The position numbers and the translations under genes were made by a program. Shown here piece after piece: positions 1 to 55,667 of a stretch of DNA of 55,667 nt. This stretch comes from a virus (lineage: Duplodnaviria; Caudoviricetes). The notes under the pieces are model-generated. The model saw nothing but the letters and a program-made list of their open reading frames with translations. It made no database searches and was not told where the DNA came from. Positions within the stretch are counted from its first letter, which is position 1. Each line of letters begins with the position of its first letter. The stretch covers positions 1-55,667 of IMG/VR virus record IMGVR_UViG_3300023171_000315; one strand, written 5' to 3'.

Positions 1-1125
1 GTGCTTACACCGAAAATTATTCTATATGTTCATAAAACCTACGCGGATGGTTCGCATCCAATAATTCTTCAGGTTGTTGATAGTGGTAAGCCAATTCGAA
101 AGGTTATTGCTAGATGTAAAAAATCTGATTGGCTCATCTCTAAAAATAGAGTTTCTCCAAGGCATCTTGAGGGACCGCGCATTAATAATTTAATTGAAAT
201 AGCACTGAGAGATTTTGGTATTGAAAAAGGATTAGATTTTTTTGAGTTCTTCCAGGCTGAAATAGATAAATTAGTACAACTTCAGCAAGCTTCCCAACAT
301 AGTACCTTTCAGATGGTTTATAAGCAGATTCATGAATATGCGCCCAAATTGGCATGGAAAACATTGAATGAAAAATTTATCCTTGATTTCTCTTATCATC
401 TAGCAATAAAGAATAATAAAAATTCGATCCGTTTGAAAATGCAGGTGCTCGGTAAAATAATAAAGCTAGCCAAAAAAGCTAAATTAATTAAAGAAAATCC
501 AATGGAGGATTTAAAATTTGGGAAAGCTAAATCTATTAAAAATAAACTCAATGTATCCGAGATTCAGAAATTAATCAGTGCACAACTTTCAGGGAAGGAG
601 GGTGCGTCTAGAGATATATTTATAGCATCTATTTTCCTGCGAGGCACCAGGATTAGCGACTTGCTATGTCTGACGGAAAAGAATTTAAGAGGCGATAGAT
701 TGGTATTCATTGAAAACAAAACTGGAAAGATTAATAACTATGCCACTAACGATAATCTTCAGGGAATAATTAACAGGAATACAGGGAAAAGCAAACATGG
801 TTACATATTTGATTTTTTAGATATACCAGTTGAGTTGATTAAAGATAAATTTAAACTCAAAAAATCCGTTACCAGGGCAAATTCAATTATTAGATATCAT
901 TTACTGAAAATAACGAAGGCTCTAAAAATTGACAAGAATATATCGATGCATATTGCAAGGCATAGTTTTTCAAGACTAGCTAGCAATACCATACAGGATA
1001 CAACAGTAACAATGGGATTAGTTGGCCATTCATCATTATCAATTCATGAAGCATACATTACTGAAATTTCTGATGATGCCGTAATGGATGGTTATGCTCA
1101 GCAAGTTTTTGATAAGCTAAAATAG
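1..1125 (+). CDS. int: Tyrosine integrase (N-terminal arm-binding, SAM-like and catalytic domains)
   Basis: GTRISDL (R), HIARHSF (HxxR), GHSS and downstream Y catalytic motifs; Bacteroidota-type N-terminus (DGSHPIILQV). GTG start lies at the window edge. Confidence 0.92.
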   Translation: MLTPKIILYVHKTYADGSHPIILQVVDSGKPIRKVIARCKKSDWLISKNRVSPRHLEGPRINNLIEIALRDFGIEKGLDFFEFFQAEIDKLVQLQQASQHSTFQMVYKQIHEYAPKLAWKTLNEKFILDFSYHLAIKNNKNSIRLKMQVLGKIIKLAKKAKLIKENPMEDLKFGKAKSIKNKLNVSEIQKLISAQLSGKEGASRDIFIASIFLRGTRISDLLCLTEKNLRGDRLVFIENKTGKINNYATNDNLQGIINRNTGKSKHGYIFDFLDIPVELIKDKFKLKKSVTRANSIIRYHLLKITKALKIDKNISMHIARHSFSRLASNTIQDTTVTMGLVGHSSLSIHEAYITEISDDAVMDGYAQQVFDKLK

Positions 1126-1680
1126 TTTAAACTTCTTAACTAAAAACATAACTACCCCAACCAAAGCTAAAACTATCACAATTAAGCCAACTAACCAGAT
1201 CCCCATTTTTGCAGGTTCTTTTTTTACCGCAACCTTTCTGCTTGTTTTATGTTCAGTAACCAATACGGCTTCCTTCACTTTGCTTTGTTGAGTAACATCC
1301 TTATTTATGGTGGTCGTTTTATCAACATGGAAATTGAAGGAACGAGGTTTAATTGTGACTACGGTTTTAAGCTTTTTTGTATTTGTATCTAGGGTTTGCT
1401 TAACTTCAACCAAATCATTGCTGATCGAGGTTAATCCGTTAACCAAGCTATCCATGTTAAAGAAGGCTTCATTAGTTACAACTTCTTTTTTGGTTACTAC
1501 GGTACTGTCGGCGCTTTCTTTAATTACAATTGTCGACTTATCAAGAATTATCCCAAGACTATCGCGTTTAACCTCTAATTTGGTTTCCGAGCTTTCCTTA
1601 AGAATGTCTTTGCTCGTTCGCTTAAAAATACCACAACTCGATAACGAAGTCACGGCAATAATGAATATTAGCTTTCTCAT
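1117..1680 (-). CDS. Putative unimolecular spanin (lipoprotein with C-terminal TM helix)
   Basis: Lipobox SLSSC at the N-terminus, hydrophobic C-terminal helix followed by KKFK, last gene of the lysis cassette. Confidence 0.65.
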   Translation of the reverse strand: MRKLIFIIAVTSLSSCGIFKRTSKDILKESSETKLEVKRDSLGIILDKSTIVIKESADSTVVTKKEVVTNEAFFNMDSLVNGLTSISNDLVEVKQTLDTNTKKLKTVVTIKPRSFNFHVDKTTTINKDVTQQSKVKEAVLVTEHKTSRKVAVKKEPAKMGIWLVGLIVIVLALVGVVMFLVKKFKLF

Positions 1681-1847
1681 TGGAGTACTTCCCTTAAATT
1701 ATGCATGCTTTGATCGAGGCTGTCAACCTTTGAACTAAACGTTGGTTGCTCAACTAATTTCACTCGTTCTGGTGAATAAACAACTCTACGTGGTGATGCT
1801 CCTGCAAGGCATAATAAAACCGCTGGTATAATTAGTAATTTTTTCAT
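1677..1847 (-). CDS. Small 56-aa exported or membrane protein in the lysis cassette (not in ORF track)
   Basis: MKKLLIIPAVLLCLAGASPRR...LREVLQ*; ATGA overlaps with both neighbouring genes. Confidence 0.6.
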   Translation of the reverse strand: MKKLLIIPAVLLCLAGASPRRVVYSPERVKLVEQPTFSSKVDSLDQSMHNLREVLQ

Positions 1848-2206
1848 TTTCGTTTATTAAAGTATTCTTTAACTGATTGAACCGTTTCATTGATATTATT
1901 TAGTGATGTATCAACCTTTTTAGAAGAACTATCCTGAGAAGCTTTGATTGGCTCAAGCTGCTTTGGCAATTCAGAAAGCACCCTTTCTTTTACTGCAGCA
2001 TTAATCTTTTCATTAAGACTAGTGATGTCTGCTCTCCAGGCCTTATCCTTATTCTTGGCCTCATTGTATTGCATAAAATTCAATCCAACTGAAAGGACTA
2101 AAAGGGTTGCAAATGGATTCTCTTTAATCGCAGAAAACAATCTATCAAACATCCTTTCAATCCATGCCCCTTTTCTATCAATTATATCTTGTTGTTCTTC
2201 TGCCAT
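1844..2206 (-). CDS. Single-TM coiled-coil protein, holin or inner-membrane lysis factor candidate
   Basis: One hydrophobic segment (FATLLVLSVGLNF) then a coiled coil; directly downstream of the endolysin. Confidence 0.5.
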   Translation of the reverse strand: MAEEQQDIIDRKGAWIERMFDRLFSAIKENPFATLLVLSVGLNFMQYNEAKNKDKAWRADITSLNEKINAAVKERVLSELPKQLEPIKASQDSSSKKVDTSLNNINETVQSVKEYFNKRK

Positions 2207-2260
2207 TACTATATGATGATGTTCTGCAAATATCTTTCCTTTACTCGCGTGGGCGAGGTG

Positions 2261-2809
2261 TTAGGGCTTACTAAATGGCTTTAATCTACTCAACCAAGAT
2301 TTAAGGAATTGGGCTTGATTGCCTTTCGCCCACGAACGATATGCAAATTCTCGCGCAGAATTATATGCTTTGTGAATCTCAGCCTGATTACCCGAATTTA
2401 AAGCAGCAAGTGTTGCTGGTCCTATCTTTCCATCCTCGACAACCTTCAATACTTTTTGCAAGAACTTTGCAGCCCTACCCGTTCCAGAGTTAACGCCAAA
2501 GTCATAGACTGTATTAGCAACTTGCTGATCATTGAACTGATCTAACTTATTCACATCCCAAAAATTTGATTTCCAAAAAGCAATCTCCTTCTCATGAAGT
2601 GTTGGATCTAACCTGCCATATTTATTAATAATCGCGGTTGATTTTCCATACTTCTGTTTAATCCCGTCGATTATTTTCCATCCACTCCAAGTGGGAAAGT
2701 TATTACGGCTTATCCCCGCCCATGTTTCGCCTCCAGTATCTGCTGGATTATTTGCATACAACCCCTCATTAACCCCTGTAATTTTATATGCTATTTCAAA
2801 CTTTGCCAT
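2261..2809 (-). CDS. Endolysin, glycoside hydrolase family 108 with PG-binding domain
   Basis: EGLYANNPADTGGETWAGIS (EGxY...DxGGxT), DFGVNSG and DGKIGPATLAA motifs. Confidence 0.9.
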   Translation of the reverse strand: MAKFEIAYKITGVNEGLYANNPADTGGETWAGISRNNFPTWSGWKIIDGIKQKYGKSTAIINKYGRLDPTLHEKEIAFWKSNFWDVNKLDQFNDQQVANTVYDFGVNSGTGRAAKFLQKVLKVVEDGKIGPATLAALNSGNQAEIHKAYNSAREFAYRSWAKGNQAQFLKSWLSRLKPFSKP

Positions 2810-2811
2810 AA

Positions 2812-4056
2812 CTACAATGACGCCCCCACGCCTTTAAATTTGCTTGTCAAATCCGCGTTAACAGCATCACTAATTTTATCAAAGTATAAATTTTGACCAG
2901 AAATTATTAAAGTCGTTTTCTTGTCGTCGTATTGACCGAAAACCATTTTATTACCTGATATCACTTTATAATCTCTTGTTGGTTTACCGCCCTCTTGTCC
3001 TACTAAAGTTGCTCCCAAATTATTGTAATATTCTACTTTACCAAGAGTATTATAAAGAGTTAGTAATTCCCCCGCCCAATCAGTTGTTTTGTTTAAGTTT
3101 AAGGCGGTGTTATTGTATACTTTAGCATCTGCAGGTTGCGCTTGACGTTCAATAAAGTCAGGAGAAAACTGTAATTCAATCAAACCATATTTATCTCCAT
3201 CTACGCCAATATTATTGTAAATCTCCACCACTTTTCTTCCGTCGATACTATGAGGCCATATGCGCGCTAAATAACCTTGATAATTCGATGCTTTGTTATC
3301 GTGAAGCTTTCCTGTTGCCTTAAGGTAGAACATGCCGTTATCTTCATTATTTTGCTTATTGATATTTGTAAAACTATTTCCATAAATATCAAAGTCAAAA
3401 CCATTACCCAAGTAAACCATAAACTTCGAACCTAGATTGTTTTTTATGGTATTATTTATGAACTGGAAAGACTTGATTACACCATCATGAGTATTCAATG
3501 ATCTTACATTTCCATCTGAATGGAAAGGCCTGCCACCTCCGTCAAAACTAAAACCGTCTATGTTTAGTCGGTCAATAAATGTTCCTTCAACTCCTGGTTT
3601 GTAAACTACTTTATCAGCTTGAACCGTTTGGATCTGATAACCTGAAATATTCTGAAGTGTCAATCCTTTGTATCGCGCATTAATACTTTTACCATGGATA
3701 AGTAAAGCCTGATAGGAGTCTTTTACTTTAACCTTACTCAAATCAAATGAGCAGTTTTTAATATCTCTATGGTTTGCAGTTTGATTTGTTTCGACTCCCG
3801 TAACAACAAAATCAACTCCTTCAACTCCCTCGAGCTTGGCATAATCAGCATAACTAATCTCACGTGGTTTGTTGGGTGATGGAACGTTGATCGGGCCAGT
3901 TGGTGCTTTAGGCAAAGCATCAAATGCTTTCTGAACAGCTGCCTGAGCAATACTGCCAGTAACATCAAACTCAATACCGCTAGCAAGTTTTACTGTTCTT
4001 GTGGGCTCGCTGTAGACATATTCAACAGCCTTACCATTTACTTTAATCGTTGCCAT
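2812..4056 (-). CDS. Parallel beta-helix protein, possible tailspike or depolymerase
   Basis: Asn/Gly-rich repeating strands (FINNTI, IYGNSF, IYNNIG, VYNNTA, YYNNLG) at the end of the tail module. Confidence 0.6.
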   Translation of the reverse strand: MATIKVNGKAVEYVYSEPTRTVKLASGIEFDVTGSIAQAAVQKAFDALPKAPTGPINVPSPNKPREISYADYAKLEGVEGVDFVVTGVETNQTANHRDIKNCSFDLSKVKVKDSYQALLIHGKSINARYKGLTLQNISGYQIQTVQADKVVYKPGVEGTFIDRLNIDGFSFDGGGRPFHSDGNVRSLNTHDGVIKSFQFINNTIKNNLGSKFMVYLGNGFDFDIYGNSFTNINKQNNEDNGMFYLKATGKLHDNKASNYQGYLARIWPHSIDGRKVVEIYNNIGVDGDKYGLIELQFSPDFIERQAQPADAKVYNNTALNLNKTTDWAGELLTLYNTLGKVEYYNNLGATLVGQEGGKPTRDYKVISGNKMVFGQYDDKKTTLIISGQNLYFDKISDAVNADLTSKFKGVGASL

Positions 4057-4058
4057 AA

Positions 4059-4607
4059 TTATAATTTTTTAAATCCTAAATATTGAATATTGTTTAAATG
4101 CATATCGTTAGTGCCTAGTACATCATCAGCATTTGCCGTTTTGAAGTAAAGAGATCCAGCATATCTAGTGTCTGATCTAAAAGTTATCCAAGAACCTTCC
4201 CCGTCCAATGAGTACTCGAAATAAATTGTTGTAGCATCAAATCTGATTCGTCTTGGTGTTTCTCTTGGAACTCCTTCTCCCGAAGTTTGTCCGTCATTAT
4301 CAATATGGCTTTCAAGCACAATAAAGTCACCTGAGTTATTTCTCTTTATTGAGTACTTTGCCTGATAAAAATAAACGAGGTTGGTGCTGTCGATGTCTAG
4401 TATGATGGGCAAATCCCCTTGTCCCTTTATCCAACCGATCGCCCCAGCTTCTAAGTATAACCTTGATCTACCCCTTGCCGTGCCAACAACATTATTTCCA
4501 GAGGCTACCATATCTCCTTCAAGTTCTAGCCAGTCAGATGGGATTAGGTTAGACGCTGAACTTAATACTGGTTTAGTCGCCAGAATGCCCATACCTGCGG
4601 TAATCAT
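4059..4607 (-). CDS. Tail-associated beta-sandwich protein (likely start MITAGMG at 4607)
   Basis: ATG overlaps the stop of the upstream gene (ATGA); the track extension to 4775 overlaps another CDS. Confidence 0.55.
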   Translation of the reverse strand: MITAGMGILATKPVLSSASNLIPSDWLELEGDMVASGNNVVGTARGRSRLYLEAGAIGWIKGQGDLPIILDIDSTNLVYFYQAKYSIKRNNSGDFIVLESHIDNDGQTSGEGVPRETPRRIRFDATTIYFEYSLDGEGSWITFRSDTRYAGSLYFKTANADDVLGTNDMHLNNIQYLGFKKL

Positions 4608-5098
4608 GCGACTAAATCCCCCGCTACTACCCACGTGTTGGTAGCGATCTTGTGCAAGAAAGCCATTGAGTTCTGCACTCTTAGTTTCAATCCAGTTGAA
4701 GTAATTAAGGTTGTCCCCGTTCCTGCAACGATGGTTACCTGACCAGCGCCCAATTGAACAATTGGAATACTGCAACCGATTGGAAACGCAACCGAAGAAT
4801 TTTGGGGAACGGTGACATTTGTTGCTGTACCTAAAGTCTGGGTAATGGTTTTTCCGTTGTCCGCAAGGACGAGCGTGTAAGAAGCAACATTAGCCTGGAT
4901 GGCTAAATTTAAATTCTGTTTTAACCCATCATTACCATTCAGCTTGTTAATGGCAGCAACAACAGTATCAGTCGCAGCAACAGTTCCAGCACCCGATGCA
5001 TAACCAGTAATTAAAACATCAGAACCTAACAAAGTATCACCAGATTGAAGTTCTTTCGCTGCGCCTGAATAATTAGCTATAGGTTTTTTAGCTGCCAT
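4604..5098 (-). CDS. Tail fibre-associated protein
   Basis: YTLVLADNGK...VTVP...AFPIG...IVQLGAGQVTI...WVVAGDL, a C-terminal pattern typical of phage fibre proteins. Confidence 0.65.
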   Translation of the reverse strand: MAAKKPIANYSGAAKELQSGDTLLGSDVLITGYASGAGTVAATDTVVAAINKLNGNDGLKQNLNLAIQANVASYTLVLADNGKTITQTLGTATNVTVPQNSSVAFPIGCSIPIVQLGAGQVTIVAGTGTTLITSTGLKLRVQNSMAFLHKIATNTWVVAGDLVA

Positions 5099-5102
5099 TT
5101 TA

Positions 5103-5618
5103 TTATGCTAATTCAATAGTCGGCTGAATTTCCACAAGCATTTCTGTTGCAGAAGTAGCAACACCTAACTTTTGAATAATCTTACCCGTTCCCGTAGGCG
5201 CAGTTGCTGTTGCTCTACCTGGTGTTGAAGCTGAAAGAAAATGGTTAACTCCAATAGTTAATCCAGATTGCTGGTTGTTTAGATTACCATAATAAACTGT
5301 TGCGTTCGCTCCGCTAGTTACAACTGCTAAAACAAATCCATGCGCTTCTTTAGCATTTGACGAAGCATCAGCTTTTCTTACGTTCAATACACCCGCATTA
5401 GAATATACGTTTACAAAATCACCTGCTGCTAATGCTTCAGAAGCTAGTATCGATTTAGTTTCAATCGCCGTTCCTAAGGGCATAAAAGAAGCGTCTAATC
5501 TACCAGACGAATCAACTTCTGGAATTTTACCAGAGTCTCCTGCTCCAGCTGACATTGCAATTGTTGCTCCTTCAACAGTTGCTCCATTTGTCCCAATTTT
5601 TAAATACTTTGCTGCCAT
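5103..5618 (-). CDS. Virion structural protein (tail or decoration type)
   Basis: Ala/Gly/Thr-rich, ASEALAAGDFVNV...KADAS...AHGFV motif, in the tail operon. Confidence 0.55.
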   Translation of the reverse strand: MAAKYLKIGTNGATVEGATIAMSAGAGDSGKIPEVDSSGRLDASFMPLGTAIETKSILASEALAAGDFVNVYSNAGVLNVRKADASSNAKEAHGFVLAVVTSGANATVYYGNLNNQQSGLTIGVNHFLSASTPGRATATAPTGTGKIIQKLGVATSATEMLVEIQPTIELA

Positions 5619-5622
5619 AATG

Positions 5623-6075
5623 TTATAATGTGATTATTGGTGAATTGATATTGATATTTAAAGTGTTTTCAGATAGAGCGCTTCCGATTGGCTGAATAAT
5701 TTTAAGCCCCATTGGATTAGTCGTTAATGCACCGTTTGGTCCTGCGTAATAAAGCTTATCTGGAATCAATCCATAACCGCTTTCGTAAAATGTCCCGTTA
5801 AGTTTAATTCCAACTGATTGACCTGTCAACGAACTTGTTTTGGTTATACCTGTCACTAAGCCATACATTTCAACATCGCTAGGATCAAAGTAAATCGCAA
5901 CAGCTGACTTCACTACCACCACTCTTCCTGAACTCATATCCATTCCAGCAATTGCGGAGTAGTCCAGATTTGGGATACTAACATCTGGTTGCACAATTAT
6001 TTCCACTTCCAAAGCTGGAGGCGGATCAATTATGATTTCAATTATGAATTCTTCGTTCTCGATATCCTCCGCCAT
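5623..6075 (-). CDS. Virion structural protein, distantly similar to the 5103-5618 product
   Basis: Shared C-terminal pattern (GL...Y...G...T...IIQxxG.A.S...I.I.P.I.L). Confidence 0.5.
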   Translation of the reverse strand: MAEDIENEEFIIEIIIDPPPALEVEIIVQPDVSIPNLDYSAIAGMDMSSGRVVVVKSAVAIYFDPSDVEMYGLVTGITKTSSLTGQSVGIKLNGTFYESGYGLIPDKLYYAGPNGALTTNPMGLKIIQPIGSALSENTLNININSPIITL

Positions 6076-6077
6076 AA

Positions 6078-6458
6078 CTAATCTGGTTTAGGAACATTTT
6101 GCACAACTTCGAACTCAAAGGTCCTGTAAGTTTGTAGAAAACTATTATCCGCTAGATCGTAAATATCTAGGTCACCTTTATGAATGCCTGCAGGTATTTT
6201 CCATTGATTTATTTCAGGGAAACTTACTTTACCAGTAATTCCATCGGGCTCTAGTATTAATAGATGTTCACTACCTTCAGCACTTGACCATCTAAAACTT
6301 TCTTCACCTAGTTCATCGAAAAGTATTAATTCAACTAATTTGCCTGCAAGAGATAGATATTCTTCGGAAAGTTTCTTTCGCAAAAGCATAGCAAAAGCAC
6401 GTAAGCCATTCTTTAAATAATACTTTTCTTCAATCCTTGTTACTCCTACGCTTGCCAT
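6078..6458 (-). CDS. Tail/baseplate-associated protein (possibly BppU-like)
   Basis: First gene after a late-type promoter; 126 aa, beta-rich. Confidence 0.4.
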   Translation of the reverse strand: MASVGVTRIEEKYYLKNGLRAFAMLLRKKLSEEYLSLAGKLVELILFDELGEESFRWSSAEGSEHLLILEPDGITGKVSFPEINQWKIPAGIHKGDLDIYDLADNSFLQTYRTFEFEVVQNVPKPD

Positions 6459-6524
6459 AATCCAAAATTACCCAACATGGAAGCCAACGAGAACCTAACA
6501 ACCTTACTCACAAGACATAGTAAG

Positions 6525-8438
6525 TTATCCTATTGCAAATCTGTAGGTATTATCTTCTGTTGGGATTATGGCTACAATTTGCGCTTGTAAATCATCTTGA
6601 GCGATAAATGGGCTATTCGTCGATGCACCACCACCGCTTGTTGCTCCTGCTCCAATGGGAACCTGAATGGTTTGAGTAACTCCTGAAATATTTCCGTAAA
6701 CTTCAACATCAATGGCGATATTAAGATCAGGCGCATGGTCGATAACCAAATCAACAACAGCATTTCTTGCACCGCTATGCGCAACAGATTGAACAGATAC
6801 TGTAGCAATTGGCTTTAACATTGCGCAAGTGCCATTCGCTGGATCATTCGCAAATGCTTGACCCTCTATCAAATAATTCGTGTCAGCCATTGCAGCAGTT
6901 TGTGCAGCTGCTTTACTTACTGATGATGTATATTTCTTTCTGAAAGTCACCTGAGTACCTGAATAACCTACTCCACAATCATTCCTAGTAAACGGCTCCG
7001 CTCGTTCATAGGAATATGCCCGTGGTTGTTGAATGGCTCCTGGTTGTTTAATTGCGTTTGCCTGAGCAATAGTTTTTCTCAACAACTTTGTTGCAAAATC
7101 GATATCCGGATAGTCACTTAAAACGATCTCGGTTACTTTATCCAAGATATAATCCATTTTAAAAGATTCAATCGGAATTAGGCGATTTACTCCAAGGGAT
7201 GCATCGGTAAGTAAAGCCAATTCGCCCTCTATTAATTTTCTGCCTTTTCTTTTAAAATCGATTGGATCTGGAGTAACCTCATATTTAGATTTATAGTAGT
7301 TAACCGAATTAAAATAATCAGTGCCAAATTGCAGCAAAACAGCTTCCCATTGAGTTACAAATGCAGTCGGCATATCAATATCAACCACAATAAAGAGATC
7401 GCCGATTGAAGCCTCTATTCCAGGTTGCGGCACAACCAAAGACTGTTCGGTTTTAACGGTATCAATTACAAACTTTTTTGTTGAATTATCAAATGATGAT
7501 ATCTCAATTTCATAACCTGCCAATTGTCCTGTTTGAAATATTACCTTCGCTGTTAAGCCTGGCTTTAAAGCGGTGTTAACATTGAAAGGAATATCAATAC
7601 ACTCGAAAGTAAATTCATCAGTGGTATCACTTACTGTCCCTATAAATTGAGGGTAAACTTCTGGAAACTCAACGTTATCTTCATTTGTCGGAGGATTGTT
7701 TGGGCTTGGCGTCAACTCCAAAGGTCCATTTAATTGTAGCTTTTGCGAAAAGTTACGATATCCATCAGGAAGATTACGAGAGCCACCAAAAACGGTTAAC
7801 CTGGTTACTGGTGCATTCTCACTTTCATTGGTTCGCTTTATCTCATATAATCCATTTCCTTGTCCATAAGCAAATGATAACCCACTATTCTTAGTCTTTA
7901 CTTTAAAATTGATGGTGCGATTGGTAAACCAAACCTCTGTTTGAAATACATCAACTAATTGAGATATCGCCTCTAAGCAGTTGGCATTACTAAAATTCAC
8001 CAATCGAGTTTCTGTAACGTCGATCGCTCCCAATGACCAAACACCTGGCCATTCTCGATTTAGATTTAAAATTAACAGATTGGCAAAAGTGAGAAGGTCT
8101 CCATTGATACTGAAATCCTTTTCCTTCAGCTGATTTGTCGGGTCAATCGAATAATATCTTAAGCGCTTAAATTTATACCACTCTGATTCAAAAATACAAT
8201 TAAACAAATGTCGCTTGTCGGCAAGTTTGGTAATTACGGGAAGTTTATCAATCAGGTAATAAGTATTACCCATTATCTCAACCGTATCATCTAATAATAA
8301 TGCTACTGGGCTGCTGACTGTCTGCATGAAGTCAAGCGCAACGAAGTTTACCCCGTTGCGTTGTCTTTGTAAATAACCACCAGCCAATGGATTGACATCC
8401 AAGATTGGCGTACCCCTTCGTTTAATTGTTAATGCCAT
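6525..8438 (-). CDS. Tail tip/hub (Tal-like) protein with a DUF5977-like repeat
   Basis: GQGNGLYEIKR...VTRLTVFGGSRNLP typical of Bacteroidota phage tail proteins; FTRNDCGVGYSG repeat near the C-terminus. Confidence 0.75.
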   Translation of the reverse strand: MALTIKRRGTPILDVNPLAGGYLQRQRNGVNFVALDFMQTVSSPVALLLDDTVEIMGNTYYLIDKLPVITKLADKRHLFNCIFESEWYKFKRLRYYSIDPTNQLKEKDFSINGDLLTFANLLILNLNREWPGVWSLGAIDVTETRLVNFSNANCLEAISQLVDVFQTEVWFTNRTINFKVKTKNSGLSFAYGQGNGLYEIKRTNESENAPVTRLTVFGGSRNLPDGYRNFSQKLQLNGPLELTPSPNNPPTNEDNVEFPEVYPQFIGTVSDTTDEFTFECIDIPFNVNTALKPGLTAKVIFQTGQLAGYEIEISSFDNSTKKFVIDTVKTEQSLVVPQPGIEASIGDLFIVVDIDMPTAFVTQWEAVLLQFGTDYFNSVNYYKSKYEVTPDPIDFKRKGRKLIEGELALLTDASLGVNRLIPIESFKMDYILDKVTEIVLSDYPDIDFATKLLRKTIAQANAIKQPGAIQQPRAYSYERAEPFTRNDCGVGYSGTQVTFRKKYTSSVSKAAAQTAAMADTNYLIEGQAFANDPANGTCAMLKPIATVSVQSVAHSGARNAVVDLVIDHAPDLNIAIDVEVYGNISGVTQTIQVPIGAGATSGGGASTNSPFIAQDDLQAQIVAIIPTEDNTYRFAIG

Positions 8439-9892
8439 TAGTATAATTCCAAAAACTCCGTATTATCTTCATCGAAATCATTCACTCCAAAGTCAAATAC
8501 ATAAATATCGGATTCGCTTGGTGTCCCAATCAAATCAACCATCTTATTCATGTAATTGATTGATTGAGTTGTATCGGCAAAACTGCTTTTACCCGTAATT
8601 GGAGTTCCGTCAGACTTGTTCTTACGCATCATTGACCCGTTAACGGCATAGTTATCAACTCCTGCCCCTAATTTAGCTGCAACTTTTTGAGGGTAAGCCA
8701 TTGTTGAAGGATCTGGATATCCAGCAGGGATTGAAGTTCCATACCATGCAATTCTTTTCCCTGACCAGTCGGCGATCAACGGTCTAAGGAAGTCTGCGCA
8801 TAAATCTGTAATTCTATCCACTGTTTTTCCTGAAGTATCCGTGCCTGGATGTAATCCATCTGGGATGACATTTGTAAAAGTGTTTACTCCATCCCTGTTT
8901 ATCACATTCATCTTTGTAGATAAATCTAAGAATGGAGCATTCCAGTAATCAGCGATAGCCTTTTGAGTAACAATGAGCGGCGCAGTTAAATTCTTGCCTG
9001 ACTTGTCTTTCGAGAAGAACCCGATAAAAGCAATAATCGCTCTAGGTTTTGCGTTCAATAGAGCAGAAATTACAGTATTGCTTGCTCCTTGAAACGTATT
9101 AAGGTTTTTGTTAGTTGAAGCCACATAACCTACTCTCTGAATCCCTGTGCTTATTCTTATTGTTCTGCCAGTTAACTGTGCATTCTCTACGTTTATTCTG
9201 ATGAAAGCGCTATTAGTAGGAGTGGTAAAGTTACCTAGCTCGTTTGGCTCACCACCACCGACCTTCCCAATTAATGATTGCGAAGGATTGTAGAAGAATA
9301 CTGTATTTGCAAAACCTTTATAAGAACAATAATACTCTTCATTTGGTTTAATTGGCAAAAATTGACTATAATTAAAACCACCGCCTACTGTTGGAATACC
9401 AGAGCCATCCAAATACATACCTGATGTGTAATTCATGTCTAAAGTAATGTTTGGGGCTGTTTCAGACTTAACTCCCTTAACTTTGCCGACGTACTCGGCT
9501 ACATCTACTATTTTTGTGTAGTCAGCTAAATCTATTGCAGACGAAGTATAATCGGCTATCCAGTTTGACCCATTAAAAATAAGTTTTGCAGATAAAACTG
9601 GATTTCCGGCAATACTTGCTGGGATTGTAATCGGAACGTTGTTAATATCCTTAAAATTTGGATAAGTAACACCTGGCTTGGCATCATAAACTTGAGCAAG
9701 TGCGGGACTACCAGGATTAGTAGAAGCAACAGCTAAACCTTTATAGTCACCTTTAATATCATTTATTGCGAAAAGATTTGTATCTCCGTTTATCGATACG
9801 CCTAGTATTTTTGCGCCAGCAATAGAAGTAGCTAAATTAAACTGATCTATGCTTTGGTTTTCATTTAATTGCGGTAATGTTTCTTCTGCCAT
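8438..9892 (-). CDS. Tail protein with circularly permuted SGNH/GDSL esterase domain
   Basis: DGLHP (block V) precedes WYGTSI (block I), NYAVNGS (block II) and FGVND (block III). Confidence 0.7.
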   Translation of the reverse strand: MAEETLPQLNENQSIDQFNLATSIAGAKILGVSINGDTNLFAINDIKGDYKGLAVASTNPGSPALAQVYDAKPGVTYPNFKDINNVPITIPASIAGNPVLSAKLIFNGSNWIADYTSSAIDLADYTKIVDVAEYVGKVKGVKSETAPNITLDMNYTSGMYLDGSGIPTVGGGFNYSQFLPIKPNEEYYCSYKGFANTVFFYNPSQSLIGKVGGGEPNELGNFTTPTNSAFIRINVENAQLTGRTIRISTGIQRVGYVASTNKNLNTFQGASNTVISALLNAKPRAIIAFIGFFSKDKSGKNLTAPLIVTQKAIADYWNAPFLDLSTKMNVINRDGVNTFTNVIPDGLHPGTDTSGKTVDRITDLCADFLRPLIADWSGKRIAWYGTSIPAGYPDPSTMAYPQKVAAKLGAGVDNYAVNGSMMRKNKSDGTPITGKSSFADTTQSINYMNKMVDLIGTPSESDIYVFDFGVNDFDEDNTEFLELY

Positions 9893-10392
9893 TATGGATT
9901 TGTATTTATTAACTGTCCTTTTGTTGATGTAATGAGCACTCCTGTTTTAGTTGTCAGGAATGCGTATGGTTTAAGTAAGCTTGGAACAGGTTCCCTAAAT
10001 GTCACTTCGTATTTAGCACCGATTTTAGTCGAACCTTTTATTGGACTAAGCCGCCTGAATGAAGGTGATTTAACATAGTACAAGAAGAAAGACCGGCTTA
10101 GTTCTTCTACGTACAATCTCTTTGTGCCAGGTGATCTGATCGTGTTGATGAACGTATTATAGTTGTTCCAAAAATCAGTCTCACTATAAGCCACTATTGC
10201 CATTTTCAAAGTGATTTCACGATCTTTGAAAAGCAAGGGTTGTGAAAGATCAACTTCAACACCATTAAGTTCTGGCCAAGCATATTCATCTATTGGTTTT
10301 GTCTCAGGTAATTGCAAAAAGTCGTCACTGCCAGATTCGACAATAACTCCAATGCTTTCTAAATCAATCCCATTTAAATAATATTTGCTCAT
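9892..10392 (-). CDS. Distal tail (Dit-like) protein
   Basis: Immediately downstream of the tape measure gene; W.E.NG.EVDL motif seen in Bacteroidota siphophages. Confidence 0.65.
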   Translation of the reverse strand: MSKYYLNGIDLESIGVIVESGSDDFLQLPETKPIDEYAWPELNGVEVDLSQPLLFKDREITLKMAIVAYSETDFWNNYNTFINTIRSPGTKRLYVEELSRSFFLYYVKSPSFRRLSPIKGSTKIGAKYEVTFREPVPSLLKPYAFLTTKTGVLITSTKGQLINTNP

Positions 10393-10395
10393 AAC

Positions 10396-13300
10396 TTATG
10401 GCTTGATACCTCCTGCGCTCTGTAAAGGACTATAACCGTTTGAGCCTTTAGCCATTGCCAAAATCCCTGCTTCAATGTTAGCCAGTCGATCAGTATTGTT
10501 TGCAGTCCTAAGTGTATTTGCCTCAATTTTCACTTGTATAGCAAAGCTATCTAATGCGGTTAGGTATAAATCGCCCAAGGATTTACCAATAGGAGCAAGT
10601 AAAAGATTCGTTTGAAGCTGAGCTAGTCTCATGCCGCCTGTTTGACCTGCTAATAAGGTTATGCTTTCTTGAGAGGCAGCCGAATAAGCACCTTTAAGAG
10701 AATTGCTAGAATTGCCTGCCCCAGTCAAATCAATACCAGTAGCTTTACTCAATGCATCTAAATCAGCTTTAGCTTTGGTACTGGCAGCTAAGTAAGATAT
10801 TCTTAAAGTATCTATTTCGTCTTTGGTTAAACCTCCCTGAGATAACTCAGCGAATTGAGTATAAAAAGCCTGCAATTGTTTTCTGATCAACTCACCTTTG
10901 AAACCGTTTAGTAAACTTTTTTGAATCGTTTCTTCAAAGGTTTTACCGAAATCCTGAGTTCCATCAGTAAGTGTTTTAATAAAATCATCTGCAACCTCGG
11001 CAAGTGAAGTTCCAACAACCTCTTGCCTTAAACTATTTACCAATTCCTCAGCTGTTTGTTTAGCTTTTAATAGATTGGTGACAATCGTAGAAGTATTTGC
11101 ATCAAGCTTACCTTCATCGAGCAAACGTTGAAGTGAGTTGATATCGGAAGGTAACTTTAACTTATCTAAGGCAGCTTGATTTGCTTTAACAAAGGCATCA
11201 ACAGAAAGACCAAAAACACCTGTTCCCTCCCCGTTATTAATTTTAGTTAGAACGTCGTCCAACTGCTTATTGCCTGATAAAGAATATTTGGAAGTAAGCT
11301 GACTCGCATACTTCGCCTGATTATCTTGCGCCTGCTTAATTGCTTCGCTATAATTGGAAATTCTTTCAGTACCATAAACATCATTGAGCAATGCAATCTG
11401 TCTCTCCAATGCTTTATTTAAAGCTTCGGTTTGCTTGTTTTGCAAATCCCTTGAGTACGCCGCTTGTTCTTCACGTTGAGCTGATTTATCGAATAAACCA
11501 ACAATCCCTTGGAAGATTGACATTCCAGCCGCAAAAATTCCTAAGCCTGAACTTAACTGGCCAAACACATCGCCTTTGCCTTGAGCAATTTTTAGGCTTG
11601 CCATACTGCTCTTGATATTGCCTACCTGACCAAGTACATTTCCAAGTGTGCTTAAAACCTTACCAAACTCCTCGTCTAACTTTCCAACCTCGGAAGCAAC
11701 CCCATCAACTTGACGAGCAAGATCGATAAGCGCCTGGCCAGATCCGTTCCGAATGGTATTTTCGACCTCATTAAAATATTGATTGATTTCAGCGATTTGT
11801 TTTGGGTCAACAATTTTACCAGCCTTAATCTGCTTAGCTAAATCTACCCGAGCAGATTCTAGAAGCTTCATCGCGCTTTTCTTCGATAGATTCTCTATAC
11901 CAGTAAAGAGGTCACGATAAGAATCGATTTTCTTAGCGTTGGCATCATCCAATTGCTTTAGATCGGCAGTATATCGCTTTTCTCTCTCTTCAATAGCACC
12001 TGGATTATTTTCCATTGCCTGAATATCTCGCTGATAAGTTTCCGTTAAGTTTTTTCGCTTGTCAGCGTAACTCATGAATTCTTTGAGAAGAGCATCAGTT
12101 TTCTTTTGTTCTTCTTTAACCGCCTGATCGCTCGCCTCTGTAATTACCTTAAGCTGCTCGACCGCATATTCGCCAGGTCCATCATTACCACCTTTGGCTT
12201 TAGGATCTCCGTTAAGATTGTATTCTCTGTTTTTTAGATTTTGCAAATAGGTAGAATCAACGTCAATAAGCTTGGCGTATTTTGCTTTAGCTTTCTCAAT
12301 ACCGAAATCACTTTTATATTGCTCAAAATCAGCATATAAGGCCTTTTGAACTTCTAATTCTTTTTTAAGAGATTTGGCTTTATTCTCATCAGACTTTGCG
12401 CTTTTCTCCTCCGATTCGGCAACCTGAAGGCCAGAAAGATTGACTTTCAAACCTTTGTTTTTGATGGAATTGTTAAACGCTATAGCTTTATCGGTAAGCT
12501 TTTTATACTTCAATTCAATATCCAATAAATCTTGATCATCATCGGACTTCTGTTTTGCTCTACCTTTTTTCGTTAATGAATCTATTTCGGCCTGTAAAGT
12601 TCTTTGAGCGTTTAATGCTGTTTCAAGTTTTCTAGCTTCTGCCGTTTTCTTTTTATCGTCTTCAGGGATATTAGTTTCAGTTTGCACCCCTGCTGCTTTT
12701 TTATCCTTTTTTAACCCGTTATACTCACGTCTCAAAGCTGTTAAGACTTTTTGCTCATTATTATAATTTTTTATAGTGGTCTGAGTTGCGCCTAATTGAA
12801 TAGCCTGTTCGTAGGCTTTATCTCTCAGATTTGTCCTGTCTATTATAGCTTGTTTCTTCTTCTCGTCGTTGAGTAACCTAAAATTTTCTAACGCTCTTTC
12901 AACGACTGTTAATGACCCAAATCTTTTAGCTTCATCATCGACATTTGCTAATATTGCATTAACGCCTGTCCCACCTCCAATAGCTCTAGCAAGGAATGTT
13001 TTAATGGAACCAGAATTGAATAAAGACCCTATAGCTTTCACGGCTCCAGTTGCACTATCTACAATATATTTAAAGAAAGAAGCAATGTTTCCCTTAGTGG
13101 TTTCATTTGAAAAGGAATTGGATAATTTTTCTAATGAGGCGGCTAAATTTTCATTTTTTAGTTTTGCTTGTTCAGCGGCCAAAGTGGCCTCAGTAAAATC
13201 TCGAGTTGAATCTTGGATGTGACCATTTAATTCGGCTTGTCCAGCAGATAATGCTGCAATAGTTTGTGATACACCGCCTTGAGTTAATTTTAATGACTTC

Positions 13301-14637
13301 AATATATCATTAAATGACGTGGTTGTAGTTCCTCCCTTCGCAAGTCCTGCAAAAAACAAATCAAGCGCTTTCTTGGCGTCAGTATTAATTATATTGGTAA
13401 AGTCTTTTAATGTAAGGTTTGCGTCAGCTATTTTAGCAACAGCCAAGAATTTTTCTCTGTTGGTTGTTAATGCAGACAGTAAACGTTTAAAGGATGAACC
13501 TGCAACTTCCGCACTTACACCATTCTCCTGAAGTACAGCCCCGTATGAAAGAATAACCGGTAATGACAGTCCAGCCTGTTTTGCGATGCCACCGACACGC
13601 TCACTAAAATCAGCAAGATAATCACCCGTAGCTAGACCAGATTGACCCAATCCCAATATCGCAGATCCAATTTGATTTAGTGATTTTTCTACATCACCTC
13701 CATTGGATTGAGTTACTTTAAAGATATTATCAAGCACACCTAAGGACTTGGCAATACCTTCCGCGCCTCCATCGAGCTCTCCAGACAAGGCAACTGCTAA
13801 TTGATCTATTGCCTTTGTAAATCCTGCCAGTTGATCTTTTGCAATACCTAATTGACCACCAATAGCAGAAATTTCAAGTAAACCTTTTAATGATGTTCTT
13901 GTATCAATTTTTTTTAACTGCTCAGCAAGATTTTCAGCTTCAGCAGCAGTTAATCCAGCTGTACGACGAACATCAGCAAGTGAATCTGATATCTGAGCAT
14001 TGGTATCTAAAATTTGTTTGGCACCTGCGAGCAATGCGGATCCTGTTACGAATCCAGTTAAGAATCTGCTTAAACCTTCATAAGCTTTTTGATAATTACC
14101 AACATTACGTTGAAAATTACCCATCTGAGCATCAAATGCTTTGAGTCGGTCGTTTAAATCGTTGTATTCTTTAATTTGAGCCCTAAGAGTTGGCGACATT
14201 CCTGCCATTCCAATCGAGGTAGATTTAATCTGTATTCCTAATTCCTTAAGTCGTTTCTGCGCTTCGTTATATGATCCTGCGACATCCTGCGCTGCCTTTC
14301 TAGCTTCTCTGGCTTCTTTGGTTAGCTTCTGTTGCTCTAATCTATTTTCAACAAGTTTTTTTGTTAATTCAGCGGTTTCTGATCCGGTTTTTACCCTTGC
14401 ATTTCTAAACTCTTGTTCTTCTTTTTTAAGAGCAGCAAGTTCTAATCTCGATTTGCGTAATTCCTCTTGGAAAGCTAATTGAGAGTTTTTAAAAGCAGCA
14501 CTTTGAGCCGAATTAGTCGTGATGTTTAAATCCTTGTATATCTTTTGAAGTTCAAGGGCATTCTTCTTAGCTTCGTTGATATCCAACCTTGCCGTAAAAT
14601 TCAAACCTCTATCCCCGCTAACTCTTGATTTTGCCAT
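10396..14637 (-). CDS. Tape measure protein (likely start MAKSRV at 14637)
   Basis: About 1400 aa, helical, Ala/Leu/Lys-rich, with the TP901-type core (ADVRRTAGLT...IDTRTS...GGQLGI). Confidence 0.92.
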   Translation of the reverse strand: MAKSRVSGDRGLNFTARLDINEAKKNALELQKIYKDLNITTNSAQSAAFKNSQLAFQEELRKSRLELAALKKEEQEFRNARVKTGSETAELTKKLVENRLEQQKLTKEAREARKAAQDVAGSYNEAQKRLKELGIQIKSTSIGMAGMSPTLRAQIKEYNDLNDRLKAFDAQMGNFQRNVGNYQKAYEGLSRFLTGFVTGSALLAGAKQILDTNAQISDSLADVRRTAGLTAAEAENLAEQLKKIDTRTSLKGLLEISAIGGQLGIAKDQLAGFTKAIDQLAVALSGELDGGAEGIAKSLGVLDNIFKVTQSNGGDVEKSLNQIGSAILGLGQSGLATGDYLADFSERVGGIAKQAGLSLPVILSYGAVLQENGVSAEVAGSSFKRLLSALTTNREKFLAVAKIADANLTLKDFTNIINTDAKKALDLFFAGLAKGGTTTTSFNDILKSLKLTQGGVSQTIAALSAGQAELNGHIQDSTRDFTEATLAAEQAKLKNENLAASLEKLSNSFSNETTKGNIASFFKYIVDSATGAVKAIGSLFNSGSIKTFLARAIGGGTGVNAILANVDDEAKRFGSLTVVERALENFRLLNDEKKKQAIIDRTNLRDKAYEQAIQLGATQTTIKNYNNEQKVLTALRREYNGLKKDKKAAGVQTETNIPEDDKKKTAEARKLETALNAQRTLQAEIDSLTKKGRAKQKSDDDQDLLDIELKYKKLTDKAIAFNNSIKNKGLKVNLSGLQVAESEEKSAKSDENKAKSLKKELEVQKALYADFEQYKSDFGIEKAKAKYAKLIDVDSTYLQNLKNREYNLNGDPKAKGGNDGPGEYAVEQLKVITEASDQAVKEEQKKTDALLKEFMSYADKRKNLTETYQRDIQAMENNPGAIEEREKRYTADLKQLDDANAKKIDSYRDLFTGIENLSKKSAMKLLESARVDLAKQIKAGKIVDPKQIAEINQYFNEVENTIRNGSGQALIDLARQVDGVASEVGKLDEEFGKVLSTLGNVLGQVGNIKSSMASLKIAQGKGDVFGQLSSGLGIFAAGMSIFQGIVGLFDKSAQREEQAAYSRDLQNKQTEALNKALERQIALLNDVYGTERISNYSEAIKQAQDNQAKYASQLTSKYSLSGNKQLDDVLTKINNGEGTGVFGLSVDAFVKANQAALDKLKLPSDINSLQRLLDEGKLDANTSTIVTNLLKAKQTAEELVNSLRQEVVGTSLAEVADDFIKTLTDGTQDFGKTFEETIQKSLLNGFKGELIRKQLQAFYTQFAELSQGGLTKDEIDTLRISYLAASTKAKADLDALSKATGIDLTGAGNSSNSLKGAYSAASQESITLLAGQTGGMRLAQLQTNLLLAPIGKSLGDLYLTALDSFAIQVKIEANTLRTANNTDRLANIEAGILAMAKGSNGYSPLQSAGGIKP

Positions 14638-14767
14638 AATAAACAAAAATACCCAACTACCTAGGGGGTGGCGGTTGGGTGCGTTTACTTGGGGTATTTG
14701 GTAAGAAAAATTTATATTTGGAAATATGTTCACGAACCATTAGCTTAGGGAAAAATTAATCTCTCAA

Positions 14768-15328
14768 TTGAAAACAATCGGACACCACACATGTAATAAT
14801 ATCGGAGGTGAAGAAAAAATTCTGGAACAATCTCCATTTCTTTCCGAAAAAGATAGATTTGGTAATGCACCTTTTTTAGGATTTGGATACTATTATTGGG
14901 ACAACAATATAGATCAAGCCCACATTTGGGGTAAAACTCGATGTAAAAATAATTATGTTATTGTCAAGTCCGAGTTAACTTTAGAAGGAAGGGATTTTTT
15001 AGATCTAGTCGGCAATCGAGCTGATATGATTGAGTTCGTAGCCTTACATGCAAAACTTTCTGCAGAGCATAATAATGGAAAGCAATGGCCTCTTGGCAAA
15101 TTCATTGAATTTCTTAGAAAATTAAACACAACAAAATATAAAGGTATATTTCCTTGGAAAGTAAGCAGAGCTGTCGATTTGAAAAGTGTATCTTCCATCA
15201 AACCTTCTGCTTTTAATTTTGTTTACAAGAAGGATAACTATACGGATTTGAATCCTTGTATCGTTATTTGTTTATACGAAAAAAACGATGTAATTTTGCA
15301 GTCCAAAATTTTGATTAATCAAAATTGA
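14768..15328 (+). CDS. Putative ADP-ribosyltransferase-fold toxin (CmdT-like)
   Basis: GHHT near the N-terminus and FLGFGYYYW resemble the HGT / WLGxGxYF motifs of ART toxins; first gene of a three-gene operon ending in SecB. Confidence 0.55.
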   Translation: MKTIGHHTCNNIGGEEKILEQSPFLSEKDRFGNAPFLGFGYYYWDNNIDQAHIWGKTRCKNNYVIVKSELTLEGRDFLDLVGNRADMIEFVALHAKLSAEHNNGKQWPLGKFIEFLRKLNTTKYKGIFPWKVSRAVDLKSVSSIKPSAFNFVYKKDNYTDLNPCIVICLYEKNDVILQSKILINQN

Positions 15329-15336
15329 TTATAAAT

Positions 15337-15681
15337 ATGAAAACTCAACTATCCCCATTAGAATTACTTGAAAAATTTTTCAATGATAATTCCAAAGATG
15401 CTATTAAAGCAATCTTAAGTGAGTTTGATGAAAAATCTTTCGATGGACCATCTGTCGAAGATTACTTTAACAACTTCCACAAAGAATTTGAAACCTTTCA
15501 TAATGTCAACTTTACCTGTGAATACAGTAAAATGGATAAATTGAACGACATAAAGGATTATCTTAAAGAAATCCATATGAAAGATTTGTTCACATATAGA
15601 AACTCAGTAACAGTTAAGAGTGCTAAGGCTGAATTTAAAAGCGAGGCAGAAATTCCACCAACTTATAGTCAAGCTGCTTAA
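15337..15681 (+). CDS. Putative antitoxin of a toxin-antitoxin-chaperone module
   Basis: Small acidic protein between the toxin-like and SecB-like genes; C-terminus YSQAA. Confidence 0.5.
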   Translation: MKTQLSPLELLEKFFNDNSKDAIKAILSEFDEKSFDGPSVEDYFNNFHKEFETFHNVNFTCEYSKMDKLNDIKDYLKEIHMKDLFTYRNSVTVKSAKAEFKSEAEIPPTYSQAA

Positions 15682-15682
15682 T

Positions 15683-16132
15683 ATGGCAAAAATACAGTTA
15701 TTAAATGTTCAGTTCCCAGAAGTTAATATGGAAACAGATTCATTTGATCCTCACATAACCGACAATATAAGCGAACCAAAATTCGGTGTAAATTGCTTAA
15801 CATCTAAAGCAAATTCTAAGAGTTTTGCCATTAAGTTTGATATTGGGTTGAAAAATGAGAACAGGAATTTTTCATTAAAGATAACCTCCGTAGCACATTT
15901 TGAGTCTGATGAAGACCTTGACGATGGATTTCTAACTTCAGATTTTGTTGTAGTAAATGCTCCTGCTATTGCTTTCCCATATGTGAGGGCATTTATTTCC
16001 AACTTCATACTTTCAAGTGGCTTTAGCCCTGTTTTTTTGCCAACTTTTAATTTTATGGCAATGGCGTCAGCAAGAAAAGAAAAGGAGCTTAAAGCAAAAG
16101 CATCGCCTAGGCAATTAAAGAAAAAAAATTAA
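15683..16132 (+). CDS. SecB-like chaperone (likely start MAKIQ at 15683)
   Basis: NAPAIAFPYVRAFISNF...P..LP.FNF is the SecB signature. Confidence 0.85.
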   Translation: MAKIQLLNVQFPEVNMETDSFDPHITDNISEPKFGVNCLTSKANSKSFAIKFDIGLKNENRNFSLKITSVAHFESDEDLDDGFLTSDFVVVNAPAIAFPYVRAFISNFILSSGFSPVFLPTFNFMAMASARKEKELKAKASPRQLKKKN

Positions 16133-16136
16133 CACC

Positions 16137-16170
16137 AAAGCCCCCGCCAAAAACGAGGGCTTTTATTTTT
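16137..16170. terminator. Probably bidirectional intrinsic terminator
   Basis: AAAGCCC...GGGCTTT hairpin with T tract between convergent genes. Confidence 0.7.
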
Positions 16171-16310
16171 TAGAATACATCCGCTGCATCACGCTCTTCC
16201 AATTTTGGTTCTGGACTTGTTGAATTTTCTTCTTCAGCGGATGTCATTGCCGATAAATAAGTCATGTACTTAACAAAAGTACATTCCCATAATAGTTGAT
16301 GTTCGGACAT
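16170..16310 (-). CDS. Tail assembly chaperone, downstream ORF (gpT-like)
   Basis: MSEHQLLWECTFVKYMTYLSAM...; follows the chaperone gene in the -1 frame, upstream of the tape measure gene. Confidence 0.45.
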   Translation of the reverse strand: MSEHQLLWECTFVKYMTYLSAMTSAEEENSTSPEPKLEERDAADVF

Positions 16311-16363
16311 AAAACCTTTAAGGTGCCTGCCAAAGGAAATTATACCAGAATGTGGGAGGCTAT

Positions 16364-16882
16364 CTACTCTCTCCCGTCTAGCGGACTTGCGCTTGGATTG
16401 AGGATTTGCACTGTTCCCCTTGCCAAGACAATAGAATTCAAAAAAGACTGCATACCCATGTGATCGAGCGCTTGAAAAAAGCAATCATAAAGGTTATCTA
16501 CAATAAAATTGTTGTTGATAAATCTGATTAGGTTTTCATCGGGTTCATGCTCATTGTTCTGAATTGAACATGCAACGATATATGTTACATCTGCAATATG
16601 ATCTTTTATAATTGGAATTATCGTATCGAACGTAGCTTCCCCATATATTTCAGTGGGTAACAATAAAGCCCTATTCGCAATACGGAACATGTTGCCTACA
16701 ACACAGCTTGTAATTACAATTTCCCTTTGATTTTCTACCTCACGCAATGGTTTTCTTAATATTTTATCAAGTAAACTACGCTTAGGTAAAGGATCAGGCG
16801 AAATAATAGGAATAATCAATTTAAATGGCTTTTTTCCAATTAAACTTTCTACAGCCTCTGATATATTTTGTTGATCAGTCAT
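16364..16882 (-). CDS. Tail assembly chaperone (gpG-like)
   Basis: Position between major tail protein and tape measure genes. Confidence 0.6.
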   Translation of the reverse strand: MTDQQNISEAVESLIGKKPFKLIIPIISPDPLPKRSLLDKILRKPLREVENQREIVITSCVVGNMFRIANRALLLPTEIYGEATFDTIIPIIKDHIADVTYIVACSIQNNEHEPDENLIRFINNNFIVDNLYDCFFQALDHMGMQSFLNSIVLARGTVQILNPSASPLDGRE

Positions 16883-16897
16883 AAAATTATTAGATAT

Positions 16898-16928
16898 TAA
16901 AAAGGCCTAACAGAATGCCAGGCCTTTT
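16898..16928 (-). terminator. Intrinsic terminator after the major tail gene
   Basis: AAAAGGCCT...AGGCCTTTT inverted repeat. Confidence 0.65.
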
Positions 16929-16946
16929 CATATGAATATTTAAGGT

Positions 16947-17762
16947 TTAAGCAATTGTTGCTGTAACCTGAGTTGTTGATGAAGTTTCAACACCTGCACT
17001 ATCTACTGCTGTTAATCTGAAAACATATACACCAGTTACTAATCCGCTAACTGAATTGCTCAATGCACCAGGTGTTGCCATTACTGCTTGAGATGGACCA
17101 GATTCTTGTGTCCAATATTGAGAAATAATTGTTTTACCTGCTGCTGGAGTTGCCGTACCAGTTAATACTTTTGGATTGGTAGTTGCAGTACTGTTTGTTC
17201 CTGCCGATACTGTTGCAGGATTTGCGTTGATTGGCGCACCATTAGCATCGAACCATTGTTTGATTGCAATCGCTTCTTTACCGTCAATGGTCATGAAACC
17301 TTTTAATTCTCCAGTAATTACAAATTTCTCAACGTTGTTAAAAGTTAATGGATCCGCTGTTCCTAAAGTTGCATCGATGTTTGGAATGGTGATGATTGCT
17401 TTCTTTCCGTTCTTCAATGATGTAAAGATTTGCAAAGCGATGTTTGCCACTTTTCTTTGCGCAAGCTCCGTGATAGTTGAAGTTGCAGGATCGTAAACAA
17501 CATTCGACATTAAAGCCTCAACTTTTGGATGCTGATCCAACAGTGAAATTGAAATCTGATCAGGATTACCAGGTGTTGAGAAAGTAACGTAAGAAGCAGA
17601 TTTACCATCAGCGATGATACGCTCTAATGTATCTACGTTTTTTGTTCTGGTAAATGTACCTGGAGCAATGTTATCCAACTCAAACATGTTAGACAATACT
17701 GATGTGTTGGATGCTGGACCAATAAGGACTTTATCGAATCCGGCAATTGTGTATTTTTCCAT
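16947..17762 (-). CDS. Major tail protein with C-terminal PKD/Ig-like domain
   Basis: Position; C-terminal WTQESGP...GLVTGVYVFRLTAVD is a PKD-type pattern. Confidence 0.75.
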   Translation of the reverse strand: MEKYTIAGFDKVLIGPASNTSVLSNMFELDNIAPGTFTRTKNVDTLERIIADGKSASYVTFSTPGNPDQISISLLDQHPKVEALMSNVVYDPATSTITELAQRKVANIALQIFTSLKNGKKAIITIPNIDATLGTADPLTFNNVEKFVITGELKGFMTIDGKEAIAIKQWFDANGAPINANPATVSAGTNSTATTNPKVLTGTATPAAGKTIISQYWTQESGPSQAVMATPGALSNSVSGLVTGVYVFRLTAVDSAGVETSSTTQVTATIA

Positions 17763-17795
17763 AATTTGATTAAATCTTGGTGCTCAATTGAGCGA

Positions 17796-18233
17796 TTAAA
17801 TATTTTTAAAATTTCTTTGTGATGCTTGGTACCTAAATCTTAGATTTGCAAAATAGCTTCCATCGGTGTCTTGCATGATAACTGGTAAACTCTCAATCCA
17901 ACATTCAAAATCATTGCCTTTATAGCTATCCACACGTTTCTTTACTGCTTTCGCTAAATTACTTAGGGTCGCTTGATCGGGCAATTGAACTGGCTTATTG
18001 TCGACGGTTGATATTATTGCAGGAGCGTAGCAATTAATAGATCCAAAGCCGATTTGCTCAGCTGTATTACTAATGGATGGGCAATTTACCACGATACCTT
18101 TTTTACTGGCACCAGTGCTCTTAATACTTGGTTCTACTTTACCTCCATCAAGCATTGCTTGAATAGATGCTACGTTAATTAATGCGCGAACATCGGTAAC
18201 TACATCAAACCCATCTTTATAAACTGTTTCCAT
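17796..18233 (-). CDS. Tail terminator/completion protein
   Basis: Synteny in the neck module. Confidence 0.5.
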   Translation of the reverse strand: METVYKDGFDVVTDVRALINVASIQAMLDGGKVEPSIKSTGASKKGIVVNCPSISNTAEQIGFGSINCYAPAIISTVDNKPVQLPDQATLSNLAKAVKKRVDSYKGNDFECWIESLPVIMQDTDGSYFANLRFRYQASQRNFKNI

Positions 18234-18664
18234 TATTGCAACGCCGTTTTTAATTCAGTTTCGAAATAAGCATAAGAACCACTGATAACATCTTTTCCTT
18301 TAGCTTCTACATAATAAGCGTATTCTTCTCCTGCAACCAGAGCCATTGATAAACCTTCTCCCTCATCAATTAATTTTGCAACAAACAAAGCATAATCCTC
18401 TCCTACTGCCTGCCCTTCAGTTCCCGCCACCAAATCTTTGAAATAGGCTTCTACAACTTCACCGTTATAAATGATTAGGTAACCAATTGATGATCGAAGG
18501 TTCCAGGTGATGTTGTTAAACGTAGCCTTTGCAACTGCTCGCTCTACGAATGCTATACCAGACTGTCTGTAATGATCAACCAATTCATCAAACCATTCTT
18601 CAACATCATCATTAATGATTTTGTCAAGTTCATTGTAATCGAAATCAGCCGTTATAGTTATCAT
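18233..18664 (-). CDS. Neck protein (HK97 gp10-like)
   Basis: T.NLRSSIGY and AGEEYAYYVEAKG motifs. Confidence 0.65.
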   Translation of the reverse strand: MITITADFDYNELDKIINDDVEEWFDELVDHYRQSGIAFVERAVAKATFNNITWNLRSSIGYLIIYNGEVVEAYFKDLVAGTEGQAVGEDYALFVAKLIDEGEGLSMALVAGEEYAYYVEAKGKDVISGSYAYFETELKTALQ

Positions 18665-18993
18665 ACTTCTAATCTGTGAGAAAGTTGGCCTTTATAGACT
18701 GCTCGGATAATTCCTTCAAAATGCACATAGCCGTTGTAGGCATCAATAACCTTAACTGACTGATTGACCTGTGGAACTTCTCCAACATCACAACGAATTG
18801 TACCAACTTGCAAAACTTCGGTACTATCTTCATTTTTGAAGGTTTTGGTTGCACCATTACTTCCTAAATGAAACCTGCAAGGCGTTTGTTTTTCTTCTCC
18901 AGGTGCACCAGGTATTGGGTAGCCTTCAGGCCTTTGAGTCGCCTCTCCATCAGCCGTTCTCCATTTCAAAACATGCGGCCTCAAGTTTACCAT
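18661..18993 (-). CDS. Head closure/stopper protein
   Basis: Synteny, size and beta-rich composition. Confidence 0.5.
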   Translation of the reverse strand: MVNLRPHVLKWRTADGEATQRPEGYPIPGAPGEEKQTPCRFHLGSNGATKTFKNEDSTEVLQVGTIRCDVGEVPQVNQSVKVIDAYNGYVHFEGIIRAVYKGQLSHRLEV

Positions 18994-19304
18994 ATCTGCT
19001 TTTGCTTTACGGTCGGCTTTAATGGAGCGAAAGGATCAGCCATTTTCCACTTGCGATACAAGGCACTTACAATACCTTTATTATCGTTTGTGAACTTTAC
19101 CGAAACATCATCCTCCTTCATTTCGCTAACACTGATAGATTCCAAAAGAAGCGTCACATAAACCATATCCAAAGCCTTGCCCATTGCATCCACATCGTAT
19201 TGTGCAGCCCCATTGAGTTTTGCCTCATATAATGCTAAATCAATATCCGCTGATGTAAGGGATAAGTTTCTGGTTTTGGTTGTTAACGCTTCTTTTATGG
19301 TCAT
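18987..19304 (-). CDS. Head-tail adaptor (DUF6706-like)
   Basis: Synteny after the capsid gene; 105 aa. Confidence 0.5.
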   Translation of the reverse strand: MTIKEALTTKTRNLSLTSADIDLALYEAKLNGAAQYDVDAMGKALDMVYVTLLLESISVSEMKEDDVSVKFTNDNKGIVSALYRKWKMADPFAPLKPTVKQKQIW

Positions 19305-19624
19305 TATGCTTCTTCTACGTAACCAATACTGATTAAATGATCAATTCTATCCTGTGATAAATGACTGATCTCGGATTCATCATTGTATTCTTTAGAGAAA
19401 TCATCCTTATCACGGAACGATTTACCTTCAACTACTTTGAACTTTCCGCTACCTGCAGGTGGAGCAACAATCGCATCGTAAATACTATCAACTTGCTCAG
19501 CTGAATAACCTTTTTCATCAGCCAATAAGGCTTCTTTCAATTCAGCTTCGGTCTTACCGTCTGAATGAAGCGATCCGTAAGCTTTTACGGCCGCTTTAAG
19601 TGAGTTTTTATTGAAATTTTCCAT
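19304..19624 (-). CDS. Hypothetical head-associated protein
   Basis: Translationally coupled to the capsid gene. Confidence 0.45.
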   Translation of the reverse strand: MENFNKNSLKAAVKAYGSLHSDGKTEAELKEALLADEKGYSAEQVDSIYDAIVAPPAGSGKFKVVEGKSFRDKDDFSKEYNDESEISHLSQDRIDHLISIGYVEEA

Positions 19625-20718
19625 TATGCTTGAACTGTTTTAGAATCAAGTAAGTAGATTTCATCTACGTTGTTGATTACTGGTAAAACCAAAGCCTGAG
19701 AAGAAGTAAACTCTTTTAATGGATCTACTTTGTGGAATTTAGAAACCAAAATGAAACCGTCAGCGACTTGATAGTCAACTGCTTTATTCTTATGGTTCAT
19801 TTCCGCTAAAGTTCCCCAGGTTAATGTTCCAACCTCTTCAGTAGTTAAGAAAACTACAGCACCTTCAGCCCAAGGCTTGCGATTAGTTTTATTGCCGTCT
19901 TTTTCAGTTTTAACAGTACGATTAACCAAAACTACTTTCCATCCAAATTCACCCATGATGTAGTTCATAGCTTTTTCTCTATTTGGAGTTGGTAAAACGG
20001 AGTTAGTATTAACTGCAATATCCAAAGAGCCTGCGTAAGCTTGCTTGAATTCAGTTGACTTCAACATGTTGTTGAAAGCAAAATCATCCATCATTACAGT
20101 AGTAATGGTATCTCCGTTTGCATCCGCTACACTTTTTACACGATTAAAATCGCTTATAGGTGTTCCACTTGCACCTGCCGACCAAACTACAGCTACACCA
20201 AACTTGTTAGCAGCCTTATAGCCAAAATCTACACGAATACCTAAGCCTACATTTTCTGTATCTGGAATAAGTGTAACGCCAGTTGATAATGCTTGTAAAA
20301 ACATAAACTCAAGACGTTCGTAAATACCAGTAATACATTTTGCAGTATCTTGGAAAAGCTTTTGAACAATTGTAGATTCCTGGCTGCCTGGATTATTTGT
20401 TAGAATATCCAAATCGGTCATTGCTCTCTCGCTCAAAGCTAATTTCATACCCAGCTTTGGGATCTCTCCGTCAGCTTTAGAAATAGCATCACGTTTTTTT
20501 AATGGTAGTGGCGAATCCATCGATACAACATCAGCTGCAACCGCTGCACCATCTACGTTAATTGAATTCCATTTTAGAGTTGGAGAATACTCTTTGCGCA
20601 ACATCGTCTTATGCAGATATGTTAACGGTGTTTTTGTGCCGTTGATTTTCTCAACAACCTTCGCAACTAAGGGCTTGAAATACTTCGCAACCCATGCGGT
20701 AAATAATGTAGGTTCCAT
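19624..20718 (-). CDS. Major capsid protein (lambda gpE-like)
   Basis: AADVVSMDSPLPLKKR, GEIPKLGMK and RLEFMFLQALSTG motifs; 364 aa. Confidence 0.88.
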   Translation of the reverse strand: MEPTLFTAWVAKYFKPLVAKVVEKINGTKTPLTYLHKTMLRKEYSPTLKWNSINVDGAAVAADVVSMDSPLPLKKRDAISKADGEIPKLGMKLALSERAMTDLDILTNNPGSQESTIVQKLFQDTAKCITGIYERLEFMFLQALSTGVTLIPDTENVGLGIRVDFGYKAANKFGVAVVWSAGASGTPISDFNRVKSVADANGDTITTVMMDDFAFNNMLKSTEFKQAYAGSLDIAVNTNSVLPTPNREKAMNYIMGEFGWKVVLVNRTVKTEKDGNKTNRKPWAEGAVVFLTTEEVGTLTWGTLAEMNHKNKAVDYQVADGFILVSKFHKVDPLKEFTSSQALVLPVINNVDEIYLLDSKTVQA

Positions 20719-20720
20719 AA

Positions 20721-21122
20721 TTAATCTGCTCTATAAATCATTAAGGGTTGAGCAGTTTTAACTGCCGATAATACTGAAGTAATGGTATATTTTTGCGCAT
20801 TAGGGTTTACCGTTCCCCTATCCATTAGTCCTACGAATGGCTTAGTCTTCAATACTGAAGCTTGAGTTACGTATGGAGAAATGCTATGATTTGCAGGTAA
20901 CGTTCCATAAGCAGAACCCGATACTGGGAATGGCTTAAGATTTCCTGTGGCCGTCTCTTGAATTACAACATGACCACCTGGAATAATATCCGGTGTCCAG
21001 TCTGTAACATCCAAAGTAGCACCACCAGGTTTACCGCTGATATATTCAACAATTACAATAGAATCGTTACCGGTATCCAATGCTGTTGAATCGTTTGCTA
21101 AATTTCCGATTGCTGTTGACAT
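20721..21122 (-). CDS. Head decoration protein
   Basis: Between scaffold and capsid genes; PGGATLDV motif. Confidence 0.65.
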   Translation of the reverse strand: MSTAIGNLANDSTALDTGNDSIVIVEYISGKPGGATLDVTDWTPDIIPGGHVVIQETATGNLKPFPVSGSAYGTLPANHSISPYVTQASVLKTKPFVGLMDRGTVNPNAQKYTITSVLSAVKTAQPLMIYRAD

Positions 21123-21142
21123 TTGTCTTTTTGTTTAAATAA

Positions 21143-21820
21143 TTAAAGGATTACATCTACTACCGCATCAACTTCTGCTGCTGTAGCTTCTTTTTTACCT
21201 CCTGCCGGAGTAAATACACCTCCCGCTGGTCTGTCTCCGCCTAGTGCACCGTTAGCGTTTTCCTGAATCAAAACCTTATAGCTTTCAGCCTTTCCTTCTT
21301 TCCATGTGTTGAAATGTTCATCATCATTGAAATTTAAAAGGTCGAAGTCTGCTAGCTTATCAGCTTTTAATACTTCAGGCAAACCTTCCAATGTTTTAGC
21401 GTATTGTTCCCTACGGGTATTTGCCACTTTCTCGCCATTAATGGCCGCGATCTGATCTGTCAAAGCTTTTGTTGATGCTGCTTGGGCTTCCAATAAGGGT
21501 TTCAGCCATGCTGGTGCATCTTCTGGTAAATCAACTTTACCTTCTTTTGCGCCCTTTTCAGCAGCTTCTTTGTCTGCTTTTTCTTTATCATCAGCAATCT
21601 TCTTTGCTTTGGCTCTTTCGTGATCATCTAATGAAGCTATATCCTTGAAAGGAGTTAGTTCGTTAATGGCATCAAGGTTTGCATCAATTGAGGTGTCGTC
21701 CGATTCGTCCGTTAATCCTTTTTTTGCACGAGCAACAATTGCATCGATTCTTGTTTTTGATAGGTTCACTCCTGCTGCTTTCGCTTTCAGTCGTGCTGCG
21801 ATCTTTTCTTCAAGTGTCAT
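21143..21820 (-). CDS. Capsid scaffolding protein
   Basis: Charged, helical, PAW motif, upstream of decoration and capsid genes. Confidence 0.7.
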   Translation of the reverse strand: MTLEEKIAARLKAKAAGVNLSKTRIDAIVARAKKGLTDESDDTSIDANLDAINELTPFKDIASLDDHERAKAKKIADDKEKADKEAAEKGAKEGKVDLPEDAPAWLKPLLEAQAASTKALTDQIAAINGEKVANTRREQYAKTLEGLPEVLKADKLADFDLLNFNDDEHFNTWKEGKAESYKVLIQENANGALGGDRPAGGVFTPAGGKKEATAAEVDAVVDVIL

Positions 21821-22013
21821 AAAATGTGTTTTTGGGTTTTGCTAAGTTGCATCCGTTAATTACTCGTCCTACACCTTGCGGTTAATTCTCGCCTTTAAGC
21901 GATATGAACCCAAAAATACCCCTACCCTTTCGCCTGCTAAACTTTGTAGGCTTACCAACGGCACCTAGTAAATTAAATTTGGTTTTACTAATATTATTAG
22001 CAAGATTTGTATA

Positions 22014-22244
22014 ATGAACCACCATGACTTTAAATTCAAGGCACAGTTTGTTGATGAGGTAATCGATTGTCGGCTTCAATTGTATTGGCCAGACAATTAC
22101 TATCTGTTTCTCGATAACCACTTGAATGGAATATTAATGAAGCGATCTGATTCTTGGACTTTTACACCAACTGGTACTCAAGAATATAACTCAGATGATA
22201 TTTTAATACTTGCAGAAATGGTCAAAACTAATTTCAACTACTAA
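22014..22244 (+). CDS. Small hypothetical protein (paralogue 1)
   Basis: YYLFLDNHLNGILMKRSDSW pattern shared with the next two ORFs. Confidence 0.55.
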   Translation: MNHHDFKFKAQFVDEVIDCRLQLYWPDNYYLFLDNHLNGILMKRSDSWTFTPTGTQEYNSDDILILAEMVKTNFNY

Positions 22245-22257
22245 TGTTATAAAAAAC

Positions 22258-22701
22258 ATGAATACACAGGAGTTTACAATGTACCACTCAGATGGAACCG
22301 TGAAGGTTAAACTTGAGCAGGAAGATGAAGTTTTCTTTGTTTCCATCAATGATGATTTTTTGGGTTCAATGGAAATGGTCACGAATGCTGATGTTGATTT
22401 CACAACTGATGATCCTAAGTTGCAGGAGTATGTTGAGGGCATATCGATGTATCTGCGCAATGACCAGGCTAAAATGAAACTGGGTGAAAAGCTTATGGAA
22501 AGGTACTCACCTAACCTGGTCACTTATCAGTACATGAATGATGATGTATTAGAATTGGTTGCACATCCAGAGTCTGACATTGAAGAATTTGGCAATGCAA
22601 TTCGTGATTTAATATATGATGATGTAGAATTTGAATCTAAACTAAGCGTTGTATTGAGCAAGGAAGGAAGTGGTAAAACTTTTCATTTTGATATAAATTA
22701 A
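22258..22701 (+). CDS. Acidic hypothetical protein (paralogue 2)
   Basis: FFVSINDDFLGSM pattern; likely start MNTQEF. Confidence 0.6.
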   Translation: MNTQEFTMYHSDGTVKVKLEQEDEVFFVSINDDFLGSMEMVTNADVDFTTDDPKLQEYVEGISMYLRNDQAKMKLGEKLMERYSPNLVTYQYMNDDVLELVAHPESDIEEFGNAIRDLIYDDVEFESKLSVVLSKEGSGKTFHFDIN

Positions 22702-22735
22702 GATGCTAAAACTAAGATACAATCTAAAGCATCCA

Positions 22736-22921
22736 ATGCGAACAGACTTTCACTATCAAATATTTCAAATTAAACCAGGGGAACCTTACCAATTTTTCTT
22801 CAATGACAATAGGATTGGCAGCATTGAAAAGGTTGATGGCAAATGGGAACAAATTAGCGGAAGGCAGACACTCGATTCTATAGTTGAAGACATGGGTAAA
22901 TTTATTGAGCAAAATTCGTAA
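22736..22921 (+). CDS. Small hypothetical protein (paralogue 3)
   Basis: YQFFFNDNRIGSIEKVDGKW pattern; start may instead be 22703. Confidence 0.55.
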   Translation: MRTDFHYQIFQIKPGEPYQFFFNDNRIGSIEKVDGKWEQISGRQTLDSIVEDMGKFIEQNS

Positions 22922-22929
22922 ATTAGTTT

Positions 22930-23655
22930 ATGTGTTATACTGCAACCCAAGTGGTAAAAGCTTACGAACTACAAAGCTTTTATACTGCAACCATACCAGA
23001 GCAACTACCAGATTCTGAATATTACAAGGCTGATGGATTTACTCATCCATCATTGATCGTATTGAATGGCGATCGAGAATTGAAACTTATGCAATGGGGA
23101 TTAATTCCAATTTGGGCAAAAGCTGATGCGGCGGCAAAACTTTCTAACAGCACATTAAACGCAAAATCTGAGACCGTAAGAACCCTACCATCCTTCAAGG
23201 GAAGCATTGGTAAAAACCGTTGCATTATACCAGTGAATTCATTTTTCGAGTACAAACACGTCGATAGAGATAAACTTCCATACTGCATCCATCCAAAAGA
23301 GCAGCCATTCTTTAATTTAGCTGGAATATACTCTAACTACAAACAACCTGATGGGAATTGGATAAGCACTTTTAGCATTCTTACACAACCAGCAAATGTG
23401 TTTATGGCTGATATCCACAATTCAGCCAAAAGAATGCCGATGATGCTGTCAAATAATCTTATTGATGATTGGATCAATCCTAACTCCCCTTCAAGCCTGA
23501 TCGATGATATTATGCAATTTGCTTGCGATGATTCGAGTCTAGCAGCATATAGAGTAAGAAGAGATTTAAAGAAAGCGCCTAACGATTCTTCGGTTCTATT
23601 AGGTGTGAGTGAGCAACCAGAAATACCGAGTAATGATAATTTATTTACTTTATGA
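22930..23655 (+). CDS. SOS response-associated peptidase (SRAP/YedK/HMCES family)
   Basis: N-terminal MC; MQWGLIP, NAKSET, RCIIP...FFEY and IHN..RMP motifs. Confidence 0.92.
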   Translation: MCYTATQVVKAYELQSFYTATIPEQLPDSEYYKADGFTHPSLIVLNGDRELKLMQWGLIPIWAKADAAAKLSNSTLNAKSETVRTLPSFKGSIGKNRCIIPVNSFFEYKHVDRDKLPYCIHPKEQPFFNLAGIYSNYKQPDGNWISTFSILTQPANVFMADIHNSAKRMPMMLSNNLIDDWINPNSPSSLIDDIMQFACDDSSLAAYRVRRDLKKAPNDSSVLLGVSEQPEIPSNDNLFTL

Positions 23656-23656
23656 T

Positions 23657-24052
23657 ATGGGATTAGAAGAAAATCGTGAAGAATGGGAAGAAAAGCGCAA
23701 TCCTTACACCAAACAGTTACTAGCTAATTTACAGGAAAGATATCCTGATGCTGATATTCAACTTAACGCTGGAACCATCTTTTTGAATAAAGCTGGTGAT
23801 CCTGAAAAGGATATTAAACAATGGCTATACAACATCTTGGAAAGTTTACCAGAGATCCCACATCAAATTGAGCGTGTACAATTTGTTATTTATGAGAATG
23901 GGGAAATGCGTGTACCAATAATCATAAATCCAGCAGAAGAAGATGCTTATGCTATTCAAAATGCAATTGACCGAAAGCTGCATTTCTCAGGTGGATCTAG
24001 TTATTTAAAAGCTTTACCACTTAATAATGAATACTATAACAAGAAAATTTAA
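23657..24052 (+). CDS. Hypothetical protein
   Basis: ORF starting just after the SRAP stop. Confidence 0.55.
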   Translation: MGLEENREEWEEKRNPYTKQLLANLQERYPDADIQLNAGTIFLNKAGDPEKDIKQWLYNILESLPEIPHQIERVQFVIYENGEMRVPIIINPAEEDAYAIQNAIDRKLHFSGGSSYLKALPLNNEYYNKKI

Positions 24053-24116
24053 CTTTCTGAATGTTCAATATCGGATGAAAAGCCGATAAGTCAAAATATC
24101 GGGTAATTAGCCGATA

Positions 24117-24326
24117 TTACATGTTGCTCTCGATTACCAACTTCATCGCTTTTAATCTCCATAATAGCGGCTGATTTACCCGACTATCTGGATTGGCCTT
24201 TAAAGGCGCTAAATGCGATTCCAAGAAATGAGCGTAATCATTAACTTTCGTTGCGGCATCTAAATAAACTGGCATATCTGGCTTAGGCGCGTTTCTAAAC
24301 CATTCTTCTAACTCTTGGATATTCAT
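24117..24326 (-). CDS. Small hypothetical protein (DUF6965-like)
   Basis: ELEEWF...P...LD...FLESH pattern. Confidence 0.55.
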   Translation of the reverse strand: MNIQELEEWFRNAPKPDMPVYLDAATKVNDYAHFLESHLAPLKANPDSRVNQPLLWRLKAMKLVIESNM

Positions 24327-24376
24327 GGTGCGAAAGTAAGTTAAAACTATTTGCGTTTACTTGATGTTTTATCAAC

Positions 24377-24565
24377 ATGGACGATAAATTGAAACAAGAT
24401 GGTCGTGACGATGCTAAAGTAGATTTGAACGACCCAAATGAAGTGAGTTATGCAGCTCAGCAAGCTGGAGTAAGTACTCAAGAATATAAGGAATATGCTA
24501 AAGCATCTGGAAGCTCAAGCAGAAAGGTAATTGCTGATTATATTGTTAAACAGAAAGGTAAATAA
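24377..24565 (+). CDS. DUF3606-like small protein
   Basis: MDDK...D...V...EV.Y...GVS...G.S pattern. Confidence 0.6.
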   Translation: MDDKLKQDGRDDAKVDLNDPNEVSYAAQQAGVSTQEYKEYAKASGSSSRKVIADYIVKQKGK

Positions 24566-24945
24566 TGCCACGTCGTAAAAAATTTAATATTAATCTTGAT
24601 GGGATCGCAGAAAAACTTGGAGCGGAAGTTTACAATGAATCGTCTGGGTTCATTTGCTTACTTCCTGCAGATGTGCGTGAAAGTGTACTTGGTCGGGGCG
24701 ATAGCGTCGCGGAAGCTGTAAACAATTGGGATGCTAAGCTTAAAGCGCATTTGCGCAATGCTGGCCCTGATGATCCAGTTGTTGAGTTTGTCAGAGCGCA
24801 TTTGAACACAGAGCAAAAAGTTGATACGCTCATGCCTGTCATCCCCAAAGTTCGTAAGCAGGTTACCTGGTCAGACGATAACAAACCCTCTCATGTAATT
24901 GAGTGGGAAAATCAGTTTTATCCATACAAAGGGAAAACTACCTAA
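24565..24945 (+). CDS. Hypothetical protein
   Basis: TAATG coupling to the previous gene. Confidence 0.55.
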   Translation: MPRRKKFNINLDGIAEKLGAEVYNESSGFICLLPADVRESVLGRGDSVAEAVNNWDAKLKAHLRNAGPDDPVVEFVRAHLNTEQKVDTLMPVIPKVRKQVTWSDDNKPSHVIEWENQFYPYKGKTT

Positions 24946-25071
24946 TTGCATGCGGGAAGACTAAGATAATCGCCAGTAATGAAATTTGTTCTTTTTTAAA
25001 ACATTTATAACCTTACCGTGTTCTTATACCATCATCCACCTATGATGATTCATACTTTGGTTAGTTTGGTT

Positions 25072-25101
25072 AAAAAGCCCTCAATTATTTGAAGGCTTTT
25101 T
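25072..25101. terminator. Bidirectional terminator
   Basis: AAAAAGCC...GGCTTTTT between convergent gene blocks. Confidence 0.65.
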
Positions 25102-25494
25102 TTATTTCCTCCTTTTCCTAATTACAAATATACCTAACGTTGCAATCGATGCTAAAAGTGCCGGCGTAAAGTCATCTAAATCGCAGGGAATGTTTGTAAA
25201 AGTATATAATGTATTTAAAATCCCACAATCGGTTCCTATACAACAAGCCGTGACTGGGGACTTTTGTGCGACCACGGTAAATCTAGGACATATTGATGTA
25301 TTGCTTGTAAAAGTGGAAAATGGCGATGTATCATATCGTGGCTTACTAGTGTTTCCTGTCCCAACACCAAAACCATTTCTTTGATAGTATATTTGAGATC
25401 CCAACGCATTAGCACATCCATCCATCACTTGAGCATTCAGTACTGAGTGATTGATCATAAATATTGTACTAATTAATAATAGAGACTTTCTCAT
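25102..25494 (-). CDS. Secreted Cys-containing protein with a C-terminal sorting-signal-like tail (PID-CTERM-like)
   Basis: Signal peptide; six Cys; C-terminal DLDD, TM helix, then RKRRK. Confidence 0.55.
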   Translation of the reverse strand: MRKSLLLISTIFMINHSVLNAQVMDGCANALGSQIYYQRNGFGVGTGNTSKPRYDTSPFSTFTSNTSICPRFTVVAQKSPVTACCIGTDCGILNTLYTFTNIPCDLDDFTPALLASIATLGIFVIRKRRK

Positions 25495-25832
25495 TAGTGC
25501 AATTAGTTGTTAAAAAACTAATTTCACTATAAATCAAGTATTTACCTCTGTTCACTTTGTTCAAGTTGGACAGCTAAATACTTATTATCGATAATGCTTT
25601 CATAAAAATTAATTTTTCCCTATCTTGTTGTATGTCAAATAATTTTAAAGAATCAATCAAGCCTTTAGTCGAAATTATTCTACTGATTGCCTTAATATTC
25701 ATTCTTAGCTGTATTTTTGGCCCAGAGTATTTGTTGTTCTCGAGGCAGTTGTAAGGCTTTCTACCACCTCAACCCCGCTATGGGGTAGCGAGGCTTTGGG
25801 AAGAAGGTGGACGTTATCCCTATTGCGTATTT

Positions 25833-26147
25833 TTATATCCCAACTTGTTTAAGGGTTAATTGAATCGTACCAACCTTTTTCGCTCCCTGCTCCATCAGGA
25901 ACACTGGGAACTTATCATCAGTACTCCAAACGATATCTTCCCATCTGGAGTAAGGATTACTATTCTGGGCATAATAAAACTTACCCTTATAATCCATTAC
26001 GTAGTAATACATGATGTTAGGCTCTTTAATGTTATGATCATTGATAAAGGTTGTGTAAACAGTAGCCTGAACCGTTGCAGGTTCGCTTATTTTAGTGCAT
26101 CCTGCTGCAACTATAGCAAGCAGGATGATTAGTAAAAGTTTTTTCAT
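25833..26147 (-). CDS. Lipoprotein
   Basis: MKKLLLIILLAIVAAGC lipobox. Confidence 0.65.
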   Translation of the reverse strand: MKKLLLIILLAIVAAGCTKISEPATVQATVYTTFINDHNIKEPNIMYYYVMDYKGKFYYAQNSNPYSRWEDIVWSTDDKFPVFLMEQGAKKVGTIQLTLKQVGI

Positions 26148-26178
26148 AATATTTTTAATTTACTTGCCCGACATTGGG

Positions 26179-26607
26179 CTAACATCCTTGCTCTTTAAAA
26201 TATTCCCGGAAATCCTGCCATTGCTTGTTAATCCAGAAACCCCAATACCTCACATATTTGAATCGAATTACCAGTGTGAAAGCAGGCTTGTTGTTAAGTA
26301 GTTCTACTCTATGTGTATGGGTCGCTTTACGAAAAATAATCATGCCTGGATAAATTCTTTTGGTTACACGCTCAGTTAAGTTCATAAATCCGTACTTTGA
26401 TTTCGCAAAAGTCACTTCATTATATCCTCGCCACAATATTAAACTTATGAATGACCACGGATGATCATGCAAATCATCAGCATCACTCCTGTGGAACTTA
26501 TGGAAGTAAATAGCAAACTTTTCACGTTTGAGTAAAATCCATCTGGTCAAATAAGGCTGATCATAATCCCCTCGGGCTTCACAACCATGAATAATTAGCT
26601 TTTTCAC
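26179..26607 (-). CDS. Cupin-fold phage protein
   Basis: LHDHPW...GY.E and HRVEL motifs. Confidence 0.7.
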   Translation of the reverse strand: MKKLIIHGCEARGDYDQPYLTRWILLKREKFAIYFHKFHRSDADDLHDHPWSFISLILWRGYNEVTFAKSKYGFMNLTERVTKRIYPGMIIFRKATHTHRVELLNNKPAFTLVIRFKYVRYWGFWINKQWQDFREYFKEQGC

Positions 26608-26804
26608 TGCTCCCCCACTGGTTTTTCGTAATGGTAATCCTTAACGCTGAAAGGCTTGCCTTCAACATCTTTAAGGAACAGCCCAATACGTTCGCCCCAA
26701 ACCATACCTGTTTCTTTTTGAAATGCTTTCGCTATTTCTGCGCCTTCCTGAAGCAAAACCTTCAGTCGCTTATTCTCTCTCTCTAAAATTGCTGTTTGTG
26801 TCAT
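26604..26804 (-). CDS. Hypothetical protein
   Basis: Short ORF coupled within the operon. Confidence 0.5.
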   Translation of the reverse strand: MTQTAILERENKRLKVLLQEGAEIAKAFQKETGMVWGERIGLFLKDVEGKPFSVKDYHYEKPVGEQ

Positions 26805-26805
26805 G

Positions 26806-27144
26806 TTAAGCAGCCCTCCTATTCAATTTCGCATTATGCGAATACCTCAACCTGTTTGATTTATTCTTACGGGACTTACCAGTACCGAAACGCAAACCGT
26901 ATTCTTTTGGGCTTAGTCCAGCATCCTTAAATAAAAAAGGATTGAAGTCCAAACCACCATAAGCATTTACATTGATTGCTTCTTTTGATTTACGGTATTC
27001 ACGGGTTGCTTTCATTTCGCCAGTAGTGCGAACGTTTGCTTGTGCAGTTAATGGTTGAGTAGCTTGCGCGCTTCCCATTAATCCAGCTAATGCCATAGCG
27101 AACCCTGCGCCAATTAGCCCAAATCTGTTATTATTTCTTCTCAT
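26806..27144 (-). CDS. Hypothetical basic protein with an N-terminal hydrophobic segment
   Basis: ORF in the operon. Confidence 0.5.
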   Translation of the reverse strand: MRRNNNRFGLIGAGFAMALAGLMGSAQATQPLTAQANVRTTGEMKATREYRKSKEAINVNAYGGLDFNPFLFKDAGLSPKEYGLRFGTGKSRKNKSNRLRYSHNAKLNRRAA

Positions 27145-27314
27145 ATTATTTGTTGTTATTGATTATGCTACAAAGTCATTCCTTGATCTTTGCTGCGTTT
27201 AATTTTATTTTTATTCTTGTGTTTGGCGAGCGATTTACTTGCACCTGCGAAACCAATGATGGATAATCCAATTAGGACTATTCCGAATGCGATGAATGTT
27301 GGCGTGATCATGAT

Positions 27315-27566
27315 TTAGCCCCCCTCAGGTAGATTTAAATTTTTAAGCATCCTGATGCAAGTAGCAGCAGTATGTATTAATTCGGTTTTCACCTCGTTGA
27401 TATGCCCGTCTTCCATTTCGTATTGAACGGCGGCCCTCATTGCCTCACCACTTTCTTCGGTGACGATAGCCATTCCATAAACCATATCCTCTGGCCAGTT
27501 TGGATGTTTCGATTCAGCTCTTTTAACCTCATTGAGGATTAAGCTTACTGCAAATTCATTTGTCAT
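27315..27566 (-). CDS. MazG-like nucleotide pyrophosphohydrolase-fold protein
   Basis: EESGE...ELIHTAA acidic helical motif. Confidence 0.55.
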   Translation of the reverse strand: MTNEFAVSLILNEVKRAESKHPNWPEDMVYGMAIVTEESGEAMRAAVQYEMEDGHINEVKTELIHTAATCIRMLKNLNLPEGG

Positions 27567-27661
27567 ATACTTTTGGCTTTAAGTTAAATAAGCTATTAGT
27601 GCAAGCGCTGCCCACACTAGACAGTGCTTTAAGTTTGTAAGTGTGGACTGCTCTAGCCTCA

Positions 27662-28061
27662 TTATTCTTGATCCTCTTTAGGCAACGTGAATGTTGTTTT
27701 GAATAAATCGAAGAATACATTTTCACATAAGTGTTTGCATATTTCTTTAGTGGGAAATACTCGGCGGGAACCGACATGCGAGAAGGCGATGTCGTAGTAG
27801 TAGTCGATAGACGAGAACCCAGAACCCGAACTTGGCGATAAGTCAAACCAAGGGTAATATTTACGCTGATCCCAATCAGTCCAATCAATTGTTTTGCCTT
27901 CAGATAGCCAAGAAGCTTTGCTTATCATCCAAATCTTAAATTCAGCAATGGCAAGCTGCTTTATCAGCTTCGTCATATGCTGATGTATCTGGTAATAAAT
28001 TCGGATCTCTACCCAAAATTTTGCAAATGTCCTCCCATGAGGTTACGTCTAAAATTTTCAT
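27662..28061 (-). pseudogene. DGR target 3 (remote), interrupted by one extra base near 27953
   Basis: ATG at 28061 gives MKILDVTSWEDICKILGRDP... (similar to target 1 IKTYEDICKIDNVDP) and stops at 27942. Removing one base joins it to ...AIAEFKIW...KYYPWF plus the VR, giving 132 aa. Confidence 0.8.
27763..27831 (-). repeat. DGR variable repeat VR3
   Basis: 69-nt ungapped match to TR with 14 mismatches, all at TR adenines. Confidence 0.92.
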
Positions 28062-28534
28062 ATATTCTATTTTTTAATTGGTGTCAATCAAATGTTGGCA
28101 GGTGTAAAAAAAGTACGCTGAGGAACCACTCTCAACGTACTAACCTAAACCAACTAAACTGCGCCTTACACGCTTTACCTTTGCCTCATCCTATCGGATT
28201 GCCCAGCGAATGGGGACTTTTAATTCGGTACGGGGCTCCCCTGCTACTAGTTATCAGATTTCGTATGTAATTCGACTGTCCCTCTTTATTAAGCTTCTCA
28301 AACAGTGTCGAAGCAGCTACGTATTTAGCGCGTTATCCTTTCCGAATCGTACTCAGCCTCACTCATGATTATGGCCTCCCTTACATACTAATTTCATCAA
28401 ACCAAAGAACCCCTATCTTGATGCATTTCTTTCGCCATGCATTGGCATTTGGTGCGGACTATTGGCACCCGAATTACCCTTACTCTAGTTAGGGCTTCAA
28501 TACATCGTTTCTAAATGTACTCGTCCAGTCCATG

Positions 28535-28734
28535 TGAACAGACCCCGACTTGAACGGGGATGATACCTTTGTCTGAGTGTTCTTTTAGATTAATTAATTC
28601 TGAAGGGATATCTCCCAACATTTTCATCAATCGCCTTTACGTAGATCCCAAGCTTCTCTGGCTGTCGCATTACGCTTTGAATAGGAGGTATCACGTGTAT
28701 AAACTCTAGCGTCTACCAATTCCGCCATCTGTTC
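28535..28734 (-). ncRNA. tRNA-like element (Leu-type D arm) with a large internal insert
   Basis: Acceptor GAACAGA/TCTGTTC plus A, D arm GCG-GAATTGGTAGA-CGC, T arm CCCCG-TTCAAGT-CGGGG; no canonical anticodon arm. Confidence 0.6.
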
Positions 28735-28921
28735 AATAATAACAAACCTTCTACCTCTGAACCATACTTGCGCTGTGTAACTATGTCGGGCATCTTAACC
28801 TGATTCGGCAGGTTTGTTAACGCCAAAGCCACGACTTGTTTCAGATCGTGGCGACTTTCCCATGTTGCAGGGCTTGATTCAAATAACGTTGAGCGATTTG
28901 CTTATACAATAATACAAACAA

Positions 28922-28946
28922 TATTCAATATATGCAATATTGCATA
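28922..28946 (-). promoter_or_regulatory. Operator/promoter motif A, copy 1
   Basis: TATTCAATA-TATGCA-ATAT-TGCATA. Confidence 0.7.
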
Positions 28947-28977
28947 ATAATTATTTTCACTTTGGCTCAAATGGCCA

Positions 28978-30420
28978 CTAATTGGTTATTTTCGGATCAG
29001 TTATTTTAGGAGCCAAAGCAGCACGAGCTGCTTCCTCTACCTTTATCTTTTCGTATTCTTCTTCTGGATTATCAGTAAAAGCAAGTTTGGCTATAGCCGT
29101 TTCCTTGCTCATTAAACCAGCGCCTACTAGAGTAGCTATATTCTGGTATTCCTCAGTTAAGTTGCGTGGTAATTTAATTTTAAATTTAGGCTTAATAACC
29201 ATGCTAATGGAAGGTTTGACGCTTACATTAATTACAGATAAGGCTGGCTTAAGAAAATTAAAGTGTCTTTGCCATTCCATACCCAAATCACCCTGTTGAT
29301 CTGATTCAGCTTGATTTGTAGCTGGCATAAACATCATCTCAATAGCTACACCAGGTATGTTTGAAGATCCGCTAATTTGCTCCATTGAAATTTGTGGAGT
29401 ATTAGTCTCATCATATATATCACGTCTTAAATTCTTTCGTTCTTCCGTAGCTGATGCTTGAGATCCTTTTGCTTCAACATATTTAAGATCTCCACCATTT
29501 TCTATTTCAAATGATTTTCGAGTGTTCTTCGTTCCACCACCAGACGCTGCTTCAATTTTACCGAATGAGGCCAATATAGGAAATGCACTGATTTGGTTTT
29601 CGTCTGCAGTATCTGAGTCTACCTCTTCCACCCGATCTATTTTAGGCAACACATCTGCGTAAATAGTTCTTTTTGTACCGTGAAAAACAAAGTTAGCCTT
29701 ATCATAAGCTATGGTCACGAAGGTAGGAGCTTCGTCTTTACCTACTGTGTATGTAATAATTCTGTCGGACAAATGCAGATCCAACTTTTCAATGTCATCT
29801 TCACCCACTTTAATGGAATATTTACGGGCGCAAGTAATCATATCATTATAACGATTGTAGATAGGGATAGCCAAGCTGCCGTCTTCAGGACTAAAAACAG
29901 AAAGTCTCATTTTAAACTTACTATTTGGCGATATATCTCCCCAAAAACCCTCCTCTGCTGGTACACTATACCACACTGCCATACATTGAGTGTAAGTCTT
30001 TTTTAGTCTGTCAATTTTTTGACAAACATAATCGAGCTTATTGTCCTCCCACGTCTTATCCATCATAGCGGCCATAGTTTCGTCACTAGCAAAGCCATCT
30101 CTAATTCGATAGTCCCTATCGATTCCTCCTGATAGGGCCATCCTAACACTCCAGTCAATAATTATTTTCTGTGTATTTGATGGAATACGATGGACGTCTT
30201 TTTTTTCGGTACGATAAGTCATGTTGCCTGCTGCATCGTAAACCCCTGTAGCTACATCAACATCGCGCCATGGTCGATAAGACTGATCTTTAACAACCTT
30301 ATGGTTTTCAGGTTCAATATCAAAAGCATACTCTGGAATTGTCGGCGCAAGTGCAACAATCTTTTCAACTAACTTTTTTGGTTCGCCCGCTAATAACTCT
30401 TGTAGTTCCTCTATTTCCAT
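28978..30420 (-). CDS. Portal protein (SPP1-like; likely start MEIEEL at 30420)
   Basis: About 480 aa downstream of TerL; YV...S...TP.IS...GVA...F...PRN...MSKETAI pattern. Confidence 0.85.
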   Translation of the reverse strand: MEIEELQELLAGEPKKLVEKIVALAPTIPEYAFDIEPENHKVVKDQSYRPWRDVDVATGVYDAAGNMTYRTEKKDVHRIPSNTQKIIIDWSVRMALSGGIDRDYRIRDGFASDETMAAMMDKTWEDNKLDYVCQKIDRLKKTYTQCMAVWYSVPAEEGFWGDISPNSKFKMRLSVFSPEDGSLAIPIYNRYNDMITCARKYSIKVGEDDIEKLDLHLSDRIITYTVGKDEAPTFVTIAYDKANFVFHGTKRTIYADVLPKIDRVEEVDSDTADENQISAFPILASFGKIEAASGGGTKNTRKSFEIENGGDLKYVEAKGSQASATEERKNLRRDIYDETNTPQISMEQISGSSNIPGVAIEMMFMPATNQAESDQQGDLGMEWQRHFNFLKPALSVINVSVKPSISMVIKPKFKIKLPRNLTEEYQNIATLVGAGLMSKETAIAKLAFTDNPEEEYEKIKVEEAARAALAPKITDPKITN

Positions 30421-30488
30421 TGTACACAAAAATAAATGTGTTGGCAATGGCTAACGGTTTGCTTTGCTTACTTGCTTGTGTTGGTAAG

Positions 30489-30866
30489 CTAAATCCAGAC
30501 TTGAAGCATTGATGTTATTTTTAAATGAGGGTAATGATCACGCCAGTATTTTAATGTACATATTGAATTACCTCCAAAAACATGTCCATCATAATAAACT
30601 GATTGATACCACCAAAGCTCTTTTATATCAGTTCTTTTGAACCTCATTAAACATGGATGTTCTGTATTTTCATCGAATTTATTCCAACGATTATTTACAT
30701 TAAAACCTAATTTTATAAACACTTCAACAAACTTTTGACCTCCCCAGCAATTATTATTAGGTGAGGCAGCTGCAATTTCTTCTAACGGGAGTCCTGTTAG
30801 TATTGCTATACTGGTAAAATGGCCATTTTCAGGATAATACCTTGTCCAATCAAGTTCGTATTTCAT
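30489..30866 (-). CDS. Hypothetical protein between terL and portal
   Basis: ORF with likely start MKYELD. Confidence 0.5.
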   Translation of the reverse strand: MKYELDWTRYYPENGHFTSIAILTGLPLEEIAAASPNNNCWGGQKFVEVFIKLGFNVNNRWNKFDENTEHPCLMRFKRTDIKELWWYQSVYYDGHVFGGNSICTLKYWRDHYPHLKITSMLQVWI

Positions 30867-30873
30867 AATATTT

Positions 30874-32331
30874 TTACATTGATAGAGCCCTAACACCCAG
30901 TCCTTTTTTCTTGTTGATGAAAGCTAAGTATTCAGCGGAATAATTATGAGTAATCAAATAACGCTTACAATCTGTCGCGTGACCAAATTCTTGATAAGTA
31001 ATTTTGGTAACTGGATCTTTCTTCGTTGATTTAAGTACGGTTCCGTCAGAATCTTCTTTGGTATACTGGTAATCAAATATTGACTTCTTGCATTTTGAAC
31101 TAATACCAACAGTTATTCCACTGGTGCTATTGCCTGAATAAATTTCATTTATGAAGTTTCCGGATTGGACCACCGATGGATTAACGCTCTGTATTTTAAG
31201 AATCGGCTTATAGTCTTTTAATTCCTTTAAAATATCTGTGAAGTAGTTCTCGCCTTTTTCTTTTTTTGTATCTTCCTTTATGGAAGTTTTATCACCTCCA
31301 ACAAACAACCCCGCGACTTCATCTAAAGGATAACGCTTAACAAATTCTTTTGCAGCATGAACCACACGGTTAAGTGGATCTTTCATAAATATTTCATCTA
31401 TTTGCTGAACGTGCTTGCCTTTTAATTGCCAAACTGTCCAAGGTAGATATGGGTGTACGTTCTCATCGCAAGACAACCATATAGGCAAAGATTTATCCCA
31501 AACCACATCATTTACATGCATTTCTGGCTTAAATTCTTTCCAAAACTCACCGCCAAATGTCGCTTTACCCCACTCCCCAAGAACATTCACGCGGTAAGAA
31601 TTATAATTTTTCAACCTCATTTGTTCATAGGTAGAAATAAGATTTTCATCCCTAAAGCCATAAGTACCACACGGGGAGCCAGTAATCCAATAGTTATCCT
31701 CGTACGTTGTTCTGATCAATACCACTTTACCGCATGTCGATATCTTAACAAAGCTATTTTCGGATGGTAATTTGTGGTTTTCCATCTCAACGAACTCGTA
31801 AGAATCCAAAAGCTCAGTTTTAACCCAACTTGTTTCATCAACTGGGTTCCATGCTGCAAAAATCTTCTGGCCCTGTATACCACGAAGCGACATGTTAAAT
31901 TGATCGAACTCAGCTTGCTCAAAATGATCGAGCTCATCCAGGAATAAATATTTATATGATTCAATCCCTTTAGCTTTGCCTTCAGTATCAAGACCTTTTA
32001 AAACTATTTCAGAGACAGTTCCTGCCCTATTTTCGCATAGATACCTTCTATCTTGAGTATCAAATACTTTTTCAAGCCTAGTCGTAGATACTCCTAAATT
32101 GAAAGTCTTTTTTAAGGTGGTGGGAATAATTACAGATTCTTTTCGGTAGGCTATGGTATTACTAGCTTTTACGTAACACTCCTTTGTCAATAATTGGCAA
32201 ATAGAAGCTGTTTTAGCTGCAGATTTACCACCGTAAACCAGAATTGTTCTAATTGAATCGTCCTTAATTAATTCATTAAGAATAAAATATAGCGGATTAA
32301 ACCATTTTTTATCTAACCTAAGCGGATTCAT
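30874..32331 (-). CDS. terL: Terminase large subunit (PBSX-like)
   Basis: YGGKSAAKT Walker A variant, LFLDE Walker B, WNP, LGEWG, GHATDCKRY nuclease end. Confidence 0.92.
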   Translation of the reverse strand: MNPLRLDKKWFNPLYFILNELIKDDSIRTILVYGGKSAAKTASICQLLTKECYVKASNTIAYRKESVIIPTTLKKTFNLGVSTTRLEKVFDTQDRRYLCENRAGTVSEIVLKGLDTEGKAKGIESYKYLFLDELDHFEQAEFDQFNMSLRGIQGQKIFAAWNPVDETSWVKTELLDSYEFVEMENHKLPSENSFVKISTCGKVVLIRTTYEDNYWITGSPCGTYGFRDENLISTYEQMRLKNYNSYRVNVLGEWGKATFGGEFWKEFKPEMHVNDVVWDKSLPIWLSCDENVHPYLPWTVWQLKGKHVQQIDEIFMKDPLNRVVHAAKEFVKRYPLDEVAGLFVGGDKTSIKEDTKKEKGENYFTDILKELKDYKPILKIQSVNPSVVQSGNFINEIYSGNSTSGITVGISSKCKKSIFDYQYTKEDSDGTVLKSTKKDPVTKITYQEFGHATDCKRYLITHNYSAEYLAFINKKKGLGVRALSM

Positions 32332-32792
32332 TATTCATATACTTCATCGTCAAGGTCCTTACCAACCTTAATTGTTGTTTCAACCTCTGTCTTATCTCTC
32401 CACTTTTTAGGCTGTCTATTTTTAAGCCAATTTAAAGCTGCACCAGCATCAGGCGGAAAGTAAGTTTTAGTATCAGCACGAATGATTTGACCTTCCGATT
32501 GGAATATCTTTTCTGAATCGATTTCAAAGCCTTTAGCCCGATTATAAAATGAATTTGCTATCTCGGCATCAGCTTGGACCTTTCCTCGCGTGACTGACTG
32601 AAAAAACTCTTCATGTTCAGTTTTCCAATTGTTTATTGTTCTCTCATCAACATTAAAGAAATCAGCTAATTCAGTATCAGTTGCACCTAGCAAACAAAAC
32701 TTATATGCTTGTTCTGCATACTCGTCTTTGTAGAGAGTTGGTCGACCGCCGTCATTTCCTTTTGCGAATTTATTTTTTTTAGGTGCGGCCAT
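32331..32792 (-). CDS. terS: Terminase small subunit
   Basis: GRPT.Y...LLGATD.ELADFF.V...TI.NW and PPD..A...WLKNR.P..WRDK. Confidence 0.88.
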   Translation of the reverse strand: MAAPKKNKFAKGNDGGRPTLYKDEYAEQAYKFCLLGATDTELADFFNVDERTINNWKTEHEEFFQSVTRGKVQADAEIANSFYNRAKGFEIDSEKIFQSEGQIIRADTKTYFPPDAGAALNWLKNRQPKKWRDKTEVETTIKVGKDLDDEVYE

Positions 32793-33256
32793 TATAAACT
32801 TAATTTAAACTGACTATCATCAGCGTGAATAGAAAAGCATTTAAAGCGCTCCACGATGCTCATAACCTTTTGCTTAAATGGTCTTATAACACCGTTAGAG
32901 TTTGGGAGCATTGGAGCTTCCACGTAAACTTTTAAGGCATTGATTGATTCAGGATTATTTACATTGAGCATGCGCTGCATTTCATCACGTACACCGATCG
33001 GAAGTTTACCAGAAGCTTTACCATCTTCTTTTTTTCTTAAGTACGATAATGGCTGAAATAACTGGTAACAGGTCGCAATGAATATTAACTTCCTGTTTTC
33101 CTCAGATTCATCGACAAACGATTCCTGAACCTGGTTAAATATTTGCTCCACATACTTCGGGTTTAACAGTGTACGTCGAAACTGAGTGACAATGTCTCTT
33201 GCCTGCTCAGGATTGTTTTGGGCATAGACCCTTCCGATGATTACGTCTTGATGCAT
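32792..33256 (-). CDS. Hypothetical protein upstream of terS (late-activator candidate by position)
   Basis: First gene after motif A copy 2; function inferred from position only. Confidence 0.45.
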   Translation of the reverse strand: MHQDVIIGRVYAQNNPEQARDIVTQFRRTLLNPKYVEQIFNQVQESFVDESEENRKLIFIATCYQLFQPLSYLRKKEDGKASGKLPIGVRDEMQRMLNVNNPESINALKVYVEAPMLPNSNGVIRPFKQKVMSIVERFKCFSIHADDSQFKLSL

Positions 33257-33281
33257 GATGCTTATGCTTAGTTTACAAAGT

Positions 33282-33306
33282 TATTCAATTTATGCAGTTT
33301 TGCATA
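33282..33306 (-). promoter_or_regulatory. Operator/promoter motif A, copy 2
   Basis: TATTCAATT-TATGCA-GTTT-TGCATA, overlapping a minus-strand TAACTTTG -7 box. Confidence 0.7.
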
Positions 33307-33313
33307 TAATTTG

Positions 33314-33511
33314 TTAAATATTTTTTATTGATGGTATCGGATCATACTTTTTGATTGCGCTATAATCCTGAACGAAACCAATTGAATGCTCGAATAAATC
33401 AATATAATCGAAAGCACTTTCTCTAAATGCTTCGGGGTCTTTTGCTTTATCCAATTTGATTATGGAACCAGGCTTTAAATTGTCGAAGTAAGATTTGATT
33501 TTTGGATCCAT
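33314..33511 (-). CDS. Hypothetical protein
   Basis: 65-aa ORF. Confidence 0.5.
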   Translation of the reverse strand: MDPKIKSYFDNLKPGSIIKLDKAKDPEAFRESAFDYIDLFEHSIGFVQDYSAIKKYDPIPSIKNI

Positions 33512-33535
33512 AAGTCTCTGTTGCTTTTCGTCCCC

Positions 33536-33726
33536 TTAGTCTTTGTTAGTTAGTTACCCCTTATATAAGGGGGGTAACAAACAAAGACAAAAAGACTCTT
33601 TGTTGATTAGTCTTTGTTACCTAAAAAGACTGTTTAAACGTGTTTTAGACAAGTTTTTGTTAGTCTTTGTTACCTTATAAATTTTACCTAACAAAGAGTT
33701 TAGTCTTTGTTACCTAACAAAGACTA
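33536..33726. repeat. Iteron-like repeat array, putative phage replication origin
   Basis: TTAGTCTTTGTTA at 33536, 33607, 33660 and 33700; inverted copy TAACAAAGACTA at 33715; palindrome GTTACCCC-TTATATAA-GGGGGGTAAC; downstream of primase and helicase genes. Confidence 0.75.
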
Positions 33727-33772
33727 TTTAAACATCTTTAAAGGCCATTTTTGTCTTTGATATGACAATTAT

Positions 33773-34285
33773 CTATAATTTACTTTGAACCACAAACGGG
33801 CTATTTTTCGTTCGCCTTTTATTCTTCTGCTCCGCTTTTTTAATTCTTTCAGCCTTCAATTCTTCTCTATAAATCTCTAATTTTTCGCCGTTAGAATAAG
33901 GAGAAATAAAGCGATTAAAGGCATCTAATGACTTTCCTGCAATCACCCATTCAAAAAAGTAAATTATTTGCTCAGAAGTCTTAAAAATGTATGTTTTAAA
34001 GCCTTGCTTATCATGCTGGGCATGGACTACTTTTTGAGCAGCGGATACTTCACCTGTTTCAGTCTTAACTTCAATTGGGTAAAACTTGCCATTCCATATC
34101 AAATGCAAATCCTGAATTCCAGGGGTTACGCCTTGTCCAGTCATTACCGATGCTGTTAAATCATCTCGAAAGCCACCGTTTGGAATATGGTATATGACCC
34201 CGTACAGATCGTTATACTTATTCCTAATGTAAGTTATTGCGGTCTGCTGAATCTTTCCCTCAGACCAGTTTGATTCGTCTACCAT
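33773..34285 (-). CDS. VRR-NUC domain nuclease
   Basis: E..IQ...HIPNGG...GV.PG..DL...IEVKT..G.VS..Q. Confidence 0.85.
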   Translation of the reverse strand: MVDESNWSEGKIQQTAITYIRNKYNDLYGVIYHIPNGGFRDDLTASVMTGQGVTPGIQDLHLIWNGKFYPIEVKTETGEVSAAQKVVHAQHDKQGFKTYIFKTSEQIIYFFEWVIAGKSLDAFNRFISPYSNGEKLEIYREELKAERIKKAEQKNKRRTKNSPFVVQSKL

Positions 34286-34287
34286 AA

Positions 34288-35283
34288 TTATCTCAATAAA
34301 AAATCTGCAATATCTAGTCCTTTTAATCGATCCTCATCAGTGGCGATCTTTTCGATGTGATCAGATATACTGAAATTAAATTCCTTCGCTTTCACTTTCC
34401 ATTTGTCGTAAGCGCTTAATGGAGGTCCATTGCCAGACTTAAATATATCTGGTGATTGATTTATAGGCAACCAATAGCTTTTACCTCTGGTGTAAAATAA
34501 ATTGGTGTCATTATCCCTATAAAAATCGCCTTCTTCACCAAAGCAACCTAAATCTGGGAACAGAGTAACCGATCTATTACGTAATATTTCCATTTTAGAT
34601 GCGCTCAGCTGATTTAATCCCCCGCAAGCAAGCCACAAGTATTTATCAATAAATAAAGACGCTATAACAGCTGTTTTTTCACTTTCAACAATTGCTATAG
34701 GTTTATTATAAATATTAATTAGGTGCTCACCAAATAGACATTGCTTCAGGTTGAAATCAGGAAAAACATTCTTGCCCTCTGACTTTTTACTATGGAACCA
34801 TGTTGAAGAAACATCTTTGGCTCTCCTTCCGTCAGGGCCATACTTAATCATCTTTCCTGACCTGATTTGATTGTCCTTATCGAATTGCCAGAAGATTACC
34901 CAGTCCTTTGTGAAGCTGCTGGTATCATCAATCCCTATCCGATATTTATTTATTGCTTCGTAAACCTTTGACTTGCCTATTTTTTCTATTAAAAATTTAA
35001 ACAGATTATTCTGATCATAATCCTTGAAAGTATTTACTGCATACTCTTTTGGGATGAACGATGTTGGCTTTTCTTCAATGATTGATCTGGGAACAAAAAC
35101 ATAATCTTCTGCATCTTCTGGCATAGTAAAATAGCCGCAACGATCTTCTCGATCGCAACGGCCAAACTTTTCAGGAGCATAATTCTTTTCGATATCGATA
35201 AACTTTACAAATGTTTTTTTAGAACATCCAGGGCACATAAACTTTTTAGATGACCTGTCAAGGGTATATTTAAAAGCTTTCAT
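34288..35283 (-). CDS. Primase-like protein (Zn finger plus TOPRIM, DUF6371-like)
   Basis: CPGC...GRCDRE..CGY; QCLFGEHL; IVESEKTA; LFPD; DIAD. Confidence 0.8.
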   Translation of the reverse strand: MKAFKYTLDRSSKKFMCPGCSKKTFVKFIDIEKNYAPEKFGRCDREDRCGYFTMPEDAEDYVFVPRSIIEEKPTSFIPKEYAVNTFKDYDQNNLFKFLIEKIGKSKVYEAINKYRIGIDDTSSFTKDWVIFWQFDKDNQIRSGKMIKYGPDGRRAKDVSSTWFHSKKSEGKNVFPDFNLKQCLFGEHLINIYNKPIAIVESEKTAVIASLFIDKYLWLACGGLNQLSASKMEILRNRSVTLFPDLGCFGEEGDFYRDNDTNLFYTRGKSYWLPINQSPDIFKSGNGPPLSAYDKWKVKAKEFNFSISDHIEKIATDEDRLKGLDIADFLLR

Positions 35284-35285
35284 AT

Positions 35286-36434
35286 TTAAAAAGGTGGATC
35301 TTCATCATCCTGTTTTGGAACAATTGGTTTATTCCCGTAAAGGTTTTCAATTTTAGGTGACTCAATGAACTTTGCTTTGGGGATGTATTTAGGGTTCTTG
35401 CCCATATTACCTTCTCGCTGTTTGATGTATTTATTTTCCCAGATGATTCCGATCTCTAAAAGCCTATCTACAAATTCACGCGCCTTAGGATCACCAATTT
35501 CAAAACCATTTTTCATCATATATGAACGAACCGAATCATTCAGAGCGCCTTTTGTAATATGTTCTTTATGCTGAAAAATAAAATCGACCATATCAGGGTA
35601 CATCGCATCATATGCAGGATCCCAAGGATTTAATTTTTTCTTTTTACCTTCTCCACTTTGTGCGGCAATAGCTCCTGCAAAACCATCAACAATAAATGGA
35701 ATCCCATTTTCATCACGGTTGAAAGCAAAAATATCAAAGGCTTTAGATCTGGTATATTCAGGCGAACAAACGATTAATTTATCTTCATTCTGTTCCACTT
35801 TAACGACAGTTTCCGACTTATTGATCATTTCGGTTCCAAGATGCCCCCTTGCGTGCTCATTGCCTTTATTCTGGTGGAGTACGGCCATGATATGGGTATC
35901 GTATTGCTCCGCCCAGCGCATTAGGTGACCTGTTTTTGTTGTTGCCTCTTCTGGTGAATTGATATCATAAACCAAATCGCGGATACCATCAAGAATAACC
36001 AAGTCTGGGCGAAGTTCTTTAATAATCAATTCAATCATTTCGATCCTTTCCTGAGGCGTATGAATTTTTAAGTCATAGAAAAATAGTTTTTCGGAACTTT
36101 TAAATCCTGCGATGTGCAGCACCCAGCTTTGTGTCCTTGAACCATAGTATTGCCCTTGCTCAGTATCAATCCAAAGCGTAATGATATCTTCTTTAATGGA
36201 TTGAGCAACTATCCAACTGGTAACAGTTGTCTTACCGGCTTTCGCTTTGCCGATTAATGTTGAAATTGATTTTTTCGTAAAAAGCGGCACTCCATTAATT
36301 GAGAAAACAAGATCAGGCTTAGGTATTTCAATACCTTGCGGGATCAATGCTTGCTTAATTAGCGATTGAATATCTTTAGCAACAGGAGCCGAATTATTCA
36401 CTTCATCGATAAGGTTGATTATTTTTGGCTCCAT
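35286..36434 (-). CDS. AAA_25/RepA-like replicative helicase
   Basis: GKAKAGKT, IDTEQ, ILDGIRD, H.NK...RGHLG. Confidence 0.85.
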   Translation of the reverse strand: MEPKIINLIDEVNNSAPVAKDIQSLIKQALIPQGIEIPKPDLVFSINGVPLFTKKSISTLIGKAKAGKTTVTSWIVAQSIKEDIITLWIDTEQGQYYGSRTQSWVLHIAGFKSSEKLFFYDLKIHTPQERIEMIELIIKELRPDLVILDGIRDLVYDINSPEEATTKTGHLMRWAEQYDTHIMAVLHQNKGNEHARGHLGTEMINKSETVVKVEQNEDKLIVCSPEYTRSKAFDIFAFNRDENGIPFIVDGFAGAIAAQSGEGKKKKLNPWDPAYDAMYPDMVDFIFQHKEHITKGALNDSVRSYMMKNGFEIGDPKAREFVDRLLEIGIIWENKYIKQREGNMGKNPKYIPKAKFIESPKIENLYGNKPIVPKQDDEDPPF

Positions 36435-37889
36435 TTATTTTAAAACTATATCGACAAATTCAATTTTTTCTTGAGGTATGGTTTGGTGATCTAACCATGA
36501 TTTTTTGTAACCCATTGCAGCAGAGAAGTGAATCAGAAAGCCGTGGTTAATTTGTTCCTGTGCTTTCGCAATTCTTGCTGCGTAATGTTTTTTATTTTTT
36601 AATTTGGCATAATTAGCTAATTCTACTGGACTCAACTCACTTATCTTTTTACCCACCAATACATGATATTCGTCGGTTAAATCAATCAGCTCACCTTGGG
36701 CCATCCTTACTTCATTTTCAGGATATTCGTAATCACAATAGCTACATATCCTTGATGATATTGGAATGATGCTTTCACATGATGGGCAAGCTTTAGAAGT
36801 TGATGCCCCTTCTTTATCACTTGGCCTTTTTACTTTATTCCATAATTCCGAATAAGGCCTATCCTCAAAATATAAACCATGATCTTTCCAGTTGTTTCCA
36901 TAGTCAAGAACCGTAAACATATCCTTACCTGGATAGATCCTTGAACCCCTGCCAATCTCTTGTTGATATAAAGAGGTACTTTTTGTTTTGTGCATTAATG
37001 CAACCATATCAATGGGAGGATAATCCCAACCTTTTGATAATGACTTAATGGTTACCAGAATATTACACATATCCAGTTCGGTAAACTTGGCTAATTCATA
37101 ATCGCCATGATCCAAACCTGAATGATATCTGGTTGCGGCAAAACCTTCGTTATTCAAATTGACGTACAAAGCTTCGGCCTGCTTGATTGACGCAACGAAG
37201 ATGACACATTTTTTAAAAGGGAATGTCCTTAAATCTTCATACAAGCCATCATAAACAGCTCGGGCGCCAAATACACTTTCCTGTGATTTTTCAGTGTATT
37301 CACCGTTTCGAATTTGTAGTAATGAGGTATCAGCTGGGGTTCTTGCTTTATGGCGGTAGTTGGTTAAGAATCCATTCTGAATTAACCAATCAACCTGTGG
37401 TCCTTCAACCAAATCATTATAATATTCAGGCAAATGCTTATGTAAAACACCATATGGAGTAGCGGTTAAGCCAATACGATAAGCATTAGGTAAATGATCA
37501 ATTAGCTTGGTCGATGTAGCCACATGAGCTTCATCAATAAGCAATATCAGATTCTCCTTTAGGTTATCAAGTTGTTTGACTATTACTGGCCTTTTAAGGA
37601 GTGTCTGTATCATCCCAACGTAACAATGGCTTGCCTTTATCGTAGCCTCTTTAACTTTACTATTCAATTCTATACCACTGCATTCTTGTACAAGCTGATT
37701 GTAAATTTTTACAGCATCCGAAAGAACTAACACGGTTTTACCCTTTACGCAGGCATTCGAAACAATCATGCTAATCATTAAACTTTTACCAGCGCCTGTT
37801 GGAGCATGCATAATGACAGCCTTATTTTTTGCTAGTGATATACTTGTCCTTTTGACAAGATCCAATTGATAATCTCTCGGCTTTTTCAT
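36435..37889 (-). CDS. Superfamily 2 DEAH helicase with Zn finger
   Basis: APTGAGKS, IDEAH, GLTATP, QEIGRGSR, CPSC...CSYC. Confidence 0.92.
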   Translation of the reverse strand: MKKPRDYQLDLVKRTSISLAKNKAVIMHAPTGAGKSLMISMIVSNACVKGKTVLVLSDAVKIYNQLVQECSGIELNSKVKEATIKASHCYVGMIQTLLKRPVIVKQLDNLKENLILLIDEAHVATSTKLIDHLPNAYRIGLTATPYGVLHKHLPEYYNDLVEGPQVDWLIQNGFLTNYRHKARTPADTSLLQIRNGEYTEKSQESVFGARAVYDGLYEDLRTFPFKKCVIFVASIKQAEALYVNLNNEGFAATRYHSGLDHGDYELAKFTELDMCNILVTIKSLSKGWDYPPIDMVALMHKTKSTSLYQQEIGRGSRIYPGKDMFTVLDYGNNWKDHGLYFEDRPYSELWNKVKRPSDKEGASTSKACPSCESIIPISSRICSYCDYEYPENEVRMAQGELIDLTDEYHVLVGKKISELSPVELANYAKLKNKKHYAARIAKAQEQINHGFLIHFSAAMGYKKSWLDHQTIPQEKIEFVDIVLK

Positions 37890-38467
37890 TATGCGTAAAT
37901 AAAATCAGTACTGTTTGTTTTGTGTTTCGCTATTGCAGCCCATACTGTTCCCTTAGGTCTGTTAATGGTAAAAGCGGCTTCAGTTAAGCATTCGTAGTAG
38001 ATGCCTGTTTTAGTGTTTAAAATCCATTTTGATAGCCTGTTATTCGCTCCTGATATAGATTGTTTTTGTTTAGATCTTCCTTCAGGAGAGCATGTTTTAC
38101 CATACATTCCATTATTCTTACCTGAGTTACGAATCGAAATTTTTCTTTTTACTTCGTCAGATACCCTACCAGAACGACCCTCGCATCCAACCAATCTGAT
38201 ATTCATTCCTTTTTTATTAAGTACGTTATACGCTTCTTGAAAATACCGTTCAAGTTTATTCAGATCTTCGGCTTCACATGTTGTTAATATCTCCATGTTG
38301 TGAGCATTGAAGCCATATTTCTTAATTGAGTTGTATATGATGTGCTGACCTTTACATGTCGAGTTTCTATAATGGCGTTGCCTCTCTTTATAGCACACTG
38401 TCTGTCCAATATAAACCCTACCTGTAGGGCTAGTAATTTTGTAAATACATGTTATACCTTTCTTCAT
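37889..38467 (-). CDS. GIY-YIG homing endonuclease with NUMOD3-like repeat
   Basis: CIYKIT...VYIGQT; SGKNNGMYGK. Confidence 0.85.
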   Translation of the reverse strand: MKKGITCIYKITSPTGRVYIGQTVCYKERQRHYRNSTCKGQHIIYNSIKKYGFNAHNMEILTTCEAEDLNKLERYFQEAYNVLNKKGMNIRLVGCEGRSGRVSDEVKRKISIRNSGKNNGMYGKTCSPEGRSKQKQSISGANNRLSKWILNTKTGIYYECLTEAAFTINRPKGTVWAAIAKHKTNSTDFIYA

Positions 38468-39108
38468 CGCTTCGCTTTCTTTTTTAAAGTTGATAGATTA
38501 GCTTTAGCATTTACAGCCCGTAAACGGGTGTTAGCATTGTGAAAAGCGATGAAAGATTCTCTAATATTCCTAGATGCAAAACTGATTTCCTGCACGTGAT
38601 CAGCAGTTGTATCATTTAAGCAGGAATGCAGAAACTCAATGTTTTGCGACTTTAACCAGGTATTGCACAATTCATCGAAAGGCATATTATAATGATCAAT
38701 ATGTGTTGAATGGTCATCAATCAGGATTTCTCCACTAATTGGACATTTATCCACCCCAAAATTTACTTTAGCTCTTCTTCTGGCAACGACTTCCTTGATA
38801 GCAGATCTGCAGGCGCATTTAATATCACTTATTTTACTGGTGGCACCATCAATTGAGCGGATATAGGAGATATCAGAGGTGCTGCCATCAATTCGGGTAA
38901 CGAAAAAGCATCGGGTACTATATTCAATACCTTTAGCTATAAATATGTTACTTATGCCTGAACCAGCTTTAATATGGTATTCAGGATGGCCCTGAAAAAT
39001 TCTTAATAAAAAATTATAATCAGCAGTATTCTGTTCAAAAATAAATCCCAGAGGATTATCGTTAAGAATGGCTTTCGCTTGCGCTTTAAGTTTTGTTTTA
39101 ACAATCAT
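38464..39108 (-). CDS. DUF3223/DCL-like domain fused to an HNH-like C-terminus
   Basis: HP....K.G.GI...RCF...R.DG...D.SY, then CPISG...HIDH...FHN...LR.V...NL. Confidence 0.6.
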   Translation of the reverse strand: MIVKTKLKAQAKAILNDNPLGFIFEQNTADYNFLLRIFQGHPEYHIKAGSGISNIFIAKGIEYSTRCFFVTRIDGSTSDISYIRSIDGATSKISDIKCACRSAIKEVVARRRAKVNFGVDKCPISGEILIDDHSTHIDHYNMPFDELCNTWLKSQNIEFLHSCLNDTTADHVQEISFASRNIRESFIAFHNANTRLRAVNAKANLSTLKKKAKR

Positions 39109-39266
39109 ATAAATAAATATTATGTTATAGCTGCATTAATTAAACCCCATCCCTGTACAAAAATGGCCGTCAAGCATCACCAAATGGGATCTGGTAATAT
39201 GTACAGGGATGGAATTTTAAATGTCTTTAGTTCGGGTGACGGCCGCTTGGTAAAGATAATATTATT

Positions 39267-39291
39267 TATTCAATATATGCACTTTTGCATA
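39267..39291 (-). promoter_or_regulatory. Operator/promoter motif A, copy 3
   Basis: TATTCAATA-TATGCA-CTTT-TGCATA; minus-strand TATCTTTA -7-like box at 39251-39258. Confidence 0.7.
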
Positions 39292-39295
39292 GTTT

Positions 39296-39655
39296 TTAAC
39301 CAACTAAATTGACAATTGCTTTAATTTGCTCGACCTTAGATTTATACAAAGAGTCAAATTCATAAAGCGAATCGAATGTTCTTCGAGCATAAATTATAGT
39401 ACTGTGATCGCGATTAAACATCTTGCCTATTTGTTTTAGTGTCATTTTGGGATTGGCGACACTGATTAAACCAATTGCAATTTGCCTGCCTTCGACTATA
39501 TCCCGCAATCTAGTACTTCCAATAAGGTCATGAATATTTAATTTCAGCACACTGCACACCACATCTATTATTTCGTTTGGTTCACCAATTTTGATCTTAT
39601 GCCTAGCATAATGTCTGGACTTATCATCAAGCCCTGCATAAATGTATGGTGTCAT
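39296..39655 (-). CDS. DnaA C-terminal-like HTH protein
   Basis: R.R.IV..RQIA...TL..IG..F.RDHSTII. Confidence 0.8.
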   Translation of the reverse strand: MTPYIYAGLDDKSRHYARHKIKIGEPNEIIDVVCSVLKLNIHDLIGSTRLRDIVEGRQIAIGLISVANPKMTLKQIGKMFNRDHSTIIYARRTFDSLYEFDSLYKSKVEQIKAIVNLVG

Positions 39656-39657
39656 AA

Positions 39658-40077
39658 TTATTTACATCCCACATTAGCCATTAGCTTAAACATTTCAATT
39701 TCGGCTTTTGCCAAATCTATAAGTTGTTTTACGCTATTGTTAACAGCAGCGGCCTGAGGAACAAAAGATTTATCCTTATTAACATTTCTTATATTTTCCA
39801 ACAAAATATTTTTTATTTCAACGCCAGTAGTTCCGACCATGGTACGTTTGCTTAACAAATGCAAACTACCGCCAGTATCATCGCTTTCAACTTGCTTAAA
39901 CAAAGGCAAAACTTCATCAATATCAGAAGTGAATATCACTACATCCGATACGTCAGTGGTTATTTTTAACTTGGCTTCTGACAATTCATACCGAATAACT
40001 CGGTGTTCTACTTTATTATAGCTGTAAACCTTTCCAATCATCGACTGCATTTGATTCTCAATTTCCTGTTTTTTCAT
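39658..40077 (-). CDS. Hypothetical protein
   Basis: ORF in the early/middle operon. Confidence 0.55.
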   Translation of the reverse strand: MKKQEIENQMQSMIGKVYSYNKVEHRVIRYELSEAKLKITTDVSDVVIFTSDIDEVLPLFKQVESDDTGGSLHLLSKRTMVGTTGVEIKNILLENIRNVNKDKSFVPQAAAVNNSVKQLIDLAKAEIEMFKLMANVGCK

Positions 40078-40951
40078 TTATTATTCGATTTAGTTTAAGT
40101 TGTTGACGTTTTATATCTAATAGTTCGGGATGATTAAGCAATTCCTTCTGTAATTCCTTATTTACTTTTTTGCTTTTCATCGCCATGTACATTGCTACCT
40201 TATTATCTGTTGGATTATCTGGGTCATTATTTCTTAATATATTTTCCTTTCTGGTAATGCATTCTAAATTATTTAATTCTACATTCAAAGAGTCACCATC
40301 TTTAAACCAAAGGCAATGATTCTTTGGGACTTTACCATTTTGTTGTTCCCATAAATATGTGTGAAGCGGAACCCAATTACCAATGCTCAGGCAGGTATAC
40401 TTGTAAGGATTACCTCCCCTTTTGGCATGGTCATACCTAATTGTAATTTTACCAACTTCATCATAACAGTTATGAGGCTTATTGCCTTTATTAAAACGGG
40501 TCGCTTTGGTTCGCTCAATAGCTTCAGCACTCATGTATTCTGATTGCTTTTTACCTTTATTGAAAGAGACATTACCCTTAGCTATACGGCTATTTTTTAT
40601 CCGTTGCTCAATAATTTCTCGGGGGACAACTAAGTTTAGCTGCCGCATTCTGGTCTTAACTTTCACCTCACTACATCCTAAAACGTCTGCTATCTGTTGT
40701 GGAGGAGTTGATAAATAATTTGCAGTTATGTAAGCATCGTCTTCGAGTGAGCAGCTAGTTCTTCTGGATGCTTTAGCAGCAGCAAATGATCGACTTATTG
40801 CATATGGTACAATTAGCCCGTTGCGTTTTTTATACCCACTTACACCACCTTCACCAATTCCAATCGCTATTGCAATATCTGAATTGCTTTGTTTTAGGTA
40901 ATAGGCTCGTATATACGTTTCCTGATCCGGTGTTAATTTTGTTTTTGCCAT
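40058..40951 (-). CDS. HNH endonuclease-domain protein
   Basis: H..LWEQ.NG.VP....L.FKDG...N....NLECI...EN. Confidence 0.75.
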   Translation of the reverse strand: MAKTKLTPDQETYIRAYYLKQSNSDIAIAIGIGEGGVSGYKKRNGLIVPYAISRSFAAAKASRRTSCSLEDDAYITANYLSTPPQQIADVLGCSEVKVKTRMRQLNLVVPREIIEQRIKNSRIAKGNVSFNKGKKQSEYMSAEAIERTKATRFNKGNKPHNCYDEVGKITIRYDHAKRGGNPYKYTCLSIGNWVPLHTYLWEQQNGKVPKNHCLWFKDGDSLNVELNNLECITRKENILRNNDPDNPTDNKVAMYMAMKSKKVNKELQKELLNHPELLDIKRQQLKLNRIINEKTGN

Positions 40952-42288
40952 TATGCTACAGCCTCCATTCTTTGCGTTTTATTTTGGCGAACTTTTACCG
41001 GTTTCAATCTGCGTTTGATCAAGTGCATATTTTTGTTAACCAAGTCAATAATCTCATTGTGGTGTTTGGTATCCTTATTTCCCTTACCTCGCGCTTGAAG
41101 GATGCGAAAATCTTTTAGAGACACTTCAACCGTTTCGGCAGGAATGCCATTAATTTTCGCGGATAAAACAAGCGAATCAGGTTTTGAGAAGTAATTATTT
41201 GTGAATACACAATGTCCATGTGCTTTGCCCTCTTCAAAAAACTCTTTAACGCTTTCTAGCACCTTAATGGATAAATCGCCAGTCCTAAGCATAATTCCAA
41301 AGAACATACCTTTATCTTTGATGTAATCAGAACTATCCATTTCTGCTTTTATTCGTTGTTTTTCAGCATTCTCTGCATCTCTGATTTCATTTTGTCTTCT
41401 TAAAATCTCTTGTTGCCGTTCCACGTGTTTGTTGTGTACTTGTTTGTAATTTTTAGCACATACATATTTTGGACTTAAAAGGTCTTTGCCAGCCTTTTCG
41501 ATAAGCTTCGTGTAGTCAAGCCATGTAATTCCATCAGTAATAATGAAGTTGTTACGGATAGCGATCTTTATGGAAGACCATCGGTCTCTTACTTCATAAG
41601 ATCGGTTACCTACTCGGCAAGAAAGTAAATCATATTGTTTTGCTTTGATTAATGTTTCAGAAATGCTATCATTTAACAACTTGATGAACAGATCGTACAG
41701 CACAATGTCTTTAACTTTCGTTGTAAACCCGTTACGTTTATAAATTGGCAAACATTTGTGCTGTGGATGTACAGCCGTAGTCCAGGGATAATAATTTGTT
41801 CCGCGATAACTCCTGTAACCACCACGTATTTCCATATCACCTGTGTAACTTTCATTACCCATAAATTGAACCCTCCCAACTATCGTAACTTCTGAATTAG
41901 GTTTAAACCATTGCTGCACGATTTCATAAGTGTTTTGATGTGCTTTTTCGCCAATTTTATGGTATGACCATATTTCAAAGTGCCTGATAACTTGGAATCC
42001 TCCACTGACATCAACTATAGCAAGCTTTTCGCGGTTTTGACTAAAAACCCGTTTTGTAGTATCAATAATCTCAAGCTTTATTTGGCATGATGGACATTTG
42101 CAAGTTTTAACTTTTTGAGCACCCTTCCAAATATGGCCACAATCAAGACATGCAATCTGTTTTTTAGTTCTATAGCCAACATGTTTTAGGCAATTTTTAT
42201 ACCCCCATAATTCTTACTTTTTGGTAATGTTAGGTAAAGCCTTGCTTAACCCGATTACCTCATGATCTAGTTTAGTCCTTGGCTTCAT
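40951..42288 (-). pseudogene. PcfJ-like protein with an in-frame TAA at codon 25
   Basis: ATG 42288 MKPRTKL...ITKK*ELWGY...CLDCG...CPSC continues without further stops into the 41919 ORF; EG....HCV motif; next to a PcfK-like gene. Confidence 0.75.
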
Positions 42289-42289
42289 A

Positions 42290-42655
42290 TTAGAAAAGTG
42301 ATGCTTGGTTAGCTACTAATGGTTTAGCTTTTTTGATAACCGGTAATGGTTTAGCTTCGTGTTTATCTTCCTTATTCTTTGATTTAGTTATCGAATGGTT
42401 AACTACAACTCGGCCATTTGATGGTTTAACATCTTTTATGTCATCTTCATCATAATAATGGACAGCCATTGCAAATATTTCTTCATCTGCAAAACCATTA
42501 CAGCCTGTTTTCTTAACCTCACTAAAAATATAGTTGATGCATTCATCGATACTTTTACCTGCCTTCTTCAGTGTTTCAGCAAATAGTGAATCAGATTTAC
42601 CGCGACTTTCGAGGTAATCACTTAAAATTTTTGCAAATGGTTTAGATGCTTTCAT
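42290..42655 (-). CDS. PcfK-like protein
   Basis: KSIDECINYI..EV...GCNGF.D.EIF.MAVHYYDE. Confidence 0.85.
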   Translation of the reverse strand: MKASKPFAKILSDYLESRGKSDSLFAETLKKAGKSIDECINYIFSEVKKTGCNGFADEEIFAMAVHYYDEDDIKDVKPSNGRVVVNHSITKSKNKEDKHEAKPLPVIKKAKPLVANQASLF

Positions 42656-42746
42656 CTTTGGTTTTAGTTTAATCCCTCAACTCACGGGTAGACTAAGTCC
42701 GCTTTAAAAGTTGAGGGATGGGTTTATATTTATGTTAATTGTTTTC

Positions 42747-43712
42747 CTATCCTGTGCAGTAGCCGCCGTGGCAGCCACCACATTGCATCTGAAATAAGTT
42801 TGTTTGTATTCCAATATCTCTGATATCTTTCATCGCCATCGTATGGTGAAAAGTTGATTTATCGTCTTTCATCATTTCAATCATTACCATTGAATTCATT
42901 GTTGCTGGTTGTGTTTCGAAATTTTGTCTTAATTGTTGCGGATGCTTCCAAAAACAGAATTGGCAATTACTATCTAATGGGAATTGGATATCCTTATCTC
43001 TCCAAAATCTTTGAACATCTGACTGAGTTATTCCGTCCTCTACAAGTGGGAATTCGCCAATTCTGAATGGAATCTCTGCCCACCTGTGACGATGTAGTAA
43101 ACTCCATCCATGATAGTAGTTTATCTCGCAATCTTCTGGCGTCACTTTACATTTCAGCAAAACCTTTTTCATGTTGCCTGGAACATCTTCGCCAATATTA
43201 TCATACACGAATTCACAGTGAGTAGAATACATGAAAGTGTCTTTAAAATTGTTTACTCGATGTGCTTCATCCGATCTGAATCCAACTCGCATCTTGCATG
43301 GTAAAGAATGATACATTAACAAATGCTCGAATATTGGCTTTATCTTAAATTCCGTAGTACACCATCTGTGGTGCTTATTTGGAAGTGTCTGCTTCGTTTC
43401 CACTAAACTCTGAAATCCTTTACCACGTAACCAAACTATTTCCCTCCCCGTCATTTGTTCTAAATCAAGCATGGTTTTGATAATCAACGGATCTTCTGCT
43501 GTACCCAAAAATTCCAACTGATGGCTACAATATTTTTGAAGCTTATCATTAACGATCTGCCTAACGTGGTTATCAATTTTGAAGGTTGTTGATCCCGCAT
43601 TTGCATTATGACTATCAATACACACCAATGCAAACAGAGAAACATCTGCAGGGTAATGCATTTCAAGAAATGAGCTCGTTTTACCACCAGAAAGACTATT
43701 TACTGTTATCAT
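42747..43712 (-). CDS. PAPS reductase-like (PP-loop) protein with Cys clusters
   Basis: SLSGGKTS, RWCTTEFK, GFRSDE, SNC.FC and a terminal CxxxxC motif. Confidence 0.75.
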   Translation of the reverse strand: MITVNSLSGGKTSSFLEMHYPADVSLFALVCIDSHNANAGSTTFKIDNHVRQIVNDKLQKYCSHQLEFLGTAEDPLIIKTMLDLEQMTGREIVWLRGKGFQSLVETKQTLPNKHHRWCTTEFKIKPIFEHLLMYHSLPCKMRVGFRSDEAHRVNNFKDTFMYSTHCEFVYDNIGEDVPGNMKKVLLKCKVTPEDCEINYYHGWSLLHRHRWAEIPFRIGEFPLVEDGITQSDVQRFWRDKDIQFPLDSNCQFCFWKHPQQLRQNFETQPATMNSMVMIEMMKDDKSTFHHTMAMKDIRDIGIQTNLFQMQCGGCHGGYCTG

Positions 43713-43752
43713 TGCACCTCAAAACCCCGCTATTCTCATAGCAGGGCGTTTA

Positions 43753-44049
43753 TTATGTAAACTCGTATCGTTCACCAACTTCAACTATTGTGGTTGTGAA
43801 GGGGAAATCATCGGCGCTCATTTGGGATACTATATCCATGAGCACTACGCTTCCGGTGAACACTAACCGAGGTTCGTTATTTAATAATATTGACAGATAA
43901 AGACATTTGCCTTTGCCTTCGTATTTTGAATCAACTATCTCGAATCCGTTAACAACGATCGGTTGATTGAATACTTTTTTAATTTTAATTTTTTCGCCTT
44001 CTCTTTTTTTGATTGATGGGCGGATGTTTAGGTCTTTAAAGTTTTTCAT
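43753..44049 (-). CDS. 98-aa beta-rich protein downstream of the DGR RT (candidate non-Avd accessory)
   Basis: Co-oriented, 26 nt after the RT; alternating beta pattern and FTGS...FPFTTTI, unlike helical Avd. Confidence 0.55.
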   Translation of the reverse strand: MKNFKDLNIRPSIKKREGEKIKIKKVFNQPIVVNGFEIVDSKYEGKGKCLYLSILLNNEPRLVFTGSVVLMDIVSQMSADDFPFTTTIVEVGERYEFT

Positions 44050-44075
44050 AATGGAGAGATTTAGATTTGCTTTTC

Positions 44076-45032
44076 CTATTCTTTTGGAGGGATAAGCTTT
44101 TTAATTAGATGTTTGGTATTAGCGTGTTTACACCAACCCAGATAAGATGCAAGTGAACTTCGGTTTATTCCTTTCGCTACCTTTCTGGCAAATTCACGTT
44201 TGATGGTTGGCCTTAATAATACATGAGTGTGGTAATGCTTATAGCCTACAAAGTCAACACTGCGAGAGGCTACAGGAAACACTTGCCAGTTTTCCTTAAC
44301 TGTTAAGTTTAATCGATTAGCTAGGTATGCCGTAATGCCATTAAGCGCCTTATGCAAGTAATTTTTATCATGATGCAGTATTACGATATCATCAGCGTAC
44401 CTGAAATAATATTTAACGGCCTTTTGCTCTTTGATCCAGTGATCGAAGTAGGCCAAATAAAAGTTGGCAAAGTATTGGCTTAAATAATTTCCGATCGGTA
44501 AACCTGGTGCACTGTCAATGATACCATCAAGAAGGGCAAGCAGCTCAGTATCTTTTATTTTCTTGCGCAATAAAACTTTAAGTATTGCATGATCGACATT
44601 CGGATAGAACTTCTTGATATCAAGTTTTAAGCAATAAGTAGTACCGACAACATCGCAAAGTGCCTCACGTAAAGCTCTGCTAGCTGCATGAATACCTTTG
44701 CCTTTAATGCAACTGTAAGTGTCCGTTGTAAATACAGATACAAACATTGTCTCTAGCAAATTCATGATAGCATGGTGAACAATTCGATCACGATATGGAA
44801 GGATCGATATTACGCGCTCTTTACGTTCGAAAATAGTCCGTGTCCTATAGGTGCCCGTTTTATAAGTACCCGTAATTAAATCACGATAGATATCGGCAAT
44901 ATTTTGATCGAAGTTCTTATCAAATTCAATAATCCCCGACTGTTTTGCTTTCCCCTTGCGTGCAAGCTTATCAGCTAAAAGCAAGTTGTCTATGCTGCAG
45001 ATGTTCTCAAATAAATTACCGATTCTTTTCAT
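44076..45032 (-). CDS. DGR reverse transcriptase
   Basis: RDRIVHHA, LKLDIKKFY, GLPIGNYLSQ (DGR-type SQ), RYADD; compact 318 aa with no maturase or endonuclease domain. Confidence 0.96.
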   Translation of the reverse strand: MKRIGNLFENICSIDNLLLADKLARKGKAKQSGIIEFDKNFDQNIADIYRDLITGTYKTGTYRTRTIFERKERVISILPYRDRIVHHAIMNLLETMFVSVFTTDTYSCIKGKGIHAASRALREALCDVVGTTYCLKLDIKKFYPNVDHAILKVLLRKKIKDTELLALLDGIIDSAPGLPIGNYLSQYFANFYLAYFDHWIKEQKAVKYYFRYADDIVILHHDKNYLHKALNGITAYLANRLNLTVKENWQVFPVASRSVDFVGYKHYHTHVLLRPTIKREFARKVAKGINRSSLASYLGWCKHANTKHLIKKLIPPKE

Positions 45033-45154
45033 ATTATTTACAGGCCGTTAAGCCTTTGCTTTGTAGGTCGTTTTCACTTTCGTTACCAACGCCCTTATAA
45101 GTAATTGTTATTTTTTGCCAAGAGGCAAGGTCTGTGCTGACAATATTTTTAGCA

Positions 45155-45229
45155 AATTTGGGAACTGACATTCGAGTTGTCGTTGTCGTAGTTGTAGTCG
45201 TTATACGAGAACCTAGAACCTGAACCAGC
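45155..45229 (-). repeat. DGR template repeat (TR)
   Basis: GCTGGTTCAGGTTCTAGGTTCTCGTATAACGACTACAACTACGACAACGACAACTCGAATGTCAGTTCCCAAATT; AAC-rich, intergenic, just upstream of the RT. Confidence 0.95.
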
Positions 45230-45253
45230 ACTCAGCACACCACCCTTAATTTT

Positions 45254-45628
45254 TTATTTCATAAAGCCTTTATACTCTTCCAGAAATGTTTTTCCTGCGA
45301 ATTTGGCTAGATCACGCGTTTTAAGAACAAGGCGGGAACCGACAGTCGAGCGGCCGCCGTCGTAGTTGCAGTCGTCATACGAGAACCCAGAACCCGAACC
45401 AGCCTTATCCCGCATATCAAACCAAGGATAATATTTATATTCATCCCAGTTATTCCAATCTGGAACCCAACCTTCGTTTAATACTCTGTTGATTCGAAGT
45501 ACTTTTGCAAAGCTATTGATAGCAATATCTTCTGGTGTAGTTGCATTTTGGATCGGCAATGAGGCCACTGGATCTACATTGTCAATTTTGCAGATGTCTT
45601 CGTAAGTTTTAATATTTTCTAAATTCAT
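45254..45628 (-). CDS. DGR target 1 (124 aa)
   Basis: KYYPWF...GSGSGFS-VR-VGSRL. Confidence 0.9.
   Translation of the reverse strand: MNLENIKTYEDICKIDNVDPVASLPIQNATTPEDIAINSFAKVLRINRVLNEGWVPDWNNWDEYKYYPWFDMRDKAGSGSGFSYDDCNYDGGRSTVGSRLVLKTRDLAKFAGKTFLEEYKGFMK
45329..45403 (-). repeat. DGR variable repeat VR1
   Basis: 75-nt ungapped match to TR with 14 mismatches, all at TR adenines. Confidence 0.95.
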
Positions 45629-45639
45629 GATATTATTGA

Positions 45640-46110
45640 TTAACCATTAATAAATTCGTTGTATTCGGCAGTAAAGGTTTTGCCAGCATATTCTGCCAAT
45701 GCTGATGTTTCAAGTAAAAGGCGGGAAACGACATCCGAGCGGACGTAGACGTAGGCGTAGACGAAAAACGAGAACCCAGAACCCGAACCAGCAGAATTGA
45801 ACCAAGGGTAGTACTTGTATACGCCCGCATCTTTATAGTCAAGATACTTACCGCCATTAAGCGCATAAACAATCATCTTGCATTTTTTGTAGCCAACTTC
45901 ATCAGGTGTGTCATTAGCTGTACGCTCTGCAAATTGTTCCGCTGTTTCGTTGTGAAATGCCAGTACATCAGCAAATGACTTGAATACATCCTGAGTTTTA
46001 AGGCCCAATTCTATTGGAGTGAAATTGGCCTTTAGTAAAACATCAAGGGCAGAGTTTTGACCTAACAAACCTTTAGCCTGGTCAATGTTTAATTCAATTG
46101 ATTTTTTCAT
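45640..46110 (-). CDS. DGR target 2 (156 aa, likely start MKKSIE)
   Basis: KYYPWF..AGSGSGFS-VR-VVSRL; paralogue of target 1. Confidence 0.9.
   Translation of the reverse strand: MKKSIELNIDQAKGLLGQNSALDVLLKANFTPIELGLKTQDVFKSFADVLAFHNETAEQFAERTANDTPDEVGYKKCKMIVYALNGGKYLDYKDAGVYKYYPWFNSAGSGSGFSFFVYAYVYVRSDVVSRLLLETSALAEYAGKTFTAEYNEFING
45718..45792 (-). repeat. DGR variable repeat VR2
   Basis: 75-nt match to TR with 18 mismatches at TR adenines and one G>T. Confidence 0.93.
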
Positions 46111-46190
46111 TTTATTATATGATTTAGTGAAATTTTGCACCTAAAAAGCCCGCTTATATCTAAGCAGGCTGAATATCAATTGCTATTGAT

Positions 46191-46559
46191 TTAAAATGGC
46201 AGATCATCATCGTCACCTGGAGAATTACTTACATCAGCTGGAGCAGCATAAGCTGGAGTATTGGTTGCTTGGGTTGCGCCTGCTAAAGCATTAAGTCTCC
46301 AAATCACCAGACTATTGAAATATGATGTTTTTCCTGTCTTATCAGTCCAAGGTCTACCTCTTAGATTGAAGAAAACCTCCACTTCATCGCCAACCTTTAA
46401 TGTGTCAAGAAGCGGGCATTTATCTTGCAACAATTCGAACCTGATGTATTCTGGATACGTTGGGTTTTCTGCGTATTCAACAATTAGATCACGTTTTTTG
46501 AAGGTTTCGCTAACCTGTTGGGTAGCACCTACCTCGTGTACTTTTCCTTTAATTTCCAT
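46191..46559 (-). CDS. DUF3127 family SSB-like protein
   Basis: FKKR..V......YP..I.F...QD...F...GR.W; acidic DDDDLPF tail. Confidence 0.85.
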   Translation of the reverse strand: MEIKGKVHEVGATQQVSETFKKRDLIVEYAENPTYPEYIRFELLQDKCPLLDTLKVGDEVEVFFNLRGRPWTDKTGKTSYFNSLVIWRLNALAGATQATNTPAYAAPADVSNSPGDDDDLPF

Positions 46560-46728
46560 ATTTATGTTTTGTGCCTGTTAGGCGGGGTTTAAATAAAAAA
46601 AATAGTTTTCCTCTTTTCCCTAAGCGCATCTCAACTCGCCTTCGGTATTCAGAGAAAAACTACTTTAAATGTCTTTCAGAGCCACTTTAATTGAGATGCT
46701 GTGGTGTTGATGTAAAGATATAAATTAT

Positions 46729-46753
46729 TATTCAATTTATGCAATATTGCATA
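46729..46753 (-). promoter_or_regulatory. Operator/promoter motif A, copy 4 (upstream of SSB and the DGR cassette)
   Basis: TATTCAATT-TATGCA-ATAT-TGCATA; minus-strand TATCTTTA at 46713-46720. Confidence 0.7.
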
Positions 46754-46760
46754 AATATTT

Positions 46761-46952
46761 TTAACGCAAATCCCATCTTTTCTCCATAATGGCCTCGTGA
46801 TTGATTTTAGGCTTAGGCAACCAATCCGATATACTATCCTCATGCTTCAGTTCGCCAGTGTGAGTATTGATAAAATACTTACCTGATTTGATGATGTACA
46901 TTGGCAATGATGCAAGGCGCGGGTCAGGTTTTGATTTACGTTTGGTTGCCAT
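46761..46952 (-). CDS. Hypothetical protein (start MATKRK)
   Basis: Short ORF after the upstream stop. Confidence 0.5.
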   Translation of the reverse strand: MATKRKSKPDPRLASLPMYIIKSGKYFINTHTGELKHEDSISDWLPKPKINHEAIMEKRWDLR

Positions 46953-46954
46953 TA

Positions 46955-47437
46955 TTACACTACCTCCTTTTCTTCGATTAAAATTCCGTATGCAATAGCC
47001 TGACGAACAAGCGGTAGCCATTGTAATGTTTTTGAAAAATAACCAGTGTGTTTACTTTCAGGCTTAACGCCTCTTTTCATCAAGAAAGACTGAATAAAAC
47101 CAGTACCGTATTCTTTCCGAATTCGCATTAGCAACAAATTTTCATCTTCGCTTACATTTGAATTCTTAAATTCTTCAGCAACATTTTGCGTATATTCTTT
47201 TTGCTCAGCGAAATAAGTATTCAATCTGACAGCTTTACCTTTCAATGATCCATTTATAATGCTGTTATGAATAAACGTGGCAAAGTTGTTCCAATTAGCT
47301 TGGATAAATTGATTAACATGATTATGATGCTTTGGTTTGAAGGTGGTGACATTTTTATACTGAAGATACTTGTTGATAGCATCTGCTGGATTCACTTCTT
47401 TCTGAAGCAGGCACATCCTTAGTCCGTAATCGTACAT
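46955..47437 (-). CDS. Hypothetical protein
   Basis: ORF in the early operon. Confidence 0.55.
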   Translation of the reverse strand: MYDYGLRMCLLQKEVNPADAINKYLQYKNVTTFKPKHHNHVNQFIQANWNNFATFIHNSIINGSLKGKAVRLNTYFAEQKEYTQNVAEEFKNSNVSEDENLLLMRIRKEYGTGFIQSFLMKRGVKPESKHTGYFSKTLQWLPLVRQAIAYGILIEEKEVV

Positions 47438-48120
47438 GGCTCTGATTTGAATATTTTAGTGTTGGTTATATGATCTTTGTATAAGATTAAAAAGTTGATG
47501 AATTCAAAAACGTTGAAAAGCAGATTCTGAAACATTTTTTCATTTGGGATATAAGTTTCTTGATATACCTTTTCGAAATCAGTAACCAGGTATTTAAAAC
47601 TATCGACTGGATTACCTTTTAATTTTCGGATTAGTGAATAAGTTGGATGCTGCGTATTTTTAACATACTTATTGCACTTATAAACTTCCGTGGTTTTTAA
47701 ATCGGTAATCATTTTAGGATAACCAAAATCAAGAACTCCATGTAATTTGATATTTCCTAAATGACTTGGAATAATAACAGACATTTCCTCTTGCTTAGTT
47801 TGGCAGTTTTTTAGTTTATTGAATACTTTCTCAACAACGATCAGCTTAAACTGGTAATCTTTAAATTGAATGGTATCGCCATCCACCTCTGGATAATATC
47901 CGTCAACCATCTTGTTGATCAACGATTCAAAAACAATACCTTTTCTTACTCCATCAGGTAGCTCTCTTTTTACACCATTGATTATATTAAATAAACTTTC
48001 CCAACTCTCATCATCCTCATTTCTAACATATCTATTGTAGGCATTCAGTAATGTTGGAGTAACAGCAAAATCATAAGGAACTGGTTTGCCATCTTTTGTT
48101 AGTACCTCTAAAATTTCCAT
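47419..48120 (-). CDS. PD-(D/E)XK exonuclease-like protein
   Basis: GVLD...ITDLKTT...QH..Y; near the Sak4-like ATPase. Confidence 0.7.
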   Translation of the reverse strand: MEILEVLTKDGKPVPYDFAVTPTLLNAYNRYVRNEDDESWESLFNIINGVKRELPDGVRKGIVFESLINKMVDGYYPEVDGDTIQFKDYQFKLIVVEKVFNKLKNCQTKQEEMSVIIPSHLGNIKLHGVLDFGYPKMITDLKTTEVYKCNKYVKNTQHPTYSLIRKLKGNPVDSFKYLVTDFEKVYQETYIPNEKMFQNLLFNVFEFINFLILYKDHITNTKIFKSEPCTITD

Positions 48121-48121
48121 A

Positions 48122-48658
48122 TTATTTAAGGCTTAGAATTAGTGATTCGCCAGCAACACGAACCGCTGGGTAAACCGTGTGAGCAGGAGTTTCTTCGCCC
48201 GTTTCCTCGTTTACTGATGCTGCAACTTCCAATGGCTTACCTAATCCTTTTAAATATGCTTCACGGACTTTCAGCTGTTCATCAATAGAAATCTTTTGAG
48301 CATTAAGGTTATTCCACTCTGGATCATTGCAAGTATCATAATGCCACTGAACACCAGTAGCCCTCTCGCTCATCGCAACATTATGTTTCTCATATCCTTT
48401 TTCTGGTAGGATACATTTGCCTTTCATACCTTCAACAATAGCCTTGAAAACATATTCGCCTTTTTTAGCAATAATTAAAGTATCCATAGGATCTGCAAAC
48501 CCATCATCAGCTGCTTCCATAATCATGCTTGCCATTTCCGACAAATCAGACTTAGTTGCCGTTAAAAGTTTTTGATTCTCGATTGGTAAAGTTGCAACCT
48601 CCGATCTAGGTTGAAGGAACAGGTTTAAATTTTCCTGGTGTTCTATAAGTTCGTTCAT
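48122..48658 (-). CDS. Hypothetical phage protein
   Basis: ORF in the recombination module. Confidence 0.6.
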   Translation of the reverse strand: MNELIEHQENLNLFLQPRSEVATLPIENQKLLTATKSDLSEMASMIMEAADDGFADPMDTLIIAKKGEYVFKAIVEGMKGKCILPEKGYEKHNVAMSERATGVQWHYDTCNDPEWNNLNAQKISIDEQLKVREAYLKGLGKPLEVAASVNEETGEETPAHTVYPAVRVAGESLILSLK

Positions 48659-48661
48659 AAA

Positions 48662-49072
48662 CTAAGCGCTGAAAATTGGTGAATAATAAAATCCATTTAA
48701 TGATGCTAGTCTTCTTAGATATACATGGTCTGGTTTGACCATCGCAGAATCTCCACCGTGAATCATCATTGTGTGAGCCCCATCTATTTGAACTTTAGTC
48801 CTTGCGTAGGTTCCGTTATATGCAATCCCTGCGAATACTAATCTTTCAGTATGCGTATGAGCATCTGAAACACATACCAGATCAATGCCATTTAATCCAT
48901 CGTATAAAGTTGAATATTCTGGTTTAAGGTATTTTTTGCATTCTTCCAATTCAATAAGAATGTATTTTTCACCACCTTTGAAGGCTTGATAACCTTTTGT
49001 TATGCTATGATTCAATTTGTAAAATCTTTGGCCACCATTTTCGTGAACCAGTGTTGCGGTTAGGTTTTCCAT
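48662..49072 (-). CDS. Hypothetical protein
   Basis: 136-aa ORF. Confidence 0.55.
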   Translation of the reverse strand: MENLTATLVHENGGQRFYKLNHSITKGYQAFKGGEKYILIELEECKKYLKPEYSTLYDGLNGIDLVCVSDAHTHTERLVFAGIAYNGTYARTKVQIDGAHTMMIHGGDSAMVKPDHVYLRRLASLNGFYYSPIFSA

Positions 49073-49076
49073 TTAT

Positions 49077-49268
49077 TTAAACTTTTTTAGTATAAGTGTA
49101 GCAGCCTGATTTGATAAACTTTGCGAGGGTTGCAACTCGCATTTGAATGAGGAAAGCAGCTGATACCGCTCTCCTGAAATCTGTTACATATATGGCTTGA
49201 CGTTTTTCAGCCTTGGCAACAATACCATCAATTGTGAGTATCTGTGTGCCGATTTGTTCTACGGACAT
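49077..49268 (-). CDS. Hypothetical protein
   Basis: TAATG-coupled short ORF. Confidence 0.5.
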   Translation of the reverse strand: MSVEQIGTQILTIDGIVAKAEKRQAIYVTDFRRAVSAAFLIQMRVATLAKFIKSGCYTYTKKV

Positions 49269-50389
49269 TATGCTGCTTCTTTTAATGACGCCAAAATATT
49301 TGCAATCTCTGTTTCCTGCTCAGGAGTAAAATCAAAGAACTCACGTTGTTTCGTTAATTCTGCTTCACCTGCTTTTTTAAGCTTTGTTAGAAATGATTTG
49401 TATGCGGCTGACTCCATATAAACAGGCGTCTTTAAGGTTTCGAATCCGGCTTTCAATTCACCTGCTAACTTTGCTAATTCTTTCTGCTTAGCTGCTGGCA
49501 TAGCCTTATAATAGGTAGACAATGACGCTAAATCTTTTTGAGCACGAAGTTCTTTTTCGAAATCAACTCCATCACTAGCAATAAAAGCCGCTTTTAACTC
49601 TCCAGCTAAATCTTTTAATCTCACTTGTTCATTAGTAGGGAACGATTTATAGATCATTGCCAATTCAGTATTATTAGCACATTGCCTTAATTGATCTTCC
49701 AAAGTTTTTTCAACTACACCAACATTACACCACTCTTTAATTTTCTGACCAGTTTCTTCAGTAATTAGGAAAGGCTGACCGCCTTCAAAAAGCTCAGTCC
49801 TGTCTTTGCTTGGTGTCGCAAAATGGGTGTCACGATCGATCTCTAAAGAAACTGTCAATTCATATTCCCATCCATCGCGTTGCTGATCTTTCATGCCGAT
49901 TTTTTTAACTTTACCACCTTCTTGAACAGTTTCAGTTTTCGACCTGGTGCAAGTGATAAAGTGCATTGGCGTATGGAGTACTTTGTTTACAAAGGCATCA
50001 TGTCTCGGAGTAGATTTTGACCATGCAGCCCAAGTGTTGCCTTTAAATGATGTATTGGCCAAGATTTCATTTTCAGCACATAGAGTAATCCATTCATGCG
50101 TTGAGCTATCAATGATCACCAATTCCATACCTGCCTTTTCACACAAATCAATTGCCTGAATATATTTCTCAGGTGTAAATGGCGGACGCATATCGATCGT
50201 GTTAAATTCACCTAAATGAGAATACAATGATGCTGATCCGTTTTCAGTATCGATCAAACCAATTTTAGTCCAATCACCAACGATGCCGAATCCCATTCTT
50301 AATGCCGAATATGTTTTTCCAGAACCACTAGGCGCTGAAAGGTTAAGTTTAAGCTTAACTGATTTTCTGGTTGCTTTTTTTAATTCCAT
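49268..50389 (-). CDS. AAA_24/Sak4-like recombination ATPase
   Basis: APSGSGKT, IDTE, IIDS.THEW, QRDGWEYE. Confidence 0.85.
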   Translation of the reverse strand: MELKKATRKSVKLKLNLSAPSGSGKTYSALRMGFGIVGDWTKIGLIDTENGSASLYSHLGEFNTIDMRPPFTPEKYIQAIDLCEKAGMELVIIDSSTHEWITLCAENEILANTSFKGNTWAAWSKSTPRHDAFVNKVLHTPMHFITCTRSKTETVQEGGKVKKIGMKDQQRDGWEYELTVSLEIDRDTHFATPSKDRTELFEGGQPFLITEETGQKIKEWCNVGVVEKTLEDQLRQCANNTELAMIYKSFPTNEQVRLKDLAGELKAAFIASDGVDFEKELRAQKDLASLSTYYKAMPAAKQKELAKLAGELKAGFETLKTPVYMESAAYKSFLTKLKKAGEAELTKQREFFDFTPEQETEIANILASLKEAA

Positions 50390-50407
50390 GGTAATTTTAT
50401 GTTGTGC

Positions 50408-50590
50408 CTAGTGGCTGTTTATATAGTAAAATGTTATTATTGATCCGATTGTGAAGATTGGCCAGAACCAGTAACCAAACGTTACCCATTGATCTTTCGG
50501 CTTTTTTCTGGCTAATCTCTTAGCCTGGTTAAGCAGTTGTTCTTGCTGATCTCTGTACCACAAACCACCTTCTTTAATTTCATTGGTCAT
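50408..50590 (-). CDS. Small membrane protein (likely start MTNEIK)
   Basis: C-terminal hydrophobic segment. Confidence 0.4.
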   Translation of the reverse strand: MTNEIKEGGLWYRDQQEQLLNQAKRLARKKPKDQWVTFGYWFWPIFTIGSIITFYYINSH

Positions 50591-50627
50591 TGGCTTCCTA
50601 CCAACGGGCCATTCTGTGTGCTGGATT

Positions 50628-50903
50628 TTAAGCATCTTTATGGTATGATTGATTAATGAATGATTCAATTGAACTTTGTTTGATTACCCATCCTTTTCCA
50701 ACTCTACTGCAACCTATTTTATGTTTGTTGGCAAAAACCCATGTATAACTAAGGTTCATTATTTCGGCAGCTTGCTTAAGTGAATATGCTGGATCTTTCT
50801 TTTCTGCTCCATGCAACAATTTTTCAATCATCTGCTTCATATCTGCAAGCTCTTGCTGAAGTGCTAACCAGTCTTTTGTTTCAACTAATGTTACCCCTTG
50901 CAT
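50628..50903 (-). CDS. Excisionase-like HTH protein
   Basis: YSLKQAAEIM.LS...V......I...RVG..W.I. Confidence 0.7.
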   Translation of the reverse strand: MQGVTLVETKDWLALQQELADMKQMIEKLLHGAEKKDPAYSLKQAAEIMNLSYTWVFANKHKIGCSRVGKGWVIKQSSIESFINQSYHKDA

Positions 50904-51124
50904 TCTTCTCTCCTTTCCCAGTAAACCAATACTGATTTAGGCTGCTTACTAACTGAATATTTCCTATCAGGATAATCGCGCTTAAGAATGATACTGACCG
51001 AAGACCTCAAATATTTTTCATTTTCAAGAGGAAAATGTTTCCCCTGATCCTTACCCTCCTCAATACCCTTCATTATGTCAACTAATGATACTGCTGGTAC
51101 TGCTTGTGCTAATTCTATTTCCAT
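50891..51124 (-). CDS. Hypothetical protein
   Basis: 77-aa ORF. Confidence 0.5.
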   Translation of the reverse strand: MEIELAQAVPAVSLVDIMKGIEEGKDQGKHFPLENEKYLRSSVSIILKRDYPDRKYSVSKQPKSVLVYWERREECKG

Positions 51125-51666
51125 TGTTGAATTGTTAATGATGGTCTGATTTTTAATAATTGTTTTTTATTTCTTGCACCTGTTTTCCTCTGAATATTTT
51201 GAAGGTGAGTGCTCACCGTAAACTTGCTTATGTAAAGCCTTTCGGCTATTTGGTCATTTGTTAAGTCAGCTAAATCAGCTATCTCCTGTTCCCTTTGGCT
51301 TAGTCCAAAAGAGCATGGTGCTCGAGCCAAACATCCTATCCCTTCCCACTTGCAATTGCCGCGATTCGGGCATTCTACAAATTCAGCGATCAATACGCCG
51401 TCTTCGGTGATGTCTGGAACTCCGTCCAGATTGGCGAACAAGCATTTTACTAACTGCTCTTTTACTCCGGATTTACCCGCCATATCTTCGTATGCCTCTG
51501 CTTTGTCGGGATTACTAATCAAGTAGTCATCTAATATTTTATGTATGTATTGAGGCGCTTCTTGTAAATCATATTGCCTTCTGTCAAATGTTACTATTGG
51601 CTGGTCGTTGCACGTGAAGAATTCTGCTCCTTTACCTGCTAAAATTGATTGTAAGGTGGTTTTCAT
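51115..51666 (-). CDS. LuxR-type HTH regulator
   Basis: LSQREQEI...QIAERLYIS.FTV.TH..NI..K. Confidence 0.85.
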   Translation of the reverse strand: MKTTLQSILAGKGAEFFTCNDQPIVTFDRRQYDLQEAPQYIHKILDDYLISNPDKAEAYEDMAGKSGVKEQLVKCLFANLDGVPDITEDGVLIAEFVECPNRGNCKWEGIGCLARAPCSFGLSQREQEIADLADLTNDQIAERLYISKFTVSTHLQNIQRKTGARNKKQLLKIRPSLTIQQWK

Positions 51667-51684
51667 TGGTCGGGACTGATTGGT

Positions 51685-51906
51685 TTATGTTTTTAATGTT
51701 TTCTCTAAATAATTAACCAGCCTAGCCGTTACTGCATTTTGCTTATCTAAATCAGCTTTATGCACACCAGGGTTTCCAAACACCGCATAGAAATGTCCTC
51801 CCCATATCACTCGAGCTTTGCTCTTGCTTCTCTCTATCAATTCAATCAGCGCCAATGTTCTACAAGCATTTTGCTTTAATTGGTCAAGGTTTAGTTTCAT
51901 ATTCAT
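51685..51906 (-). CDS. Hypothetical protein
   Basis: Early ORF after the lytic promoter. Confidence 0.5.
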   Translation of the reverse strand: MNMKLNLDQLKQNACRTLALIELIERSKSKARVIWGGHFYAVFGNPGVHKADLDKQNAVTARLVNYLEKTLKT

Positions 51907-52069
51907 TTTTTAAATCTTAATCTGATTAAAGGCATACATTCCTTATAAGTCAATCCAATACTCAACTGGTGAGCCTTCGCATTAATAATGTAATGGATAT
52001 TCATTTTGGTACTTATTAAGTATTGTGAACTCATTCTGTTATATTTACCTTTGTTATTGTTATGTGATA

Positions 52070-52113
52070 CAAATATACATTGATACTTGTCACTTGTCAA
52101 GTGTAAACTGTCA
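52070..52113 (-). promoter_or_regulatory. Lytic promoter and putative CI operators in the divergent switch region
   Basis: Minus-strand TATATTTG (52070-52077) with TTG 20 nt upstream; TGTCA repeated at 52088, 52095 and 52109. Confidence 0.55.
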
Positions 52114-52135
52114 AATGTTAATAATTATTTTATAA

Positions 52136-52885
52136 ATGGCTGATTATCAGGGAGAAAAATTTCGATTATTTTTAAAGAAAAAAGATTTAGGCGTAACTGA
52201 GGCTTCTAAAATGATGGGTATTAGTCGGCAAGCGATTTACTTATTTTTCAAAACGACAAGTTTACAAAGAGATACTGTAAACAAAATACTTGACACTTTT
52301 AAAGTCAAGGAAGAAGATATATGGAATGACAAAGAATCTCCAAGACTTGAAGCTATTCCATTAAGACTTGCAGATCCGTATGGCTTGGACGCCACTAACG
52401 AAAAAACATATATACTTCCCGACGACTCTTTAATTATGCAGGTACCCATCATTACACAACGAGCTTATGCTGGCTATTTAGTTGGATTTTCCGATCCAGA
52501 ATTTTACGACGATCTAGATACTATCCCACTTCCCGTAGAAAAAAAACATGGTGGTTATTATTTAGCTTTTGAAGTTAAAGGCGATAGCATGGTTTCCACG
52601 GATCCAGAAATTATGCGAGACAACGTTTACGAAGGCTGGATAGCTATTGGCCGAGATATACCAAAGGATAAATGGAAGTACAAGCTTCACACACACACAA
52701 CAGATACCTGGATAATAGTACACAAAGAGAAAGGTATTTTAATTAAGCAAATTGCAAATCAAGATGTGGATCAGGGAATCATTACTATTCATTCATTAAA
52801 TCCCCAGTATTCTGATGAAGAATTTAAACTTTCAGACATAGAGCAAATATTTAGTGTAGTACAAATAATTAACAAAAAACGATAA
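52136..52885 (+). CDS. CI-like repressor (HTH plus S24 peptidase)
   Basis: N-terminal HTH; AYAG cleavage-site region; FEVKGDSM (Ser) and LIKQ (Lys); divergent from the lytic operon. Confidence 0.88.
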   Translation: MADYQGEKFRLFLKKKDLGVTEASKMMGISRQAIYLFFKTTSLQRDTVNKILDTFKVKEEDIWNDKESPRLEAIPLRLADPYGLDATNEKTYILPDDSLIMQVPIITQRAYAGYLVGFSDPEFYDDLDTIPLPVEKKHGGYYLAFEVKGDSMVSTDPEIMRDNVYEGWIAIGRDIPKDKWKYKLHTHTTDTWIIVHKEKGILIKQIANQDVDQGIITIHSLNPQYSDEEFKLSDIEQIFSVVQIINKKR

Positions 52886-52886
52886 A

Positions 52887-53696
52887 ATGAACAAGTCTAT
52901 TTTAAACATTCTCTCTCTAGTATTTTTACTTCTGTCGTCATGCAGCAAGTCCAATGATCCTAACACTCCTTCAACCCCAGATATTAAGTTTGAAACTTTG
53001 ATACCTAATATTTTTTATAATAATGCAAAAACGAGTTTAAAAGTGATGAGCGATCAAAAACTTGACAAAGTAGAGTTTTATCTGGATGATCAATCTGTTG
53101 GGTCAACTATTGGCAGCGATTATACAGTAGATTTCTATCCAATAGATATAGCCAGTGGAGATCACAAATTAACTATAGTAGCTACCATTGGAACTAAATC
53201 ACTTAAAAAAGAAGAAACGATTAAGTTCGTCCTAAGAATAGGAGATGGTTATAAAGGCGGCAGAATATTTTACCTTAGTAATGACAACAAAACAGGACTC
53301 GTAGCAAATGATAAAGATTTAGTTGCAAACTCTAATGATACATTTACATGGGGACCAAACACTCTAGTTGGCGCAAGTAGTTTAGATGACGGCCAAGTAA
53401 ACTCAGACAAAATAAAGAATTTCACTAACCCTGTATTTCTTTATAATTTCATCAAGACTTATTCCGATAAAGGGTACTCAGATTGGTATGTCCCTTCTTA
53501 CAATGAAATGGGTTTATTTAAAGCTCAGATAAGATACATGATAGGATTCCCGCTTTCAACAAATCAACTAATATATTGGACTTCTACAGAGAATAATGCA
53601 TCTACTGCTTACGTTAAAAATTTGCTATCGCTTCAAGGAGAGTCTGGTATTTCAAAAAGTTTGGGGTATAGAATTAGATTAATAAGAAAGTTTTAA
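52887..53696 (+). CDS. Lipoprotein with Ig-like and DUF1566/C-type lectin-like domains
   Basis: LLSSC lipobox; KVEFY.D; WYVPS..E, YWTSTE, IRLIRKF. Confidence 0.75.
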   Translation: MNKSILNILSLVFLLLSSCSKSNDPNTPSTPDIKFETLIPNIFYNNAKTSLKVMSDQKLDKVEFYLDDQSVGSTIGSDYTVDFYPIDIASGDHKLTIVATIGTKSLKKEETIKFVLRIGDGYKGGRIFYLSNDNKTGLVANDKDLVANSNDTFTWGPNTLVGASSLDDGQVNSDKIKNFTNPVFLYNFIKTYSDKGYSDWYVPSYNEMGLFKAQIRYMIGFPLSTNQLIYWTSTENNASTAYVKNLLSLQGESGISKSLGYRIRLIRKF

Positions 53697-53718
53697 TATA
53701 GCACAAAATAAAGAACAG

Positions 53719-54177
53719 ATGAAACGGTACATTTTAACAATTTTCACATTACTACCTTTATTTATCTTCGCCCAAAAACAGGATAGCGTCCCATTTGCAG
53801 GCGCAACAAGAATAATTATCAAGAATAATAAAACGGCTTTAGAGAATTACCAGATTGCTGCAAAAGCACTATTGGATCAGAATTTTACTATTGAAAAATC
53901 CGATAAAGAATTTAACCAGTTATGGTCTGGATCGGTAAAGGTTTTTGGAGAAGGAACTACAAGGCTTTTATCAATCTATATCGTTTCAAGGGATAACAGC
54001 ATAGCTGTAGTGGGCAATGTTAAAAGAACGGAGGGTTTAAAATTAATTAATGTTCCGCAAGACACAGATAATTTTGAAATTCTTCCTTATAAAAAATCTT
54101 TGCTGCTTAAAAACATATTTGCGGTAACCACCAAATTTGCAAAATCAATACAGGATAGCATAATCTATTCAGAGTAA
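53719..54177 (+). CDS. Secreted hypothetical protein
   Basis: Signal peptide ending FAQ. Confidence 0.6.
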   Translation: MKRYILTIFTLLPLFIFAQKQDSVPFAGATRIIIKNNKTALENYQIAAKALLDQNFTIEKSDKEFNQLWSGSVKVFGEGTTRLLSIYIVSRDNSIAVVGNVKRTEGLKLINVPQDTDNFEILPYKKSLLLKNIFAVTTKFAKSIQDSIIYSE

Positions 54178-54551
54178 TGCCTAAACCTAACCCAGAAGAA
54201 GAAGTAAAAAATTTCGTCGTTGAAACAGCACTAAATCGATTACATAAAATGAGACGTTCGAAGTTCTGGCCAAAGGGAGGATTTAGACAAGGCTGGGGAT
54301 ATAGTTTTAAAGTATATGGATATCTTGATATAGTAACAGTCAATGCAAGAACTTACCTAGAAGAAACAGGAGATTTATACAAAGGTCGATTGATGATAAA
54401 TGGGAATATTTATAACGAAACCAACAAGATCAAACAGTTTGACCGAGTTACAGCACTACTTGATAATTATGAAAGCGCAGGTATTATTTATAACTATGAA
54501 TTATCCACCTGTAACGACAACTGTCTTTGGTTCGCCTGGACTATAATTTAG
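54177..54551 (+). CDS. Hypothetical protein
   Basis: TAATG-coupled ORF. Confidence 0.5.
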   Translation: MPKPNPEEEVKNFVVETALNRLHKMRRSKFWPKGGFRQGWGYSFKVYGYLDIVTVNARTYLEETGDLYKGRLMINGNIYNETNKIKQFDRVTALLDNYESAGIIYNYELSTCNDNCLWFAWTII

Positions 54552-54599
54552 TACTTAACTAGTATTGACCACCATTAACAACACGATTACCTTTGAATT

Positions 54600-54992
54600 A
54601 TGAAAACACCAAGACATGATATGGCGGTTGCCGCCAGATTTAAAGAATTTAGAATTAAGCATATTTCAAAAAACAGTATTGAAGCTGGGGAGAAACTTGG
54701 AATACCTCAAAGCAGGATTAGCAGAATAGAAAATGGAGAGCAGCCAGTAACAGTCGCGTTGACCAAGGAGATGGTAAAGAAGTACAGCTTAAACCGTGAT
54801 TGGCTCATAGACAATTTGGGTAATATGATTAAAACTGATCGTTCTAAAAAGACAGGATTAGAAAGCTCTATTCAGATGGGTGATAGAATTGATGCGCTTA
54901 ATACAAAAATTAGATTGCTGGAAGCAAACTTAAATAATGCCTACAAGGTCATTGAAACGATTCAAAAAAGACTTGATAGGTTAGAGAAATAG
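54600..54992 (+). CDS. XRE-family HTH regulator with coiled coil
   Basis: GEKLGIPQSRISRIENG. Confidence 0.85.
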   Translation: MKTPRHDMAVAARFKEFRIKHISKNSIEAGEKLGIPQSRISRIENGEQPVTVALTKEMVKKYSLNRDWLIDNLGNMIKTDRSKKTGLESSIQMGDRIDALNTKIRLLEANLNNAYKVIETIQKRLDRLEK

Positions 54993-55072
54993 ATGGTCAC
55001 TTACACCATACTTACACCGAGCGATCCACAAACCCATTAATAACTTAACATTCAAAGGATTAAAAGAAACAA

Positions 55073-55088
55073 AATCCTTGCATCCGCA
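55073..55088 (+). other. Probable attR: duplicated tRNA 3' end
   Basis: AAT-CCTTG-CATCCGC-A fits T-loop end, 5-nt T-stem strand, 7-nt acceptor strand and discriminator. Confidence 0.55.
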
Positions 55089-55241
55089 AAGATAGAGAAA
55101 GAAAGGGAATTGTTAAATTGTTTTAATGTTATTTATTCCCAAATTTAAAGTAAGTTACCTGTTATTATTTGCACGCTATCGATGGTTAATCTTCATCCTA
55201 ATAATTTGGCCTTTTAACGATTGAACAATTGATCAGCTAAC

Positions 55242-55667
55242 CTAATCCTCAATCAACTTCACTTCAACCCCAAACTTTCTTAAAAAATCTACTCCTTCAT
55301 CGCTTGGCAGGCCTTTGTAGGCCGCATAAGATTTAGAATAATAGACCAATTTAATGCCTGATGATAAAATTAATCTGGCACAAGCAATACAAGGCGATAA
55401 AGTAGTATATAACGTACAACCCTCTATTTTGGCTCCATTTTTTGATGCATATAGAATGGCATTTTCTTCTGCATGTAAAGCCAATGAGCAACTTCCCTTA
55501 CTATCTCTTGCACAACCATGCTCTGGCCATTCTTCATCACAATTATGCGTTCCAGCTGGCGGACCATTATAACCGATAGAAATAATGCGGGTATCTTTAG
55601 TTAAAACGGCTCCCACGTGCGCACGAACGCAATGAGAACGTTCAGCCAGCTCAGTGGCTAGATTCAT
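55242..55667 (-). CDS. Host dCMP deaminase (ComEB family), possibly 5'-truncated by the window
   Basis: GYNG, HAEENAI and PCIAC zinc motifs. Confidence 0.92.
   Translation of the reverse strand: MNLATELAERSHCVRAHVGAVLTKDTRIISIGYNGPPAGTHNCDEEWPEHGCARDSKGSCSLALHAEENAILYASKNGAKIEGCTLYTTLSPCIACARLILSSGIKLVYYSKSYAAYKGLPSDEGVDFLRKFGVEVKLIED

What the first reader, a model, noticed from the sequence alone, without database searches (positions are those of the whole stretch)
43753..46110. DGR that diversifies a family of three small non-structural proteins
Seen: a DGR-type RT, a 75-nt TR and three VRs. VR1 has 14 of 14 mismatches at TR adenines, VR2 has 18 at A plus one other, and VR3 has 14 of 14 at A. 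The three targets are 124-156 aa paralogues (KYYPWF...GSGFS-variable-V[G/V]SR) with no signal peptide. The VR is followed by about 25-35 further residues, and none of the genes is in the tail module. Sixteen core adenines over 11 codons allow about 4^16 DNA variants per target. Known: classic phage DGRs such as Bordetella BPP-1 mutate the C-terminal CLec domain of a tail adhesin. Inference: this element hypervaries small intracellular binding proteins, for example for host takeover or counter-defence, and not receptor tropism.
Basis: partly seen in the sequence, partly recalled or inferred. Interest (0 to 1): 0.92.

Follow-up and report, generated by a model that had tools for sequence, protein, structure and literature searches.

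The report
Phage DGR diversifying small early-region proteins
A prophage of a soil Bacteroidota bacterium carries a mutagenic retroelement that rewrites one loop of small soluble proteins encoded among its replication genes, not of a tail fibre, and the same gene set recurs in many related prophages.

Summary
On the minus strand lie a 73-nt template repeat, a DGR-type reverse transcriptase and three variable repeats. Their mismatches reproduce exactly: 14/14, 18+1 and 14/14 at template adenines. One correction: the third target is frameshifted in this record.

The element belongs to a conserved cassette: 2-3 tandem small paralogues, TR, an Rfam RT-17 RNA, RT, and a basic 98-aa OB-fold-like protein. 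No Avd was found. An RT follows the targets in 77 of 80 viral loci and lies within 3 kb in 49 of 68 species-genome loci, nearly all Bacteroidota.

The cassette sits in early, recombination or replication regions of unrelated phage backbones. The target model matches no solved fold (best Z 3.8).

The family is also a remote second DGR target in a LoVEphage-group phage and in a crAss-like phage, where it shares the tail protein's TR. The LoVEphage case probably equals the "non-structural" Quimbyvirus target of Benler 2021.

Fused two-copy forms and a weak co-fold score hint at a dimer.

An intracellular role is plausible but unproven. The scan noted this cassette type before on other DNA.

Verdict: new variant of a known kind; interest 0.62.

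The parts
46135..46168 (-). 34-nt terminator-like hairpin plus RBS-like element just upstream of target 2. It is one of two copies that bracket the cassette.
   Evidence: family D3, 79% identical to 43712-43745; only these 2 copies in the window at up to 3 mismatches; the pattern was built from these two copies
45640..46140 (-). Target 2, the long paralogue (166 aa from GTG 46140, or 156 aa from ATG 46110)
   Evidence: (phrog_11581, 1.9e-10)
45720..45792 (-). VR2
   Evidence: 19 mismatches to the TR, 18 at TR adenines plus 1 G>T; relatives in runs X2 and X3 differ here at TR-adenine positions and agree with the TR at the G>T site.
45254..45628 (-). Target 1, the short paralogue (124 aa); it starts 12 nt after the stop of target 2
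   Evidence: (phrog_11581, 5.4e-20)
45331..45403 (-). VR1
   Evidence: 14 of 14 mismatches at TR adenines
45157..45229 (-). Template repeat (73 nt, 22 adenines). Its last three bases are AAA where all three VRs have GCC, which is an IMH*/IMH-like 3' boundary.
45055..45132 (-). Structured spacer RNA between TR and RT, matching Rfam RT-17 (RF03020)
   Evidence: 40.8 bits against a gathering score of 40.4; E 1.2e-06 on the 351-nt stretch
44076..45032 (-). DGR-type reverse transcriptase, 318 aa
   Evidence: RVT_1, 2e-20; phrog_1423, 3.1e-123; 55% identical to the RT of crAss-like phage cr56_1
43753..44049 (-). ORF98: a basic 98-aa OB-fold-like protein and candidate accessory factor
   Evidence: phrog_19665; within 120 nt after the RT in 69 of 77 viral loci; 47 of 49 genome loci with an RT
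43712..43745 (-). Second copy of the 34-nt hairpin/RBS element; it ends at the start codon of the PAPS-reductase-like gene
27662..28061 (-). Target 3, a remote paralogue 17 kb from the TR, frameshifted near 27953-27954 in this record
   Evidence: (one base left out at 27953 in contigs of X2 and X3)
27763..27835 (-). VR3 (the repeat proper starts at 27831)
   Evidence: 14 mismatches at TR adenines, and none at other bases after the first 4 nt

Best explanation
This is a genuine diversity-generating retroelement. It belongs to a conserved lineage of Bacteroidota (pro)phages.

Shown:
- One TR, followed by a structured RT-17-type RNA and a DGR-type RT, has supplied adenine-mutagenised copies to three paralogous genes.
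- The cassette (2-3 tandem small paralogues, TR, RNA, RT, ORF98) is conserved across many phage backbones.
- Within the family, variability is confined to the 11 codons that carry TR adenines.
- The same protein family is also a remote second target of tail-fibre DGRs in two other phage groups.

Inferred:
- The TR plus RT-17 transcript is reverse-transcribed by the RT. The basic OB-fold-like ORF98 is proposed to take the nucleic-acid-binding accessory role that Avd has elsewhere.
- The cDNA replaces the VR up to a fixed 3' boundary (TR ...CCCAAA against VR ...CCCGCC).
- The products are small acidic cytoplasmic proteins. They have a conserved helical scaffold with the invariant KYYPWF and VGSRL motifs and one hypervariable 12-residue loop.
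- They probably work as a pair of long and short paralogues, so that two variable loops are shown together.
- They act early in infection, or in the lysogen, as adaptable binders in phage-host or phage-phage conflict. They are not receptor-binding proteins.
For: DGR identity. TR/VR mismatches fall at TR adenines only, apart from one G>T. The RT family matches. Rfam RT-17 lies between TR and RT.

Lineage.
- 197 of 218 matched viral-contig stretches encode relatives, and 80 loci were kept.
- 77 of 80 loci have an RT after the last target.
- 72 of 76 testable loci have at least one A-specific TR-VR pair within 300 nt upstream of the RT. The other 4 have their TR further upstream.
- ORF98 follows the RT in 69 of 77 viral loci.
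- In species-representative genomes 49 of 68 loci have an RT within 3 kb, and 47 of those 49 have ORF98 next to it.

Selection pattern. In 98 aligned members, mean entropy is 2.75 bits at codons 84-93 and 95, against 1.53 bits elsewhere. V96, R99 and L100 are invariant and S94 (TR codon without A) is S in 91 of 98.

Variation between samples. In VR2, 10 of the 11 listed differences in run X2 are at TR-adenine positions. The eleventh restores the TR base.

Non-structural context. The window neighbours are SSB, a PAPS-reductase-like gene, PcfK and PcfJ. Other loci carry MuB-like, DUF3164, RecT, SbcC-like and metallo-beta-lactamase genes on the same strand. BI-TP1 gp84 lies among methyltransferases. 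cr56_1 gp09 lies 55 kb from its RT.

Remote-target status. BI-TP1 gp84 shows 19 A-mismatches over 122 nt. cr56_1 gp09 shows 21 A-mismatches over 74 nt, against the same TR as the Mtd-like tail protein.

Soluble nature. There is no hydrophobic segment and the pI is 5-6.

Pairing. Sixteen proteins of 282-360 aa matched, and the six I read are two fused copies. The co-fold of the long and short paralogues scored 0.39 (runs 0.39, 0.42, 0.06) against a best control of 0.01. The tool rates this as weak support, more often wrong than right unless the pairing was likely beforehand. The partner's pLDDT is at least 74 and the runs agree in at least 69% of contacts.

ORF98. Median pI is 9.2. The model has pLDDT 89.1. 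The best consistent fold matches are SSB and PriB OB folds, Z 5.4-4.1 at rmsd about 3 A over 61-68 residues. No PF05635 (Avd-type) match exists in the provirus at E<=1.
Against: Nothing here shows where the proteins are in the cell or virion, when they are expressed, or what they bind.

- Gene position is weak evidence. Small virion or tail-accessory proteins can be encoded outside the tail module, and target 3 lies in the morphogenesis half of the genome.
- In two other phage groups the family shares its TR with a tail protein. That could mean the two products act together at the virion.
- The fold model has pLDDT below 50 across the VR (residues 86-93). A minimal CLec-like loop therefore cannot be excluded.
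- The ORF98 fold matches are below the Z level at which chance resemblance is rare (note). Foldseek gives nothing at E<=0.001.
- The co-fold support is weak.
- The runs with variant VRs hold relatives about 92% identical, not this same phage. They show past diversification, not present activity.
- Target 3 is broken in this record.
- 12 of 55 genome loci with full flanks have no RT within 3 kb.
Confidence: 0.55

Rival explanations
1. The small variable proteins are virion-associated. For example they could be tail-tip or fibre accessory subunits, or adhesin chaperones that act with the receptor-binding apparatus. The DGR would then still serve tropism.
For: In cr56_1 the small protein and the Mtd-like tail protein are diversified from one TR. 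In the LoVEphage group the RT lies beside a tail collar fibre gene according to PMC8525569 (passage read). Roux et al. expected unannotated viral target clusters to be unknown structural proteins (preprint, section 8). Target 3 lies between the portal and head genes.
Against: In this lineage no tail-type target is seen beside the RT. In the 80 viral loci only the small paralogues gave TR-VR pairs within the loci. The cassette lies on the strand and side of early or recombination genes in several backbones. No attachment domain, repeat or hydrophobic segment is present. The window's fibre-like genes (6525-9892) contain no copy of the VR core.
Confidence: 0.2
2. The proteins are prophage-encoded sensors or excluders. 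They would be expressed in the lysogen as adaptable recognition modules against superinfecting phages or other mobile elements, which benefits the host.
For: The element is a provirus with an integrase and a repressor. Target 3 sits in an island with a Cor-like superinfection-exclusion hit, which is weak at E 8e-4. DGR-diversified putative antigen sensors are described for cellular genomes; I saw only the search listing of preprint 10.1101/2023.09.22.558884.
Against: No effector domain is fused or conserved next to the targets. The longer forms are only two-copy fusions. The family also occurs in crAss-like phages, for which no lysogeny module was seen in the regions read. The cassette is co-oriented with lytic early genes, not with the repressor.
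Confidence: 0.15
3. The element is an inactive relic. The VRs were diversified in the past and the cassette no longer homes.
For: Target 3 is frameshifted. VR2 carries one non-adenine change. The source run's contig shows no variant at the VRs, although contigs drop rare variants. No GC-rich hairpin follows the VRs (z-scores 1.25, 0.00 and -0.85).
Against: The RT, ORF98, TR, RT-17 RNA and two targets are intact. TR adenines are preserved (22 of 73). The cassette is conserved with A-only mismatches in 72 of 76 loci. Near relatives carry different VRs beside a nearly unchanged TR region: 2 other letters and 2 gaps in 185 nt (X3 record 22).
Confidence: 0.08

Closest known systems
Second DGR target of Quimbyvirus ('ORF 84/80'; Benler et al. 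2021, PMC8008677), which appears to be the same phage as LoVEphage. It is represented here by Bacteroides phage BI-TP1 gp84.
   Same: The proteins are homologous: tblastn E 5e-10, 29% identity over 97% of target 1. They share the KTYEDAC N-terminal part, the aromatic-PWF motif, the IGSRL end of the VR and the C-terminal helices. gp84 is a DGR target, with 19 A-mismatches. It is encoded away from the structural genes, among methyltransferases. It was read in print as non-structural and conflict-related.
   Different: There the small protein is a remote second target of a DGR whose RT lies beside a tail-fibre target and is read in three frames. Its VR is about 120 nt and is of the long type that the paper calls C-type lectin. 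Here the whole DGR is dedicated to 2-3 tandem copies, the VR is 73 nt, and the RT is only 31% identical. A conserved ORF98 follows the RT. That BI-TP1 gp84 equals Quimbyvirus ORF 84 is my inference. It rests on both phages being reported about 95% identical to the same B. dorei prophage. I did not compare the sequences.
Bordetella phage BPP-1 DGR (mtd, avd, TR, brt), as described in Wu et al. 2018 (PMC5758913)
   Same: TR-to-VR transfer with adenine-specific changes. A fixed 3' boundary. The RT is adjacent to the TR. The VR lies in the 3' part of the target gene.
   Different: The target here is not a tail fibre and gives no CLec match. No Avd is present. About 25 residues follow the VR. There are three targets, one of them 17 kb away. 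No GC hairpin follows the VR.
DGRs of crAss-like phages (for example cr56_1, NC_055890.1)
   Same: This is the closest RT found in the phage collection: 55% amino-acid identity and 65-67% nucleotide identity. These DGRs mostly lack Avd according to PMC12386605 (passages). cr56_1 encodes a member of the small-protein family that is diversified from its TR.
   Different: The main target there is an Mtd-like tail protein next to the RT. No ORF98 homologue lies after the RT (the next gene is a holin). That RT frame contains 5 TAG codons.
Avd, HRDC, MSL and CH1 accessory proteins of DGRs (Wu et al. 2018, section 21)
   Same: ORF98 is small and basic like Avd (median pI 9.2 against the reported 9.5). 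It is conserved next to the RT.
   Different: The predicted fold is a beta-rich OB-like barrel, not a helical barrel. There is no PF05635 match. CH1 is reported as 160-169 aa and acidic, so ORF98 is not CH1 either. Whether ORF98 is one of that paper's 'PAG1-4' could not be checked, because supplements are closed.

Membership tests
Diversity-generating retroelement | Reverse transcriptase of the DGR type encoded next to the template repeat | tested here: met
   RVT_1 2e-20; phrog_1423 3.1e-123; 55% identity to a crAss-like phage DGR RT. The translation contains IGNYLSQ and YADD. That these are DGR-typical motifs is recalled, not tested.
Diversity-generating retroelement | TR/VR pair whose differences lie at TR adenines | tested here: met
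   14/14, 18/19 and 14/14 inside the repeat. The 15-nt core gives 5 matches against 0.55 expected.
Diversity-generating retroelement | VR inside the 3' part of a protein-coding target, with variable codons on a conserved scaffold | tested here: met
   entropy 2.75 bits at the 11 A-bearing codons against 1.53 bits elsewhere.
Diversity-generating retroelement | Fixed 3' boundary (IMH in the VR, non-identical IMH* in the TR) | tested here: inconclusive
   All three VRs read GCC where the TR reads AAA. R99 and L100 are invariant in 98 of 98 members, as expected for a segment that is not transferred. Function as an IMH is not testable here. No GC hairpin lies downstream.
Diversity-generating retroelement | Accessory variability determinant (Avd) | tested here: not met
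   No PF05635 match in the provirus at E<=1. Avd is not a universal feature: 29% of DGRs in Wu et al. have no accessory gene.
Diversity-generating retroelement | Evidence of diversification between related copies | tested here: met
   In VR2, 10 of the 11 listed differences in run X2 are at TR-adenine positions. The runs hold relatives about 92% identical and are contigs only. Present activity is not testable.
C-type-lectin-fold DGR variable proteins (Mtd/TvpA type) | C-type lectin fold around the VR | tested here: inconclusive
   The model has pLDDT 83.4, but below 50 at residues 86-93. Foldseek against PDB gives no hit at E<=0.001. The all-against-all search gives a best Z of 3.8. The PDB profile search gives nothing below E 0.33. 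hhalign against the cr56_1 tail target shows no alignment. However, relatives share a TR with that tail target, and Benler 2021 calls the Quimbyvirus homologue a C-type lectin protein.
C-type-lectin-fold DGR variable proteins (Mtd/TvpA type) | VR at the extreme C-terminus | tested here: not met
   Two predicted helices (residues 105-123) follow the VR.
phrog_11581 / Quimbyvirus ORF 84-type small DGR targets | Sequence homology over the whole protein | tested here: met
   phrog_11581 at 5.4e-20, 1.9e-10 and 1.4e-05. tblastn to LoVEphage-group phages at 5e-10 to 5e-8 over 97% of the query. Alignment A1.
Rfam RT-17 RNA (RF03020) | Score at or above the curated gathering threshold, upstream of an RT gene | tested here: met
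   40.8 bits against 40.4, which is a marginal pass. The match is at 45132..45055, 22 nt upstream of the RT start.
Avd (for ORF98) | Helical-bundle Avd fold or family match | tested here: not met
   The ORF98 model has 7 strands and 3 short helices. The nearest folds are OB-type SSB/PriB at Z 5.4-4.1. No Pfam or NCBIfam hit.

The most novel reading that the evidence does not exclude
Bacteroidota phages carry a dedicated hypermutation system for an intracellular two-chain binder. A long and a short paralogue pair up, and in some phages they are fused into one chain. Each contributes one DGR-diversified loop on a fold not yet seen in solved structures. The pair is used early in infection to recognise fast-changing host defence or rival-phage proteins. 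The retrohoming machinery of this lineage would use an OB-fold protein and an RT-17 RNA in place of Avd.
Probability: 0.25. Interest if true: 0.88.

Novelty: new variant of a known kind. Interest (0 to 1): 0.62.

Why it matters
DGR targets of phages are usually read as receptor-binding proteins. Large surveys assumed that unannotated viral targets are unknown structural proteins (Roux preprint, section 8).

This lineage is common in environmental and host-associated Bacteroidota: 197 viral-contig relatives and 68 loci among species-representative genomes. Its whole DGR is devoted to small soluble proteins encoded with early, replication or recombination genes.

If these proteins act inside the cell, phages use targeted hypermutation for something other than adsorption, most plausibly the arms race with host immunity. 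The cassette is compact: about 2.4 kb, 125-aa scaffolds and a 12-residue loop. That makes the question directly testable.

The conserved ORF98 and RT-17 RNA offer a way into Avd-independent retrohoming, which Wu et al. inferred but left open.

Finding the same family as a hidden second target in crAss-like and LoVEphage/Quimby phages suggests that remote small targets are overlooked when only the RT neighbourhood is scanned.

Tried and rejected
Fold of the target. Foldseek against PDB found no match at E<=0.001. VIA-align against 48,161 chains gave a best Z of 3.8 and no chain at Z>=5. An HMM search of PDB sequences found only one chance-level row, E 0.33. Pfam and NCBIfam found nothing. The ESM Atlas returned only unnamed viral clusters. 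hhalign of the family against the cr56_1 tail target gave no alignment. Pfam on BI-TP1 gp84, cr56_1 gp09 and gp51 gave nothing meaningful. None of this shows that the fold is new.

ORF98. Foldseek gave nothing at E<=0.001; the best was 0.09, to HIN/OB domains. The PDB profile search gave only chance-level rows.

Shared backbone. The window's own flanking genes are found in at most 7 of 80 related loci. The cassette therefore moves between backbones, or its flanks diverge fast.

The 34-nt bracket as a general mobility signal: rejected. In 59 loci the best upstream/downstream match was 18.3 of 28, against 18.1 for mismatched pairs.

GC hairpin after the VRs: none found.

tRNA genes: none in the window. 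The only Rfam family at gathering score is RT-17.

Expression. No RNA holder was listed for the stretch, so nothing can be said about expression.

Co-fold of the long and short paralogue. The result was weak support only. I use it only together with the fused forms.

Literature. I found no description of this cassette (small tandem targets plus ORF98) in:
- Wu 2018 (find-mode passages and section 21)
- the Roux 2020 preprint (sections 7, 8 and passages)
- the Macadangdang 2024 preprint (passages)
- Benler 2018 (passages)
- the tentaclin paper (abstract and outline)
- the zeta-crAss paper (passages)
- searches.

The supplementary tables of Wu 2018 and Roux 2021 list all targets and may well contain members of this family.

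The name and origin of the 'RT-n' motifs, and the DGR-typical RT motifs, are recalled. One search found no paper naming RT-17.


Full report
1. WHAT IS IN THE SEQUENCE

All parts lie on the minus strand. The repeat finder reports a three-copy 70-nt family at 45160-45229, 45334-45403 and 45723-45792. A search with the 15-nt core finds a further copy at 27812-27826: 5 matches where 0.55 are expected, and no shuffle of 100 reaches 5.

I took the copy next to the RT as the template (45229..45157; 73 nt, 22 adenines).
- VR1: 14 of 14 mismatches at template adenines.
- VR2: 18 at adenines plus one G>T.
- VR3: 14 at adenines. Its three other differences sit in the first four bases, outside the repeat.

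The eleven codons 84-93 and 95 carry sixteen adenines.

The RT (45032..44076, 318 aa) matches RVT_1 at 2e-20 and phrog_1423 at 3e-123.

Between TR and RT, Rfam finds its family RT-17 at 45132..45055. The score is 40.8 bits against a gathering score of 40.4, a marginal pass.

A 98-aa ORF (44049..43753) follows the RT.

No Avd-type family (PF05635) matches anywhere in the provirus at E<=1.

2. CORRECTIONS TO THE OBSERVATION

Targets 1 (124 aa) and 2 (156 aa from ATG, 166 aa from GTG) are intact. They are separated by 12 nt.

The third target is not intact in this record. The part homologous to the family's N-terminus starts at 28061 and runs into a stop. The VR-bearing ORF (27976..27662, 104 aa) is in another frame. 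Contigs from two other sequencing runs that hold relatives lack one base at 27953, which would give a single frame. So this copy is a frameshifted gene, an N-terminally truncated one, or an assembly error.

The record is an IMG/VR provirus rated 100% complete. Its annotated genes are:
- integrase at 1-1125
- fibre-like genes and tape measure at 6.5-14.7 kb
- major head protein at 19.6-20.7 kb
- portal and large terminase at 29-32 kb
- helicase at 36.4-37.9 kb
- PcfJ, PcfK and a PAPS-reductase-like gene at 41-43.7 kb
- SSB at 46.2-46.6 kb
- repressor at 52.1-52.9 kb

Targets 1 and 2 therefore sit in the replication region. Target 3 sits between the portal and head genes, among small accessory genes.

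3. IT IS ONE MEMBER OF A CONSERVED CASSETTE

The targets match phrog_11581, a family of unknown function. A protein search returned 654 relatives at E<=0.001 among 667 candidates of 68-217 aa.

Viral contigs. Scanning with the family alignment gave 218 matched stretches. Of these, 197 encode relatives and 80 loci were kept.
- 77 of the 80 loci have an RT. The exceptions are L043, L084 and L085.
- In 76 of the 77 the RT lies directly after the last target on the same strand. In L086 it lies far upstream.
- Most loci carry two or three tandem paralogues, one of about 157 aa and one of about 125 aa.
- A scan for template/variable pairs allowed at most one non-adenine mismatch per 50 nt and required at least five adenine mismatches. 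It found pairs in 72 of 76 testable loci. VRs per locus were 0 in 4 loci, 1 in 10, 2 in 53 and 3 in 9.
- The four loci without a pair have an extra ORF before the RT. Their TR was found further upstream by the earlier scan.
- A homologue of the 98-aa ORF lies within 120 nt after the RT in 69 of 77 loci.

Species-representative genomes, an independent set. There were 75 matched stretches, 69 relatives and 68 loci.
- An RT lies within 3 kb in 49 of 68 loci, and in 43 of the 55 loci with full flanks.
- The 98-aa ORF lies beside the RT in 47 of those 49.
- The record titles are almost all Bacteroidota, including Pedobacter, Sphingobacteriaceae, Dyadobacter, Flavobacterium, Chryseobacterium, Elizabethkingia, Apibacter, Chitinophagaceae and Tenacibaculum.
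- There are also two Ignavibacteria/Chlorobi MAGs and one Methylacidiphilales MAG.
- The nearest is Pedobacter cryoconitis, at 71% identity.

4. THE FAMILY SHOWS THE IMPRINT OF THE DGR

In 98 aligned members, mean column entropy is 2.75 bits at the eleven adenine-bearing codons and 1.53 bits elsewhere. S94, whose template codon has no adenine, is S in 91 of 98 members. V96, R99 and L100 are invariant, and G97 is G in 94 of 98.

At the 3' edge all three VRs read GCC where the TR reads AAA. This is the behaviour expected of a non-transferred IMH-type boundary.

Laying contigs of four runs on the window gave the following:
- Run X1 is identical over the whole stretch and is probably the source, so it is not independent.
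- X2 and X3 hold relatives. One 600-nt piece differs at 50 positions.
- In VR2, ten of the eleven listed X2 differences are at template-adenine positions. The eleventh is the site of the window's lone G>T change, where the relatives agree with the TR.
- The TR region of X3 differs by 2 letters and 2 gaps in 185 nt.

These runs are contigs of related phages. They show diversification in the lineage, not present activity of this copy.

5. GENOMIC CONTEXT

The window's own flanking genes recur in at most 7 of the 80 viral loci.

Clustering the loci's ORFs and annotating representatives gave two recurrent contexts.
- Mu-type transposable phages. Upstream on the same strand are a MuB-like protein (19 loci), an ATPase (20 loci) and DUF3164 (14 loci). 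Downstream on the opposite strand are a Mu-type portal (17 loci) and a morphogenesis gene (22 loci).
- Phages with an SbcC-like gene (8 loci), a RecT gene (9 loci) and a metallo-beta-lactamase gene (8 loci).

In every annotated case the cassette is on the early, recombination or replication side.

The proteins have no hydrophobic segment (maximum 19-residue Kyte-Doolittle mean 1.15) and a pI of 5-6.

6. THE SAME FAMILY IS A HIDDEN SECOND TARGET IN TWO OTHER PHAGE GROUPS

tblastn of target 1 against GenBank phages found 10 records.

LoVEphage-group phages. In Bacteroides phage BI-TP1 the homologue is gp84 (194 aa). It lies among methyltransferase genes. The RT is more than 55 kb away and is read in three frames. 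The 3' part of gp84 matches a repeat beside that RT with 19 adenine mismatches over 122 nt. The only other mismatches are at the very ends.

CrAss-like phages. In cr56_1 the homologue is gp09 (135 aa), which lies among small hypothetical genes. It matches the same TR that serves the Mtd-like tail protein next to the RT, with 21 adenine mismatches over 74 nt.

Benler et al. 2021 (PMC8008677; passages read) described a second DGR target in Quimbyvirus. [quoted passage not shown] That paper and the LoVEphage paper (PMC8525569) both report about 95% identity to the same Bacteroides dorei prophage. I therefore infer that BI-TP1 gp84 corresponds to that ORF. I did not compare the sequences. This is the closest published relative of the present targets.

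7. FOLD

An AlphaFold2 model of target 1, built from 98 sequences, has mean pLDDT 83.4 and pTM 0.79.
- Helices lie at residues 9-16, 32-51, 105-114 and 116-123.
- Short strands lie at 69-71 (the KYYPWF motif) and 81-83.
- Residues 86-93 of the VR have pLDDT below 50.

Foldseek finds nothing in the PDB at E<=0.001. The exhaustive aligner finds a best Z of 3.8. A profile search of PDB sequences finds nothing. So neither a C-type lectin nor an Ig fold is recovered.

Because the VR is poorly modelled, and relatives share a TR with a lectin-type tail protein, I leave lectin membership open.

8. THE 98-AA ORF

The family is basic, with a median pI of 9.2. The model has pLDDT 89.1 and is a beta-rich barrel with one helix between strands.

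The top-scoring row (Z 6.2) has an rmsd of 13.1 A, so I set it aside. The best consistent matches are OB folds of single-strand-binding proteins and PriB, at Z 5.4-4.1 and rmsd about 3 A over 61-68 residues. These scores are below the level at which chance arrangements are rare, and Foldseek gives no significant hit.

ORF98 is not Avd-like in fold. By size and charge it is not the CH1 protein of Wu et al..

I propose it as the accessory nucleic-acid-binding factor of this lineage. The basis is conserved adjacency, charge and fold. This is an inference.

9. PAIRING OF PARALOGUES

Searching for longer relatives returned 16 proteins of 282-360 aa among 8,000 scored candidates. I read six of them. 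Each consists of two complete copies in one chain, and each copy has its own VR-like segment.

A co-fold of the window's long and short paralogues scored 0.39 (runs 0.39, 0.42, 0.06) against a best control of 0.01. The tool rates this as weak support, more often wrong than right unless the guess was likely beforehand. The partner's pLDDT is at least 74 and the runs agree in at least 69% of contacts.

Taken with the near-constant tandem arrangement, these results make a two-subunit binder a reasonable hypothesis and no more than that.

10. COMPARISON WITH WHAT IS KNOWN, AND NOVELTY

The mechanism class is a known one, the DGR.
- DGRs without an accessory gene are known: 29% in Wu et al..
- Non-structural phage targets have one published precedent, the Quimbyvirus case.
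- Large surveys state that VR regions are systematically C-type lectin, and that unannotated viral target clusters are probably structural (Roux preprint, sections 7-8; Macadangdang preprint).

I did not find the following in the texts I could read:
- a DGR lineage wholly dedicated to tandem 125/157-aa soluble proteins in early regions
- its conserved ORF98 and RT-17 RNA
- the recurrence of the same family as a remote second target in crAss-like phages
- the fused two-copy forms

Earlier first-stage notes of this scan describe the same cassette type on two other genomes (e1-5327790, e1-5644773). They also describe the 34-nt bracket in this window (e1-6298684).

I class the finding as a new variant of a known kind, with interest 0.62.

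11. VERDICT

- The DGR and its three VRs are real (confidence about 0.95).
- That the cassette is a conserved, evolutionarily active lineage is well supported.
- That the targets are intracellular adaptable binders, not virion parts, is the best reading at about 0.55. The rivals are a virion-associated role at 0.2 and a lysogen-expressed exclusion sensor at 0.15.
- An inactive relic is unlikely for the lineage. It is possible for target 3 of this copy.

Noticed in passing
window 27950-27976 (- strand): Target 3 has a one-base difference (TT against T at 27953/27954) from relatives in runs X2 and X3. It splits the gene into two frames. This could be a pseudogene, a truncated product from the ATG at 27976, or an assembly error.
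   Followed up: partly
window 43712-43745 and 46135-46168: Two 79%-identical 34-nt elements bracket the 2.4-kb cassette exactly. Each is a terminator-like hairpin, a T run and an AGGTGCAA RBS-like end. There are only two copies in the window. Other loci show no comparable bracket: 59 loci gave 18.3 of 28 against 18.1 for the control. An insertion scar or a local regulatory motif is possible.
   Followed up: partly
window 28062-28977: A stretch of about 900 nt between the portal gene and target 3 has no minus-strand ORF of 60 aa or more. It has no tRNA and no Rfam family at gathering score. Relatives show small indels at 28189-28212.
   Followed up: no
L089-L091 (PQ571265.1, 5079-6133): The RT of Bacteroides phage BI-TP1 is matched in three pieces in different frames. 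This agrees with the three-frame RT that Benler 2021 reported for Quimbyvirus.
   Followed up: no
L088 (NC_055890.1, 59460-60440): The RT frame of crAss-like phage cr56_1 contains 5 in-frame TAG codons and no other stop. This suggests that TAG is read as a residue in that phage.
   Followed up: no
P0124-P0139: These are natural fusions of two family copies in one 282-360-aa chain, each copy with its own variable segment. One example is from Sphingobacterium griseoflavum.
   Followed up: partly
window 40951-43712: PcfJ-like and PcfK-like genes, families named after conjugative-plasmid proteins, and a PAPS-reductase-like gene lie directly downstream of the cassette in this prophage.
   Followed up: no
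L095 and L096 (Dyadobacter sp. CY261 Scaffold1_1): There are two family loci 4.6 kb apart in one genome. One has no RT within 3 kb. In all, 12 of 55 genome loci with full flanks lack a nearby RT. These may be remote targets like VR3, or undiversified members.
   Followed up: no
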